DNA from: Halarcobacter sp.
GTDB lineage: Bacteria > Campylobacterota > Campylobacteria > Campylobacterales > Arcobacteraceae
Reading direction: 5' to 3'
Length of the DNA: 64,000 bases
NCBI GenBank assembly: GCA_963676565.1
Contig: OY781089.1
Coordinates: forward strand, 1,664,001 to 1,728,000
Position numbers and translations under genes: made by a program. Positions 1 through 64,000 of this stretch are shown piece by piece. Numbering within the stretch: position 1 is the stretch's first letter; each line of letters starts with the position of its first letter. A model generated the notes under the pieces. That model was given only the letters and a program-made list of their open reading frames with translations, was not told where the DNA came from and did not search any database.

Positions 1-78
1 GATACAGTTGATTCTCTTATGAAGCTAGACTTAGCTCCAGAAGTTGATGTTGAAGTTAGATCAATGGGTCAAGAATAA
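1..78 (+). CDS. rpsJ: 30S ribosomal protein S10, C-terminal part (runs off window start)
   Basis: Frame 1 reads DTVDSLMKLDLAPEVDVEVRSMGQE*, the S10 C-terminus, directly upstream of rplC. Confidence 0.95.
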   Translation, partial: DTVDSLMKLDLAPEVDVEVRSMGQE

Positions 79-94
79 GAAGAAAGGGTAATAA

Positions 95-670
95 ATGGAA
101 TTTATCGTAGAAAAAATCGGTATGAGTAGAACTGTTTCAGTTCCATCTACACCAGTTACACTTTTAAAAGTTCTTGATACTAAAGTATGTGACGTAAATG
201 AGGGTGTAGCACTTGTTTCGTATGCTGCAGGGAAGAAATTCAATAAAGCAATCGAAGGTCAACAAAAAAAATTCGGATTAAGCAAAGAGTTTAATAGATT
301 TGCAACATTAAATGTAGCAAATACTGAAGCTGGTGATTTAGATGTAACTGTATTAGCTGAAGCTAAAGTTTTAAAAACAACTTTTAAAACTAAAGGTAGA
401 GGTTTTTCTGGTGGAGTTAAAAGATGGAACTTCGCTGGTGGTAGAGCATCACACGGACACAGAATGGGTAGAAGAGTTGGTTCTATCGGTAACTGTGAAT
501 GGCCAGGTAGAGTTATGCCAGGTAAAAAAATGCCAGGACAATACGGAAATACAAATGTAACTGTTAAAAATGAAGTTGTTTCATTCGATGCAGAAACAGG
601 TATATTAGTTGTAAAAGGTTCAGTTTCTGGATCAAATGGTAGATTAGGAAAAGTAAGGATTGCTAAATGA
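95..670 (+). CDS. rplC: 50S ribosomal protein L3
   Basis: KIGMSR N-terminus, [14 protein letters not shown] and [14 protein letters not shown] motifs; S10 operon position. Confidence 0.98.
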
Positions 671-1257
671 GTAACGCAGTAGCAGTAAAAACAAATGAGT
701 TACCAGAGTCTTTTAAAGACATTAACTCACACAATTTATATCTTTATGTTAAATCTTACTTAGCTGCTCAAAGAGCAAATACTGCTAGAGTAAAAAACAG
801 AACAGAAGTAAGCGGTGGTGGTAAAAAACCAAAAGCTCAAAAAGGTTCTGGTGGAGCAAGATGGGGTTCTAAAAGATCACCACTATTCGTTGGTGGAGGT
901 CAAGTATTTGGACCTACAAAAAGAAACTACAACCAAAAGATCAACAAAAAGCAAAAAGCTTTAGCATTAAAATATGCTATTAACGCTCAAGCTGACAATG
1001 GTTCTTTATTTGTTGCTGATTCAATCAAAGTTGAATCTGGTAAAACTAAAGATGCGGTTTCAATCATTAGTGCATTAAATGCAAGAGATACATTAGTAAT
1101 TGTTAATACAATTGATGAAAAAACATATTTAGCGTTCAGAAATGTTAAAAACTGTTACATGATTGAAAAACAAGAAGTAAATGCTTATGTAGTTGCAGCA
1201 TACCATTCAGTACTTGTTGAAAAAGAAGTACTTGAATCATTAACAAAAGAGGCGTAA
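667..1257 (+). CDS. rplD: 50S ribosomal protein L4
   Basis: [29 protein letters not shown] motif; follows rplC. Confidence 0.98.
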
Positions 1258-1258
1258 G

Positions 1259-1540
1259 ATGGCAGATATTACAGATATTAAAGCAATATTATACACAGAA
1301 AAGACAATCGAGCTTCAAGAAAACGGTGTAATCGTTGTTCAAACTAGTCCTAGAATGACTAAAAACGGTTTAAAAGAAGTATTTAAAGAGTATTTTGGTG
1401 TTACTCCATTAAAAATTAACTCTTTAAGACAAGATGGTAAAGTTAAAAGATTTAGAGGAAGACCTGGAAAAAGACCAGACTTCAAAAAATTCTATGTTAC
1501 ATTACCAGAAGACGCAGAAATTGCGAACTTATCAGCGTAA
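1259..1540 (+). CDS. rplW: 50S ribosomal protein L23
   Basis: TEK motif, GKVKR..KKFYVTL; operon position. Confidence 0.97.
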
Positions 1541-1551
1541 GGAGATTATAG

Positions 1552-2379
1552 ATGGCAATTAAAAAATTTAGACCAATAACTCCTGCAAGAAGATTCATGT
1601 CTGTTATGGATACTTCTGATATTACTTCTAAACCAACAGTTAGATCTTTATTAAAAAGAATTAGCGCAAAAGCTGGTAGAAATAATAACGGTAGAATTAC
1701 TTCAAGACACAAAGAAGCAGGTGCTAAAAAATTATATAGAATTATTGACTTCAAAAGAAATAAATTTGGTGTTGAAGGAACAGTTGCAACTGTTGAGTAC
1801 GATCCATACAGAAACTGTAGAATTTGTTTAATTAACTATTTAGATGGTGACAAAAGATATATCTTACAACCATCAGGATTAAAAGTTGGAGATAAAGTTC
1901 AAGCTGCTGAATCTGGATTAGATATTGTTCCAGGTAACGCTATGACTTTAAAAGCAATTCCAGTTGGTACAATGGTTCATAATGTTGAACTTAAACCTGG
2001 AAAAGGTGGACAATTAGTAAGATCTGCTGGTGCATATGCACAAATCATGGGTAGAGAAGACAAATATGTTATTTTAAGATTACCATCAGGTGAGATGAGA
2101 AAAATCTTAGGTGTTTGTATTGCAACTATTGGTGTTGTTGGAAACGAAGATTTCTCAAACATGGTAATTGGTAAAGCTGGTAGAACTAGACACCTTGGTA
2201 TTAGACCACAAACTAGAGGTTCTGCAATGAACCCAATTGATCACCCACACGGTGGTGGTGAAGGTAAAACTAACTCAGGAAGACATCCAGTTACTCCTTG
2301 GGGTATGCCAACTAAAGGTTATAAAACTAGAAAGAAAAAAGCTAGTGATAAATTAATCATTTCAAGAAGAAAGAAGTAA
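1552..2379 (+). CDS. rplB: 50S ribosomal protein L2
   Basis: [28 protein letters not shown] motifs. Confidence 0.99.
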
Positions 2380-2388
2380 GGGTTTAAG

Positions 2389-2664
2389 ATGGCAAGATCA
2401 ATAAAAAAAGGTCCATTTGTAGACGCACACTTAATGAAAAAAGTTATCAAAGCTAATGAAGCTAATGATAAAAAACCAATTAAAACTTGGTCAAGAAGAT
2501 CAATGGTATTACCAGATATGATTGGATTAACTTTCAATGTGCACAATGGAAGAAACTTCGTTCCAGTAAATATTACTGAGAATCACGTTGGATATAAATT
2601 AGGTGAATTTGCACCAACTAGAACATTCAAGGGCCATAAAGGTTCTGTACAGAAGAAGGCGTAA
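2389..2664 (+). CDS. rpsS: 30S ribosomal protein S19
   Basis: [28 protein letters not shown]. Confidence 0.99.
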
Positions 2665-2666
2665 TA

Positions 2667-2999
2667 ATGGGTAAAGCTATATTAAGATTTATTAGAGTTT
2701 CTCCAACTAAAGCAAGATTAATTGCAAGAGAAGTTCAAGGTATGAATGCAGAGTATGCAATTGCATCTTTAGAATTCACTCCTAACAAAGCTGCTGGTAT
2801 TATTTCAAAAGTTATCGCTTCTGCTGTAGCAAACGCTGGTTTAGAACCAGAAGAAGCTGTAATTACATCTGCTAGAGTAGATAAAGGTCCAGTTTTAAAA
2901 AGATTCACTCCAAGAGCAAGAGGTAGTGCATCACCAAAACATAAACCAACTGCACACATTATGATTGAAGTAGCGGCTGCTGAAAAAGGAGATAAGTAA
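2667..2999 (+). CDS. rplV: 50S ribosomal protein L22
   Basis: [25 protein letters not shown]. Confidence 0.98.
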
Positions 3000-3700
3000 T
3001 GGGTCAAAAAGTTAATCCAATAGGTTTAAGATTAGGTATCAACAGAAACTGGGAATCTAGATGGTTTCCTAAATTCTCTAATATGCCTGCAAACGTTGCT
3101 GAAGATGACAAAATCAGAAAGTATGTTAAAAAAGAATTATACTATGCTGGAATTGCTCAAACAATCGTAGAAAGAACTGCTAAAAAAGTTAGAGTTACTG
3201 TTGTTGCTGCTAGACCTGGTATCATCATTGGTAAAAAAGGTGCAGATGTTGAAAAACTAAAAAACAATCTTTCTAAATTAGTTGGTAAAGAGATTGCAGT
3301 TAACATTAAAGAAGAGAGAAAACCACAACTTTCTGGTCAATTAGCTGCTGAAAATGTTGCTCAACAATTAGAAAGAAGAGTTGCATTTAGAAGAGCTATG
3401 AAAAGAGTTATGCAAAATGCAATTAAATCTGGTGCAAAAGGTATTAAAGTATCTGTTTCTGGTAGACTTGGTGGAGCTGAAATGGCTAGAACTGAGTGGT
3501 ACTTAGAGGGAAGAGTTCCTTTACATACATTAAGAGCTAGAATTGATTATGGTTTCGCTGAAGCACATACAACTTATGGTTGTATTGGTATTAAAGTATG
3601 GATCTTCAAAGGTGAGGTACTTGCAAAAGGTATCCCTGCTGAAAAAGACACTGCTTCTAAACCACAAAAAAGAAGACCAAGTAAAAGAAGAGGTAAATAA
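2999..3700 (+). CDS. rpsC: 30S ribosomal protein S3
   Basis: [37 protein letters not shown]. Confidence 0.99.
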
Positions 3701-3702
3701 TT

Positions 3703-4128
3703 ATGTTAATGCCTAAAAGAACAAAATACAGAAAGCAAATGAAGGGTAGAAACAGAGGTAAATCTGGAAGAGCCAACACTTTAGCTTATGGTGAGTTTGG
3801 AATCAAAGCACTTGAACATGGAAGAATCGATTCAAGACAAATTGAAGCTGCCAGAATTGCTATGACAAGAGCTATCAAAAGAGCTGGTAAAGTATGGATT
3901 ATGGTATTCCCTCATAAACCTTTAACTAAAAGACCACTAGAAGTGAGAATGGGTAAAGGTAAAGGTCCAATTGACAAGTGGGTAATGAATATTAAGCCAG
4001 GAAGAATTTGTTTCGAAATGGCGGGTGTTTCTGAAGATTTAGCAAAATCTGCTCTAACTTTAGCACAACACAAATTACCATTCAAAACTAAAATTGTAAG
4101 TAGAGAAAGTGAAAATGATTTATTCTGA
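3703..4128 (+). CDS. rplP: 50S ribosomal protein L16
   Basis: [25 protein letters not shown]. Confidence 0.99.
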
Positions 4129-4306
4129 TTTAAATGAAAAAAGCTTACAAGAGCTAAATGAGTTATTAAAAGAGAAAAAGGTGCTTCTTTTTGAATTAAA
4201 AGCTAAGCTAAAAACTATGCAGTTAACAAATACTTCTGAATTAAGAGCGTGCAAAAAAGATATCGCTAGAATTCAAACAGCAATTACTGCAGCTAAAGCT
4301 AAGTAA
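4115..4306 (+). CDS. rpmC: 50S ribosomal protein L29
   Basis: KKDIARIQT motif between rplP and rpsQ; ATG 4115 preferred over GTG 4109. Confidence 0.95.
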
Positions 4307-4317
4307 GGATCTAAAGT

Positions 4318-4569
4318 ATGACACATAAAAGAGAGATTCAAGGTGTTGTAGTAAAAAAATCTGGTGATAAGACTGCTTCAGTATTAGTTACTAGATACGT
4401 TTTACACCCAAAATACCACAAGACTGTTAAGAGATTTAAAAAATACTTAGTGCATGATGAAAGAAATGAATTAAATGAAGGTGACACTGTAATTGCGGTT
4501 GAGTGTAGACCTCTTTCTAAAACAAAATCTTTCAGATTAAAGAAAATTGTTGCTACAGGAGTTAAATAA
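4318..4569 (+). CDS. rpsQ: 30S ribosomal protein S17
   Basis: [19 protein letters not shown]. Confidence 0.98.
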
Positions 4570-4937
4570 TGATTCAAAGTTTTACTAGATTAAATGTAGC
4601 TGATAACACTGGTGCTAAAGAGATCATGTGTATCAAAGTTCTTGGTGGAAGTCATAGAAGATATGCTTCTGTTGGTGATGTAATTGTAGCTTCAGTTAAA
4701 AAAGCTTTACCAACTGGTAAAGTTAAAAAAGGTGCTGTTGTTAAAGCTGTTGTTGTAAGAACTCATAAAGAAGTTCAAAGAGAAAACGGATCTTTAATTA
4801 GATTTGATGACAACGCTGCAGTTATCCTTGATGCTAAAAAAGAGCCAATTGGGACAAGAATTTTTGGACCTGTTGCTAGAGAAGTTAGATACGCAGGATT
4901 CATGAAAATTGTTTCACTTGCTCCGGAGGTACTATAA
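4569..4937 (+). CDS. rplN: 50S ribosomal protein L14
   Basis: [26 protein letters not shown]. Confidence 0.99.
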
Positions 4938-5167
4938 TGGCTTTAAAAATTAAAAAAGGTGATACTGTAAAAATCATCGCTGGTGATGATAAGGGTAAAA
5001 CTGGTGAAGTTTTAGCTGTAATCCCATCAAAAAAACAAGTAATTGTTAAAGATTGTAAAGTTGCTAAAAAAACTGTTAAACCATCTGAAGAAAATAAAGA
5101 TGGTGGATTTGTAAACAAAGAGATGCCAATTGATATCTCAAATGTAGCAAAAGTAGAAGGTGAATAG
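4937..5167 (+). CDS. rplX: 50S ribosomal protein L24
   Basis: KOW motif [26 protein letters not shown]. Confidence 0.98.
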
Positions 5168-5168
5168 T

Positions 5169-5717
5169 ATGGCAGCAAGATTATTAGAAAGATATAAAAC
5201 AGAAATTAAACCAGTTTTAGAAACTGAATTTCCTAAAAATAAAATGTTAACTGCTAAATTAGACAAAGTTGTTATCTCTGTTGGTGCAGGTGAAGCAATG
5301 AAAGATTCTAAATTAATGCAAAACATTCAAGATACAATCTCTTTAATCGCTGGTCAACAAGCAGTTAAAGTTATTGCTAAAAAATCAGTTGCTGGTTTTA
5401 AAGTAAGAGAAGGTTACCCTGTAGGTGTTAAAGTAACTCTTAGAGGTGAACAAATGTATACATTCTTAGATAAATTATGTTCAATCGCTTTACCAAGAGT
5501 AAAAGACTTTAGAGGTCTTAATAGAAATGGTTTTGATGGTCAAGGTAACTTTAACTTTGGTCTTGATGAACAATTAATGTTCCCAGAAGTAGTTTATGAT
5601 AACATTATCAAAACTCATGGTATGAATATTTCAATTTCAACAACTGCAAACAATGATCAAGAAGCATATAGATTATTAGAGCTTGTTGGAGTTCCATTTA
5701 CTAAAGGAAGAGCGTAA
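5169..5717 (+). CDS. rplE: 50S ribosomal protein L5
   Basis: [26 protein letters not shown] at 5169 right after the rplX stop. Confidence 0.98.
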
Positions 5718-5902
5718 TGGCAAAGAAATCTATGATTGCTAAACAAAAGAGAACTCCTAAGTTCTCTTCAAGAGCATATACAAGATGTTCAGTATGTGGT
5801 AGACCACATTCAGTATACAGAGATTTTGGTCTTTGTAGAGTTTGTTTAAGAAAAATGGCTAACGAGGGATTACTTCCTGGCGTTAAGAAATCTAGTTGGT
5901 AG
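5717..5902 (+). CDS. rpsN: 30S ribosomal protein S14, zinc-binding (C+) type
   Basis: 61 aa with CSVC and CRVC zinc motifs, [11 protein letters not shown]. Confidence 0.98.
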
Positions 5903-5915
5903 GAGAATAAAAGCT

Positions 5916-6314
5916 ATGATGAATGATATTATCGCAGATGCTTTAACTAGAATTAGAAATGCTGCAATGAGAAAATTAGAAGTTGCAACATTATTACATT
6001 CTAATACAGTTGTTGGTATCTTAGAAGTTTTACAACAAAAAGAGTATATTGAATCTTTCAAAGTAATTGATGGTGAAAATAATAAAAAGACTATTCAAGT
6101 AACATTGAAATATGATGATAACGACAACTCAGTTATTAACGAAATTAAAAGAGTTTCAACACCAGGTAGAAGAGTTTACAAAGGTGCTGAAGAGATTAAA
6201 AGTTTTAAAAACGGATATGGTACAATCATTGTTTCTACAAACAAAGGTGTAATTGCAAATGATGAAGCTCACGCTGCTAAAGTTGGTGGTGAAGTGCTTT
6301 GTACTGTATGGTAG
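5916..6314 (+). CDS. rpsH: 30S ribosomal protein S8
   Basis: [31 protein letters not shown]. Confidence 0.99.
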
Positions 6315-6323
6315 GAGAATGTA

Positions 6324-6857
6324 ATGTCTAGAATTGGAAAAAAACCTATCACTATCCCATCAGGAGTTGAAGTAACTGTTGATGGTACAGTAGTAAACGT
6401 AAAAAAAGGGAACAAAACTATTCCTGTTGAAACACACGGAAGAGTTGAAACTAAAATCGAAAACAACGAAGTTGTTTTAGAAAAAGTTGGAGAAACTAAA
6501 GAATCTTCTGCTTTCTGGGGAACTTACAGAGCATTAATTAACAATGCAGTTGTTGGTTTATCTGAAGGTTTCCAAAAATCTCTTGAAATCAACGGTGTTG
6601 GTTATAGAGCTGCTGTAAAAGGAAAAGTATTAGAACTACAATTAGGTTATTCTCACCCAATTAACTATGAAATCGCTGATGGATTAGAAATTACTGTTGA
6701 GAAAAACATTATTCACGTAAAAGGTGCTGACAAACAACAAGTTGGTCAAGCTGCTGCGATTATTAGAGGCTTTAGAGCTCCTGAACCATACAAAGGTAAA
6801 GGTGTGAAATATACTGACGAGCATATCGTTAGAAAAGCTGGTAAAACTGCTAAGTAA
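6324..6857 (+). CDS. rplF: 50S ribosomal protein L6
   Basis: [23 protein letters not shown]. Confidence 0.99.
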
Positions 6858-6867
6858 GGTGTGAAGT

Positions 6868-7230
6868 ATGAGTAGAGCAAAAGATTTATTAAAAAAGAAC
6901 TCTTTAAGAGCAATCAGAAAAAAAAGAGTTAGAGGAAGTATCGGAAAAGGTACAGCTGAAACACCTAGAGTAACAATTTTTAGATCAAATAAATACTTAA
7001 GTGCACAAGCAATTAATGATATTGATGGTGTTACATTAGCAGCTTCTGGTTCTAAAGCTTTAGGATTAGGTGCTAATAAAGAAAGTGCAGCAAAAGTTGC
7101 AGCAGAATTTGCAGAAAAATTAAAAGCTGCTGGAATTGAAGTAGTTAAATTTGATAGAAATGGGTACCTTTATCATGGTGTTGTTGCAGCATTTGCTGAT
7201 GCACTAAGAGAAAATGGTATCAAATTATAA
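6868..7230 (+). CDS. rplR: 50S ribosomal protein L18
   Basis: [16 protein letters not shown]. Confidence 0.98.
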
Positions 7231-7236
7231 GGGTTA

Positions 7237-7683
7237 ATGATGGCAGCAGTAAATAGAGAAGATTTTCAAGAAGCAATCGTTAAAATCGGAAGAGTAACAA
7301 AAGTTGTAAAAGGTGGTAGAAGATTTAGATTTACAGCTTTAGTTGTTGTTGGAGATAAAAACGGTACAGTAGGATTTGGAACAGGAAAAGCAAAAGAGGT
7401 TCCTGATGCAATTAAAAAAGCTTTAGATGATGCATTCAAGTCTTTAGTTAAAGTTAACATTCATGGTACTACAATTACACATGATATTGAACATAAATAT
7501 AATTCAAGTAAAATTCTTTTAAAACCAGCTTCAGAAGGTACAGGACTTATCGCAGGTGGTGCGACAAGACCAGTTCTAGAGTTAGCAGGGGTTAAAGATA
7601 TTATTGCGAAATCTTTAGGTTCAAATAATCCAAATAACCTTGTACAAGCTACAGTTGAAGCATTAGCAAGAATTAAAGGATAA
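7237..7683 (+). CDS. rpsE: 30S ribosomal protein S5
   Basis: [26 protein letters not shown]. Confidence 0.99.
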
Positions 7684-7688
7684 GAAAG

Positions 7689-8087
7689 ATGGCATTAGAT
7701 AATTTACAACCAGCAACTGGAAGTACTAAAAACGTAAAAAGAGTAGGTAGAGGTCAAGGTTCAGGAATGGGTAAGACTTCTACAAGAGGTCAAAAAGGTC
7801 AAAAATCTAGATCTGGATTTAAAATTAAAAGACACTTTGAAGGTGGTCAAATGCCACTTCAAAAAAGAGTTCCTAAAATAGGATTCTTTTCAAGAGTATC
7901 TAAGCCTTATACAATTAATGTTGAAAAAGTAAAACAAGTGGCAGCACTTGAAGAGATTACAGTTGAAACTATTAAATCTGTATACAAACTATCTAAGTCT
8001 GTTACAAAAGTTAAATTAATTGGTGCAACTGCAAAAGACTTAGCATCTAAAATTAAAGACGAAAACGTAACAACTACTGGAAATTAG
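7689..8087 (+). CDS. rplO: 50S ribosomal protein L15
   Basis: [33 protein letters not shown]. Confidence 0.98.
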
Positions 8088-8089
8088 TT

Positions 8090-9352
8090 ATGAGTAAAGA
8101 TCTAATAAATAAGATTCTTATTACATTAGGTTTTATTTTACTTTACAGGTTACTGGCATACGTGCCAGTTCCTGGAGTTAATATAGACGTAGTTAAAGAA
8201 TTCTTCGATTCAAATGCAAATAATGCATTGGGTCTTGTAAATATGTTTAGTGGTAATGCAGTTGAAAGACTGTCAATTATTTCACTAGGTATTATGCCTT
8301 ACATTACAGCTTCAATTATTATGGAGCTATTAGCCGCAACTTTCCCTAACCTTGGTAAAATGAAAAAAGAGCGAGATGGGATGCAAAAATATATGCAAAT
8401 CATCAGATATACAACTATTGTAATTACTTTAATTCAATCTGTTGGTGTATCAATGGGTCTTAATTCATTAACTGGACAAAGTGGACAAAGTGCAATTTCA
8501 ATTGATATGGATACGTTTGTAGCTGTATCATCAATTTCTATGTTAACTGGTACAATGCTTCTTATGTGGATTGGTGAACAAATCACTCAAAAAGGTATTG
8601 GTAACGGTATTTCATTAATTATCTTCGCTGGTATTGTTTCTGCAATTCCTGGAGCAATTGGTGGAACTATTGATTTAGTTAACAATGGACAAATGAATTT
8701 CTTAACGGTAATTGCAATTTTAGTAATTGTTTTAGCTACTGTTGGAGCAATTATTTATGTAGAATTAGGTGAAAGAAGAGTACCTGTTTCTTACTCTAGA
8801 AAAGTTATGATGCAAAATCAGAAAAAAAGAGTAATGAATTATATTCCAATAAAAGTGAATTTATCAGGTGTTATTCCAGCTATTTTTGCAAGTGCAATTT
8901 TAATGTTCCCTGCAACTATATTGCAAGGTACACAAAATAAGTATTTATTAATGGTAGCAGATTTCTTAAGTCCACAATCATATACATTTAATGTACTTAT
9001 GTTTTTATTTGTAGTTTTCTTTGCATTCTTCTATGCATCAATTACATTTAATGCAAAAGACATTTCTGAAAACTTAAAAAAACAAGGTGGTTTTATTCCT
9101 GGTGTTAGACCTGGAGCATCGACTGCAGATTTTTTAAATGAAGTAGCTAGTAGATTAACTCTTTGGGGTGCAATCTATTTAGGACTTATTTCAACTTTAC
9201 CATGGCTAATTGTAAAAGCTATGGGTGTTCCTTTCTATTTCGGAGGGGTTGCTGTACTTATTGTTGTTCAAGTTGCAATTGATACTATGAGAAAAATTGA
9301 AGCTCAACAATATATGAATAAGTACGAAACATTAAGTGCAGTTGGACTGTAA
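8090..9352 (+). CDS. secY: Preprotein translocase subunit SecY
   Basis: LGIMPYITASII, GIGNGISLII, FIPGVRPG; many TM segments. Confidence 0.99.
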   Translation: MSKDLINKILITLGFILLYRLLAYVPVPGVNIDVVKEFFDSNANNALGLVNMFSGNAVERLSIISLGIMPYITASIIMELLAATFPNLGKMKKERDGMQKYMQIIRYTTIVITLIQSVGVSMGLNSLTGQSGQSAISIDMDTFVAVSSISMLTGTMLLMWIGEQITQKGIGNGISLIIFAGIVSAIPGAIGGTIDLVNNGQMNFLTVIAILVIVLATVGAIIYVELGERRVPVSYSRKVMMQNQKKRVMNYIPIKVNLSGVIPAIFASAILMFPATILQGTQNKYLLMVADFLSPQSYTFNVLMFLFVVFFAFFYASITFNAKDISENLKKQGGFIPGVRPGASTADFLNEVASRLTLWGAIYLGLISTLPWLIVKAMGVPFYFGGVAVLIVVQVAIDTMRKIEAQQYMNKYETLSAVGL

Positions 9353-9358
9353 TTAATT

Positions 9359-10123
9359 ATGGCTATTCCTTTAAGAAAACCAAACGAAATATCTAAGTTA
9401 GCAACGGCGTCTCAAGCTGTTGCTAAAACACTAAAATACCTAGAACAAAATGTTAAAGCAGGAATGACTTTAAAAGAGGTAGATGCAATGGGTGAAGCAT
9501 ATTTGCGAAATCTTGGTGCAAGACCATCTTTTAAAGGACTTTATGGTTTCCCAGGCGCAGTATGTACTTCGTTAAATGAAGTTATTATTCATGGAATCCC
9601 TGATGATACAGTTTTAAAAGAGGGTGACATTTTAGGATTAGATGTAGGTAGCGAGATAGATGGATGGTATGGTGATGCAGCAATTACTATGCCTATAGGA
9701 CAAATATCAAAAGAAGATGAAGCTTTAATTGCTTGTTCAAAAGATGCTTTATATCATGCAATTGATGTGATTAAAGAGGGTATGAGATTTAAAGAATTAT
9801 CTTTAGAAATTGAAAAATTCATTGTTAGTAAAGGTTATCAACCACTAACAAGGTTTTGTGGACATGGAATTGGTAAAAAACCTCATGGTGAACCTGAAAT
9901 TCCTAATTATTTAGAATCAGGAAACGCAAAATCAGGCCCAAAAATCAAAAATGGTATGGTGTTTTGTTTAGAACCTATGATTTGTCAAAAACTTAGAGAA
10001 CCAGTTATTTTAGATAATGAATGGGATGTCGTAAGTGAAGATAGATTAAGAGGTAGTCATTATGAGCATACAGTTGCTGTAGTAGACGGAAAAGCAGTGA
10101 TTTTAAGTCAAGTAGATGAGTAA
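9359..10123 (+). CDS. map: Type I methionine aminopeptidase
   Basis: [24 protein letters not shown] metal-site motifs. Confidence 0.97.
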
Positions 10124-10137
10124 ACTTAGGAGACAAA

Positions 10138-10356
10138 GTGGCAAAAGATGATGTAATAGTAATTGATGGAAAAGTAATTGAAGCTTTACCAAATGCTATG
10201 TTTAGAGTTGAATTAGATAATGGACATGTTGTATTGTGTCATATCTCAGGAAAAATGAGAATGCACTATATTAAGATCTTACCTGGAGACAAAGTAAAAG
10301 TTGAAATTACTCCTTACTCTCTAGATAAGGGAAGAATTACACATAGATATAAATAA
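10138..10356 (+). CDS. infA: Translation initiation factor IF-1 (GTG start)
   Basis: [26 protein letters not shown]. Confidence 0.99.
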
Positions 10357-10363
10357 TAATATT

Positions 10364-10402
10364 TAGAGACAATATTAATTTAGATTATTTTTATTGTCTC
10401 TA
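10364..10402 (+). terminator. Stem-loop after infA, probable end of the ribosomal operon
   Basis: TAGAGACAATA (10364-74) pairs with TATTGTCTCTA (10392-402), followed by a T-rich tail. Confidence 0.6.
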
Positions 10403-10450
10403 TATTATTTTGTGTTATAATATGTAAAAACTATTTAAGTGCATATTATA

Positions 10451-11701
10451 ATGAAAAACACAGAACTTCTTTCAAAACAAACTTTAGAAAATTTAAAACA
10501 GCAAAATAAATCTTTAAGCCCTGAAAACTATGAAAGGGAATTTTTTAAACTTTCAACACAACAAAATATAATTTTTGAAGAAAAAAAACAATTAGATTCT
10601 ATACAAAATAATTTATGCAAATTAGAGAAAAAATCAATTAAAGATGGTATTACTTTTAAAGAGATCTCAGAGATTTTAAGTAAAAGAATAAATAGCCAAC
10701 AAGTAAAACAATTTTTAAAAGATTTATCTTATTTTATGTCACCTTCTTTATCAAAGGATACCAAAAATGATATTGATAAATTGTGTGAAGAGATTTCAAA
10801 TAATCCAAATGAATTAATAAATATTGATAATCTTAGAAGATTACGTGAGTTAACAAATCTTAGAATAAAAGATGACAAGAATATTTATAATGAAAAAACT
10901 GAAGATATAAAAAAACTTATAAGATTTTTAGTTGAAATATTTACAAAAACTGTTAATGAAACAAATATTACCCTTGATAAAATTATTGAAATAAAAAAAG
11001 AAATAAAAAATTTAGATTTATCAGATTCTTCAACAAAACAAGTTAGTTTACTACATAAAAAATTAATTGATAATATTGATGAGATTGAAAGAAATCTAAA
11101 ATCAAATAACGATTCACTTTTAAACTCACAAAATAATACTGATGAATTATATAATCAAATTGAAAATTTAAAATGCAGTTTAGATAAAGCAGAAGAGGAA
11201 AAATCAATTGATTTTTTAACTGGTGTTTTAACAAGAAGGGCTTTTGCCCAAGAGAGTAAAAGAGCTGACAATGAGTATAATGTATTTGAAGCAAAATATG
11301 CTGTTGTATTTTTTGATATAGACCATTTCAAAAAAATAAATGATAATTTTGGGCATGACTGTGGTGATAGTGTACTTTATACCTTTGCTTCAATATTAAA
11401 TAAACTTACTAGAAATGAAGATATTATATGTAGATATGGTGGTGAAGAGTTTGTAGCAATAATTCATTATAATAGTTTATTTGATGTAACAAATTATCTA
11501 AAAAGAGTTAAGAATATTATATCAACTAATAAATTTGTTTATAAAGAGTATAAAATTGAAGTAAACTTTTCAGCTGGTGTTGCCTTTAGAACTAATTATC
11601 ATAACTTTGAGGAAACGTTAAATTTTGCTGACAAACTTCTATATAAAGCAAAAAATGCAGGAAGAAATAAAATTATACTAGATAATAACGAAGAGTTTTA
11701 A
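10451..11701 (+). CDS. Cytoplasmic diguanylate cyclase (coiled-coil + GGDEF)
   Basis: DFLTG, DIDHFKKINDNFGH, RNED I-site and GGEEF A-site; ATG 10451 preferred over GTG 10439. Confidence 0.92.
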   Translation: MKNTELLSKQTLENLKQQNKSLSPENYEREFFKLSTQQNIIFEEKKQLDSIQNNLCKLEKKSIKDGITFKEISEILSKRINSQQVKQFLKDLSYFMSPSLSKDTKNDIDKLCEEISNNPNELINIDNLRRLRELTNLRIKDDKNIYNEKTEDIKKLIRFLVEIFTKTVNETNITLDKIIEIKKEIKNLDLSDSSTKQVSLLHKKLIDNIDEIERNLKSNNDSLLNSQNNTDELYNQIENLKCSLDKAEEEKSIDFLTGVLTRRAFAQESKRADNEYNVFEAKYAVVFFDIDHFKKINDNFGHDCGDSVLYTFASILNKLTRNEDIICRYGGEEFVAIIHYNSLFDVTNYLKRVKNIISTNKFVYKEYKIEVNFSAGVAFRTNYHNFEETLNFADKLLYKAKNAGRNKIILDNNEEF

Positions 11702-11710
11702 TAAACACAA

Positions 11711-11766
11711 CTATGAAGACTAAATGTAATTCTGTCGCGCGTGAATTTACAAATAAGTCTTCATAG
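11711..11766. terminator. 56-nt imperfect hairpin between convergent genes
   Basis: CTATGAAGACT / AGTCTTCATAG outer stem, TGTAATTC / GAATTTACA inner stem, GC-rich loop. Confidence 0.55.
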
Positions 11767-11772
11767 AACTAT

Positions 11773-11985
11773 TTATTTAATTCTATTTTTTGTTAAATTT
11801 ATCTCTTCTTCAATAAACTTTTTTTGTTCAATCATAAAATCTAAATGCTTTTTTAATAATTCTCTATCTGCATAGGATTTTATAATAAAATCATACAATT
11901 TAGGTCTATTTTTTTTCCAATTATGTAAGGTTGTTTTATTTACTTCTAAATCTTCTTCTAATTTTCTAAAACTTGGTATACTCAT
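11773..11985 (-). CDS. Small putative helix-turn-helix DNA-binding protein (70 aa)
   Basis: ATG 11985 preceded by AAGGA; FRKLEEDLEVNKTTLHNWKK is HTH-like; C-terminal coiled coil. Confidence 0.7.
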   Translation of the reverse strand: MSIPSFRKLEEDLEVNKTTLHNWKKNRPKLYDFIIKSYADRELLKKHLDFMIEQKKFIEEEINLTKNRIK

Positions 11986-11999
11986 TATAATCCTTGTGT

Positions 12000-12078
12000 G
12001 AACAATATAGTACAAAATATTGGAATAAAAGTCAATATATTTATAAAATTTGTACTAAATATTGGAACAAATATGTAC
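12000..12078. promoter_or_regulatory. Divergent promoter region with repeated GTAC-N9-GAA(C/T) operator-like sites
   Basis: GTACAAAATATTGGAAT (12010-26) and GTACTAAATATTGGAAC (12052-68); minus-strand TTGACT-17-TACTAT at 12035-12007. Confidence 0.5.
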
Positions 12079-12105
12079 AAAAGAAGTTTTTTTGTAAAAT
12101 TCAAT

Positions 12106-12774
12106 ATGACAAAAACAGTTAAAAATAAAATTTTACACCAGCTAAATTTTCTAAAGACTATTGGTTATAACTATCATGAAACAGTTACAATCTCAAATTT
12201 TGATGTAAATGGAAACAGCCTACCTAATAATTTAAATGAGCTAAATCTAATTATGGAAAACTGTTATTTATGTGAACTGTCGAAATCAAGAAGAAATGTT
12301 TTATGTGGGCAAGGAAATCCTAATGCCCAAATAATGTTTGTTGCAGATGAGCCAACTGCTAGTGAAGATGAATTAAAAAGTTTTTTTGTGGGTAAAACAG
12401 GTGAAACCTTAGCCAAAATGATTGAAAATGTATTACTATTAAAAAAAGAGGATGTATTTATAACTACTTTAACAAAATGCAAAAGTTTAGATACTATAAC
12501 TCCTGCATGTTTTAATAGTTGTAGTTCATATTTATATAAACAAATTGATATTATTAAACCTAAATTAATTGTTCTTTTAGGTGAAAAAACATATCAATAT
12601 TTATGTAATGACTCAAGTAGTTCATTTTTGAAAGTTAGAGGTCAATTGACAAAATTCAATGAGTATGATGTTTTACCAACCCATAGTATCTCATATCTTT
12701 TAAGGAACCCTTCTTCAAAAAAAGAAGCCTTTCATGATATGCTTAAAATTAAATCTATTTTGGAGTTAAATTGA
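12106..12774 (+). CDS. Uracil-DNA glycosylase family 4-like protein (Fe-S)
   Basis: CYLCELSKSR, GQGNPNAQIMFV, KC, QIDIIKPKLIVLLG, THSISYLLRNP; start moved to ATG 12106. Confidence 0.85.
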   Translation: MTKTVKNKILHQLNFLKTIGYNYHETVTISNFDVNGNSLPNNLNELNLIMENCYLCELSKSRRNVLCGQGNPNAQIMFVADEPTASEDELKSFFVGKTGETLAKMIENVLLLKKEDVFITTLTKCKSLDTITPACFNSCSSYLYKQIDIIKPKLIVLLGEKTYQYLCNDSSSSFLKVRGQLTKFNEYDVLPTHSISYLLRNPSSKKEAFHDMLKIKSILELN

Positions 12775-13967
12775 AAAATATAATATTAATATTGCTTGCA
12801 TTTTTTGTTCTTATAGGATGTGCCCCTAAAGAAGTTGTTATTGATAGAAAACAAGTTAAAACGGAAAAAGAAGAGCTTGTTTTAATTCAAAATGAGTCAA
12901 ATCCAGGTTCATTATTTTATCAAAGAAAAAAAGAAAAAGTTATTATTGAAGATGATAGTATAAATAAAATTGCTATTTTATATCCATCAAGAATAGTAGG
13001 AAAATATGCTAAAAGTACAATTAGTACAATCTCTGCTTTTTTGATTTACAATGATAAGCCCTTTGTAATTGAAACATTTGATACATATGATGAAAATCCA
13101 GAAAATATTTTAGAACAAGTTAATCTTTTAAAAGAGAATGGTTTCACAAAAGTTATTGCAATGTTTACCTCTAATGGTTTTAATACATTAAATTTAGATA
13201 GTGATAGCTCTTTTGCAAATTTTTATTTTCCTTTAATTAACAAATCAGAAGTTAAAACATATAAGTCAAACTTTATTTTTGGTGGAATTTCATATGATGA
13301 TCAATTACAAATATTAGAAACATTGTCAACTAATAGAAATACAATGTTTTATGTTAAATCATATCTTGGAAATAAATTAAAAGAATCATATGAACAAATA
13401 TTTTCAAACCCAGGGATAATTAAAGAGATAGAAAGAGCTAATAATAGATATAAATATATAATGGAAGATGAAAGAATTGTAGGAAATACAATTATTGTTA
13501 ATACTCCAATTGTAAAAACTTCAATTATTCTTTCTCAACTTACAGCCTTTGAAGTCAATCCCTTAAAAGTATTATCTACTCAATTAAATTATAATCCCCT
13601 TTTAATAAAACTAACTCAAGAAAGAGATAGAGAAAACTTTTTTGTTGTAAGTTCTATTGAAGAGGTTGATAGCTTTCTAGAAGAGTATACAAAACTTCTT
13701 GGGGGTGATGTGACATATAATTGGGTTGATTATTCATCTTTAGTTGGAGCAAACTATTTATTGTTTTCTCAATATGCACAAGATAAACAAGAAGAAAAAG
13801 CTAATAATTTCATAATCATGAAAGAAAAAGATGAGAATGGTAAAGAGTTAATAAAAGATAGAAATGAAGAGATTGTAAAAACAAAAATTATTGAGAACCA
13901 AGCAGATTATAAACCTACATTATATGGAACAACCCCATATGGCTTTTCTAAAATGGAACTTAATTAA
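12771..13967 (+). CDS. Putative lipoprotein, possibly periplasmic-binding-protein fold (TTG start)
   Basis: Signal peptide with lipobox LIGC; KIAILYP start of an alpha/beta domain; fold is inference. Confidence 0.6.
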   Translation: MKNIILILLAFFVLIGCAPKEVVIDRKQVKTEKEELVLIQNESNPGSLFYQRKKEKVIIEDDSINKIAILYPSRIVGKYAKSTISTISAFLIYNDKPFVIETFDTYDENPENILEQVNLLKENGFTKVIAMFTSNGFNTLNLDSDSSFANFYFPLINKSEVKTYKSNFIFGGISYDDQLQILETLSTNRNTMFYVKSYLGNKLKESYEQIFSNPGIIKEIERANNRYKYIMEDERIVGNTIIVNTPIVKTSIILSQLTAFEVNPLKVLSTQLNYNPLLIKLTQERDRENFFVVSSIEEVDSFLEEYTKLLGGDVTYNWVDYSSLVGANYLLFSQYAQDKQEEKANNFIIMKEKDENGKELIKDRNEEIVKTKIIENQADYKPTLYGTTPYGFSKMELN

Positions 13968-14024
13968 GTAAAATTTAGATATAATCGCGAATTATTAAAA
14001 AAAGATATATAGACGGAGTCAGAT

Positions 14025-15788
14025 TTGAGAACGCATTATTGTACAGAAGTAACAGAAAAAAACATTGACGAAATTGTAACAGTAGCTGGATGGGTAAACA
14101 GTAGAAGAGACCACGGTGGAATTATTTTTATTGACTTAAGAGATAGAGGTGGTTTAGTTCAACTAGTTTGTGACCCAGCAGATAATAAAGATGCATGGGA
14201 AGTAGCTGACAGTGTAAGAGATGAGTTTGTTTTAATTGCAACAGGTAAAGTAAGAGCTAGAGGTGAAGGTTTAGAAAATCCAAATCTTATCACTGGAAAA
14301 ATCGAAATTGTTGTTGAAAAGTTAGTTATTGAAAACAAATCAAAACCTATGCCTTTTGAATTAGGTGATGAAAAAGTTAATGAAGAGATTAGATTAAGAA
14401 ATAGATTTTTAGAATTAAGAACAAAAAGATCTCTTGATATTTTTAAATTAAGAAGTACAGCAAATATTGCAGTTAGAAATTGCCTAAATGATTTAGGATT
14501 TTTAGATGTTGAGACTCCAATTTTAACAAAATCAACTCCAGAAGGTGCTAGAGATTATCTTGTTCCAAGTAGAGTTCACCCAGGTGAATTTTATGCATTA
14601 CCACAATCTCCACAATTATTTAAACAATTATTGATGGTATCTGGGTTTGACAAATATTTCCAAATTGCTAAATGTTTTAGAGATGAAGACTTAAGAGCAG
14701 ATAGACAACCAGAATTTACTCAAATAGATGTTGAGATGAGTTTCTGTAATCAAGAGGATGTGATTAAAGTAGCTGAAAAATTAATTCATGATACATTTAC
14801 AGCTTGTGGTAAAGATGTTCCATCAACTTTCCCAAGAATTACATATAAAGACGCAATGGAAAAATATGGTTCTGACAAACCTGATATGAGATTTGATATG
14901 GCAATGGTTGATGTTATTGATATTTTTGCAAACTCAACTAATGAAATTTTTGCTTCAATTGCACAAGATAAGAAAAACAATAGAATCAAAGCCCTAAGAT
15001 GTCCAAATGGAGATAACCTATTCTCAAAAAGACAAATGAAAGGTTTTGAAGATTATGTTAGAAAATTTGGAGCTAAAGGTTTAGGTTACTTCCAAATGAA
15101 AGAGGACGGTTTAAAAGGTCCTTTAACTAAATTCTTCTCTGAAGAGGATTTAGAAGCAATCGTAAAAACAACAGAGTTAGAAGTTGGAGACGTTGTATTC
15201 TTTGGAGCAGGGGACAAAAAAACTGTTTGTGATTATATGGGAAGATTTAGACTTTACCTTGCAGAGCAAATGGATATTATTCCTGCAGATGCTTATGAAT
15301 TTATCTGGGTTGTTGATTTCCCAATGTTTGAAACAGAAGATGGAAAAACAAAAGCACTTCACCACCCATTTACAATGCCAAATTTAGAAAAATGTGATTT
15401 AAATAATGTTGAAGATTTAGAAGACATTGAATCTATTGCTTATGATATCGTATTAAATGGTACAGAATTAGGTGGTGGTTCAATTAGAATTCACAAAGAA
15501 GAGATTCAAGAAAAAGTATTCGAACTTATGGGAATCTCTCAAGAAGAAGCTAATGAGAAATTTGGATTCTTACTTGAAGCATTAAGATATGGTGCTCCAA
15601 GTCACGGAGGTTTTGCTTTAGGTTTTGATAGAATGATTATGTTACTAGCTGGAACTGATTCAATTAGAGATGTAATTGCATTCCCTAAAACTCAAAGAGC
15701 TCAATGTTTATTAACTCAAGCACCAAGTGAAGTTGATAATGATCAATTAAAAGAACTTGCCCTAAGAGTTAGAAAAACAGAAATCTAA
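14025..15788 (+). CDS. aspS: Aspartate-tRNA ligase (TTG start)
   Basis: [50 protein letters not shown]. Confidence 0.99.
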
Positions 15789-15805
15789 TTAGAAAAAGAG
15801 GTAGT

Positions 15806-16603
15806 ATGAAAAAGACATTCTTAATACTACTTCTTTTCACAACATTTTTATTCTGCCGAGACACTGTCACAATTACTTATCCTGTACAGGAATATTTTAT
15901 AAAAAAAATAGCTAATGATGAAGTTTATATAAAAACAATCTTTTTAGAAGATAATGACTTATCAAAAATTGAAGATAAAACTTTTGATGATTTAGCTTTT
16001 AGCAAATATTATTTTACACAAAATTTGCCAGTTGAAAAAAAAATCATTGATATCTTAAAATCTAAGAATAAAGAGATAAAAGTTATTAATCTTGATAAAA
16101 ATATCTTAAAACTTAAAACTAAAAATGGTTTAAATAATCCTTATATTTGGATGGATCCAGTTCTTTGTAGAGAGTATGCAAAAAACATCTATGAAGAATT
16201 AGTAAATATGCAAGAATATAACAAAAAGTTTTTTAAAATTAACTACGAAAAATTTTTAGAAGAATTAGACGAAACATATTTATATTTAAAAGAAAGAATT
16301 GATAGGTCTGAAGTTTATGGATTTTTGGCATTTAATGAAAAACTTGATTACTTTGCTAAAAGATTTAGACTAGATGTATATCACAAAGAAAATAGAGTGA
16401 TTAATTTAAATGAAGTTTCAAGTTTTTTAGAATTTTCTCAAAAAGTGCATTTACGACATATCATTCTTGATGTTGGCAATAATTATAAAATTGCACAATC
16501 TTATGCAAACTATATAGATGGACAAATTATTGAAATTGATGTTTTTGAAAGAAATTGGAAAATATCTCTTTATGCTTTAGTTAGAAGATTGACTACTTTA
16601 TAA
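15806..16603 (+). CDS. ZnuA/TroA-family solute-binding-like protein with degenerate metal site
   Basis: Signal peptide; VTITYP, NPYIWMDP (cf. DPHxWLxP), NYEKFLEELDE, LDYFAKRF. Confidence 0.7.
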   Translation: MKKTFLILLLFTTFLFCRDTVTITYPVQEYFIKKIANDEVYIKTIFLEDNDLSKIEDKTFDDLAFSKYYFTQNLPVEKKIIDILKSKNKEIKVINLDKNILKLKTKNGLNNPYIWMDPVLCREYAKNIYEELVNMQEYNKKFFKINYEKFLEELDETYLYLKERIDRSEVYGFLAFNEKLDYFAKRFRLDVYHKENRVINLNEVSSFLEFSQKVHLRHIILDVGNNYKIAQSYANYIDGQIIEIDVFERNWKISLYALVRRLTTL

Positions 16604-16653
16604 AACCCCTTTTTTTGATCATAATAAAAAATTATTTATTTAAAAAGTAGATT

Positions 16654-16673
16654 TTTTATACAGTTGTATAAAA
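16654..16673. promoter_or_regulatory. Palindromic operator candidate upstream of the CheW-domain gene
   Basis: TTTTATACA-GT-TGTATAAAA, perfect 9-bp inverted repeat. Confidence 0.4.
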
Positions 16674-16725
16674 GCCTTTTTTTTGATATGTAGTATCATT
16701 ATACTATCAAAAATGAAGGAAATTT

Positions 16726-19302
16726 ATGTCAAAAAATCTAATCAATTATAAAGGTATAAATGTAAAAAAAGAGCTCTATCCCATAATAAAATATATTGAA
16801 GATGTTGAAAAATATAGAGAAGAGTTGGGAACTTTAAGTTCATCTTGGGATATCTATGCACTTTTAGGACAACTAGGAGATATAAATATTGATATTGGGA
16901 AAACAAAAGAAAACTTTTTAAATCTTACTTCAACTTTATTAAATCATTTAAGTGAAGAAACAATCAAAAAAGTAACTGCCGAAATGAACTTTAAAGCACA
17001 AGTTGCAATTGATATTGTTATAAGAAATCTTTTTGAAAGGACAGCTGATATTGGCTTTCTTGCAACAGATGATGATATTAGATATTTTATTAAAAATTAT
17101 GTTTCAAAATATAATGATGATAGCAAAGGTTTAAAAGATAAAATAAAGAATAGATTTCAAGAATATGTTGATAAGTATTCTGTTTATTTTGACATTGTTC
17201 TAGCAGATAGAAATGGAAGAATCTTATCAAGACTAGATGATAATACTCCTGGAGATTTTATAGATAAAAAATTTATTGATAAAGTTGTTAATACTAGTGA
17301 TGAGTATGTAGAAACTTATCAGTCCCATGATTTTTTACCAAAATTAAATAGGTCATTAGTATATTCTTATAAAGTTACAGAAAATAATGATCCCAACTCT
17401 ACAACAATGGGAGTTTTATGTTTATGTTTTAAATTTATTGATGAGATGAGAGGTGTATTTGATAATTTAATTGATTCTTCAAATAAAGAGTGTCTAGTTT
17501 TATTAGATGAAAATGGTTATGTTATAGCTTCAAGTGATAGAAATCATATTCCATGGGATGTAAAAGTACCTATTGTAAAAGATGAAACTTATAAAATTAT
17601 AACTTTTCAAGGTAGAGACTATATAGCAAAAAGTTGTGAAACTAAGGGATATCAAGGTTTTATGGGTTTAAATTGGTATGGTCATATAATGATTCCTTTA
17701 GAATATGCTTTTTTAAGTGATGTATTAAATGACGTAAATTATGATAAAAAAGTTATTGATTCAATGATGGAAAATGAAAACCATTTCTCAAAAGATTTAA
17801 AAGAGGTATTTAATAAAAGTAAAACTATTCAAGATAATCTAAGTCGTGTAATTTGGAATGGTAATATTGCTCAAAGTAAATTAAACTCTTCAAATAGAGG
17901 GTTTTCTAAATCCCTTTTAAATGAGATTGGAATTACAGGTACTAAAGCAAATTCCTCTTTAAATAATTTAAATAAAACTATTATAAGTTCAATTTTGAAA
18001 GATAGTGAATTTTTATCATCTTTGGCAATTGATATTATGGATAGAAACCTTTATGAAAGAGCAAATGATTGTAGATGGTGGGCTTTAACATCATCTTTTA
18101 GAGAGATGTTTGATGAGCCTTCTTCTTTAATTTATCATGAAAAGCAGATCTCTTCAATTTTAAAATATATCAATGATTTATATACAGTTTACACCAATTT
18201 AATGGTATTTGATAAAGATGGGAAGATTGTAGCTGTATCAAATGATGATGAAAAACATCTTGTAGGAAAAGTATTATCTCAAAATTGGGTTGGTGATACT
18301 TTTAAATTACAAGATACACAAGAGTATTGTGTTTCAAGATTTGAAAAAACAAATTTATACAATAATGAGTCAACCTATGTTTATTGCGCTGCAATTAGGT
18401 CATCTAAAGATGATTCAATTATAAATGGTGGGATTGCCATTGTATTTGATTCAAAACCACAATTCAAAGCTATGCTTGAAGATTGTTTGCCTACAAAAAA
18501 CGATGGAGTTTATGCTTTTTTTACAAATAGAGATAAAACAATTATCTCAACAACAAGTGAAAAATATGAAGTTGGTTCAAGACTTGAAATTGATGATAAA
18601 TTTTTCGAACTTAAAAATGGTGAAAAACTAAGTGAAATTATAGAAAGAAATGGTAAATACTATGCTATTGGAGTTAGATGCTCAAGTGGGTATAGAGAAT
18701 ATAAAAGTAGTAATGATAAATATAAAAATGATGTTTTATCTTTTGTTTTTATTTATATAGGTGAAAAGAAAGAGAAATTAATTTACAAAGAAAGCAGTAC
18801 AGAGAAGTTTTTAAATAAAAGTACAAATAAAAAGTTTGATGAAAACAGTGTAGAACTAGCAACATTTTATTTAGGAAATAAATTTTTGGCAGTTGAAGCA
18901 TCAAATGTAATTGAGTCTGTAGGAATTGAGCAGTTACAAGAATCAATAGAAATGGACAAGAAAAACCACTTTAAAGGGATGGTTTTACATAAAGAAAGAT
19001 TAATCTCCGTACTTGATATAAGAGATTTTTTAAATGAAGAGATAAAAGACAATGAAGTAGATAATATTATTCTTTTTGAATACGATAAAGATAATAAAGG
19101 ACATTGTGTTGGAATTTTAGTTTCTTCCCTTGAAAGTATTTCAGTTGTTCAAAGATCTTCAATACAAAATATTGAAAGTCATTTTTTAGGTTCAGGAACA
19201 CTAATTAAAAGTTTAGTTGATATAAATGATTTTGGAGAATCACAAGTTGCTATGTTACTTGATATTAAAAAGATTGATGAAAATTTAACTGAAAATTTAT
19301 AA
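16726..19302 (+). CDS. Soluble chemosensory protein: two tandem helical+Cache-like repeats and a C-terminal CheW domain
   Basis: Internal repeat RNLFERTAD / RNLYERAND 340 aa apart; C-terminal ELATFYLGNKFLAVEA..KGMVLHKERLISVLDI..VGILVSSL is CheW-like; no TM segment. Confidence 0.8.
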   Translation: MSKNLINYKGINVKKELYPIIKYIEDVEKYREELGTLSSSWDIYALLGQLGDINIDIGKTKENFLNLTSTLLNHLSEETIKKVTAEMNFKAQVAIDIVIRNLFERTADIGFLATDDDIRYFIKNYVSKYNDDSKGLKDKIKNRFQEYVDKYSVYFDIVLADRNGRILSRLDDNTPGDFIDKKFIDKVVNTSDEYVETYQSHDFLPKLNRSLVYSYKVTENNDPNSTTMGVLCLCFKFIDEMRGVFDNLIDSSNKECLVLLDENGYVIASSDRNHIPWDVKVPIVKDETYKIITFQGRDYIAKSCETKGYQGFMGLNWYGHIMIPLEYAFLSDVLNDVNYDKKVIDSMMENENHFSKDLKEVFNKSKTIQDNLSRVIWNGNIAQSKLNSSNRGFSKSLLNEIGITGTKANSSLNNLNKTIISSILKDSEFLSSLAIDIMDRNLYERANDCRWWALTSSFREMFDEPSSLIYHEKQISSILKYINDLYTVYTNLMVFDKDGKIVAVSNDDEKHLVGKVLSQNWVGDTFKLQDTQEYCVSRFEKTNLYNNESTYVYCAAIRSSKDDSIINGGIAIVFDSKPQFKAMLEDCLPTKNDGVYAFFTNRDKTIISTTSEKYEVGSRLEIDDKFFELKNGEKLSEIIERNGKYYAIGVRCSSGYREYKSSNDKYKNDVLSFVFIYIGEKKEKLIYKESSTEKFLNKSTNKKFDENSVELATFYLGNKFLAVEASNVIESVGIEQLQESIEMDKKNHFKGMVLHKERLISVLDIRDFLNEEIKDNEVDNIILFEYDKDNKGHCVGILVSSLESISVVQRSSIQNIESHFLGSGTLIKSLVDINDFGESQVAMLLDIKKIDENLTENL

Positions 19303-19384
19303 TTAGAATTAAAGTCTTAAATATATGTAGATTAACAAAGATTTTGGCACAATACGAAAAAATATATAAAGAGTCAAAATTTAA

Positions 19385-21133
19385 ATGAATAATATAAAAA
19401 CAAAATTCTTACCAACAACTAAAAAAGAGATGGATGCCTTAGGCTGGGATCAATGTGATGTTATCTTAGTAAGTGGTGATGCATATATAGATTCTCCCTT
19501 TATAGGAGTTGCAGTTGTTGGGAGAATTTTAGAACAACTTGGATTTAAAGTTGGAATTATTGGTCAACCTGACGTTAAATCAGATGATATTACTAGACTT
19601 GGTGAACCAAAACTTTATTGGGGAGTTAGTGGTGGAAGTATTGATTCAATGGTATCAAACTACACTGCAACTAAAAAGTTTAGAAATTCTGATGATTATA
19701 CTCCAGGTGGAAAAAATGATAAAAGACCCGATAGGGCAACATTAGTTTATACAAATCTAATTAGAAGATTCTATAAAAATACAGTTCCTGTTGTTTTAGG
19801 TGGAATTGAAGCAAGTCTAAGAAGAGTTACTCACTATGATTATTGGACAAATAAGTTAAGAAAACCAGTGCTTTTTGATTCAAAAGCTGATTACTTAATA
19901 TATGGTATGGGTGAAATGGCAATTAGAGAGTTCTCAATTGCTTTAAGAGATGGAACAGACCCAAGAAAAGTTAGAGGTGTATGTTATATCTCTAAGGAGC
20001 CAGTTGAAGATTATATTCAACTTCCATCACACCAAGAGTGTTTAGATGACAAAGAAAAATATATAGACCTTTTCGACCATTTTTATCAAAACAATGACCC
20101 TATAAATGCAAATGGACTTTGTCAAAAAGTTGATACTAGATATGCTATTCAAAATCCTCCATGTGATTACCTTGATGAAAAAGAGATGGATGAGATTGCA
20201 ATGTATCCATATCAAAGGGATTTACACCCTTACCACAAGCCAGAGGGAAAAGTAAAGTGCTTAGAAACAATTAAATTTTCTATTCAAACTCATCATGGTT
20301 GTTGGGGAGAATGTAATTTCTGTGCCATTGGAGTTCACCAAGGAAGAACGATACGTACTAGAAGTGAATCAAATATTATCCAAGAAGCAAAAGACTTTAC
20401 AAAAATGAAAGATTTTAAAGGAATCATTTCTGATGTAGGTGGACCAACAGCTAATATGTACGGATATGAGTGTGGTAAAAAACTTAAAAAGGGAACTTGT
20501 GATGATATAAGATGTGTTGACTTTGATAGACTTTGTAAGGTTATGAAAGTTGACCATAGTAGAAGTATTAAATTACTTCGAGATATTAGAGAAGTACCGG
20601 GTGTTAAAAAAGCTTTCGTTGCTTCTGGATTAAGATATGATTTTATTCCAGCAGATAAAAAACATGGCTATACATATTTAAAAGAGTTAGTTGAACACCA
20701 TATCTCTGGACAAATGAAAGTAGCCCCAGAACATACCTCTGATAGGGTTTTAAAACTTATGGGAAAACCTGGAAAACAACCATTAATTGAGTTTAAAAAG
20801 ATGTATGATAGATTAAATAAAGAAGCTGGTAAGAAACAATTTTTAACTTATTATCTAATTGCAGCACATCCAGGATGTGAAGAGAAAGATATGCATGAGT
20901 TAAAGCAGTTTACAACCCATGAATTAAAGATGAACCCTGAACAAGCTCAAGTTTTCACACCAACACCTGGAACATATTCAGCAGTTATGTATTACACTGA
21001 ACTTGATCCAGAAACAAGAAAACCAATTTTTGTGGAAAAAGATACAGTAAGAAAAGAAAAACAAAAAAATATTGTGATTGATAAAAAATACTATCAAAGA
21101 AGAAAAAGCACTGGCGCATCAATGCAAAGCTAA
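19385..21133 (+). CDS. YgiQ (UPF0313) family radical SAM protein
   Basis: FLPTTKKEM, GDAYIDSP, GGIEASLRR, CWGECNFC (CxxxCxxC), DVGGPTANMY. Confidence 0.93.
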   Translation: MNNIKTKFLPTTKKEMDALGWDQCDVILVSGDAYIDSPFIGVAVVGRILEQLGFKVGIIGQPDVKSDDITRLGEPKLYWGVSGGSIDSMVSNYTATKKFRNSDDYTPGGKNDKRPDRATLVYTNLIRRFYKNTVPVVLGGIEASLRRVTHYDYWTNKLRKPVLFDSKADYLIYGMGEMAIREFSIALRDGTDPRKVRGVCYISKEPVEDYIQLPSHQECLDDKEKYIDLFDHFYQNNDPINANGLCQKVDTRYAIQNPPCDYLDEKEMDEIAMYPYQRDLHPYHKPEGKVKCLETIKFSIQTHHGCWGECNFCAIGVHQGRTIRTRSESNIIQEAKDFTKMKDFKGIISDVGGPTANMYGYECGKKLKKGTCDDIRCVDFDRLCKVMKVDHSRSIKLLRDIREVPGVKKAFVASGLRYDFIPADKKHGYTYLKELVEHHISGQMKVAPEHTSDRVLKLMGKPGKQPLIEFKKMYDRLNKEAGKKQFLTYYLIAAHPGCEEKDMHELKQFTTHELKMNPEQAQVFTPTPGTYSAVMYYTELDPETRKPIFVEKDTVRKEKQKNIVIDKKYYQRRKSTGASMQS

Positions 21134-21143
21134 AGGAGTGGCT

Positions 21144-21551
21144 ATGAAATATATTTTATTATTAATCCTTTTATTAAATGGATTATTTGCATCATCTTCA
21201 AAATTTATTGAGAATATGAATTATGAAACTATTTATGAAAAAGCTTTAGAAAGGGCAATAAAAGAAAATAAGTCTATTATGATGATTGCCAGTACTAAAT
21301 CTTGTCCTTGGTGTAGAAAACTCGAAAGACAGACTCTAAAAAGAGAGAATATTAATAATATAATTCAAAAAAACTTTGTCCCTTTATCTGTTGACCAAGA
21401 TTTAAAAAATTATCCAAAAAAGTATGAAGTAAAAGTTGTGCCAACTGTATATTTTATAAATCCTAAGAATGAGAGTGTAATAAAAAAAGTTTTAGGATAT
21501 AAAAATAGAAAAGAGTTTTCTAAAATCCTAGATGAGGTAGTTTCAAAATGA
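21144..21551 (+). CDS. Exported thioredoxin-fold protein
   Basis: AAGGAG SD before ATG 21144; signal peptide; CPWC and VPT cis-Pro motif. Confidence 0.85.
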   Translation: MKYILLLILLLNGLFASSSKFIENMNYETIYEKALERAIKENKSIMMIASTKSCPWCRKLERQTLKRENINNIIQKNFVPLSVDQDLKNYPKKYEVKVVPTVYFINPKNESVIKKVLGYKNRKEFSKILDEVVSK

Positions 21552-21985
21552 AAAAGTTGATTATCCTATTTTTTACATTTGTTTATTCTTTTGCTCTAAC
21601 TCCATACTCTTTGGAGAATGTAAAAGAAGTAAATCTAAAGTTTTTAAATAAAAAAGAAAACATCTCAAAAAAGCTTGAAGAAAAGATTACTAAAAAAGTA
21701 AAAGAAGAACTTGAAAAACTAGGTATCAAAACTAAAACCCAAAATTATTCGAACTTTATAATTAAAGCAAAAGTGATAAAAATTGCCAATAAACAGTTTG
21801 TTCAAACTTCTATTATGATAGTTGAAGATATCAAGCCTATAAGAGATGAATCACTTCTTACAATAGCAATAACATATAAAAAAGATGATAGTTTTATTGC
21901 TGAAAATTTAGAAGTAGATATTTATGAATCTATAGTTGATTATTTGTTAGAAGATTTTATTGAACAATATAAAGCTGAAAATTAA
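21548..21985 (+). CDS. Hypothetical exported protein
   Basis: ATGA overlap with the previous gene; signal peptide ending SFA. Confidence 0.75.
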   Translation: MKKLIILFFTFVYSFALTPYSLENVKEVNLKFLNKKENISKKLEEKITKKVKEELEKLGIKTKTQNYSNFIIKAKVIKIANKQFVQTSIMIVEDIKPIRDESLLTIAITYKKDDSFIAENLEVDIYESIVDYLLEDFIEQYKAEN

Positions 21986-21987
21986 AT

Positions 21988-22029
21988 CATAAAAAAAGGG
22001 ACAACTTTATCGTTGTCCCTTTTTTTATG
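21988..22029. terminator. Bidirectional intrinsic terminator
   Basis: CATAAAAAAAGGGACAAC-TTTATC-GTTGTCCCTTTTTTTATG perfect stem between convergent genes. Confidence 0.9.
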
Positions 22030-22036
22030 TAAGAAG

Positions 22037-22678
22037 TTACGCTAAAGCGTTAAACATATCTTCTGTTACTTCTGAAACCTCTTTTGTTCCATCAAGTTCC
22101 ATAAATACACCCATTTTAGTATAGAAATCAATTAGTGGCGCAGTTTGTGCATGGTAAGCTTCTAATCTGCTTTTTACAGTTTCTGCATTATCATCTTTTC
22201 TAATAATTAATTCACCACCACAGTAGTCACATACATTTTCTTCTTTTGAAGGATTAAACTCTACATGAAATGATGCTCCACATTTAGAACACACTCTTCT
22301 TCCTGTGATTCTTCCAACAATTAATTCATCTGGAACATTTAGTGAAATCACTTTATCTAAACTAATTTTCATTGTTGCCATTAACTCATTTAAAGCTTCA
22401 GCTTGAGCTAAAGTTCTTGGGAACCCATCTAATATAAAACCTTCTTTACAGTCATCCTCAGCAAGTCTATCTTTAATAATACCAATAATTGTTGAATCAG
22501 GAACTAATTGCCCAGCATCCATAAATTTTTTAGCTTCCATACCCATATCTGTTTTATCAGCAATTGCTGCTCTTAAGATATCTCCAGTTGAGATTTGTGG
22601 AATATTATATTTTTCTATTAAAAATTTTGCTTGAGTTCCCTTTCCAGCTCCAGGTGCTCCAAATAGCATTAAGTTCAT
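22037..22678 (-). CDS. adk: Adenylate kinase, long type with zinc-binding LID
   Basis: GAPGAGKGTQ, ISTGDILR, LDGFPRT, CSKC..CDYC LID; ATG 22678 after AAGGA. Confidence 0.95.
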   Translation of the reverse strand: MNLMLFGAPGAGKGTQAKFLIEKYNIPQISTGDILRAAIADKTDMGMEAKKFMDAGQLVPDSTIIGIIKDRLAEDDCKEGFILDGFPRTLAQAEALNELMATMKISLDKVISLNVPDELIVGRITGRRVCSKCGASFHVEFNPSKEENVCDYCGGELIIRKDDNAETVKSRLEAYHAQTAPLIDFYTKMGVFMELDGTKEVSEVTEDMFNALA

Positions 22679-22799
22679 GTTTCTTTTCCTTAGTTTTTCT
22701 TTTTTGATTTGAGTATTGTATTCAAAAACCATTTAATATCAAATAAACAATTCATAAGAGTTTTGATATAATTGCCACTTCAAAAATTAAAGGTCTTAA

Positions 22800-23369
22800 A
22801 TGAAAAAATTATTTTTAATTATTGGTGCACCTGGAAGTGGAAAAACTACAGATGCCGAATTAATAGCTGAAAATCACAAAAATATTACACATTATTCAAC
22901 TGGTGATATGTTTAGATCAGAAGTTGCAAGCGGAAGCCAAAGGGGAGCTTTAATTGATACATATATTAGTAAAGGTCTTATTGTTCCAATTGATATTGCC
23001 ATAGAAACTATCATAACTGCAATAAAAAATGCTCCTACTGATGTGATAATAATAGATGGATATCCAAGAAGTTTTGAACAAATGAATGAACTAGATAAAT
23101 ATTTAATGGATGAAACTGAAGTGGAATTAATTAATGTTATTGAAGTAGTTGTTTCACCTGAAGTAGCAAGAGACAGAGTTTTAGGTCGAGCAAGAGGTGC
23201 AGATGATAATGTGGAAGTTTTTAATAATAGAATGAACGTTTATATTGAACCTTTAAAAACAATTCAAGAGTTTTATGAATCTAAAAACCTATTAGTAAAA
23301 ATAAATGGTGAGAGAACAATCAAAGAGATTGTTGATGAGATGGAAATTTTTATAAAATCAAAAATATAA
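22800..23369 (+). CDS. adk: Adenylate kinase, short type (short LID)
   Basis: GAPGSGKTT, STGDMFR, IDGYPRS, RARGADD. Confidence 0.9.
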   Translation: MKKLFLIIGAPGSGKTTDAELIAENHKNITHYSTGDMFRSEVASGSQRGALIDTYISKGLIVPIDIAIETIITAIKNAPTDVIIIDGYPRSFEQMNELDKYLMDETEVELINVIEVVVSPEVARDRVLGRARGADDNVEVFNNRMNVYIEPLKTIQEFYESKNLLVKINGERTIKEIVDEMEIFIKSKI

Positions 23370-24133
23370 TGAAAAATCAACCTAACTTTTATAGTGTAAT
23401 TATAGGAACTGAACTATTAAATGGGCGAAGAAAAGATGCCCATTTTTCTTTTTTAAATGAACAATTATTAAAACGAAATTGGAATCATAAAGCTTCATTT
23501 GTAATTGAAGATGATGTGGAACTTATGGAAAAAATATTCCAACTTATAAAATCAGATGAAAACTCTGTAATGTTTTGTTTTGGAGGAATTGGAGCAACTC
23601 CAGATGACTACACTAGACCAATGGCTGCAAAAGTTTTTACTGATGGAAAAATGCAATATCACGAAAAAGCAAAAGAACTAATAATCAATCAATTTGGTGA
23701 TGAGGCTTATCCTTTTAGAATAGAGATGGGGCACTTGCCAGTAAATGCAGGATTACTTAAAAATGTTGTAAATAATGTTGCAGGGTTTTATTTGGAAGAG
23801 AGATATTTTTTTACTCCAGGGTTTCCTTCAATGAGCCAATCCATGGTGATTGAAGCCTTAGACAAATTTTATCCTAAAAATGAGATTGAAAAATATAGAA
23901 AGACTTTAACTGCATTTTGTGGAGAAAATGATTTAATCCCTGTAATGAAAGAGATGCCAAAACAAATTGAACTATCTTCACTACCAAAAATAATCGATGA
24001 CAAAAGACGAGTTGTATTATCTTTGGCTTCATATGATCAAAATATTTTAGATGAAAACTTTGAAAAATATATAAAATACTGCAAAAAAAATAAAATAGAA
24101 TTTATATTAAAAGATATTAGTATTACAAATTAA
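23369..24133 (+). CDS. CinA-like / molybdopterin-binding domain protein
   Basis: IIGTELLNGRRKD, GGIGATPDDYT, PGFP; TAATG-coupled to the short adk. Confidence 0.85.
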   Translation: MKNQPNFYSVIIGTELLNGRRKDAHFSFLNEQLLKRNWNHKASFVIEDDVELMEKIFQLIKSDENSVMFCFGGIGATPDDYTRPMAAKVFTDGKMQYHEKAKELIINQFGDEAYPFRIEMGHLPVNAGLLKNVVNNVAGFYLEERYFFTPGFPSMSQSMVIEALDKFYPKNEIEKYRKTLTAFCGENDLIPVMKEMPKQIELSSLPKIIDDKRRVVLSLASYDQNILDENFEKYIKYCKKNKIEFILKDISITN

Positions 24134-24263
24134 TCTTAGTTTTCTACTAAGAGCTCCCTTTTTTAGGTACTTTATTTCCTTGCAATTTAAGTTAAGTTTA
24201 TTTTTAGAAATAAACTTTTTTTTTCAATTATAATTACGCTCTTATTTTATATTAGGAACAAGA

Positions 24264-24974
24264 TTGGAATTAGAGCAAATTAGTAATTTTGTCTTTTGTG
24301 ATAAAAGACTTAATCAATTTGAGTTAGAGTTTGGATTACTTCCTAATCCATATTATGATTATCCATTTTTAATAATCAAAGATTTTTTAGCACAATCTTT
24401 ATGTGATGATATTATTAAAAGTATCAAAAAAGAGGATGATTATATTGATGCAAAGATTAAAAAAGAAAACTATCTAAATAAAACAGACAAAAGTATTAGA
24501 AAGACAAAAATCTATAAATTATCAAATGAATATAAAAATATTTATAGAAAAAGATTTTTGGAGTGTCAAAAACTAATTGAAGATTTTTTCTCAATGGCTT
24601 TAACCACTAGTACAAAAGTTCAAGTTTTAGAGTACCAGAAAGGCTCTTTTTATAAAGCACATAGTGATGATTCAAATATGATTTTAAAAGATGATGAATT
24701 AATAGGTTTTAAAAATGTTGCAATAAATAGAAAACTTACTACTGTTTTGTTTGCAAGTTCTTGTGAAGATAATGAAGATTTTAATACATTTAGTGGTGGA
24801 GAATTAGTTTTTAACTTTTTATATGATGAACAAGGAAATAATATCAAGTATATCCCAAAAGCTGGTGAGATGATAGTTTTTTTAAGTAATCCATATTTCA
24901 CCCATGAAGTTTTAGAAGTAAAAAGTGGCTATAGATTAAGTTTAGTTCAATGGCATGATGCTTTGATAAACTAA
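24264..24974 (+). CDS. 2OG-Fe(II) oxygenase, prolyl-hydroxylase-like (TTG start)
   Basis: YKAHSD (HxD), RKLT, FSGGEL, HEV..V.SG.R.S.V.W. Confidence 0.88.
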   Translation: MELEQISNFVFCDKRLNQFELEFGLLPNPYYDYPFLIIKDFLAQSLCDDIIKSIKKEDDYIDAKIKKENYLNKTDKSIRKTKIYKLSNEYKNIYRKRFLECQKLIEDFFSMALTTSTKVQVLEYQKGSFYKAHSDDSNMILKDDELIGFKNVAINRKLTTVLFASSCEDNEDFNTFSGGELVFNFLYDEQGNNIKYIPKAGEMIVFLSNPYFTHEVLEVKSGYRLSLVQWHDALIN

Positions 24975-25633
24975 GGTTTATTATAGAAGTTAAACTTCCA
25001 ACCTTTATCTTCTGAATATTTTTCTAAATTATAGTCTTCCCAAACTTTGATACATTTTTTATTTCCAAGTTCTTTACCTTTTTTTGCAAAGGCATGGGCT
25101 CTACCAAAGTTTGGGAAAACACCTTTTCCACTTGCATACATAAATGCTAAATTACATTGTGCATCTATAAGACCTTGTTTTGATGCTCTTTCAAAATATT
25201 TTACAGCCATTTTAAAATCTTTTTCTATTACTACGCCATTAACTAAAAATAATCCTAACATATTTTGAGCAGGCGCGTAGTTTAGTTTTGAAGATTTTAT
25301 AAAAGAGTTATATGCATCAACTAGATTGTAGTAGGGTGTTTTTTTATTTAGTTGAAGTTTTCCTATTAAATAAAAAGCTTCTGGGTCATCTAGTTTTGAA
25401 GCTTTTTGCAAAAATTCATATGAAGTTTGAAAGCTTCTTTGTACCTCTTTACCATTTGCATAAATCTTTGCAATTTCAATCATTGCTTTTGTATTGTTTT
25501 TTGAAGCTAAGTTTCTATAGTATGATAAAGCTTCTAATGTTCCATATTCTTTTTCATAATTTTTCACCTCTTCAAAGCTAATTGCATTTAATAGGTTTAC
25601 GAAAACAATTAATAGAACAATTGTTTTTTTCAT
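24971..25633 (-). CDS. Exported Sel1-repeat protein
   Basis: Signal peptide; repeats AQNMLG..GV.KD..A..YF..AS.QG and AQCNLA.MY..G.GV. Confidence 0.9.
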
Positions 25634-26652
25634 TTTATAACTTTTTTGATACCTGGCATTAGGGTTGTAGTAATTTCATAAGTTATTGTGTCATGGATTT
25701 TTGCTAATTTTGTCACATCATCAAAAATGCAAACCTCTTCATCTGAAGAATTTACAGAAAGATTATCCATAGATACTCTACCTAAAATTTTATACCCCTT
25801 TGGCGTGAGATATTCCTTTTCTCCATTAAGTCTTAAAAATCCATCTCCATATCCAACATCATAGGTAGAAATTTCCATTTTTTCTTTTGCCATAAATTTT
25901 CCACCATATCCAACTTTTTGATTTTTTTCTATTGTTCTTGTTGAAATTTTATTTGCCCAAAGTGACATTACAGGTTTCAATTTTGGATTGTCAAAGATAG
26001 GATTTGTTTCTAAATATCCATATTGGGCTATTCCTACTCTTGCAAAATCTTCATCGAAATTCTTAAACCTAAATAAAGCCGATGAATTAGCAGAATGAAA
26101 CTTAGGAATTGGTAAAAAAAGTTGTTCACATATTTCACACACTTGTTTTCTTACTTGATTAAAAACTGACCTTTGAAAGAAAAAGTCACATGAAAGTTCA
26201 TCAGCACTTCTATAATGAGTCATAACACCCGTTAAATTTAATTTTTTACTAGAAAGCCCTAAAATAGCCTTTTCTAGAGTTTCGGTGGTTATTCCATTTC
26301 TATGCATTCCCGTGTCAATTTTTAAGTGAACATTCGTATTTTCGGGTAACCTTTCGATTTCTTCAATTGTATTCACTACTATGTGAAAAGTATGTGAATA
26401 AGTTGAATAACTTCTATCAGCAAGAATTAAGATTTGCTCAAAAAAAGTCTCGATTTTTTTAGCTTCTTCAAGAGTTCTCACTACTGCTTTTGTTATTCCA
26501 AACTCTTTTGCTAAGCTAGCAATCTCAAGAAGTCCATGACCATATGCATTATCTTTTAGTACTACAGCAGTTTTTTCTTTTGAGCCTGTTTTCTTTGTAA
26601 TGATTTCTAAATTATGAAAGTAGTTTTCTTTGCTTAAAACAATTTTTGCCAA
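25630..26652 (-). CDS. alr: Alanine racemase (TTG start)
   Basis: [33 protein letters not shown]. Confidence 0.96.
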
Positions 26653-26658
26653 AGTGAG

Positions 26659-28488
26659 TTAATCCTTAAGTGTATTAAAAAATTCTTGTAGAAGAATAGC
26701 ATCTTTTTCGTTTAGAACATCTTTTAATTCATCTTTACTTGCATTTCTTATATTTTCAAAAGATCCAAAATATAAAAGAAGTTTTTTAACCTTTGCCTCT
26801 CCAATTCCTTTGATTTGAAGAAGTGAAATTTTGCTATCCTCTTTTCTTTTTTGTTTCTTGTGAAATGATATAGCAAATCTGTGGGCTTCATCCCTAAGTC
26901 TTTGTATAAATTGTAGTCTTTTGTCTGTTGGAAGAAGTTCAAGTTTTTCTATTTCACCATTGTTTTCAAAAAATACAATATCTTTTGCACTACCTTTTGC
27001 TCTATGGGCTTTAAAATCAAGTTTTTCTTTTGCAATTGCACAAATATCAAGATTAACCCCACAAGAATTTCTAATATCAATAGCAAGCTTAAGAAGTGTT
27101 TCTCCACCATCAATAACCCACATATCAGGAGCAGGGTTTTTTTCAAAACTTTCAACTCTTCTCATTAGAGTTTCTCTCATTTGAGCATATTCATCTTTTG
27201 CTTCAAGATTATAGTGTCTAAAATCAGACTTTACAAACTTTTCTTCCCAAGTAACCATCGCCCCAACTGTTGCTTGTCCCATCATATGGGAGTTATCAAA
27301 GCACTCAAATCTATAAGGTGTTTTTTCTAAGTTAAAAAGTTCTTTTATCTCATCATAAACTGATTTTGATGTTGTGCCACTTAGCCTTAAAAGTTCATTT
27401 GCATTGTTAAGTCCAACTTGAACAATCTCTTTTTTCTTTCCTCTTTTTGGGTTAGTTATTGGGATATTTTTTGAAAATTTATTTTGAATAAACTCTTCAA
27501 TCTCCTGTTTTTCTTCTATATCGTGGGCAACTATAATCTCTTTTGGTAAAAGTGGAATCTCATTGTCATAATAGTTTACTATGGCTCTTTCATAGGCTTC
27601 ATTTATATCAATTGTAATATCTTCTTTATTTGGTTTGATATAATCATGGTTTGATGATGCAAGTTTTCCATCTCTAAAAAACATTCTAACTAAGGCTGCT
27701 TTATTGTCTATAATACTTATTGCAAATAGGTCTATATCTTCATTTGTAGCTAAATCCATACCTGTTTGGATTTGAGATTTTTTGATTGTTGTGATTCTAT
27801 CTCGAAGTTTCATCGCTTCTTCAAATCTAAACTCAGAACTATACTCTTCCATCTTTGATGTTAGTTTTGAAATTAGCCTATTTTTATTGTAAATATATCC
27901 TAATGATTCATCAATAAGTTTTGCATAATCCTCTTTTGAAATCTTACCCTCACATGGAGCATGACATTTTTTTATTTGGTAAAAAAGGCAGGCTTCTTTA
28001 CCTTTGATACAAGATTTCTTTTGAACCAATGGCACTATTTCATAAATAGAATCAAGCATATCTCTAGCCCCAGTGGAGTAGGGACCAAAGTATTTTACAT
28101 TTTTATCTTTTAATACTCTTCTTGTAATCTCAAGTCTTGGGAAGTCTTCATTTAGATTTATATAAATATATGGATAGGTTTTATCATCCCTAAGTAATAT
28201 ATTGTATTTTGGTTTTAATTGTTTGATAAGAGAATTTTCTAAAATTAAAGCATCGTGCTCATTTGGTACAACAATCCACTCTAAAGATTCAACCTCACTA
28301 ATCATCTTATAAATTCTAGGGCTTAATTTATCAGATGGTAGAAGTTTTGGGGTAAATTTAAAGTATGACTTTACACGGTTTTTTAAAACCTTTGCTTTTC
28401 CTATATAAAGTAGTTTTCCATTTCTATCGAAGTATTGATATACTCCGGCATCTTTGGGTAGTTGTTTTAGTTTCTCTTCTAAATTCAT
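26659..28488 (-). CDS. uvrC: Excinuclease ABC subunit C
   Basis: GIY-YIG GVYQY..YIGKAK.L.NRV.SYF, ECFDNSH, IDGG, RDEAHRFA, HhH. Confidence 0.98.
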   Translation of the reverse strand: MNLEEKLKQLPKDAGVYQYFDRNGKLLYIGKAKVLKNRVKSYFKFTPKLLPSDKLSPRIYKMISEVESLEWIVVPNEHDALILENSLIKQLKPKYNILLRDDKTYPYIYINLNEDFPRLEITRRVLKDKNVKYFGPYSTGARDMLDSIYEIVPLVQKKSCIKGKEACLFYQIKKCHAPCEGKISKEDYAKLIDESLGYIYNKNRLISKLTSKMEEYSSEFRFEEAMKLRDRITTIKKSQIQTGMDLATNEDIDLFAISIIDNKAALVRMFFRDGKLASSNHDYIKPNKEDITIDINEAYERAIVNYYDNEIPLLPKEIIVAHDIEEKQEIEEFIQNKFSKNIPITNPKRGKKKEIVQVGLNNANELLRLSGTTSKSVYDEIKELFNLEKTPYRFECFDNSHMMGQATVGAMVTWEEKFVKSDFRHYNLEAKDEYAQMRETLMRRVESFEKNPAPDMWVIDGGETLLKLAIDIRNSCGVNLDICAIAKEKLDFKAHRAKGSAKDIVFFENNGEIEKLELLPTDKRLQFIQRLRDEAHRFAISFHKKQKRKEDSKISLLQIKGIGEAKVKKLLLYFGSFENIRNASKDELKDVLNEKDAILLQEFFNTLKD

Positions 28489-28494
28489 TTTTGG

Positions 28495-28503
28495 ATTATA
28501 TCA
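28495..28503 (-). promoter_or_regulatory. Extended -10 box 6 nt upstream of the uvrC ATG (leaderless candidate)
   Basis: Minus strand reads TGATATAAT-CCAAAA-ATG; no SD. Confidence 0.6.
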
Positions 28504-28686
28504 AAAATATCTTAACCTCAAGGCAAATGTTAGAGTTAGTCTTTTAAGAGATGTTTTACTAAAATATATTTATTTATTATTTTAAACAAAGTAGAATATG
28601 AAATTATCTCAAACAAAATCTTAATATTATTTTCAGCTGACCTCTTATATTAAGATAATATTTTGAATTAATAATTGGAAAGAAAA

Positions 28687-29352
28687 ATGAAAAACGAAAC
28701 AAGTGAAAGAGACTATGATAATAACCCTATTGTGATTGAAGATAGAATGCCAGAAATTGGTTTTTGGTTTTTTATGTCTTTTGCAATTATACCATTATGT
28801 GTTGTCTTATTTATTATGCAACAAACAGGAATAAAAATTGACTGGACACATGTACTTATTTCAGCGAGTATTATTTATATACCTGGTTTTTTTTCTTTGG
28901 CAGTAAATATGCCTAAGGATAAGAAAATAAAATTCTATGAAAATAAAATTGTTAGAGAATGGGATGGAAAATTATTAGAACTCAATTTTAATGAAGAATT
29001 AGATTTTCAGATAGGTTATATTGATTTTTATAATAAGAGACAAGAAGCTAATGATTTTGTAAAGCTATTGTTACCAATTTACTACCCCATTGTAGCATTT
29101 ATTCAACACCCTTATTTATTAATCATAAAAACTATATATAAATCAATTAATAAATTTAACAACAAAAAGAAATTTGATACTTTGTATATTTTTAATAAAA
29201 CAGAAATGATTGCAGTATTTATTGAAAGTGATTTAATTGAGAAAGATTTAAAAAAATATTTAAGTCTTAAGTCAATTGATATTACTTCACTTAAAACTTT
29301 TTACACAACATCATATGTATTTGATGGAATGAATAACTTTATAAACAAATGA
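28687..29352 (+). CDS. Hypothetical membrane protein
   Basis: ERDYDNNPIVIED N-terminus, then 2-3 hydrophobic segments; ATG 28687 preferred over TTG 28675. Confidence 0.75.
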   Translation: MKNETSERDYDNNPIVIEDRMPEIGFWFFMSFAIIPLCVVLFIMQQTGIKIDWTHVLISASIIYIPGFFSLAVNMPKDKKIKFYENKIVREWDGKLLELNFNEELDFQIGYIDFYNKRQEANDFVKLLLPIYYPIVAFIQHPYLLIIKTIYKSINKFNNKKKFDTLYIFNKTEMIAVFIESDLIEKDLKKYLSLKSIDITSLKTFYTTSYVFDGMNNFINK

Positions 29353-29419
29353 GAACGATAATGTCTCCTTTCTCTGAATTAAAAAATAAAAGAGACATGC
29401 ATCTTTTCAATTTTTGTTA

Positions 29420-29497
29420 ATGGAAATGTCAAACAAAAAAATAGTGCCCAAGTATTGTGAACAATGTGGTGAGTTAATAAAAGGAGAAAATAAATGA
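29420..29497 (+). pseudogene. Probable 3-prime remnant of a gene ending in a CxxC half zinc ribbon
   Basis: MEMSNKKIVPKYCEQCGELIKGENK*; the stop overlaps the next ATG (ATGA). Confidence 0.4.
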
Positions 29498-30306
29498 AAT
29501 GGCTAATAAATATTTTAATAATAAGTTGCTTTTTACAAGCAAATGAACTTTCAGACACAATAACAAATAATACAAAAGTAGATATGTTGTGTGTAGAAAG
29601 TTATCCAAGTGTATATAAAAAAGAAGGTCAAAAAAATGTGAAAGTTTTTGATAGTGAAAAATATATCAATACTCTAAAACCAAATAAGAGTATAAAGAAA
29701 AAAAGAGAAGGTACCCTTAACTGCTACAATGAGTTTAAAGATATAACTTCATCAAAAGATAATAGAATTTTTCAAACAAATGAAAGAACCATTGAAAGTC
29801 ATTTAATAAGTCATAATAAATACAATCTAACACTATATGAAAATAAAACTCGAGATTTTGTTGAAAAAAACTTTGGCATAGCTCAAAGGTGTGCACCTTA
29901 TAAAGATGGTAAATATTGTAATTATGGATATGGACTAGATATTTTATTTGATACACACAATAAAGTTAAAACATTATATCTCTATGAAAATACAGTTCAT
30001 AGAGGAGAACTTCCTTTTGAACCTGAATCAATTTTAAAGCTTTATTCAAATTCTAAACCCCTTGGTCTTTGGGTAGTTAAAGACTATAAAAAACTATTCT
30101 CAAAAAAACCAACACTTAAAACAAATAGTTTAATTATGTGGGAAAATCTTTCAAAACATATAAAAAGAGTAACTATGATACCTAAGAATGGCTATTACCC
30201 ATTAAGCTATACAGTAAAAGATGGACATAACCTATATAAAAATGGCTATGAAGATTCAGCTAAACCAATGGATTATGTACAGGCAATTCAAGTTGAGTAT
30301 AGGTAA
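29494..30306 (+). CDS. Hypothetical exported protein
   Basis: AAGGAG SD, signal peptide, several Cys; no recognised motif. Confidence 0.75.
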   Translation: MKWLINILIISCFLQANELSDTITNNTKVDMLCVESYPSVYKKEGQKNVKVFDSEKYINTLKPNKSIKKKREGTLNCYNEFKDITSSKDNRIFQTNERTIESHLISHNKYNLTLYENKTRDFVEKNFGIAQRCAPYKDGKYCNYGYGLDILFDTHNKVKTLYLYENTVHRGELPFEPESILKLYSNSKPLGLWVVKDYKKLFSKKPTLKTNSLIMWENLSKHIKRVTMIPKNGYYPLSYTVKDGHNLYKNGYEDSAKPMDYVQAIQVEYR

Positions 30307-30315
30307 GCAAAGAAG

Positions 30316-30858
30316 ATGGGTGTAAAAATCACTGAAAAAGATGGAAAGAAATATATAGGTGAGGAAGAAATCCTTTTTGAATATGAATTAGGTGTAAATA
30401 TGTTTAAAATAACTATGATTATATTTGGACCATTATTATTTTTTATTTATGCAAAAAGTCAAAATTTTGATGTAGGAATTTTTTATTTTATAATTTTACT
30501 TATATTTTTTATATTTCTATGTGTATTTTTGTTAAGAAATATACAAAATATATATAGAAAAAAAGTTTTTATCACACAAAAACATATTATTACTGCTTCT
30601 GGTTCAAAATTTAAAAAAGAGAATATCTATATATATTATTCTCTTTTTTCTGATTCTGCAGGGTTATTAAGTCATACAGAGTTATTTTTTTATAATGGAA
30701 AAAAGTTTGATTTTATTTTTTTTGTAAAAGTAGATGAAAACGATAAAAATTTCAAAACTTTAATGCAGACTTTATATGATATTTCAAAAAATGAGAATAT
30801 TTTAATTGAAAATATGAATTCACAAACAATAAGACAAAAACTAATTAAAGGAGACTAA
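30316..30858 (+). CDS. Hypothetical membrane protein (2 TM + soluble C-terminus)
   Basis: Two hydrophobic segments at about aa 27-72; lies in the same cassette run. Confidence 0.7.
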   Translation: MGVKITEKDGKKYIGEEEILFEYELGVNMFKITMIIFGPLLFFIYAKSQNFDVGIFYFIILLIFFIFLCVFLLRNIQNIYRKKVFITQKHIITASGSKFKKENIYIYYSLFSDSAGLLSHTELFFYNGKKFDFIFFVKVDENDKNFKTLMQTLYDISKNENILIENMNSQTIRQKLIKGD

Positions 30859-30859
30859 G

Positions 30860-30991
30860 ATGGTAACAGATGTAAGTAATTATTTAACAAATATTGATGG
30901 TACATATTTTGATGCAGTATCAAATATATTAAATAAGACTGATAATAAAACTGCTCTAGTTACACCCCAGAGGATGAATCTCCACTTTTGA
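30860..30991 (+). pseudogene. 5-prime stub of a gene interrupted by the inverted-repeat element
   Basis: AAGGAG SD and ATG right after the previous stop; MVTDVSNYLTNIDGTYFDAVSNILNKTDNKTALV reads into the left repeat and stops. Confidence 0.55.
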
Positions 30992-31193
30992 GATTAAAGA
31001 ATATAGAAAATCAATAAATTAAAGTTTCTAGCTGAGAAGTTTTAATTTGTAGATAAAAATAAAGATAAAAAGATGCCCACAAGATTAAGAGTAGATTTTG
31101 AAGGATACCATCATATAATAAATAGAGGAGTAAATAGATGTATCAATATAAAATAAAAGATAAAAAAATGGAGATTCATCTACTGGGGGTGTA
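30961..31193. mobile_element. Miniature inverted-repeat element (REPIN/MITE-like) carrying a RAYT transposase stub
   Basis: Left TACACCCCAGAGGATGAATCTCCA (30961-84) vs reverse complement of right end TACACCCCCAGTAGATGAATCTCCA (31169-93). Confidence 0.7.
31073..31156 (+). pseudogene. N-terminal stub of a REP-associated tyrosine (Y1/HUH) transposase
   Basis: MPTRLRVDFEGYHHIINRGVNRCINIK* matches the MPRxxR..YH(H)IxxRGxxR start of RAYT/IS200-like transposases. Confidence 0.75.
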
Positions 31194-31299
31194 GTTGTCA
31201 TGCAAGAAAACTTTTCTCAAAAAACACTATAGCAATTTAGGGATAGTTTTATCTTTTCAAATACTCTATAATTTCCATAAAAACTTTGAAAGAGAACAT

Positions 31300-32148
31300 A
31301 TGAAAAAAGAATCAGAACAAACTCAATTTCTTCAAAAAAATCACTATCTACAAAGTGTTTATAAAGTCATTTTTTATATTGAGCAAAACTATGGCTATGA
31401 ACTAAGTCTGGAAGAGCTCTCATCTGTTGCGGGTTTTTCAAAGTACCATTTTCATAGGATATTTAAATCTATCACCGGTGAAAATTTAAATGATTATATC
31501 AGAAGAGTGAGGCTTTCAAGTACAACTTTAAAACTTAAAACCAATCAAAAAATCACACAGATTGCTATGCATAGTGGGTACGAAACCAATGCCTCTTTTT
31601 CAAGAGCTTTTAAAAAGCATTTTGGGATGACGCCAACTGAGTTTTCAAAAAATGCAAAAACAAAAAAAGGAAACAATATGTTAGAACCTGAAATTATTGA
31701 GATAAAAGATATTGAACTTTTTTATGTCAGAGCAACTGGAGAATACCGCCAATCCGTAGAGGAATCATGGAATAAGATTATTGAGTATGCTTATAAGAAC
31801 AATCTCTTTGGAAAAATCAAAGCAAGATATGGCATCGCACATGATAATCCAAATGTCATAGAGAGTGAGAAGATTCGCTATGACGCCTGCATTGAAACGG
31901 ATGATATAGGGCTTGAACCTGATGGTGATGTAACATCAAAAATCATAACTGGCGGTACGTATGCAAAATTTTTGCATGTCGGCAGTTATGAAGATTTGGA
32001 TAAGGCACATGAGGCACTATCAAATTGGATTATAGACAGTGGTATTGAGCTTAGAAATGCGCCTGTTTTTCATAAGTATTTGGACTTAGACCCAAGGGAT
32101 ATGAAACCTGAGAATTTGCAAACTGAGATTTATGTGCCTGTTTATTAA
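31300..32148 (+). CDS. AraC-family regulator with C-terminal GyrI-like effector domain
   Basis: FSKYHFHRIFK, IAMHSGYET.ASFSRAFKK.FG.TP, HDNP..RYDACI, GGTYA.F.H.GSY; ATG 31300. Confidence 0.92.
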   Translation: MKKESEQTQFLQKNHYLQSVYKVIFYIEQNYGYELSLEELSSVAGFSKYHFHRIFKSITGENLNDYIRRVRLSSTTLKLKTNQKITQIAMHSGYETNASFSRAFKKHFGMTPTEFSKNAKTKKGNNMLEPEIIEIKDIELFYVRATGEYRQSVEESWNKIIEYAYKNNLFGKIKARYGIAHDNPNVIESEKIRYDACIETDDIGLEPDGDVTSKIITGGTYAKFLHVGSYEDLDKAHEALSNWIIDSGIELRNAPVFHKYLDLDPRDMKPENLQTEIYVPVY

Positions 32149-32159
32149 GTGAGCAGATA

Positions 32160-33038
32160 ATGCAAAAAAAGAAAAATTCGCATACTGCATCTGTTCAAAA
32201 TGTTTCCGATACTGCTTTTTGGGTAGCTTCTTTTAGAGCCGCTGAGAGCAAAAGAGAAGATGCGCTGTTTCAAGACCCTCTTGCTAAGATATTAGTTGCC
32301 AATCACGGCGAAAAAATCTCTCATTCTATGCGCTCAGTGGCAAAATCTGCTTCATGGTCTGTGGTGATGCGTACACGATTAATAGATGAGATTATTTTAC
32401 GTTATATTAAACAAGGATATACAACACTCATCAATCTTGGAGCGGGTTTAGATACCAGAGCGTATCGACTTGAATTGCCTGATGATTTTCACTGGATAGA
32501 GATAGACTTTACTGAAGTTTTGGAGTTTAAAGAACAAAAGCTTAAAGGACAAAAACCAAAGTGTAAACTTCAACGCATAGCATGTGATCTCTCCAATCAC
32601 GCTCAAAGAAAAGCACTCTTTAAAAAGCTCGACACTAGGATAAGTCCTGCTCTTGTTTTATGTGAGGGGGTAATCATGTATCTTGATGAAGAGGGTGTGG
32701 GTGCTTTGTCAGAAGATATCAAAGAACAATCCAATTTCAAATTATGGATTGTGGATTATTATTCTACTGAGATTTACAAGATATACCAATCACCAAGATT
32801 TAAAAATCTCTTGAGCAACGCTCCTTTTTTGTTTTATCCATCAGATTGGTTTTCTTTTTTTAAAGAGTATGGCTGGATACAAAAAGAAATTTTGTACCTT
32901 TATGACATAGCTAAAGAACATAAGCGTTCTTTTCCTTTGCCATGGTGGGCAGTGCCTATAAAATTTATCCTTGGTGAAAAAAGGATGATGAAAAAGATAA
33001 AAAAATACACCGCCTTTGTTGTATTTGAAAAGGTGTAG
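32160..33038 (+). CDS. SAM-dependent methyltransferase (leucine-carboxyl-methyltransferase-like family)
   Basis: VSDTAFWVA..RA.ES, DPLA, NLGAGLDTRAYRL, WIEID, EGVIMYL. Confidence 0.9.
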   Translation: MQKKKNSHTASVQNVSDTAFWVASFRAAESKREDALFQDPLAKILVANHGEKISHSMRSVAKSASWSVVMRTRLIDEIILRYIKQGYTTLINLGAGLDTRAYRLELPDDFHWIEIDFTEVLEFKEQKLKGQKPKCKLQRIACDLSNHAQRKALFKKLDTRISPALVLCEGVIMYLDEEGVGALSEDIKEQSNFKLWIVDYYSTEIYKIYQSPRFKNLLSNAPFLFYPSDWFSFFKEYGWIQKEILYLYDIAKEHKRSFPLPWWAVPIKFILGEKRMMKKIKKYTAFVVFEKV

Positions 33039-33128
33039 ATGATTACTATCCAACTTATTTATACTGCAATAATGTACTATGTCTAAAAAATTTTAAAATG
33101 TATAATTTACCAAAAAGAAGGGTAAATT

Positions 33129-33713
33129 ATGAATATTGTATTTTTTCTACTATATTGTAGTTTGATGATAATAACACCAGGTCCCACTAATATTATGATT
33201 CTTACAACAGTGCACAATTATGGAGTCAAAAAAGCTTTTGAGTTTTCTGTTTGTGCATTATTTGCTTTTTTTGTATTATTAAGTATATCTGTTATTTTTA
33301 ATTCTATATTGATGAATTATTTGCCAAATATTATAGTTGTTTTACAGATAATTGGAGCTATTTATATGTTGTATTTAGCATATCAAATTTTTAAGATAAA
33401 TAATACTTCAAAAAAAGAAAATCAGTTTTCATCTTTTAAAACAGGTTTTTTTATGCAATTTGTTAATCCAAAACCAGTATTGTTTACATTGACTGTTTTT
33501 CCAAGTTTTATTTTGCCTTATTATACCTCTTTTTGGCATTTGACACTTTTTGTGTTATTGATTACAATTATTGCTTGTGTTGCTTTTTTATCATGGATTT
33601 TATTTGGAAAAGTGCTAAAATCTTTTTGGGATAGATATAATAAGCTAGTAAATAACATAATGGCAATATTTTTAATAATATGTGCTATTGCAATTTCAGG
33701 GATATTTAATTAA
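33129..33713 (+). CDS. LysE/RhtB family exporter
   Basis: ITPGPTN, GAIYMLYLAY, QFVNPK; hydrophobic. Confidence 0.92.
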   Translation: MNIVFFLLYCSLMIITPGPTNIMILTTVHNYGVKKAFEFSVCALFAFFVLLSISVIFNSILMNYLPNIIVVLQIIGAIYMLYLAYQIFKINNTSKKENQFSSFKTGFFMQFVNPKPVLFTLTVFPSFILPYYTSFWHLTLFVLLITIIACVAFLSWILFGKVLKSFWDRYNKLVNNIMAIFLIICAIAISGIFN

Positions 33714-33830
33714 ATGATTTATTATGAATAAAAGATAAAAGAGACATGTAGAATAAAATATTAAATTCAAGCAAGATATAATAAATCAATTAAAACAAAG
33801 GATAAAGGTGGAAACCTGATCCCTATCTAA

Positions 33831-34718
33831 TTATTGATAATTTATATAATAAGGTTTTTCCCAGATTTTTCTACCAAAACTCTCTTCAAAACCTAAAATT
33901 TCTTTTGGGCTCATGATTTTTGTATCAGTTTCATAAAATATTTTAAATCCACTTTTTGCAATATCTTGTTCTTCTTGAGTATAAAGATTATTGTAGATTT
34001 TTATTTTTACAGCAGGGTTTCCATGTCCATCAATATTATAGATTAGATTCACGTTATCAAATTTTTTAACTTCATCTTTTTTTCTTAACATTCTTTGATG
34101 AAACATATGAACTATCAACTCTTTTTTATTTAAATTATTCTCTTCAATATAATCATTTACTAATTTTTGAACTTCATTTAAATCATGGGCAAATATATGA
34201 CCAACATACCTTCCTGGTGGGTATCTTCTATGCTTTGGGATTTTAAATTCTGGATCAAGTGCTAAGTGTACATTATCATACTTAAGATATTTTAATACAA
34301 TTTTTACAGCTTCACTTGGGGTATTTGTTCCCATTTGAAGATCAATAATTACTTTAAACTCTTCCATTTTTGCTCTATTGATAAAATTCATTAAACTTTT
34401 ATGAGATAGTCTTAACATATAATCATTTCTTTTACCTGCATCAGGAGTAGCTAATCCATAGATTATATGAAATGCCATTTGAACTTCAAAGTTATCACCT
34501 AACTCTTTTTCATAAAATGATTTTTTATCATGCATCTTTTTGACTAGTGCATCTAAATTACTTTGACCTAATACACCAAGAGATTTAGTGTTTGGTCTTC
34601 CATAAAAACCTATTAAGATTTTTTCTTTTTCTATAGTTGTTTTTATTGTATTATTTGCAAAAATATTGTCCACAAAAAATAATATAAAAAGTGCTAATAT
34701 TTTTATAATCTTCCCCAT
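33831..34718 (-). CDS. Hypothetical exported protein
   Basis: Signal peptide; FYGRP, IIDLQ, LALDPEF, IDGHG; start may be 34718, 34724 or 34733. Confidence 0.75.
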   Translation of the reverse strand: MGKIIKILALFILFFVDNIFANNTIKTTIEKEKILIGFYGRPNTKSLGVLGQSNLDALVKKMHDKKSFYEKELGDNFEVQMAFHIIYGLATPDAGKRNDYMLRLSHKSLMNFINRAKMEEFKVIIDLQMGTNTPSEAVKIVLKYLKYDNVHLALDPEFKIPKHRRYPPGRYVGHIFAHDLNEVQKLVNDYIEENNLNKKELIVHMFHQRMLRKKDEVKKFDNVNLIYNIDGHGNPAVKIKIYNNLYTQEEQDIAKSGFKIFYETDTKIMSPKEILGFEESFGRKIWEKPYYINYQ

Positions 34719-34910
34719 TATCATTTTCCCCAAAACATTTTAAAGTTGGAAGTATAATCTAATAGAATAAAATCTAATTTAATCAAGATTAATATTCTTG
34801 TTTTTTTGACAGATTTATTAAAATTAAAAAGTATAATACTAATTAATGGATATTACATAATAGCTTTGGTATGATGCAAATCCTTAATCTCTAAATATAT
34901 TAGGATACTA

Positions 34911-35594
34911 TTGAATTTAAAACAAATAAGCATGGCAATTTATGCCACATATCTAACAAATAGTTATGGATTTAAACTAAAAAAAGCAAAAACTTCAAAA
35001 GAAAGAATAAGTCTAAGGGAAGAGTATTCTAAAACACTTTTAAATAAGTTAAATATAAGTGTAGAAGTATTAAACGAAGAGGCAATACCTAAAGAGGGTA
35101 AATATCTTTTAATATCAAATCATAGAAGTATTATCGACCCATTGATTATCGAGTTAGCTTTAGAAAAAAGCGGTATCAATGGTTTTTGGGTTTCAAAAAA
35201 AGAACTATATGACTCTTTTTTCTTTGGCTCATTTGTTAAAAATGCTGGTTCTATTCTTTTAGATAGAGAAGCTTCAAATATGTCATCTTTTTTTAAAGAG
35301 ACTAAAGAGGTTGTAAAAGAAGGTCACTCAATTTATATCTTTCCTGAAGGTACAAGAAACAAAGAAAATACACCACTTAGTTCTTTTAAAGATGGTTCAA
35401 GAATTATTGCTTTAAAAAATAGGCTTGATATCTTACCTGTATATATAAAAACAAATGCAAATGAAGTATTAAAAGAAGCTATAAATAAAAGAACAAAAAA
35501 TTTAAAAATAAAAATCCAAATTGGAGAGATTATCTCTTATAAAGATAAAACACCCCTTGAAGAAAACTATAAAAATCAGTTTTCAATAATTTAA
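34911..35594 (+). CDS. plsC: 1-acyl-sn-glycerol-3-phosphate acyltransferase family (TTG start)
   Basis: NHRSIID (HxxxxD), KKEL, FPEGTR. Confidence 0.88.
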   Translation: MNLKQISMAIYATYLTNSYGFKLKKAKTSKERISLREEYSKTLLNKLNISVEVLNEEAIPKEGKYLLISNHRSIIDPLIIELALEKSGINGFWVSKKELYDSFFFGSFVKNAGSILLDREASNMSSFFKETKEVVKEGHSIYIFPEGTRNKENTPLSSFKDGSRIIALKNRLDILPVYIKTNANEVLKEAINKRTKNLKIKIQIGEIISYKDKTPLEENYKNQFSII

Positions 35595-35668
35595 TTTAAA
35601 AATATCACTTCACACAGAGTAAACATTTATGTGATATATTTCCATTATAAAGTTTTAAAGGATTTATT

Positions 35669-36847
35669 ATGATTGCAGAAATAGTATTTGCTGCAGGGTG
35701 TTTTTGGGGTGTTGAAAAACATTTTGAATCAATTCCTGGAGTAGTTGATGTAAAATCTGGATATGTTGGTGGTAATTATGAAAATCCAACATATAAAAAA
35801 GTATTAAAATATAGAATGTCAAATGATAAAACTATAGTAAACTATACTGAAGGTGTTCTTGTAAAGTTTGATAAAGAAAAGATTGATGCAAAGGCACTTA
35901 TAAAATCTTTTTGGGAAATTCATGATCCAACACAGTTAAACCGTCAAGGTAATGATATTGGAAACAATTATAGAAGTGCAATTTTTTATACAAACGATTA
36001 TCAAAAAGAAACTGCACTTAATACAAAAGTAAAATATCAAAAACTTCTAGAACAGGCTGATTATGGTAAGATAGTTACACAAATACAACCTTTAAAAAAG
36101 TTTTGGGAAGCTGAAAATTATCACCAAGACTATTTAAAAAATAACCCAAATGGCTATTGTCCAAATCATGCTACAGGGGTGAAATTTGAACCTGAAAAGA
36201 TAAGTTATCCTGATTTGATCCCTTTAGGAAATAAAGAGATTATTGTAGTTGAATCAGAAGGTTATTGCCCTTATTGTGAAAAATTTGAAAAAGATGTTTT
36301 ATCCTCTTATAAAGGGACACTTCCTATAAGAAAAGCAGTTTCAAAACAATTGGATAAATTTGAAATAAAAACAAAACTATATGCAACACCAACAATTTTA
36401 TTTATTGAAGATGGAAAAGAGGTATTCTCTCACAAAGGTTACTTAAGTAATAAAGAGTTTTATGAGGTCTTTGGAAAGTTCAAATTAGGTGAGGATACTG
36501 AAAGTTTCAACGTAGCTTTTAACAAAGGCACTGACAATAGGTTTTGTAAACAGTATGAAATTTTTAAAAATACTCCTGATGGAGTCTTTGTAGATAAATT
36601 GTCAGGTGAAATTTTATTTGATACAAAAGATAGATTTAATTCAGGTACTGGATGGTTAAGTTTTTACAAAGCAGTTGATGGTTCAACTATTGAAAAAACT
36701 GATTTAAGTTATGGAATGATTAGAACAGAAGTATTAGCTAAAAAAAGTGGAATTCATTTAGGTCATGTTTTTGATGAGATGGGGCATAGAAGATTTTGTA
36801 TCAATGCAACAGTTTTAGATTTTGTTCCAAGAGATGAGGTGCAATAG
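35669..36847 (+). CDS. msrAB: Methionine sulfoxide reductase fusion MsrA - thioredoxin-like - MsrB
   Basis: AGCFWG, HDPTQLNRQGND, AENYHQDY (MsrA); CPYC..TPT (Trx fold); SGTGWLSF, HLGHVF, RFCIN (MsrB). Confidence 0.92.
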   Translation: MIAEIVFAAGCFWGVEKHFESIPGVVDVKSGYVGGNYENPTYKKVLKYRMSNDKTIVNYTEGVLVKFDKEKIDAKALIKSFWEIHDPTQLNRQGNDIGNNYRSAIFYTNDYQKETALNTKVKYQKLLEQADYGKIVTQIQPLKKFWEAENYHQDYLKNNPNGYCPNHATGVKFEPEKISYPDLIPLGNKEIIVVESEGYCPYCEKFEKDVLSSYKGTLPIRKAVSKQLDKFEIKTKLYATPTILFIEDGKEVFSHKGYLSNKEFYEVFGKFKLGEDTESFNVAFNKGTDNRFCKQYEIFKNTPDGVFVDKLSGEILFDTKDRFNSGTGWLSFYKAVDGSTIEKTDLSYGMIRTEVLAKKSGIHLGHVFDEMGHRRFCINATVLDFVPRDEVQ

Positions 36848-37534
36848 TTGCCTGGACGTTTAGCTATTTTTGATGATAAAAAATTTAAAGAGGACTCAAA
36901 AGATTTAATAAAAAATGATATGGTTGGGGCTTTATTGCCAAAATATAATATAGCTCCAACTTTACCAATACCTACACTTTTAAACAATGGAAACTATTTA
37001 TATAGCCATTTTGGATATCTACCTTCATGGGCAAAAGATAAAAAAAGTATGAATATAAACGCAAGAAGTGAGTCTATCTTTGAAAAACTTACCTTTAGGG
37101 ATTCTTTTCGATATAGACGTTGTATTATCCCAATAAATGGCTTTTTTGAGTGGGAAGTAGAAGATAAACAGAAAACTCCATATTTTGTAAAAGATAGCAA
37201 AAATGATTATTTAGCAATTGCTGGGGTTTGGGATGAGTATTTTGATATTGATTTAAACATGAAAATAGTTACTGTCGCCTTAATTACTTGTGATGCAAAC
37301 GAAAAGTTAGGAAAGATTCATCACCGTATGCCAGTAGTATTAGAAAAAAAAGATTTTTCTAAATGGTTATATAGTGAAAATCTAAAAGAGATTAATTCAC
37401 TTTTTAATATATATCCAAGTGAAAATCTTGACCTTTACGAAGTTTCATCAAATGTAAATAAAGTTTTATTTGATGAACCCTCGTGTATTAAAAGCTTAGA
37501 AAAAGTAGAAATAGGGCAAAAAACTCTATTTTAG
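36848..37534 (+). CDS. SOS response-associated peptidase (SRAP/YedK/HMCES) family, Pro2 variant (TTG start)
   Basis: YNIAPT, PSWAK, INARSE, RRCIIP.NGFFEW, IHHRMPV; GAGGT SD 7 nt before TTG. Confidence 0.9.
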   Translation: MPGRLAIFDDKKFKEDSKDLIKNDMVGALLPKYNIAPTLPIPTLLNNGNYLYSHFGYLPSWAKDKKSMNINARSESIFEKLTFRDSFRYRRCIIPINGFFEWEVEDKQKTPYFVKDSKNDYLAIAGVWDEYFDIDLNMKIVTVALITCDANEKLGKIHHRMPVVLEKKDFSKWLYSENLKEINSLFNIYPSENLDLYEVSSNVNKVLFDEPSCIKSLEKVEIGQKTLF

Positions 37535-38071
37535 TAGTTCTACAATTTTTGCTTCAATCTCTTCAGGAGTGGTTATTGAACCATATCTTTCAACTATTTT
37601 TCCATTTTTATCAATTAGAAATTTTGTAAAATTCCATTTTATAGCTTCTGTCCCTGCAAAACCAGGTGCATTTTCTTTTAAGTAAACATATAGTGGGTCA
37701 GCATTCTCTCCATTTACATCAATTTTTGCAAACATATCAAATTTTACTCCAAAAGTTAGAGTACAAAACTCTTGAATTTGTTTATTTGTTCCTGGTTCTT
37801 GGTTAGCAAATTGATTTGATGGAAAACCTAAAACCATAAACTTTTTGTCTTTGTATTTATCAAAAAGTTTTTCCAATCCTTCATATTGATTTGTAAAACC
37901 ACATTTACTAGCAACATTTACAATAAGTAAAACCTTGTCTTTATACTTAGACAGTGAGATCTCTTTACCTTCTATATCTTTTACTTTAAAGTCATAAATA
38001 CTCATTTCCTTCCCTTTTGCTAATGAAAATGACAAACTTAATACAAGTGCCATTAATATTTTTAATATCAT
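37526..38071 (-). CDS. Glutathione peroxidase family (Cys type) with N-terminal signal peptide
   Basis: NVASKCG, GFPSNQF..QEPG, IKWNFTKFL. Confidence 0.95.
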   Translation of the reverse strand: MILKILMALVLSLSFSLAKGKEMSIYDFKVKDIEGKEISLSKYKDKVLLIVNVASKCGFTNQYEGLEKLFDKYKDKKFMVLGFPSNQFANQEPGTNKQIQEFCTLTFGVKFDMFAKIDVNGENADPLYVYLKENAPGFAGTEAIKWNFTKFLIDKNGKIVERYGSITTPEEIEAKIVELLK

Positions 38072-38138
38072 TTTAAATCCTTTTTTGAATTTTATCCATA
38101 TTTAAAATCTTTTAGTATAGATTTTTGATTAGTTAATA

Positions 38139-38636
38139 CTAAAAAAAGATATTTTTACCCATGATAACATCATCATGGTCAACAAATCTATTACAATTTA
38201 TGCCCTCTAGTGCTATACAAATATTTTGCCATTGTTTAGAGTGTCCTCCATTTTCATCTGTAAAGTTTCCTTTTACAAACATTAATGCATGGGCATACTC
38301 ATGGGGTAATACATCATTTATCATATATTCAGAACTCTCTTTAAATCTTTTTTTATTTAGATATATTGATATTTGTCCATTATTCGAATAAGTTGCTGCA
38401 CCAAAAAGTTTTGAGGGCATTTTATCGGAGATAATTAAAGGAATCTTTTTATTTATTCCAAATTTTTGATAGCTTAGTTTTTCAAGATAATATTGTTTCT
38501 GTTTAACTTTTTGAACTATTTTTTCATCAAGGGGATTGTTTTTGAAGTTGTAAGTATTAATCCATGAGTAGATTAAAAAAATCGAACCTAAGATTGTAAC
38601 ACCTAAGAAAAAGTAGTTCAATTTTTTTAAAAACAT
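38139..38636 (-). CDS. SprT-like zinc metallopeptidase, membrane-anchored
   Basis: N-terminal TM; HEYAH (HExxH), GGH...WQ. Confidence 0.85.
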   Translation of the reverse strand: MFLKKLNYFFLGVTILGSIFLIYSWINTYNFKNNPLDEKIVQKVKQKQYYLEKLSYQKFGINKKIPLIISDKMPSKLFGAATYSNNGQISIYLNKKRFKESSEYMINDVLPHEYAHALMFVKGNFTDENGGHSKQWQNICIALEGINCNRFVDHDDVIMGKNIFF

Positions 38637-38645
38637 CTTACTCTC

Positions 38646-39155
38646 CTAATTAGGAAATGCCTTTAAAAGTACATCTTTATAATGATTTAGTTTTTGCATT
38701 AATCCATCACCGTGATTATTGATATCAGGATGGTACTTTTTAGCTAACTCTTTATATCTTTTTTTTATTTCATCTCTTGTAGGATCACTAGTAAACCCGA
38801 AAAAATCTTTTGCTTCACTAAGTTCAGATAAAGAGTTAAAGCCTCCTTGTCCAAAATTACCTTGATTAAATCCACCTTGTCTAAATCTCTCTTCAAAGTC
38901 TCTAAAATCAAAACCACTATTGCTACTTGAATTTGAACTAAAATCTTGACCATTAAATGTGAATCTAAAACCTTGATTATGGACTTGTTCTTTAAACTTC
39001 TTTTTAAACTGATAAAAAGCGTAATAAGCAATTGCAATTAAAACAAAAATTATAATTAAAAATGTTCCAAAATTTGTAAAAATCAAATAAAGTATTCCAA
39101 AAAATATTCCCCATTTGATTAAACTGTTAATAATATATGCTAATTCTCTACCCAT
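38646..39155 (-). CDS. Membrane protein with G/F-rich linker and C-terminal J-domain
   Basis: Two N-terminal TM segments; EIKKRYKELAKKYHPD. Confidence 0.88.
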   Translation of the reverse strand: MGRELAYIINSLIKWGIFFGILYLIFTNFGTFLIIIFVLIAIAYYAFYQFKKKFKEQVHNQGFRFTFNGQDFSSNSSSNSGFDFRDFEERFRQGGFNQGNFGQGGFNSLSELSEAKDFFGFTSDPTRDEIKKRYKELAKKYHPDINNHGDGLMQKLNHYKDVLLKAFPN

Positions 39156-39237
39156 ATGTTGTAAATAACCTTAAAATTTTTGAATTTGATTATACTATTT
39201 TTACCCTTTTAATGTGTTTCTTTTGTGTAGTTTTTTC

Positions 39238-39311
39238 TTGTCATATGATATTTGTGTGATAAAACTGTTGACATATGCTTAAAAGTTGTTTAAATAATAA
39301 ACATATGACAA
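39238..39311 (+). promoter_or_regulatory. Three CATATG-centred palindromic sites at 30-bp spacing overlapping the lactate permease promoter
   Basis: CATATG at 39242, 39272, 39302; TTGTCATATG and CATATGACAA are mutual inverted repeats; TTGACA at 39268. Confidence 0.6.
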
Positions 39312-39372
39312 TTTATCATGCGTTTTTCATTTCCTTGATTTATCATTTTACTAACGAAAGAAGGAGAATGAG

Positions 39373-41064
39373 ATGGAAATAGGTACACAAGCCTTTTTTG
39401 CAGCATTACCAATTATTGTTGCTGCAATTCTTTTAGTTGGTTTTAGATTACCAGCTAAAAAAGCTATGCCAGTTGTATATTTAGTTACTACAGCTGTTGC
39501 ATTATATGTTTGGGAAGTTACATTCAACAGAGTATTAGCTTCTACTATTCAAGGGCTATTAATCACAATAGCAGTTTTATGGATTATCTTTGGTGCGATT
39601 TTATTGTTAAATACTTTAAAACACTCAGGTGCTATTAAAGTAATTAGACAAGGTTTTAACAATATCTCTCCAGATAGAAGAATTCAAGTTGTAATTATTG
39701 CATGGTTATTTGGTTCATTTATTGAAGGTGCTTCTGGATTTGGAACACCTGCTGCAATTGCCGCACCACTAATGGTTGCAATTGGATTCCCTGCAATGGC
39801 AGCAGTAATGGTTGGTATGATGATTCAATCAACTCCTGTATCATTTGGGGCAGTTGGTACTCCAATTTTAATTGGTGTAAATAAAGGTTTAGATTCTGAA
39901 GGTATTGGGGCAACACTACAAGGTTTAGGCTCTAATTGGGAAGCATATTTACAAATCATTACAAGTGAAGTTGCAATTGTACATGCTATTACAGGTACAT
40001 TGATTCCTTTATTTATGATAATGATGATGACAAGATTTTTTGGTAAAAATAAATCTTGGACAGAAGGTTTATCAGCAATTCCATTTGCTATTTTTGGTGG
40101 TTTAGCATTTACAATTCCTTATGCCTTAACAGGTGTATTCTTAGGAGCTGAATTCCCATCATTAATTGGTGCTTTAGTTGGACTTGCAATTGTTACAACA
40201 GCAGCTAAAAAAGGTTTCTTAGTTCCTAAAAACACTTGGGATTTTGCACCAAAAGAAGAGTGGCCAGTTCATTGGGTATCTAAATTAGAAATTAAAATGG
40301 ATGCAATGAATGAAAAAGTTGATATGTCTTTAACTAGAGCATGGATTCCTTATTTATTAGTTGCTGCAATTTTAGTTTTAACTAGAGTAAGTTCGGATGC
40401 TATGGCAATCGCAAAATCTTGGGTTATCCCATTTAAAGATATTTTAGGAGAAGGTTTAGGTTATTCTATTGTTCCATTATATCTTCCAGGTGGTATTTTA
40501 GTATTTGTTGTATTGGTTACTTACTTCTTACATAGAATGGAATTTAAAGAGATGAAAGAAGCATTAAGTGAATCTTCAAAGGTTATGCTAGGAGCTGGAT
40601 TTGTACTTATATTTACAATTCCTCTTGTTAGAATTTTAATTAACTCAGGTGTAAACGCAGCAGGATTTGATTCTATGCCTGTAGCAATGGCAAACTGGGT
40701 AGCAACATCAGTGGGTGATATTTATCCATTATTTGCACCAATGGTTGGGGCATTAGGAGCATTTATTGCTGGGTCTAATACTGTTTCAAACATGATGTTA
40801 TCTCAGTTCCAATTTGGAGTTGCTGATGCTTTAAGTATTTCAACTGCATTTATGGTTGCACTTCAAGCAGTCGGAGCAGCAGCAGGTAATATGATTGCTA
40901 TTCACAATGTTGTTGCAGCAAGTGCAACGGTTGGTTTACTTGACCAAGAGGGTGAAACATTGAGAAGAACAATTATCCCTACAATTTATTATTGTTTAGT
41001 AGCTGGTATTATAGGACTTATTGGTATGTATGTTCTAGGGCTTGCTGATCCATTAATGAAATAA
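39373..41064 (+). CDS. lctP: L-lactate permease family (LctP/GlcA)
   Basis: [38 protein letters not shown]. Confidence 0.92.
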
Positions 41065-41083
41065 AAACTTAATCACTTACAAA

Positions 41084-41140
41084 AGTGTCCAAAAAGTAAA
41101 ATGAGGGTATAATTGCCCTCATTTTTTTTAAAGGGACACT
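41084..41140 (+). terminator. Hairpin after lctP overlapping the bioA promoter and SD
   Basis: AAAATGAGGG-TATAATTG-CCCTCATTTT plus T tract; outer AGTGTCC/GGACACT. Confidence 0.6.
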
Positions 41141-42409
41141 ATGACAAATATAGACAAAGAACATATCTGGCATCCTTACGCTTCTGTTTTAAATCCAAAA
41201 GATACAATCAAAATTAAAAGTGCAAATGAAGTATATTTAAATCTTGAAGATGGTACCTCTTTAATTGATGGAATGTCTTCATGGTGGTCAGTTATTCATG
41301 GATACAATAATAAAAAAATAAATTTAGCAATAAATGAGCAAACATCAAAAATGTCCCATGTGATGTTTGGTGGATTAACCCATGATCCTGCAATAGAATT
41401 AACTCAAAAACTACTAAATTTACTCGATGATAGATTAGAAAAAATATTTTATTGTGATTCTGGTTCTGTTTCAGTTGAGATTGCAATGAAAATGGCATTG
41501 CAATATCACTACAAAGAAAATAATAATACGAAGACTAGATTCTTAACAGTTAGACGAGGGTACCATGGTGATACTTTTGGAGCAATGTCTGTTTGTGACC
41601 CAGTTACAGGAATGCATACAATTTTTAGTGAATTTTTAACAAAAAACTATTTTGTAAGTGAACCTAAATCAAAGTTTGAAGAAGAGTTTGACCAAAGTGA
41701 TTTAGATGAAATGAAAAAAATTCTTGAAGAAAATCATGAGAATATAGCTGCCGTTATTATTGAACCAATAGTTCAAGGTGCTGGGGGTATGAGATTTTAT
41801 TCTCCAAAATACTTAGAAGGTTTAAGAGAACTTACTAAAAAACACAATGTTTTATTGATTTTTGATGAAATTGCTACAGGTTTTGGAAGAACTGGTAAAC
41901 TTTTTGCATATCAACATACAAATATTATTCCTGATATTATGACTATTGGAAAAGCTTTAACTGCTGGTTATATGACTATGGCTGCAACAATTACAACTAA
42001 AGAGGTTGCTCAAGGAATAGAAAAAGATGGAAATATCTTAATGCATGGCCCAACTTTTATGGGTAATCCTCTTGCTTGTAAAGTTGCCTCAACTAGCATT
42101 GATTTATTGGAAGAAAACAATTGGCAAGAAAATGTTTTAAGAATTGAAAAGTATTTAAAAGAGAATCTAACTATTTGTGAAAATCTTGATTTAGTTAAAG
42201 AGGTTAGAGTATTAGGTGCTATTGGAGTTGTTGAATTGCATGAAAATGTAGATATGGTAAAAGCCACAGAAGAGTTTGTTAAAAGAGGTGTTTGGATTAG
42301 ACCGTTTATGAAATTAATCTATATCATGCCTCCATTTATAACTACAAATGAGCAACTACAAAAATTAGTAGATGCTATATATGGTACTGTAGAAAAACTA
42401 CAAGATTAA
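41141..42409 (+). CDS. bioA: Adenosylmethionine-8-amino-7-oxononanoate transaminase
   Basis: HIWHPY, DGMSSWW, SGSVSVE.AMKMA, YHGDTFGAMS, DEIATGFGRTG, HGPTFMGNPLAC. Confidence 0.97.
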   Translation: MTNIDKEHIWHPYASVLNPKDTIKIKSANEVYLNLEDGTSLIDGMSSWWSVIHGYNNKKINLAINEQTSKMSHVMFGGLTHDPAIELTQKLLNLLDDRLEKIFYCDSGSVSVEIAMKMALQYHYKENNNTKTRFLTVRRGYHGDTFGAMSVCDPVTGMHTIFSEFLTKNYFVSEPKSKFEEEFDQSDLDEMKKILEENHENIAAVIIEPIVQGAGGMRFYSPKYLEGLRELTKKHNVLLIFDEIATGFGRTGKLFAYQHTNIIPDIMTIGKALTAGYMTMAATITTKEVAQGIEKDGNILMHGPTFMGNPLACKVASTSIDLLEENNWQENVLRIEKYLKENLTICENLDLVKEVRVLGAIGVVELHENVDMVKATEEFVKRGVWIRPFMKLIYIMPPFITTNEQLQKLVDAIYGTVEKLQD

Positions 42410-42423
42410 TATCTTGTAGTTTT
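42394..42423. terminator. Bidirectional terminator overlapping the bioA and MCP stops
   Basis: AAAACTACAAGAT-TAAT-ATCTTGTAGTTTT, perfect 13-bp stem. Confidence 0.8.
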
Positions 42424-44638
42424 AACTATTCCATTTTTTCTTATTTAGTTCATCTTCAATTCTATTTGAGATTTTGTTCATTTCAATAGAAGCTTCATTT
42501 GTTTGTGCTGCAATTTGCGCATTTTCTTGGGTTTGTCTATCAAGTAAAGAGATTGAATCATTAATTTGAATCACTCTACTCTCTTGATCTTTACTTGATG
42601 ATTCTACTCGATTTATAAGTTCAATTGTTTGATTTAGTTTTTGAGTTAAATTATCATAACCAGATATCATTTCACCAGAAATATTTTTACCTTGATTTGC
42701 TTTTGTTGCTGCATTTTCTACTAATCTTTTTATTTCATTGGCTGCTTCTGCACTTCTACCAGCTAGGTTTCTAACCTCTTGTGCAACAACTGCAAAACCT
42801 TTTCCAGCTTCTCCTGCTGTTGCTGCTTCAACTGCTGCATTTAAAGATAAAATATTTGTTTGGAAAGCAATTTGGTCAATAAATGAAATAGCTTCATTGA
42901 TAGCTTGAACCTCAGAATTAATCTCATCCATAGAAGATGTAGTTTCGCGTGCTAGTTTTTGACCATTTTCTGAGACAACAAACAACTCTTTTGAGAATTC
43001 AGACATTTGGTGAACATCTCTAGTACTTTCTTTTATCGTTGTTGTAATTTCATTAATAGCAGCTGAAGTCTCCTCAATAGAAGCTGCCGCATGATTAGAA
43101 TTTGTATTTAATGAATCAACATTTCTCAATAGAATATCAGAGTTATTTCTTAAAATTTCACCTTGATTTTTATTTTCATTTAGCATCTCAACAATAGAAT
43201 CCCTTACAGAATTTATCCCTTCTACCAACTCTTTATATTGACCTGACATCTTTGAATCTAAGTGAATCTTTTCAGTATAGTCATACTGAACATATTTTTT
43301 TAATACAGATAATATATCATTGAACATTTTTTGTTGCTCCTCCATTGTTTTATTTACAATATTTACAAATGTTTGTACTTGTGGAGTTGAAGCTGGATTT
43401 TTAATTCTATAGTTTAAATTACCCTGTTGCATTTTATTTAGTGTTAAAATTGTCTCACCTGCACACAACATATCAAGCTCAGTTGATTCTGCTATATCTA
43501 TAACATTTTTATTAATAAGTTTTGAAAGTTCACAAAATTCATCTTTCCCTTCTAAATCTATAGGTATAAACTCATTTGATTTTCTTTCAATATAATTACA
43601 AAAACCTAGGAAACCTCCATAAACTTTATCAAGTGAATTTCTGATATTTCTATTTATCAAAGAAGAGATTAATCCAATTATTAAGAAAAACAGAATTAAA
43701 AGAAATATTTCTATATTCAATGAATTTGAAAAATCATCCATTTTATTTTTTGAAGTTTCAATAATATCCTTTGAAATTAAGTCATCAATTTTTTTAAGAA
43801 TATTAATTTTCCCTGTAATTTTTGCAAACCAATAAGTTGCTTCTGCTTCAAGTTTTTTATTTAAAATCTCTTTTTCAATTCTTTTAACTTCGTCAACATC
43901 ATCACCTTTTAATAGTGATTGATAAGTCTGTTTATACTCTTTTGTTGCAAATGTCAAAAACTGATTCATAAATGTTTCTTGAACTACAATAAGTGATAAA
44001 AACTTATTATAAAGGTCTAGTTTCTTTGAAGCAAGCATATTTGTTCCAACAGCTCTTTGAATTCCTGCTCTTTCTTTACTCATCAAAAAATTATAGTATG
44101 CAAGTACCTTTCTTGAGATTTTTTTATCTTTTACCACATTCATAGATGATGGAATTATACTTAGTAATACACCATTCATATTTGTGTAGTATGCTAAGGC
44201 ATCACCTATTTTTATATTTAATGCTGTAACATCATTTCTAGTTGAACTTAGTTTACTAAAATCATCATATACTTTGTCAAACTTAACTAAGGTTTCTTTT
44301 CTTAATATAGTTTTATCTAGGTTTTTATAAATTAGTTTAAACTCTTGAAGTCTATTGTCTGTTAATTTTCTTTGTTCTGGTAGTTTGTCTTTAAATTTTG
44401 CACCTTTACTACCAATATATCCAGCTGTCATACCCCTTTCTTTTTGGGTTTCATGAACTAAAAGAGATATTGATGTTGAAACTTTCATTATCTCATTTAA
44501 ATCACTATATTCAGACTTTTTTGTATAACTATTATAAATATAGTTTAATGAAAATGCTATTGCCAATAAAAAAGGGATAACAATTAATATAATTAATTTT
44601 GTTTTGATTTTTAGATTTGATAAAATAGAATTAAACAT
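42422..44638 (-). CDS. Methyl-accepting chemotaxis protein with NIT (nitrate/nitrite-sensing) periplasmic domain
   Basis: [17 protein letters not shown] and [10 protein letters not shown] (NIT); [36 protein letters not shown]. Confidence 0.92.
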
Positions 44639-44640
44639 GA

Positions 44641-45042
44641 CTATTCTCCCTTCTTCATTTCAGCATAAAGCATCGTATACTTATCAATTTCTTTTCTTGA
44701 AGCTTTTCTTCTACAGGAGATATAACCTTTTGATCCATCTGAGGAAGTAAATGGGAAAACCGTTGCAAATACCCAATAGAATTTTCCAGATTTTGTTTTG
44801 TTTTTTACAAAACCTTTCCATTTGTTTCCACTTTGTACAGTTTTCCATAAATCTTCAAAGGCAGCCTTTGGCATATCTTCATGTCTTACCATATTATGTG
44901 GATTTCCTACAAGCTCATTTAGACTATACTCAGCATATTCACAAAACTCATCATTTGCAAACTTGATAATGCCTTTTTCATCAGTTTCTGAAACTAAAAA
45001 AGATTTATCATCTAAAATTAATTCGTTATTTATTATTTCCAT
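44641..45042 (-). CDS. Stand-alone Aer/CetB-like PAS protein
   Basis: [43 protein letters not shown]. Confidence 0.9.
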
Positions 45043-45340
45043 TCCCCACTCCTAATAAAAATAATTTTAACATATGAAATAGTGTTATTATTTAATTTAT
45101 CAAGAATAGCTTGTTTTAGCTATAAAGTTGTTAAAAAATGTAACAAAATAGTATTATTAAAATCAACAATTAGTTTATAAAAATAAGTTTTAGTTCAAAG
45201 AGTTTTATAAATAATTTTTAGTATTTTTACAAGTTATTAATTATACTTTAAAATACTCTTATTAAAGAGATTTTAATTTTTATAAAGTATTATGATTTCA
45301 CAGAGTTTACACATTTATAGAATAGATTAGGGAATAAAGT

Positions 45341-45604
45341 ATGGATTATGAAGATTTTGAAAAAGCAGTTGATTTATTTGGTATTTTAACAAAGACATCA
45401 AAGAAAGATTTGAAAAAAAAGTATTTAAAGCTTTCAAAGGAATTACATCCTGATATGCCAAATGGTAGTGATGAAAAATTTCAAGAATTGCAAGGGGCAT
45501 ATGATTTGTTAAACTCATATATGGATGGTTTTGCTTTTTCTTTTGATGAAGAGGAGTTTAAAACTCAATTTCCATCTTTTACAAACTATAAAAATTGGAG
45601 ATAA
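45341..45604 (+). CDS. Small J-domain protein
   Basis: DLKKKYLKLSKELHPD..EKFQEL..AY. Confidence 0.88.
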   Translation: MDYEDFEKAVDLFGILTKTSKKDLKKKYLKLSKELHPDMPNGSDEKFQELQGAYDLLNSYMDGFAFSFDEEEFKTQFPSFTNYKNWR

Positions 45605-45605
45605 A

Positions 45606-47036
45606 ATGAAAAAATTACTTATTGTTTTGATGTTCACAACATCAATATTTGCAAATGTTGATATCAAAAGTTTAGATATGTATAAAAATCTAACTTTTGT
45701 AAAACAAAAATTGGATTTTAAGAAAAATACTCAGAAATTACTAGGGCAAGTTAAAATTGAGGATATAAGATTCTTAAAGGAAGATAACTGTTCAATTGGT
45801 GAGTATACCTTAATGAATGAAAAAGAAAATGATGAATTATCAAAATTAATTTCAGAAGCAAAAGATAAGATAGTTTATAAAGAAAATAGGATAAAAGCTT
45901 TAAAAAGTAACATTGCATTTTTAGAAAAAACTTCATTGACTTCAGTAAGTAATTCAAAAATGTTTCAAGAAAGCTCAAATTTTTTAAAAAAAGAGATTTT
46001 GGAAAGTTATAATAATATTTATGAAATAGAAGGTTATATTAAAGAAGATAAAAAAGAACTTGAAGAACTTCTAAAAAAAAGAACTAATGAAAATACTACT
46101 TATTTAAATTATGATTTAAAATGTGATAAAGATGTATTTGTTTACTACCCTCTAAATAATATTAAAAAAGATGGACTTTATGATATAAATTATAATTCAA
46201 ATAAAAAAGAATTAGAGATTAAAAACTCTTATTTCATTACCCAGTCAACTGGAGTAGATTTTAAAAATATCAATATAAATCTTTATTCTTTTTCATATGT
46301 TGATACTGTTCAGCCTAGAAAATTTTATCCACAATATTTAGATTTAGATATGCCTGTTGCATTAAGTTCTTCAAAAGTGATGATAAAAAAAGCAAAAGTT
46401 GAAAGATTTAATGATATGGCATCTGCACCTAGATATGAGTATAATGAAGATACAACTAGGTCATATTTTACTGCTTTAAATGTAGATTTACAAAGTGGCA
46501 AAAAACAGCAAGTATTATTTTCAAATGAAAAATATAAAGCAAACAATTCTATAGAAATTGATGGATATGCTTCTTCTAAGGCTTTTTATAAAGTTGATTT
46601 TAAAAGTGATAAATTATACGGCTTTATTAATTCAAGATTATATTTAAACGATTCATATATTGGAAAAATAAATATAGATGGTATAAAAAAAGACGAAGAC
46701 AATAGCTTGTACTTTTCAAATAATAGATTTATTGATGTTAAAAAAGAACTTATAAAAGATATGAAAGAGGAGCCATTCTTTAGTTTAAATAGATTAAAAA
46801 CTCAAAAAATTTGGAAATATGAAATTAAAAATAACAGTAACAAAGAAGAGTTTGTTTCTCTTATAGAAAGGGTTCCTGTATCTAAGCATGAGGATATTAA
46901 AATAGAGCTTATTGGTTCAACAAAAGTTACAAAGTTTGAAAAAAATGGTAAAATCACTTTTGATTTTAATCTAAAACCTAATGAAACAAAAACTATAGAA
47001 TTTGGGTATGAGATTTTAAAACCTAATAAAAATTAA
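45606..47036 (+). CDS. Exported DUF4140/DUF4139-like protein
   Basis: GGAG SD, signal peptide, N-terminal coiled coil, ITQSTGVDF, LIERVPVS..EDIKI; ATG 45606. Confidence 0.75.
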   Translation: MKKLLIVLMFTTSIFANVDIKSLDMYKNLTFVKQKLDFKKNTQKLLGQVKIEDIRFLKEDNCSIGEYTLMNEKENDELSKLISEAKDKIVYKENRIKALKSNIAFLEKTSLTSVSNSKMFQESSNFLKKEILESYNNIYEIEGYIKEDKKELEELLKKRTNENTTYLNYDLKCDKDVFVYYPLNNIKKDGLYDINYNSNKKELEIKNSYFITQSTGVDFKNININLYSFSYVDTVQPRKFYPQYLDLDMPVALSSSKVMIKKAKVERFNDMASAPRYEYNEDTTRSYFTALNVDLQSGKKQQVLFSNEKYKANNSIEIDGYASSKAFYKVDFKSDKLYGFINSRLYLNDSYIGKINIDGIKKDEDNSLYFSNNRFIDVKKELIKDMKEEPFFSLNRLKTQKIWKYEIKNNSNKEEFVSLIERVPVSKHEDIKIELIGSTKVTKFEKNGKITFDFNLKPNETKTIEFGYEILKPNKN

Positions 47037-47045
47037 GGGGATTAA

Positions 47046-47912
47046 ATGTTTGATAATAAAAAAGTAAAAGAGTTGGTTTTAAGTACACTTGTAGCAGATT
47101 CATACTCTTTGGCTACACATTGGATTTATGACGAAAAACAATTAAGTGAACTTGATATTAATTGGGAACTATTAAATGATGCAAAGGGTGTTTGGCATAG
47201 GGGTAAAGTTGCCGGTGATTTTACTCATTTTGGTGATCAAACATTTTGGTTATATCAATTTTTAGAAGATAAAAATCAATTTAATGTAGATGAATATGTG
47301 GATTATTGGAAAAGTAAAATAGATATATACAATGGATATATAGATGGTGCTACAAAAGGTACTTTAGAGAATATAAGCAAAGGAATAACTCCAACAGGAA
47401 GTTCCTCTACTGATTTATCAATCATAGGAAGAATTGCTCCATTGTTATTGGTTTCTAAAACAAAAGAAGAGTTTCTAGAAAATATTTCAAAGTTTGTATC
47501 TTGTACACACAACTCAAAAGAGGCTTTAGAAGCTTCAAGGTTTTTTGGTGAATTGTTTTTAAAGGTTTATGAAGGTGAAAATATTGAAGAGGCTATCCTT
47601 TCTTTAAAAGATAGTTTTGATACAAAATTACAATCATATATTTATAGTGGTATTGCTTCAAAAACTGATGAAACCTTTGATGCCATAAGAGGTTTTGGAC
47701 CAGCATGCGATATTGATGGAGCATTTCAAGGGGTAATTCATCTATTATGTAAATATGATGATTTTAAACAAATGTTAATAGAAAATGCAAAAGCTGGTGG
47801 AGATAATAGTGCTAGGGCTATGTTAGCTAGTTTTATTTATATGGCATCTCCAAATAAAAATTTAACAAAGATTCCAAACGATTGGTTAAATATTAAAGCC
47901 ACAATTATATAA
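47046..47912 (+). CDS. ADP-ribosylglycohydrolase family protein
   Basis: VADS.SL..HWIYD, GDFTHFGDQ, RIAPL, TH, NAKAGGDNSAR, IP.DW. Confidence 0.8.
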   Translation: MFDNKKVKELVLSTLVADSYSLATHWIYDEKQLSELDINWELLNDAKGVWHRGKVAGDFTHFGDQTFWLYQFLEDKNQFNVDEYVDYWKSKIDIYNGYIDGATKGTLENISKGITPTGSSSTDLSIIGRIAPLLLVSKTKEEFLENISKFVSCTHNSKEALEASRFFGELFLKVYEGENIEEAILSLKDSFDTKLQSYIYSGIASKTDETFDAIRGFGPACDIDGAFQGVIHLLCKYDDFKQMLIENAKAGGDNSARAMLASFIYMASPNKNLTKIPNDWLNIKATII

Positions 47913-47923
47913 AGAGGAAATTT

Positions 47924-48358
47924 ATGATTAGAACATTAGTAAGCAAAAATAAATTTTATGTGGAGTTATCTTTAGCTTCAATAATTTTTGCAGTTGCATT
48001 ATTTATGGATAGATTGATGGATGCAATTATCTATATGCTTTATTTTGTAATTGTTTTAGAAATTACAAGAGCGGTTGTAAATTATATTAGAGAAGAAAGA
48101 GTGATTTTAACAACCCTAGTTGATGCATTTGTAATATTAGCTTTAAGGGAACTAATTGTAAATGTTGTAAAGATTAATGATAAACATATTGATTCTTGGG
48201 ATGCACTTTTTAGTTCTCCAATGAATTTTAATATTATGGTAATTTCAGGTGTAATTATTTTTTTAATATTAGTTAGATATTTAGTAGTAAAAACTTCTCA
48301 TAGATGTATCTTGGGGAAAAACAAACCTTGTGATATTGATGAAGAAAAAGATGATTAG
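47924..48358 (+). CDS. PsiE-family membrane protein
   Basis: 4 hydrophobic segments; VLEI....V.Y, DAFVILALRELI. Confidence 0.65.
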   Translation: MIRTLVSKNKFYVELSLASIIFAVALFMDRLMDAIIYMLYFVIVLEITRAVVNYIREERVILTTLVDAFVILALRELIVNVVKINDKHIDSWDALFSSPMNFNIMVISGVIIFLILVRYLVVKTSHRCILGKNKPCDIDEEKDD

Positions 48359-48383
48359 AGAATAAATCTCTAATCATCTTTTT
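48345..48383. terminator. Bidirectional terminator
   Basis: AAAAAGATGATTAGAGA-ATAAA-TCTCTAATCATCTTTTT, perfect 17-bp stem between convergent genes. Confidence 0.85.
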
Positions 48384-49168
48384 TAAATCTCTATTTCAAG
48401 ACCAATTGGACAGTGGTCACTTCCAAATACATCATCTAAAATATAAGCATCTTTTACATAATCTTTTAAATCAGAACTCACATAAAAGTAATCAATTCTC
48501 CAGCCAACATTATTAGCCCTTGCATTTGCTCTATAAGACCACCATGAGTATTTATCTTTTATATCACCATTTATAAGTCTAAAAGTATCAATATATCCAT
48601 GGTCTAAAAATTTTGTAATCCAATCTCTTTCCATTGGTAAAAATCCTGAAGTCTTTTCATTTGCCTTAGGACGTGCAATATCTATTTCAGTGTGAGCAGT
48701 ATTTACATCTCCACAAACAATAATAGATTTTCCCTCTTTTTTAAGATTTTCGCAATGCTCTAAGAATCTATCGTAAAACTCCATTTTATAAACAAGTCTT
48801 TCCTCTTTTGATTGACCATTTGGAAAATATACATTAAAAAAAGCAATATCTTTATTGCCTAAAGTAAAATGAACTTCATTTATTCTTCCTTCATCAAGAA
48901 TATCAACACTTGGACAATTACAAGTAAAGGTAGGTTCTAAGTCTGTGAAAAGTGCTGTTCCACTTCTACCTTTTATAGCAGACTCAGAAGCAAATACTGT
49001 TTTATAATTTTTTTCAAATATTGAATCTGGAATTTGCTCTTTAGAGGATTTTGTTTCTTGAATACCAAGTAAATCAATATTTGCTTCATCAACCCATTTC
49101 AAAGCCTTTTTTTTATCAACTGCTCTAATACCATTTACATTCCACGAGATAAACTTATATCTACTCAT
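48383..49168 (-). CDS. xth: Exodeoxyribonuclease III / AP endonuclease
   Basis: SWNVNGIRA, QETK, GDVNTAH, WWSYR, GWRIDY, SDHCP. Confidence 0.97.
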   Translation of the reverse strand: MSRYKFISWNVNGIRAVDKKKALKWVDEANIDLLGIQETKSSKEQIPDSIFEKNYKTVFASESAIKGRSGTALFTDLEPTFTCNCPSVDILDEGRINEVHFTLGNKDIAFFNVYFPNGQSKEERLVYKMEFYDRFLEHCENLKKEGKSIIVCGDVNTAHTEIDIARPKANEKTSGFLPMERDWITKFLDHGYIDTFRLINGDIKDKYSWWSYRANARANNVGWRIDYFYVSSDLKDYVKDAYILDDVFGSDHCPIGLEIEI

Positions 49169-49406
49169 TCTTTTCCTTTAATTCTTTAATTTCTTCTATC
49201 TTGTCAACTTTTATAAATTTTTCATTGTTTGTATTTTCTTTATTCTCTTTTTTTTTGCTACCTAGTAAATTAAAGCTATTGGAAAACCCTTTATTTTGAA
49301 TCATTGAGTCACCTTTTCCACCATGCATATCTATCTGACCTTTTTCATAGGCAAAAGCAAAAGAGCTTAAGAAAACTATTAATGTTACAGTTTTAAACCT
49401 TTTCAT
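49161..49406 (-). CDS. Small hypothetical exported protein
   Basis: AAGGA SD before ATG 49406; signal peptide AFA; IDMHGGKG; overlaps the xth start. Confidence 0.7.
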   Translation of the reverse strand: MKRFKTVTLIVFLSSFAFAYEKGQIDMHGGKGDSMIQNKGFSNSFNLLGSKKKENKENTNNEKFIKVDKIEEIKELKEKNE

Positions 49407-49502
49407 TATATATCCTTTAAATTTGTTTCGTATTATTACAAAAATTCTGCACACTAAGTCTAAATGTGCTATTTTACGAAAAAAATTTAATAAAGATATA
49501 AA

Positions 49503-50219
49503 ATGTCTACAGAAATATTATTAGGAATACTTACATTTTTCACATCAACAATTGCAGGAATAGTTGGTCTTGGTGGAGGAATGATTCTAATTGCAATTCT
49601 TCCAAGTTTCTTACCTGTAAATGCAATTGTTCCTGTTCATGGTCTAACTCAAATGGCAAGTAATGTAAGTCGTGCAATTTTTGGATGGAGTGATGTAAAG
49701 GTTGAAGTGATTCCAAAGTTTTTAATTGGCTCACTTTTAGGCGTTTCTTTTTTTGCAACAATTTTGTATTTTATCTCTTTAACCTACGTACCTTTGTTTA
49801 TTGGTTTATATATATTACTCTCTTTATGGAGTGATAAGTTTAATAAAAAAATAGAAAGATTTGAAAGCTATTATTTAATAGGTTTTGTACAAAGTGGACT
49901 TTCATTAATTGTTGGTGCCACAGGACCAATTGCTACTACCCTTTTGGTAAAAGATTATAATGATAAGCATGTAGTTGTATCAACTGCAGCTGCATTAAAA
50001 AGTATAACTCATACATTAAAAGTTATCACTTTTATATTTTTTGGTTTTGTATTTTTTGATTATTTAGGAATTTTAGTTGCTATGATAATTGGTGCAGTTA
50101 TTGGAAGTTGGGCTGGTACAAAATTAAGGGATAAAATTGATGGTAAAAAATTTATACTAGTTTTAAAGATTTTATTATCATTGATGGCAATAAAACTTAT
50201 AGTTAGTTTGTTTATATAA
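49503..50219 (+). CDS. Sulfite exporter TauE/SafE family
   Basis: GLGGG, PVHG, GATGP; about 8 TM. Confidence 0.88.
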   Translation: MSTEILLGILTFFTSTIAGIVGLGGGMILIAILPSFLPVNAIVPVHGLTQMASNVSRAIFGWSDVKVEVIPKFLIGSLLGVSFFATILYFISLTYVPLFIGLYILLSLWSDKFNKKIERFESYYLIGFVQSGLSLIVGATGPIATTLLVKDYNDKHVVVSTAAALKSITHTLKVITFIFFGFVFFDYLGILVAMIIGAVIGSWAGTKLRDKIDGKKFILVLKILLSLMAIKLIVSLFI

Positions 50220-50232
50220 TGCAAGTTTACAT

Positions 50233-51402
50233 ATGAATAGTTTATTTAAATCAAGGGTTGCTTTACTTTATGTAATGTCAATCTCAATGGTATTTTCTTT
50301 TTCTGCTTGGATGAGTTTACTAAATAACTTTGTTGTAGAGGTTGCTTCTTTTAATGGTAGTCAAATAGGGATATTACAAAGTCTTAGGGAGATTCCTGGA
50401 TTCTTGGCATTTACTGTTGTTTTAGCAATTATATTTATTGCTCAACAAAGGCTTGCTTTTTTGTCTATGATACTTTTAGGTATTGGTGTTTTCTCAACTG
50501 GGTTTTTCCCTACGCCTTTAGGTCTTTATATCACAACAGTAATAATGTCAATTGGTTTTCACTATCTTGAAACATTAAACCAATCCTTATCTTTACAATG
50601 GTTAAGTAAAGAGAAGGCTCCAATTATTCTTGGAAAAATTACAGCTGCTAAATCTTTTACCTCTTTAGTTGTTTTTGTTTTAATATATATCATGATGAAA
50701 TTTTATTCTGTAGAGTATAAATATGTTTATGCTTTTTTTGGAGCAGTTACCCTTGTAGTTGGTATTATCTCATGGATAATGTTTGAGCATTTTAAAGATG
50801 AGGTTGTTCAAGAAAAAAAATTACGTCTGAAAAAAGAGTATTGGTTGTTTTACTTTTTAACTTTTTTAGCAGGAGCTAGAAGGCAAATCTTTGTTGTATT
50901 TGCAGGGTTTTTGTTGGTTGAAAAATTTGGAGTAGATATTCATAATATGGTAAGTTTACTATTTGTAAATGCTATATTAAATATGTATTTTGCACCTGCG
51001 ATTGGAAGATTTACTACAAAATTTGGAGAAAGAACAACTTTACGATTTGAGTATATTGGACTAATTATAGTTTTTGTCTCTTATGCTTTTGTAGAAAATA
51101 TCTATGTGGCATACGGTTTATATGTTCTTGATCATCTTCTATTTTCTATGGCAATTGCTTTAAAAACTTATTTTCAAAAAATAGCAGATCCAAAAGATAT
51201 AGCAAGTGCAAGTGCAGTTTCTTTTACTATAAATCATATTGCTGCAGTTTTTTTACCAGTGTTGCTTGGACTTGTATGGTTATATTCAAATTCACTTGTT
51301 TTTATAATTGGGGCTTTAATTGCTTTTTTATCTTTTTCTTTGTCTTTTTTAATCCCAGAACATCCAAGCCAAGGTTTTGAAACTACATTGAAAAAAGTTT
51401 AA
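50233..51402 (+). CDS. MFS transporter
   Basis: SLREIPG, GARRQIF, TINHIAAV; about 12 TM. Confidence 0.88.
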   Translation: MNSLFKSRVALLYVMSISMVFSFSAWMSLLNNFVVEVASFNGSQIGILQSLREIPGFLAFTVVLAIIFIAQQRLAFLSMILLGIGVFSTGFFPTPLGLYITTVIMSIGFHYLETLNQSLSLQWLSKEKAPIILGKITAAKSFTSLVVFVLIYIMMKFYSVEYKYVYAFFGAVTLVVGIISWIMFEHFKDEVVQEKKLRLKKEYWLFYFLTFLAGARRQIFVVFAGFLLVEKFGVDIHNMVSLLFVNAILNMYFAPAIGRFTTKFGERTTLRFEYIGLIIVFVSYAFVENIYVAYGLYVLDHLLFSMAIALKTYFQKIADPKDIASASAVSFTINHIAAVFLPVLLGLVWLYSNSLVFIIGALIAFLSFSLSFLIPEHPSQGFETTLKKV

Positions 51403-51403
51403 C

Positions 51404-51432
51404 GAAATAATTTTGAAACAATTTTGACTTTT
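51404..51432 (+). promoter_or_regulatory. TTTTGAAACAA site with flanking degenerate 11-bp-phased copies, upstream of the sensor kinase
   Basis: GAAATAA-TTTTGAAACAA-TTTTGACTTTT; same motif as 54830-54851. Confidence 0.55.
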
Positions 51433-51459
51433 TTGTTTTTTATATGATACTATCTATTT

Positions 51460-54087
51460 ATGAGTTCAAAAAATAAAAAAGTCTACGATTTAGAATATAT
51501 TGAAAAAATATTTAAAGTAATACCCCTAACATTTATTTTAATACTCTCTATGGTCTCAATTTTTGTTACCTTTGTTATTTTAGAATCTAAACAAAATCGA
51601 GAAATCGACCTTTTAAAACAAAAAACACAATTACAAAATCAATTTGAAAAAAAAGAAGTTTTATTAGACTTTTCTAAAAATGTAGAAAATAGAGTAACAA
51701 ATGAATTAAATAAAATTAGTAAAATTTTACAAGAACATGCTCATAAAATAATTGGAAATCTTAACAATAAAGATGAATTGAAATTTGATTCAACAGTTCA
51801 TTTTTTAGAAGAATATGAAAGAAATCATGGTGTAGAAATAGTTTTATTTGAAAATAAGCCTTTGAATATAGTTTATGGTCATGATAAAATCGTATTTTTA
51901 TCAAAGCTTATTTTTGGAGACTATACAGAAGTTTATAAACAAATAGTTTTAAAATATATTAGTTCCCAAGGAAGATATAATCTGCAAGAGTGGAAAAATG
52001 ACCTTACAGGTGCTTTAAGACTAAGTTTTTTTGACACTTTTGAAATCAATAATAAAAAATACTATGTGGGGACTTTCTCAAAGCTTGAAAATATAAGATA
52101 TATCACAAAAAATTTAATTATTGATGAGATTGATTCAAGTAATAAAACAGATAAATATACTATTTGGTTTTATGATTTAATTACAAGATTAACATATAAC
52201 TATCAAAATAAAAAACTTTTTGACAATATAAATGTAGTTTTATCAAAAAAAGATTACAGTAAAAAATTTGAGATATTAAAATATTTTGATGACAATGAGC
52301 AAATGAATGAAAATTTTAGTAATTACATTTTATATAACAATAGATTCAAATATTTTATTGCCATTGATTATAACAAAGATGTAGAGATTAATGAGTTAGA
52401 GATTAGGGATAAATATAAAGCCTTATATTCTGAAATTACAACTTACATAGTTTTTATAGGATTATTACTAATAATATCATCTTTACTATTCTCAAATTTT
52501 ACAAAAAAGATTCTTGATCGATACAATAATATGTTAAATGAGAAAACTAAACTTTTAACTCACTGGAAAAATAGGTTTGAATTAGCAATTATTGCATCAA
52601 ATGATGGTTTATGGGATATTGATTTTAATACAAATGAGATATATTTTTCTGATAAGTGGCTGGAAATTTCAGGATACCAAAGGGGTGAAGTTAAGAAATT
52701 TTCCGATTGGTTTTCTTTAATTCATAACAAAGATAAAGATGCTGTTAAATACCTTTTTGATGAGATATTTGAAGAAAAAAGAGATAATTTTATTTGTGAA
52801 TATAGATTAAGAGTTAAAAGCGGAAATTTTAAGTGGATACTTGCAAGGGGAAAACTTTTTATAGATAAAGATACAGGGCATAAAAGAATGCTTATGATGT
52901 CTATGGATATTGATAAAAATAAAAGATTGAAAAAAGAACTTTTAGATGTTGAACTTCTTGTAGAAGATGGAAAAATAGTTATCTTTAAACTTTTTAATGA
53001 TGAAAACTTAAGTGTAAAATATATCTCAAATTCAATAAAAAATTATGGCTTTACTAAAAAAAGTTTTGAAACAAATGAGATGAATTTTTTAGACCTTTTT
53101 TATAAAAAAGATATCGATATTATAAAAGCTGCTATGAATGCAGCTATTAATAAAAATCTTTCAGATTTTACTTTTGAATGTAGAGTTTTAAATGCAGCAA
53201 ATCAAATTAGATGGGTTTCTTGTAGAGTAATTTTGTTAAAAGACCATAGTGGAAATTTAGCTAATTTCTATGGTTATATGAGTGATATCACTAAAATTAA
53301 ATTAAGTGAAGAGGAACTGAAAAATAAAATTAATGAAGAGCTTGATAAAAATAGAGAGAAAGATAGAATTTTAATTCAACAAAGTAAACTTGCAGCAATG
53401 GGTGAGATGCTTGGAAATATTGCCCATCAATGGAGACAACCATTAAATAATATCTCTTTATTTTTATCTTTCATAAAAGATGGTTATAAAAATGAGAAAA
53501 TTACTTTTGAAATGTTAGAAAAGTATTTTGATAAATCTTTTAATCAAATTGAATATATGTCTCAAACAATCGATGACTTTAGAAATTTTTATAAACCCTC
53601 AAAACAAAAAAATAGATTTGATATAAAACATGCAATTGATTCAACAATTGAGATAATTAAAGCACAAATAAAAGATGAAAATATAAATCTTAGACTAAAT
53701 GTCTCAGAAAATATTTTATATGGTTTTGAAAATGAATTGAAACAATCACTTTTAAATATATTTAATAATGCCCTTGATGCAATTAAATCAAAATCAAAGG
53801 AAAAAGATTTTGAAAAATATATAAAAGTAGATTCAAAAGAGGAAAAAGGGTTTATAAAAATCAAAATTGAAAATAATGGTGGAAAAATAAATGAAGAGAT
53901 AATCTCAAAAATATTTGAGCCATACTTTACAACTAAATTTGAAAGTCAAGGTACAGGAATAGGTCTATATATGACAAAATCAATAATAGAAACAAATATG
54001 AATGGAAAAATAGAAGTTGAAAATATTGAAGAAGGGGTAGTTTTTACAATTAAACTACCTATATTAGAAGGGAATGAAAATGAGTAA
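51460..54087 (+). CDS. Membrane sensor histidine kinase with two PAS domains
   Basis: 2 TM flanking a periplasmic domain; DGLWD..YFSD.W PAS; AHQWRQP H-box; NNALDA, FEPYFTTK, GTGIGLY. Confidence 0.93.
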   Translation: MSSKNKKVYDLEYIEKIFKVIPLTFILILSMVSIFVTFVILESKQNREIDLLKQKTQLQNQFEKKEVLLDFSKNVENRVTNELNKISKILQEHAHKIIGNLNNKDELKFDSTVHFLEEYERNHGVEIVLFENKPLNIVYGHDKIVFLSKLIFGDYTEVYKQIVLKYISSQGRYNLQEWKNDLTGALRLSFFDTFEINNKKYYVGTFSKLENIRYITKNLIIDEIDSSNKTDKYTIWFYDLITRLTYNYQNKKLFDNINVVLSKKDYSKKFEILKYFDDNEQMNENFSNYILYNNRFKYFIAIDYNKDVEINELEIRDKYKALYSEITTYIVFIGLLLIISSLLFSNFTKKILDRYNNMLNEKTKLLTHWKNRFELAIIASNDGLWDIDFNTNEIYFSDKWLEISGYQRGEVKKFSDWFSLIHNKDKDAVKYLFDEIFEEKRDNFICEYRLRVKSGNFKWILARGKLFIDKDTGHKRMLMMSMDIDKNKRLKKELLDVELLVEDGKIVIFKLFNDENLSVKYISNSIKNYGFTKKSFETNEMNFLDLFYKKDIDIIKAAMNAAINKNLSDFTFECRVLNAANQIRWVSCRVILLKDHSGNLANFYGYMSDITKIKLSEEELKNKINEELDKNREKDRILIQQSKLAAMGEMLGNIAHQWRQPLNNISLFLSFIKDGYKNEKITFEMLEKYFDKSFNQIEYMSQTIDDFRNFYKPSKQKNRFDIKHAIDSTIEIIKAQIKDENINLRLNVSENILYGFENELKQSLLNIFNNALDAIKSKSKEKDFEKYIKVDSKEEKGFIKIKIENNGGKINEEIISKIFEPYFTTKFESQGTGIGLYMTKSIIETNMNGKIEVENIEEGVVFTIKLPILEGNENE

Positions 54088-54787
54088 TTCAATTACTAGG
54101 GTTTTACTTGTAGAAGATGAAGATGATGCTAGAGAGATTTTAGAGTTTTATTTAGATACAGTTTTTGATGAGGTTGAAGTTGCATCAAATGGTTTAGAGG
54201 GGTTAAATATATTTAACGAAAATTTAGAAAATGGGAAACTTTTTGATGTAATTGTTACAGATATAAGAATGCCACAATTAGATGGACTTTCGATGCTTGA
54301 AAAAATCACACAAAAAAATGAAGACCAAAAGTTTATAATTGTTTCTGCATATAAAGATGAAGAGTATTTGTTTAGGTCAATAAATCTAAATGTAATAAGC
54401 TACTTTGTAAAACCACTAGTTGTGGAAAATATAATGCAAATCCTAAAAAAAGTAAAAAAATCTATTTTAGAAAAAAATGAAAAAATAGAAATAGTTGATA
54501 ATGATTTAACAAAAATAAATGAAACCTATTTTTATAGTAAAGATAAAAAACTTTTATATGATAAAGATGAATTGGTTAATCTCTCAAAAAAAGAGACACT
54601 TTTATTGGATGCAATGATTTGTAAAAAAGGTGAAATTATTACTAATGAATACTTGAAAAAATCTGTTTGGAATGATTCTAAAACTTCAGATGCAACACTA
54701 AGAACTGTTATCAAAAGAGTTAAAGATAAGGTATCAAAGGACGATTTTATAGTTTCAAAAAAAGGAATGGGTTATATTATAGAATAA
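54080..54787 (+). CDS. OmpR-family response regulator
   Basis: LLVEDE, TDIRMPQLDG, KP, LSKKE, R..IKR, KGMGY. Confidence 0.93.
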   Translation: MSNSITRVLLVEDEDDAREILEFYLDTVFDEVEVASNGLEGLNIFNENLENGKLFDVIVTDIRMPQLDGLSMLEKITQKNEDQKFIIVSAYKDEEYLFRSINLNVISYFVKPLVVENIMQILKKVKKSILEKNEKIEIVDNDLTKINETYFYSKDKKLLYDKDELVNLSKKETLLLDAMICKKGEIITNEYLKKSVWNDSKTSDATLRTVIKRVKDKVSKDDFIVSKKGMGYIIE

Positions 54788-54829
54788 ATAAAACACCTTT
54801 TTATGGTGTGTCTAAAATAAATTTTTATA

Positions 54830-54851
54830 TTTTGAAACAATTTTGAAACAA
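54830..54851 (+). promoter_or_regulatory. Perfect tandem 11-bp direct repeat upstream of the TAXI-TRAP operon
   Basis: TTTTGAAACAA x2, then TGTTATACT extended -10 at 54866-74. Confidence 0.65.
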
Positions 54852-54901
54852 TTATGAAGTTTTTATGTTATACTTTCATTGTAATAAAAAAAGGAGATTA
54901 C

Positions 54902-55915
54902 ATGAGAATGAATTTACTAAAAAAACTAGCAATTGGTTCTATGCTAACAGCAGCACTTATTACAAGTGCAAGTGCTAAAAAGGAAGAAAAATATGTAATT
55001 GCAACGGCAAGTACAGGTGGGACTTTTTATCCTGTTGGAGTTGGAATTGCAACAATAGCTTCACTTAAATTAGCAAAATCAAATAACATCACATTTTCTG
55101 CAATCACAAGTGCAGGTTCTGGTGAAAATGTAAGTATGATGGAAAATGGCGAAGTAAACTTTGGTATTTTACAAGGTTTATTTGGTTCAATGGCATGGCA
55201 AGGAAAAGCAAAATATGATGGGAAACCAAAAAAAGATTTAAGATCTGTAACAATGCTTTGGCAAAATGTTGAGCAGTTTACAATTAAATCAGATTTTGCG
55301 AAAACTGGAAATATAAAAGATTTAAAAAATCTTTATGGGGAAAGATTCTCAATTGGTGGAAGAAACTCTGGGTCAAGAGTATCTGCTGAAACAATTATGG
55401 ATTCACTTGGAATTGATTATAACAAAATGGATGTACAATATTTAGGTTATAGCCCAAGTTCAACAGCACTTCAAGATGGAAAAATTCAAGGTATGAATAC
55501 ACCATCGGGACCTCCAACATCTGCTGTTACTAATGCTTTTGCATCAATTGGAAATGATAATATCAGAGTATTAGATTTTGATGCTGATGATTTAGCAAAA
55601 ATCAATGCAAACTATCCTGTATGGACTCCATTTAATATTAAAGCAGGAACATATCCAGGACAAGAAAAAGATATCAATACAATTGCACAACCTAACCTTT
55701 TAGTTGTAACAAAAGATACACCAGAAGAGACTGTATATTTACTTACAAAAACAATTTATGAAAACTTACCTTTTTTAAATACAGTTCATAAAGCAACAAA
55801 AGCTATGTCTTTACAAAAAGCGATTGATGGTCTACCAATGCCATTACATCCAGGTGCAGCTAAATACTACAAAGAACAAGGTATCAACATACCTGATGCT
55901 TTAATTATCAAATAA
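54902..55915 (+). CDS. TAXI-family TRAP solute-binding protein
   Basis: AAGGAG SD; signal peptide; ATASTGGTFYPVG, SAGSGEN, SGS, PLHPGAAKYYKE. Confidence 0.93.
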   Translation: MRMNLLKKLAIGSMLTAALITSASAKKEEKYVIATASTGGTFYPVGVGIATIASLKLAKSNNITFSAITSAGSGENVSMMENGEVNFGILQGLFGSMAWQGKAKYDGKPKKDLRSVTMLWQNVEQFTIKSDFAKTGNIKDLKNLYGERFSIGGRNSGSRVSAETIMDSLGIDYNKMDVQYLGYSPSSTALQDGKIQGMNTPSGPPTSAVTNAFASIGNDNIRVLDFDADDLAKINANYPVWTPFNIKAGTYPGQEKDINTIAQPNLLVVTKDTPEETVYLLTKTIYENLPFLNTVHKATKAMSLQKAIDGLPMPLHPGAAKYYKEQGINIPDALIIK

Positions 55916-55920
55916 AAAAC

Positions 55921-55943
55921 ATAAAGAGGATTTTCCTCTTTAT
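55921..55943 (+). terminator. Intercistronic stem-loop after the TAXI gene
   Basis: ATAAAGAGGA-TTT-TCCTCTTTAT. Confidence 0.6.
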
Positions 55944-56001
55944 GAAAGTTACTATAAAAAATAGTGCCTTTGATAAATAGGAATCTTGAAAGGATTAATC
56001 A

Positions 56002-57969
56002 ATGATCAAAATTAAATATTTTAAAGAAATTACTTTTGTGTATGCAATTTTTATATCACTATTTCATTTTTATATAAATATCTTTGGGGGTATTAGTGAT
56101 TTATGGTTTAACTCTGCACACTTCTCACTTTTAGCTTCCCTTGGATTTTTAACGTATGAAGCAATTAAAAATGATTATGAACACAAAGATGAAGTTTCTT
56201 TGGCTAATATCATTTTTGCTGTTTTAGCATTGGTGACATTTTTTTACATGGCGTTTTTCGAAGAGTCATTATATGCTGAACATAATGGAGAAATGAGAGT
56301 AAGTGATATTATAGTTGCTTCCATGACAATTGGTCTTGCAATTGAGATGGTTAGGAAATCAACTGGATACATTATCCCTGCAATTATCACTTTTTGTATA
56401 GCATATCTATTATTTTTAGGTCAATATTTTGAAGGTGTTTTTGCCTTTGGTGGAATGACACCTGAAAGATTTTTATATAGAATGTACTACACAAGTGAGG
56501 GGATGTTTGGTTCTATTGCAACTATTTCATCAACATATGTTTTTATGTTTATTTTATTTGCCGCATTTTTACTAAAATCTGGGGCAGGGGACTTTATAGT
56601 TGACTTAGCAAAAGGGGTTACTTCAAAATATACAGGTGGAACTGGGCATGTTGCAGTATTCTCATCAGCACTTATGGGAACTATTTCAGGGTCTGCTGTT
56701 GCAAATACAGTTTCAACTGGGTCAATTACAATTCCTATGATGAAAAAATCAGGTTTTAAACCAACTTTTGCAGCTGCAGTTGAAACAGCTGCAAGTACTG
56801 GTGGACAAATTATGCCTCCAATTATGGGAGCGGGGGCTTTTATTATGGCTCAAATGACTCATATCCCTTTTGTAACAATTATTTCAGTTTCAGTTTTACC
56901 TGCAATTTTATATTTTGCTTCTATCTCTTTTTATATTCATATTCATGCAAAAGAACATAATATTAAAGGTGAAGCAGAAAATGTAGATATAAAAGCAATT
57001 TTAAGAGAGGGTGCACACTTTTTAATTCCACTTGTAACTTTAGTTGGACTTTTAATTTATGGATTTTCACCAACATATTCAGCAGGGATTTCAATTGTTG
57101 CAATTATTGCAGCTTCATATCTAACAAAAACAAAAAGAATGGGTTTAAAACAAATTTTAGAAGCTTTAGCTTTAGGTGCTCAAAATATGGTTGTAACAGG
57201 TGTTTTACTTGTAGCAGTTGGTATTATAGTTGGAGTTATTAACATTACTGGAGTTGGAATCACCTTTTCACAATTAATTATTGAATGGTCAAATAACTCA
57301 CTTATGATAGCATTGATATTAGTTGCATTAGCTTCTTTAATTTTAGGAATGGGTTTACCTGTAACAGCTTCATATGTTGTTTTATCAGTTTTATGCGCAC
57401 CAGCACTTGTGGGTCTTATGTTAACTCCAGAGATGGCTGCACTTGTAAATGCAGGTATTGAAATACCTGAAGTTGCTATGTATTTACTTGCAGCCCACTT
57501 GATAATCTTTTGGTTATCACAAGATTCAAATCTTACGCCACCTGTTTGTTTAGCAGCGTTTGCAGCAGCAGCTATTGCAAAAACACCACCAATGAAAACA
57601 GGTTTTATGTCATGGAAAGTTGGAAAAGGTATGTATATAGTTCCATTATTATTTGCCTTTACTCCACTTATAACAGGAACTTTATTTGAAAAACTTGAGG
57701 TATTTTTCTTTGGTTTATTTGGAATATTGGCTTTTGCGATTGCTATGGAAGGTTTTTGGGATAAAAAAACAAATATTATTGAAAGGATTATTTTCGCCTT
57801 TGCCTCATTAATGTTATTAAGTCCTGATACTATGATTGGTTATGAAACAGTTTTTGATATTGTTCAAAATAATCATATAATTGGAACAATTTTATTTATT
57901 TTAGCAATGATTTATCATAAAATTACCTATAAAGTTCAGAAAAAGGAATTACATGCAACAGCTACTTGA
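56002..57969 (+). CDS. TRAP transporter fused permease (4TM/12TM)
   Basis: GTISGSAVAN..STG..TIPMMK, ASTGGQIMPPIMGAGAFIMA, LGMGLP, TPPV. Confidence 0.95.
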   Translation: MIKIKYFKEITFVYAIFISLFHFYINIFGGISDLWFNSAHFSLLASLGFLTYEAIKNDYEHKDEVSLANIIFAVLALVTFFYMAFFEESLYAEHNGEMRVSDIIVASMTIGLAIEMVRKSTGYIIPAIITFCIAYLLFLGQYFEGVFAFGGMTPERFLYRMYYTSEGMFGSIATISSTYVFMFILFAAFLLKSGAGDFIVDLAKGVTSKYTGGTGHVAVFSSALMGTISGSAVANTVSTGSITIPMMKKSGFKPTFAAAVETAASTGGQIMPPIMGAGAFIMAQMTHIPFVTIISVSVLPAILYFASISFYIHIHAKEHNIKGEAENVDIKAILREGAHFLIPLVTLVGLLIYGFSPTYSAGISIVAIIAASYLTKTKRMGLKQILEALALGAQNMVVTGVLLVAVGIIVGVINITGVGITFSQLIIEWSNNSLMIALILVALASLILGMGLPVTASYVVLSVLCAPALVGLMLTPEMAALVNAGIEIPEVAMYLLAAHLIIFWLSQDSNLTPPVCLAAFAAAAIAKTPPMKTGFMSWKVGKGMYIVPLLFAFTPLITGTLFEKLEVFFFGLFGILAFAIAMEGFWDKKTNIIERIIFAFASLMLLSPDTMIGYETVFDIVQNNHIIGTILFILAMIYHKITYKVQKKELHATAT

Positions 57970-58549
57970 TACACTAAAACAATGTGGATATGATCCACAT
58001 TTTGTTCAAACAAAGAAAGAAGCTTTAGAATTATCAAGAACTTTTATAAAAGATGGTATGAGTGTAGGTTTAGGTGGTTCTACTACCATTGCTGAAATAG
58101 GTTTACTTGATGAGATTGTAAATAATAAAAATATTACACTTTTTAATCAATATGAAAAAGGTATTTCTATGGAAGAAAATACCAAAAGAAGAAGAGAAGG
58201 GATGTTAACTGATCTTTACGTTACAGGGACAAATGCTTTAACAAAAGATGGCAAACTTGTAAATGCAGATGGAAGTGGAAATAGAGTAGCTGCATTAATC
58301 TTTGGACCTAAAAAAGTTCTGGTTGTTATTGGGGTGAATAAAATCGTTGAAAATGCTGATGAAGGTTTTAAAAGACTTATGGAAGTTGCAGCAGTTAAAA
58401 ATGTTGATAGAATGAATTCAAAATCAATTGAGATGGGAAAAGAACCTAGACACAACCTTGATAATATTGCAAATAAGTTTACTTATATAAAAGCTGATGT
58501 AAAAGACAGGATTTCAATAATTATTGTAAATGAGGAATTAGGATATTAA
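57953..58549 (+). CDS. LUD-domain (lactate utilization / YkgG-like) protein
   Basis: VGLGGS.T, TGTNALT.DG.LVN.DG.GNRVA, GPKKV..V.G.NKIV. Confidence 0.85.
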   Translation: MQQLLDTLKQCGYDPHFVQTKKEALELSRTFIKDGMSVGLGGSTTIAEIGLLDEIVNNKNITLFNQYEKGISMEENTKRRREGMLTDLYVTGTNALTKDGKLVNADGSGNRVAALIFGPKKVLVVIGVNKIVENADEGFKRLMEVAAVKNVDRMNSKSIEMGKEPRHNLDNIANKFTYIKADVKDRISIIIVNEELGY

Positions 58550-58559
58550 ACATTTAGTT

Positions 58560-59642
58560 TTAGGTAACTTTTTTCTTAAAAAACCAAGTTGCGATGATTA
58601 AAGTTGCAAAACCAATAATAATCATCGGAACTATTTGGTTTAAAGCTAATTCCCACGAAATATCTTTTAAGTAAACACCCTTTATTAAAATCAAAAAATA
58701 TTTTAGTGAAATAAAATCTGTAAATGGTATAAGCCAATCTGGCATATTTTCAACAGGTGTTGCAAAGCCTGACATTAAAATTGATGGCACTAGAAGTACA
58801 AAAGCTCCCAAAATTCCTTGTTGTTGTGTTGATGAAATAGATGAGATAAAAAGACCAAAACCAACAATAGAAAAAACAAAAGCAAAAATAGAGGCTACTA
58901 AAATCCAAAATGAACCTATAAAAGGTACAGCAAAAAAGGTTATGGCACTAAGATAGATAACCATTGCTTCAATAATAGAAATAGCCATAGGTGGAATTGT
59001 TTTCCCCACAATCAAAATCATTGGACTTATAGGTGCAACTGATATTTGCTCAAAAGTTCCAAGTTCTCTCTCCCTTGCTACAGAAAGTGAAGTTAAAATA
59101 AGGGCAATAATCATAGTTAAACTTCCAACTAAATTTGGTAATATCCACCAAAAGTTGTCTAAATTTGGGTTATACCAATTTCTAGTAATAATCATCTCTT
59201 TTTTATTTATAAAAGTAGATTGAATAATTTGCTCAACATAAGCAATTGCTAGTTGGGAACTGTTTGATTTTCTACCATCTCCTATAATCCCAATAGTAGC
59301 TGTTTGTCCTTGATATAAGTTTTTTGAAAAATCTTGGGGAATCTTTATGGCTAAAACAATTTTTTGAGAATCTAATTTTTTCTCTAAATCTAAAACACCA
59401 TTTAAATATAAAACCTCTTCAAATCTATCGCTATATTTTAAACTTCTAACGAACTCTTTACTTTCCCTTGAACCATTTGAATCTAAAACACCTATTGAGA
59501 TATTTTTAACCTCCAAAGTTACTGCAAAGGCAAAAAGTACAAGTTGTAAAAGTGGAGGTACGATTATAACTATTCGTGAACGTTTATCACTCCATATTGC
59601 TAAAAATTCTTTTCTTATTAGGGCTAATAATTGATTAAACAT
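58560..59642 (-). CDS. ABC-2 exporter permease (YbhR-like)
   Basis: DGRKSNS, WYNPNL, VARERELGTFEQ, SGFATPVENMP. Confidence 0.92.
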   Translation of the reverse strand: MFNQLLALIRKEFLAIWSDKRSRIVIIVPPLLQLVLFAFAVTLEVKNISIGVLDSNGSRESKEFVRSLKYSDRFEEVLYLNGVLDLEKKLDSQKIVLAIKIPQDFSKNLYQGQTATIGIIGDGRKSNSSQLAIAYVEQIIQSTFINKKEMIITRNWYNPNLDNFWWILPNLVGSLTMIIALILTSLSVARERELGTFEQISVAPISPMILIVGKTIPPMAISIIEAMVIYLSAITFFAVPFIGSFWILVASIFAFVFSIVGFGLFISSISSTQQQGILGAFVLLVPSILMSGFATPVENMPDWLIPFTDFISLKYFLILIKGVYLKDISWELALNQIVPMIIIGFATLIIATWFFKKKVT

Positions 59643-60745
59643 TAGTTTATCTTCTTTTTTGTGATTAAAAATATGATGAAAAAAAGTATAAAACCTATTA
59701 TCAACATAAAAATAGAGTTAGGGATTATAATCTCATAAATATCACCTGTTAAAAATAGAGTTTGTAAAATAGGTATAAAATATGTTGCAGGAATACCATT
59801 TGTTAAAAACTGTAACCATTGGGGCATACTTGAAATTTGAAAAATAAAACCTGATAAAATCATAGCTGGTAAAAAGCCAACTATTAAAGCCATTTGTGCT
59901 GCAACAAATTGGTTTTTTGCAAGTGTTGAGATTAAAAGACCTAGACTAAGACTAGGAATTAAATAAATAGCTGAGGTTAAAAATAAAAGAAAATATGAAC
60001 CTCTAAATGGTATTTCAAACCAAAAAAGCGTGATTAAGACACAAATAGTAAGGGAAATTAAACCAAGGAAAAAATAGGGTAATAGTTTACTAATAAGTAG
60101 TTCTAAAATTGTCGTAGGAGTAGACATAATAGCTTCCATTGTACCTCTTTCCCACTCCCTTGCAACAACAAGGGCTGTTAAAAGTGTACCAATAAGAGTT
60201 AAAATTATTGCAATAGAACCAGGCAATAAAAAGTATTTACTAGAAAGAGGGGCATTAAACCAATATCTAGTTCTAACTTCAATGGTAGATGGAGGAGTTA
60301 AGTTTTCATATTGTAACCAAGATTTCCATAGTTCATTGGAGTATTTGTTTACATATCCTGCAATACTTGGTTCACTACCATCAGTTATAATCTCTATTTG
60401 TGGATTACCTTTTAAAATCTCTTTATCAAAATTTGAAGGTATTATTATCATAGCCCTTAAACTTCCCTCTTGGAGTTTAGAAATAAATTCTCTTCTATCG
60501 CGACCAATTTCAATTTTAAAGCTTTCACTACTCTCAAATGATTTGATTAAACTTGCAGTGTATTTTGAATTTTTTTCTAAAACTATTCCCACAGGTATTT
60601 TTTTTGCATCAAGTGAGATTGCATAACCCATCAAAAATAGAAGCATCAAAGGAAGTATTATAGCTATAATTAAAGCACTAGGATCCCTTAATATTTGGAT
60701 AGTTTCTTTTATAAATATTGCTTTTAATCTTTGAGTACTAATCAT
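59642..60745 (-). CDS. ABC-2 exporter permease (YbhS-like)
   Basis: KE..QI.RDP, VVAREWERGTMEA, NQF.AAQ. Confidence 0.92.
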   Translation of the reverse strand: MISTQRLKAIFIKETIQILRDPSALIIAIILPLMLLFLMGYAISLDAKKIPVGIVLEKNSKYTASLIKSFESSESFKIEIGRDRREFISKLQEGSLRAMIIIPSNFDKEILKGNPQIEIITDGSEPSIAGYVNKYSNELWKSWLQYENLTPPSTIEVRTRYWFNAPLSSKYFLLPGSIAIILTLIGTLLTALVVAREWERGTMEAIMSTPTTILELLISKLLPYFFLGLISLTICVLITLFWFEIPFRGSYFLLFLTSAIYLIPSLSLGLLISTLAKNQFVAAQMALIVGFLPAMILSGFIFQISSMPQWLQFLTNGIPATYFIPILQTLFLTGDIYEIIIPNSIFMLIIGFILFFIIFLITKKKIN

Positions 60746-62435
60746 TGTCTTCTCTTTTAATTAGTTCAATAAACGCTTCTTCCATTGTTGCATCATTGGA
60801 AACTTCTTTTATAAGATTATGTGGAGTATCAAGGGCGATTGCTTTACCTTTATAAATCAAAGCAATTCTGTCACAATACTCTGCTTCATCCATAAAGTGA
60901 GTTGTAACCATAATAGTCATACCTTTTCTAACCATTGCATAGATATGATTCCAGAACTCACGTCTAGTTTGTGGGTCAATTCCTGATGTTGGTTCATCTA
61001 AAAATAAAACAACAGGGTCATGCATAACTGCACATGCTAGTGATAATCTTTGTTTATAACCTAAAGGTAAATCACCCGATGGCATTTTTCTATATTTTTT
61101 TAAATCAAAAATATCAATCATATTTTCGATTTTTTCTTTTCTTTTTTTCCCTTTTAAGCCATAAACTCCTGCAAAAAACTTTAGATTTTCATATACTGAG
61201 ATTCCTCCGTAAAGTGAAAACTTTTGAGACATATATCCTATTTTTGCCCTTGCTTTAAAAGATGATTTTTCTAAGTTCATATTTAAAACTTTTGCACTAC
61301 CACTTGTTGGAGTTATAAGACCACAAAGCATTTTAAAGGTTGTTGATTTTCCAGCACCATTTGGACCTAAAAAACCAAATATCTCGCCCCTTGGAATTTG
61401 AAAGCTTACATTATTGGTTGCTACAAATGAGCCAAATTTTTTACTTAAATTTTTAGCTTCAATTAAAAACTCTTCATCACTTTTTTCAAGCTCTCCCATT
61501 TGGGAAGCTAGAGGTGAATCTGCATTGAAGTTACCATTTAGGATATTCATAAATCCATCTTCAAAATTTGGAGCTATCTTTTCATACTTACAATTTTTTG
61601 CACCAATAGATTCTAAATTTGGAAGTAACTCTTTGCTCTCACAAATTAGTTTTATACTATTTCCTAAAATCACTCCATCTTTTACATTCTCATTTTTTAG
61701 TGCAGCTCTTAAAGTTTCTCTTTTATTCTCAATATCTCCTGTGATTTTAAAGACTTTGTTTTCCATAGTATTACTTAAATCTTTTGGAATACCATTAAAG
61801 ATTATTTCACCTTCATTTAATAAAATTACTTCATCACATAGTTCTGCTTCATCTAAATAAGCTGTACTCCAAACAACTCCAACTCCATCAGATATTAAAG
61901 ACTGAACTATTGCCCACAACTCTTTTCTTGAAATAGGATCAACTCCAACTCCAGGCTCATCTAAAAGTAGAAGTTTGGGTTTTTTAATTAAAGCACAAGC
62001 AAGACCAAGTTTTTGTTTCATTCCACCTGACAAATCCCTTGCTAAAAAAGTAGTAAAATCTTTAAGATTTATAAAATCAAGAAGCTCTTCTATTCTTTTC
62101 TTTTGTTCCTCTTTTTTTATTGATTGTAAATTTGCATAAAGTTTTAGGTTCTCTAAAACTGTTAAGTCTTCATAAAGTCCAAATTTTTGTGGCATATAAC
62201 CAATCTCTTCTTGAACTTTAAAAGCATCATTTGGTAAGTTATAGTTTAAAACTTTTAGTTCACCTTCTTCTGCGTCTAAAAGTCCTGTCATTAGTCTAAT
62301 AAGTGTAGTTTTACCAGCCCCATCTGGACCTACAAGTCCAGTAATTTTACCCTCTTTAATGTCTAAAGAGATATTGCATAGTGCTTTAGTTTTTCCAAAA
62401 TTTTTACTTAAACTTTTAACTTCAACCAATGACAT
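60738..62435 (-). CDS. ABC exporter ATP-binding protein with two NBDs (YbhF-like)
   Basis: GPDGAGKTT/LSGGMKQ/DEP and GPNGAGKST/DEPTSG. Confidence 0.95.
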   Translation of the reverse strand: MSLVEVKSLSKNFGKTKALCNISLDIKEGKITGLVGPDGAGKTTLIRLMTGLLDAEEGELKVLNYNLPNDAFKVQEEIGYMPQKFGLYEDLTVLENLKLYANLQSIKKEEQKKRIEELLDFINLKDFTTFLARDLSGGMKQKLGLACALIKKPKLLLLDEPGVGVDPISRKELWAIVQSLISDGVGVVWSTAYLDEAELCDEVILLNEGEIIFNGIPKDLSNTMENKVFKITGDIENKRETLRAALKNENVKDGVILGNSIKLICESKELLPNLESIGAKNCKYEKIAPNFEDGFMNILNGNFNADSPLASQMGELEKSDEEFLIEAKNLSKKFGSFVATNNVSFQIPRGEIFGFLGPNGAGKSTTFKMLCGLITPTSGSAKVLNMNLEKSSFKARAKIGYMSQKFSLYGGISVYENLKFFAGVYGLKGKKRKEKIENMIDIFDLKKYRKMPSGDLPLGYKQRLSLACAVMHDPVVLFLDEPTSGIDPQTRREFWNHIYAMVRKGMTIMVTTHFMDEAEYCDRIALIYKGKAIALDTPHNLIKEVSNDATMEEAFIELIKREDND

Positions 62436-62443
62436 AAAATATC

Positions 62444-63406
62444 TTATTTTAAATCTTCAAACTCAATAGTTACAGGCATCCCTTGTCTAATATTATCATC
62501 GGGATTTTGTAAAATCAGTCTAATTCTATAAACTAATTGTGTTCTTAACTCTTCTGTTTGTACACTTTTTGGTGTAAACTCTGCTTGTGCAGATATAAAA
62601 CTAACTTTTGCTTTATATTTTTTATCTGTACTATCGGTTGTAACTATTGCAGTGCTGTTAGGTTTAATTAAGCCTAAATATTTTTCGTCAATATAAGATC
62701 TAACCCAATACTCATTTGTAATTGCTAAATCTATTATAGGAGTTCCTTTGTTAACTATAGCTCCTATTTCATAAGCTCTTGTTAAAACTATACCATCATT
62801 TGGTGCATATAGTTTTGTATCTTTTATATTTATTTTTGCAAGACTTTCTTGGGCTTTTAATGATTCAAGTTTCCCCTCTGCCATCATTATATCTTCAGTT
62901 TGGTATCCATTTTCAAGTTCATCTAAGGCACTTTTAGTGTATGTAACTTGTGCTTTTGAAACTTCATAAGCAAATTTATAGTCTTCAAAGGTTTGCTTTG
63001 AGATTGATTGACTATCATATAGTTTTTTGAATCTTTCATAATCTTTTTTACTCTTTTTAAGTTCAACTAGACTTTTTTCATAGGAAGCTTTTGCTTTTTG
63101 AATCTCTTCAATTCTATAACCTTTTTTTAGTTTTAAAATATTTGATTCTTGAACTTTGATTTGAGCTTGAATCTCTTTTAATGCTTCATTGTAAATATCA
63201 TCATCAAGTTCAACTATTAAATCATCTTTATTGACAAATTGCCCCTCATCAAAGTAGATATTTTTTATTTTACCTGATACTCTATGTCCTAAACTTACAG
63301 TTCGTAAATCTATATTTCCATAGAATTTTGTTTCTTCTTCTTTTTTTGAACATGCTAAAAAAATCATTGAGATTAAAATTGGGAGTAAAAGTAGTTTTAT
63401 TTTCAT
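62444..63406 (-). CDS. HlyD-family membrane fusion lipoprotein (YbhG-like)
   Basis: Lipobox FLAC, coiled-coil hairpin, AEFTPKSVQT.ELR..LVYR, GMP. Confidence 0.92.
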   Translation of the reverse strand: MKIKLLLLPILISMIFLACSKKEEETKFYGNIDLRTVSLGHRVSGKIKNIYFDEGQFVNKDDLIVELDDDIYNEALKEIQAQIKVQESNILKLKKGYRIEEIQKAKASYEKSLVELKKSKKDYERFKKLYDSQSISKQTFEDYKFAYEVSKAQVTYTKSALDELENGYQTEDIMMAEGKLESLKAQESLAKINIKDTKLYAPNDGIVLTRAYEIGAIVNKGTPIIDLAITNEYWVRSYIDEKYLGLIKPNSTAIVTTDSTDKKYKAKVSFISAQAEFTPKSVQTEELRTQLVYRIRLILQNPDDNIRQGMPVTIEFEDLK

Positions 63407-63506
63407 AATAAAGCCTTGTAGTCTGTTATAAAATTATTATAACCAATTGTGAGTTAATAGAAATTTACTTTTTTTTATTATTTTTCTAATTTATGGGGCA
63501 TTAATT

Positions 63507-64000
63507 TTATAAATGCCCAGTTTTTACAAAGATTATGGTCTCCTCTTTTACATAAGGATGATGTCTACTTAGATGAGGACTTCTAAGCCAAGTACCAATT
63601 TTATACTCACCATGTTCATCTATAAAAGTTCCTTTTAAAACAAGTATCTCTTCACCTCCCCAGTGTGTATGGGGAATAAAAATCTCATCCTTTGGCCATT
63701 TTACTAAAGCTGTTTGGTCTGATAAAGGCATCACTTGTAAATTACCTTGTCCTTGTAACCATTGAGTATTTGATGTATCAACGATTGAAGTTTCTATTGT
63801 ATTTTGAGAATAATTTATTTTTTTAAAAATTTCACAGTTATTAGAAGTAGTGATTTTTGATTCATCCTCTTTAGGAAGCTTTAGATAAGTTCCTTTTTCA
63901 AAATCTCCATACTCATTTGAATATGTACCAGCTAAGATAAATATCTCTACACTATTAATTCTTTTACTATTTTTAAAGCTTGAATCTTTGTCAAATTTAA
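63507..64000 (-). CDS. ChrR-like tandem cupin protein, 5-prime end outside the window
   Basis: Frame stays open from 63507 to the window end (checked codon by codon); C-terminal cupin PHTHWGGEEILVL.GTF.DEHG.Y..GTW.RSP, KTGHL. Confidence 0.85.
   Translation of the reverse strand, partial: KFDKDSSFKNSKRINSVEIFILAGTYSNEYGDFEKGTYLKLPKEDESKITTSNNCEIFKKINYSQNTIETSIVDTSNTQWLQGQGNLQVMPLSDQTALVKWPKDEIFIPHTHWGGEEILVLKGTFIDEHGEYKIGTWLRSPHLSRHHPYVKEETIIFVKTGHL

Follow-up and report, generated by a model that had tools for sequence, protein, structure and literature searches.

The SRAP proteins E. coli YedK and human HMCES are defined by a thiazolidine DNA-protein crosslink, which they form at abasic (AP) sites through a catalytic cysteine at residue 2. 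In the founding survey of the family (PMC3765255), Aravind et al. (2013) describe the residue as 'absolutely conserved... always the second amino acid'. The ring lies in a pocket that in YedK is made of Trp103, Ile147, Thr149 and Pro164 (PMC6821365). Loss of the thiol in the YedK mutants C2A and C2S abolishes the crosslink, leaves a borohydride-trappable Schiff base at the N-terminal amine and results in cleavage of AP-DNA, with Glu105 being required for Schiff-base formation; the rate constants reported for C2A are 0.05 for cleavage versus 1.7 for Schiff-base formation, and the wild-type crosslinks are reversible (PMC9436759). C2A binds ssDNA (Kd 7.9 vs 2.2 μM) with crosslinking at background, and E105A and H160A match or exceed the wild type in DNA binding (PMC6821365). 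Outside the family, mycobacterial Nei2 prefers ssDNA and, after Met removal, attacks C1' of the AP site with its N-terminal Pro to form the Schiff base; it unites AP-lyase activity on ssDNA with a 5-hydroxyuracil glycosylase whose step is independent of Pro2 (PMC11323726). None of our literature searches turned up a natural SRAP protein with Pro at residue 2. Here we describe one, and its relatives.

The gene and its start

The SRAP gene was found in the window (the whole stretch of 64,000 nucleotides of Halarcobacter sp. that was analysed), between a gene for a methionine sulfoxide reductase fusion, msrAB, and a convergent glutathione-peroxidase gene. The features on which the argument rests are the following, with YedK equivalents taken from alignment to YedK chains:

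35669..36847, + strand: msrAB, MsrA-thioredoxin-like-MsrB fusion gene (Pfam PMSR, Thioredoxin_2, SelR)
36836..36840, + strand: Shine-Dalgarno-like GAGGT, 7 nt 5' of the TTG and within the final msrAB codons
36848..37534, + strand: SRAP-family (SRAP/YedK) gene, 228 aa, TTG start (open reading frame and PF02586)
36851..36853, + strand: Pro2 codon CCT, where YedK and HMCES have the catalytic Cys2
37058..37060, + strand: Asn71 codon AAC, equivalent to YedK Asn75
37148..37150, + strand: Glu101 codon GAG, equivalent to YedK Glu105
37280..37282, + strand: Leu145 codon, equivalent to YedK Ile147, which lines one side of the thiazolidine pocket
37319..37321, + strand: His158 codon CAT, equivalent to YedK His160
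37526..38071, - strand: glutathione-peroxidase gene (gpx), convergent, its end overlapping the SRAP stop by 9 nt

The gene opens with TTG (36848-36850), CCT (36851-36853), GGA and CGT, which read M-P-G-R, and ends with TAG at 37532-37534. The TAG of msrAB (36845-36847) falls within the 7-nt spacer between GAGGT and TTG and, as both genes are in the same frame, its position immediately 5' of the TTG excludes an in-frame start further upstream. A preliminary description of this DNA had reported the GAGGT-7 nt-TTG CCT GGA CGT start directly behind the msrAB stop, and direct reading bears this out. It had also stated that no nearby start encodes M-C-G-R, and we found none near the gene in the window and no alternative start in the window or in the orthologues of the genus. 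The remaining SRAP signature is intact as described there, with YNIAPT at residue 33, INARSE at 70, GFFEW at 98 and IHHRMP at 157. The description had placed the start of the feature at 36836, where the ribosome-binding site is indeed present, but the coding sequence starts at 36848. L003 and L004, which are the nearest relatives, share the identical GAGGT-TTG junction, and an independent DNA run (X3) contains the full 2501-nt stretch with 31 differences, 0 of which lie within 36848-36859.

Conservation of proline at residue 2 in Campylobacterota

A start codon is found directly 5' of a Pro codon in all 14 intact orthologues of the same genus and also in a copy broken by stop codons (G005). 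Beyond the genus, this holds for 46 of the 47 loci read from eight further genera of the family, and likewise for 7 of the 16 readable copies of a Sulfurimonas-type family (f15). Pro occupies residue 2 in 60/60 clade sequences compared, the Pro2 sequences range down to ~43% identity, and all four codons (CCT, CCC, CCA and CCG) are used across the clade. The dN/dS of the gene is 0.07-0.25 (11 pairs). The start codon directly before Pro across the clade, together with the stop seen in the window, indicates that Pro is kept at the very N-terminus, the place required of the nucleophile. The suggestion that MPGR is a clade trait under purifying selection is thus upheld by the orthologue N-termini read across the family, where close relatives do not have MCGR, and by the dN/dS values and the four Pro codons. 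By these comparisons Pro2 is neither a sequencing error nor a private mutation.

In our trees the Campylobacterota Pro2 copies group in a single clade that lies among Cys2 branches and extends to Sulfurimonas- and Sulfurovum-type genomes. The natural Pro2 subclass that had been proposed is clade-wide and selected, but not peculiar to Arcobacteraceae: it is present in those genomes, and the swap arose anew in other phyla. No sampled Campylobacterota genome carries Pro2 and Cys2 copies together. The SRAP search of the Halarcobacter genome gave a single match (the sole copy) and no Cys2 paralogue, and the only Cys2 match in the family (G155) belongs to a different subfamily and is a truncated or fused open reading frame. 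No match to the first protein query was found in 16 genomes that belong to the order but to other families, and their Cys2 copies came to light only in Pfam-based searches.

We consider it very improbable that the gene is decaying or artefactual, be it through sequencing error, a mis-called start or incipient loss of function. The start region is identical in an independent assembly, and the clade-wide occurrence of Pro2, the dN/dS range, the invariant catalytic residues and the confident fold prediction (see below) all speak against it. On the other side, stop codons interrupt 1/15 copies in the genus (G005), no more than 64 of the 184 genomes of the family carry the gene, which thus appears dispensable, and metatranscriptome contigs (X1), the one RNA run with part of the stretch, cover parts of msrB and gpx with nothing within 36848-37534.

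Family membership, fold and active site

The Pfam SRAP profile (PF02586) matches residues 1-206 over positions 1-214 of 214 (E 8.4e-54; 182.8 bits against a cut-off of 27.1), and all PDB sequence matches of the protein are SRAP proteins. The AlphaFold2 model (pLDDT 93.0, pTM 0.89) agrees with this assignment: 21/21 Foldseek matches at E <= 0.001 are SRAP structures, and VIA Z values against 15 SRAP entries are 20.7-28.3. Compared with YedK, HMCES and BT_1218 the model gives Z 25.9-28.3 and rmsd 2.1-2.5 Å over 207-215 residues. Residue 2 of the model superposes on chain residue 2 of YedK and HMCES, and the Schiff-base complex of YedK C2A (8D2M) is among its best structural matches.

Asn71, Glu101, His158, Arg4, Arg73, Thr147 and Arg160 are 100% conserved in the 60 Pro2 clade sequences, and Trp61 is conserved in 97%; Asn71 is 100% conserved in 139 Cys2 sequences as well. 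The alignment equates Arg4, Trp61, Arg73, Thr147 and Arg160 with YedK Arg4, Trp67, Arg77, Thr149 and Arg162, which in YedK form the anchor for the AP site and the phosphates (PMC6821365). Across nine Pro2 groups (39 rows) Arg4, Asn71, Arg73, Glu101, Thr147, His158 and Arg160 are kept with one exception, an Ala at position 71 in a single row of the two from the Dongia group, and Trp61 is replaced in three of the nine groups. The claim that the catalytic and DNA-binding apparatus other than residue 2 is intact agrees with its invariance in this sequence comparison.

The DNA-binding residues show the highest conservation in the protein, and this would also suit a non-covalent binder of AP sites or ssDNA, a sensor, steric shield or recruiter in which Pro is a tolerated small residue, much as YedK C2A binds ssDNA and crosslinks only at background (PMC6821365). 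Such a binder, however, would need neither a Pro held exactly at the N-terminus through four codons and down to ~43% identity nor an invariant Glu101 and His158, given that YedK E105A and H160A still bind DNA (PMC6821365), and it does not call for Pro to be reached repeatedly in separate lineages, as described below. We regard it as unlikely.

Recurrence of the cysteine-to-proline change

The SRAP homologues viewed were the best 150 representatives of 20,945. A pattern scan, which targeted only Pro at residue 2 and says nothing on Pro versus other replacements, found at least 25 further Pro2 SRAPs outside Campylobacterota among the matches listed. Parsimony needs 8 Cys/Pro changes, the minimum imposed by strongly supported branches is 3, and a single Pro2 clade is rejected by the AU test (delta lnL 187.3, p-AU 0.002). 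Judging by these trees, the Cys-to-Pro swap arose more than once, including in other phyla. Three of the five non-Campylobacterota Pro2 genomes checked carry one or two canonical Cys2 paralogues alongside, which suggests a distinct role for the Pro2 copy.

Thiazolidine pocket and clade-specific residues

The equivalents of the YedK pocket residues are Phe99, Leu145, Thr147 and Pro162, and only position 145 differs from the Cys2 majority, with Leu predominating in the Pro2 clade (95%) and Ile in the Cys2 set (86%). Over the wider set of groups, position 145 is non-Ile in 32/39 Pro2 rows versus 7/79 Cys2 rows, and position 162 (YedK Pro164) is non-Pro in 11/39 versus 0/79; Ile is retained at 145 in four of the nine Pro2 groups. 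These raw counts favour a convergent rebuilding of the pocket, but we rejected it as a statistical claim, since the rows are related and well-supported branches offer only 3 independent pairs, so that no significance test is possible. A convergent change from Trp55 to Phe was likewise rejected, as it is limited to Campylobacterota.

Other changes specific to the clade lie near the N-terminus and in a loop region (Leu5, Tyr50, His54, Phe55 and Asn69). They would be compatible with a changed substrate, the protein being either an ssDNA glycosylase/lyase that works via its N-terminal Pro like Nei2 or a Pro-1 general-base enzyme acting on a non-AP substrate. The Halarcobacter genome would leave room for the former, as it has no match to the Fpg/Nei-type domain (PF01149, 0 matches; the control matched in 9/14 known genomes). 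To our knowledge SRAP structures have no base-binding pocket, and the changes listed are absent from other Pro2 lineages. Nei2 does provide a precedent for lyase and glycosylase joined in one protein with an N-terminal Pro, but its glycosylase step works without Pro2 (PMC11323726), and most bases face outside the SRAP binding groove (PMC6821365). A changed substrate is in our view quite unlikely.

Genomic neighbourhood

The msrAB stop abuts the SRAP start, which makes co-transcription of the two genes probable. A promoter and terminator scan found no promoter-like site directly 5' of 36848, and promoter-like sites were fewer than in shuffles, a result compatible with co-transcription. Read-through or fusion with msrAB was rejected, as relatives have unrelated upstream DNA and start codons of their own. 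Across relatives the context varies. The msrAB-SRAP junction occurs in only 3/15 intact copies (the Halarcobacter genome, L003 and L004), and gpx and a SprT-like gene lie downstream of SRAP in the same genome and in three others (L011, L014 and L016). A divergent uvrC is the neighbour in several relatives, aat lies upstream in 3/3 genomes of one genus (g29), and HycI, deformylase or RecD-like helicase genes adjoin Sulfurimonas-type copies. Among the SRAP neighbourhoods compared, no conserved functional partner gene holds across the clade, and we read the neighbours, gpx included, as lineage-local synteny. The preliminary idea of an oxidation-insensitive subclass leans on the msrAB and gpx context, and it loses that footing with the rarity of the junction and the local nature of the gpx linkage. 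As a separate observation, one f15 Cys2 SRAP adjoins a Y-family polymerase gene, and no such gene stands beside any Pro2 copy examined.

Proposed mechanism

A thiazolidine is chemically impossible without a 1,2-aminothiol. As residue 2 is Pro and not Cys, the crosslink that defines YedK and HMCES cannot form. The initiator Met is expected to be removed before a small second residue such as Pro, and its removal would expose an N-terminal Pro. The secondary amine of this Pro would then attack C1' of the ring-opened AP site in ssDNA, probably assisted by Glu101 and His158 as by Glu105 and His160 in YedK, and would yield an iminium (Schiff-base) intermediate that no thiol is available to close. 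The most likely outcome would be β-elimination, that is, AP-lyase cleavage of ssDNA as by YedK C2A, Fpg, Nei and Nei2, and the next most likely a short-lived, reversible covalent hold. Given that the C2A and C2S mutants of YedK no longer crosslink but act as Schiff-base AP lyases, the protein would most likely be an N-terminal-Pro AP lyase or a transient covalent ssDNA binder. The iminium-instead-of-thiazolidine chemistry put forward in the preliminary description thus has a published parallel in these mutants (PMC9436759).

By this analogy, the Pro2 SRAP probably cuts or only briefly holds base-less DNA sites. We lean towards covalent chemistry through Pro, while strand cleavage as the physiological result is put forward tentatively, at somewhat less than an even chance. 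The statement in full, of a folded and selected SRAP protein that binds AP ssDNA and cuts it via its N-terminal Pro, is likewise a possibility that we hold slightly more doubtful than not. Several considerations count against a lyase. One scaffold does not readily accept the N-terminal nucleophile of another: Nei2 P2C has no lyase activity (PMC11323726). Cutting AP ssDNA at forks would create the very breaks that canonical SRAPs prevent, and in the Campylobacterota Pro2 genomes sampled no Cys2 copy compensates.

As cleavage by YedK C2A is slow relative to Schiff-base formation, the functional state could be the intermediate itself and not strand cleavage. Taken further, this would make the protein a transient covalent shield, in which an adduct of Pro on the AP aldehyde (an iminium or a ring-closed prolyl glycosylamine) undergoes no β-elimination and is reversible, with no protease needed. 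We know of nothing that would suppress β-elimination from the iminium, and the ring-closed adduct is chemical speculation. The retention of every DNA-anchor residue and the lack of a Cys2 copy in Campylobacterota Pro2 genomes fit a protein that still shields, but the Cys2 paralogues in 3/5 other genomes argue for a different job. The published chemistry points both ways, since the C2A Schiff base forms much faster than the cut and wild-type SRAP crosslinks are themselves reversible (PMC9436759), whereas the Pro iminium drives cleavage in Fpg, Nei and Nei2 (PMC11323726). A shield of this kind seems to us rather improbable.

Returning to the lyase or brief hold, Pro2 SRAPs may, as a tentative generalization, be a recurrent, convergent class of SRAP-fold proteins that act specifically on ssDNA, as AP lyases or as transient binders capable of the lyase reaction. 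If so, a single change of nucleophile from Cys to Pro would have repeatedly turned a DNA 'shield' into a 'cutter'; the Pro2 form would have fully replaced the canonical SRAP in the Arcobacteraceae, Sulfurimonas- and Sulfurovum-type genomes that carry it, and would work beside it in several Alphaproteobacteria. The rule of an invariant Cys2 is in any case broken by a large set of natural, selected proteins, which keep all but the Cys and have in its place the classic lyase nucleophile, an N-terminal Pro. [quoted passage not shown] Automatic annotations of the kind 'abasic site processing protein / SOS response-associated peptidase' are probably misleading as to the function of the Pro2 proteins.

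Comparison with known systems

Fpg/Nei enzymes and Pro2 SRAPs both have Pro directly after the initiator Met, whose removal is presumed here. Their folds are unrelated, the SRAP protein having no Fapy_DNA_glyco, H2TH or zinc finger domain (only PF02586 was found), and the likeness is one of mechanism by analogy, not of family membership. The YedK mutants C2A and C2S (8D2M) share with the Pro2 protein a SRAP scaffold without the thiol; they are laboratory mutants with a primary amine, whereas here a secondary amine, that of Pro, is naturally fixed clade-wide and repeatedly elsewhere. With the SRAP domain of YedK and HMCES (PF02586; PDB 6NUA, 6KBS and 6OE7) the protein has in common the full-length domain, the fold from residue 2 (Z ~26-27), the Asn/Glu/His set, the ssDNA phosphate anchor and a catalytic residue placed directly after the initiator Met, but it has Pro2 and Leu145 where these have Cys2 and, in YedK, Ile147. 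Its nearest relatives in the trees are the Campylobacterota Cys2 SRAPs of family f15 (G433, G629, G600 and others), which share with the Pro2 clade the extended N-terminal motif x-G-R-hydrophobic-...-F/Y-D/S-D-...-F/W and differ from it in having Cys2, Ile at 145 and Trp at 55.

Start site of the SRAP gene

The SRAP gene lies directly behind a methionine sulfoxide reductase fusion gene (msrAB), with the following features:

35669-36847, forward strand: msrA-trx-msrB fusion gene (Pfam), whose TAG stop (36845-36847) is the last part of the 7-nt gap before the SRAP start
36836-36840, forward strand: GAGGT, 7 nt 5' of the TTG start
36848-37534, forward strand: SRAP ORF, 228 codons, beginning TTG CCT GGA CGT (M-P-G-R) and ending in TAG (37532-37534)

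Since both genes are in one frame and the TAG immediately precedes the start, a longer in-frame N-terminus is excluded, and no alternative start at the gene gives M-C-G-R. In an independent DNA run (X3) the full 2501-nt stretch lies on a single contig, and its 31 differences all fall outside 36848-36859; a further run (X2) is identical and may be the source of the window itself. The ORF, the upstream in-frame stop and run X3 confirm the MPGR start with Pro at residue 2 that the preliminary description had proposed.

Sequence family and fold

Residues 1-206 match positions 1-214 of the 214 in the SRAP profile PF02586 (E 8.4e-54; score 182.8 bits, cut-off 27.1). Solved relatives detected by sequence are BT_1218 (2F20, E 8.5e-27), the HMCES SRAP domain (6.6e-18) and YedK (3.4e-12), and in the YedK alignment Asn71, Glu101 and His158 correspond to YedK Asn75, Glu105 and His160. 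An AlphaFold2 model (input alignment of 51 sequences; mean pLDDT 93.0, pTM 0.89) was used as a Foldseek query, and all 21 matches at E <= 0.001 were SRAP structures. VIA-align superposed the model on BT_1218, HMCES and YedK with Z 25.9-28.3 and rmsd 2.1-2.5 Å over 207-215 residues, and its matches include two YedK entries, the covalent crosslink 6NUA and the C2A Schiff-base complex 8D2M. Chain residue 2 of the solved SRAPs pairs with model residue 2, so that Pro2 is predicted to occupy the place of Cys2.

Conservation of Pro2 in the genus and family

The genome has a single SRAP match. The gene is present in 15 of 24 other genomes of the genus, with 14 copies intact and one broken by stops (G005), and in all 15, as in the window, ATG, TTG or GTG stands immediately 5' of the Pro codon. 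This codon is CCT in 11, CCC in two and CCA in two of the 15 intact rows, window included. The broken copy (loci L017/L018 on contig C1 of G005, a genome reported as 81% complete) is a pseudogene interrupted by TGA and TAA.

Across Arcobacteraceae, 64 of 184 genomes and 9 of 22 genera have an SRAP match. N-termini from the other genera were read in 47 of 48 matching genomes (G140 was omitted, having only the C-terminal part of the gene, at the edge of a contig), and 46 of the 47 are M/L/V-P-G-R, with CCG also used. The sole exception, in genome G155, is an M-C-G-R protein of a different subfamily, encoded by a truncated or fused ORF. Apart from this locus (L064, on G155:C33; MCGRIDFHD...), the family yielded no Cys2 SRAP, and a hydrophobic, membrane-like tail after about 140 residues likewise marks L064 as a truncated or fused gene. 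Among the best 120 matches in a large protein database, 117 are xPGR and the calls for the remaining three are truncated at the N-terminus; dN/dS for 11 orthologue pairs was 0.07-0.25. The preliminary description had allowed that close relatives might all carry MCGR; on the counts in both genus and family they do not, and Pro2 is, as judged from these sequences, a conserved clade trait.

The Pro2 clade within Campylobacterota

A search of 1.84 billion representative proteins returned 20,945 homologues at E <= 0.001. The best 150 of these include two xPGR proteins (43% and 45% identical), and the remainder are MCGR, MCAR or VCGR in all except 22, mostly extended or truncated gene calls. One representative homologue, P0267 (with its cluster member P0280), begins M-V-A-R instead of M-C-G-R and may be a further non-Cys variant or a mis-called start.

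SRAP is rare in the phylum (11 of 401 sampled genomes), and the full-length copies from other families are MCGR in three of three. The Sulfurimonas-type family has SRAP in 18 of 251 genomes; its 16 readable N-termini are nine Cys2 and seven Pro2. In a maximum-likelihood tree of 112 rows, built without alignment columns 1-4, the 37 Pro2 rows form one clade (SH-aLRT 99, one change) whose nearest neighbours are Campylobacterota Cys2 copies. A second tree nests the Sulfurimonas-type Pro2 copies and a Sulfurovum copy within this Pro2 clade. No sampled Campylobacterota genome has both forms. We infer that the Cys-to-Pro change most simply arose once in this lineage, and that in Campylobacterota the Pro2 form would have replaced canonical SRAP and is not an addition to it.

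Recurrence of Pro2 outside Campylobacterota

A degenerate DNA pattern (M-P-G-R ... [YF]N[IVM]AP), run on one genome per species, matched at least 120 stretches, and SRAP proteins were called with an HMM from our own alignment (E <= 1e-5). Among the 120 matches listed, 40 encode SRAP proteins with an MPGR start, 15 from Campylobacterota and 25 from elsewhere.

Pro2 SRAPs outside Campylobacterota among the matches listed
Anaerolineales or other Chloroflexota: 11
Alphaproteobacteria or unclassified Pseudomonadota: 9 (Dongia, a Rhodospirillaceae bacterium, Methylocapsa, Paenochrobactrum, Rhodobacter, Maritimibacter, Sedimentitalea, Hyphomonas and one unclassified)
Dadabacteria, Gammaproteobacteria, Algoriphagus and Nitrospinales: 1 each
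Desulfovibrio: 1, weak and partial

A 118-row tree (39 Pro2, 79 Cys2; LG+G4, quick search) needs eight Cys/Pro changes, at least three of them forced by strongly supported branches, and constraining all Pro2 rows together cost 187.3 log-likelihood units (p-AU 0.002, in a test chosen after the tree was seen). All nine Pro2 groups retain Arg4, Asn71, Arg73, Glu101, Thr147, His158 and Arg160, except for Ala71 in one of two Dongia-group rows. A residue other than Ile occupies position 145 in 32 of 39 Pro2 rows and in 7 of 79 Cys2 rows, and Pro is missing from position 162 in 11 of the 39 and none of the 79, but the rows are mutually related, with only three independent pairs on supported branches, and we therefore make no statistical claim. 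Four of the nine groups retain Ile145, and among Pro2 groups Trp55-to-Phe is confined to Campylobacterota.

Whole-genome searches found two Cys2 copies and one Pro2 copy in Dongia, one of each in Maritimibacter and in Methylocapsa, and the Pro2 form only in Algoriphagus and an Anaerolineales genome. The presence of Pro2 beside canonical Cys2 paralogues argues that its function differs from that of canonical SRAP.

Genomic surroundings

The following features of the window bear on the comparison of loci:

26659-28488, reverse strand: uvrC
28675-36847: 8.2-kb block separating uvrC from the SRAP gene, with three ORFs without Pfam match, an AraC/GyrI-like regulator, an LCM methyltransferase, a LysE transporter, an acyltransferase and, last, msrAB
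38139-38636, reverse strand: SprT-like metalloprotease-family gene (PF10263, E 2.6e-13), two genes 3' of SRAP, past a glutathione-peroxidase gene (gpx)
48413-49150, reverse strand: Xth-like gene, about 11 kb from the SRAP gene

No neighbour conserved across the whole Pro2 clade was found at the loci compared. uvrC is the divergent neighbour of Pro2 SRAP in five genomes (G023, G007, G003, G188, G171), with one ORF between them in two more (G185, G168); at loci L011, L012, L015/L216, L211 and L215 an alanine racemase gene stands behind uvrC. The 8.2-kb block in the window looks like an insertion. The junction of msrAB with the SRAP start (both within 35669-36850), a single TAG followed at once by TTG, recurs identically only in the two closest relatives (L003, L004), a restriction that undercuts the preliminary description's argument from oxidative stress.

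The order SRAP, gpx, SprT-like is repeated at L011, L014 and L016 and missing elsewhere in the clade. The pairing is suggestive, as HMCES crosslinks are degraded by eukaryotic SPRTN, yet it looks like local synteny. In genus g29, aat (Leu/Phe-tRNA protein transferase) lies immediately 5' of Pro2 SRAP on the same strand in three of three complete genomes (L208 3381-4064, L209 3417-4076, L210 3363-4046), overlapping the SRAP gene as called in two. Its product is an N-end-rule enzyme, an odd neighbour for a protein with an N-terminal active site and probably a coincidence. One of these three genomes (G142) has an Xth-like Exo_endo_phos gene two genes 3' of SRAP on the same strand (L209 5111-5896).

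Beside Cys2 SRAP genes, a Y-family polymerase gene (IMS, E 2e-39) adjoins in the Sulfurimonas-type genome G629 (L071/L218) and an AlkD-like DNA-alkylation-repair gene in G583 (L075); neither adjoins any Pro2 copy examined. The Halarcobacter genome has two HhH-GPD genes and no Fpg/Nei domain.

Active site and possible mechanisms

Across 60 Pro2 sequences, Pro2, Gly3, Arg4, Asn71, Arg73, Glu75, Glu101, Trp102, Thr147, His158, Arg160 and Pro162 are invariant, and Trp61 is conserved in 97%. According to excerpts of PMC6821365, YedK anchors the AP-site phosphate by Arg77, Thr149 and Arg162, stacks Trp67 on a base, contacts DNA through Arg4, Asn75, Trp106 and His160, and holds the thiazolidine ring in a hydrophobic pocket of Trp103, Ile147, Thr149 and Pro164. 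The pocket equivalents here are Phe99, Leu145, Thr147 and Pro162, with Leu at position 145 in 95% of the Pro2 clade versus Ile in 86% of 139 Cys2 sequences; Leu5, Tyr50, His54, Phe55 and Asn69 are further clade-specific changes. The active site and DNA groove thus appear retained, with one pocket wall altered.

In YedK and HMCES a Schiff base forms on the Cys2 alpha-amine and the thiol then closes the thiazolidine; borohydride traps the Schiff bases of YedK C2A and C2S, Schiff-base formation requires Glu105, and His160 aids ring opening (excerpts of PMC9436759). Fpg/Nei and the ssDNA-specific AP beta-lyase Nei2 use as nucleophile the secondary amine of an N-terminal Pro bared by Met removal (excerpts of PMC11323726). 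Assisted by Glu101 and His158, the N-terminal Pro could form an iminium with a ring-opened AP site in ssDNA, which, with no thiol to trap it, would proceed to beta-elimination or last as a reversible adduct.

Our first choice, held tentatively and at less than even chances, is that Pro2 SRAP may be an AP lyase acting by beta-elimination. Against it, Nei2 P2C is inactive (excerpts of PMC11323726), so N-terminal nucleophiles depend on their scaffold; YedK C2A cuts slowly relative to adduct formation (excerpts of PMC9436759); and ssDNA cleavage at forks is hazardous. That the iminium instead persists on the AP site as a reversible adduct seems unlikely. A purely non-covalent binder, to which we give an equally small chance, fits poorly with a strict Pro at the exact N-terminus and strict Glu and His, the equivalents of which are dispensable for DNA affinity in YedK (excerpts of PMC6821365).

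Comparison with known SRAP proteins

The founding survey, in the excerpts of PMC3765255, gives the Cys as absolutely conserved in SRAP, and searches of the main text of open papers found no natural SRAP described with Pro as its second residue. We class the Halarcobacter protein as an SRAP superfamily member by sequence and fold, outside the Cys2 crosslinker class: it shares the sequence family and fold of YedK and HMCES, but carries Pro2 where these crosslinkers have Cys2.
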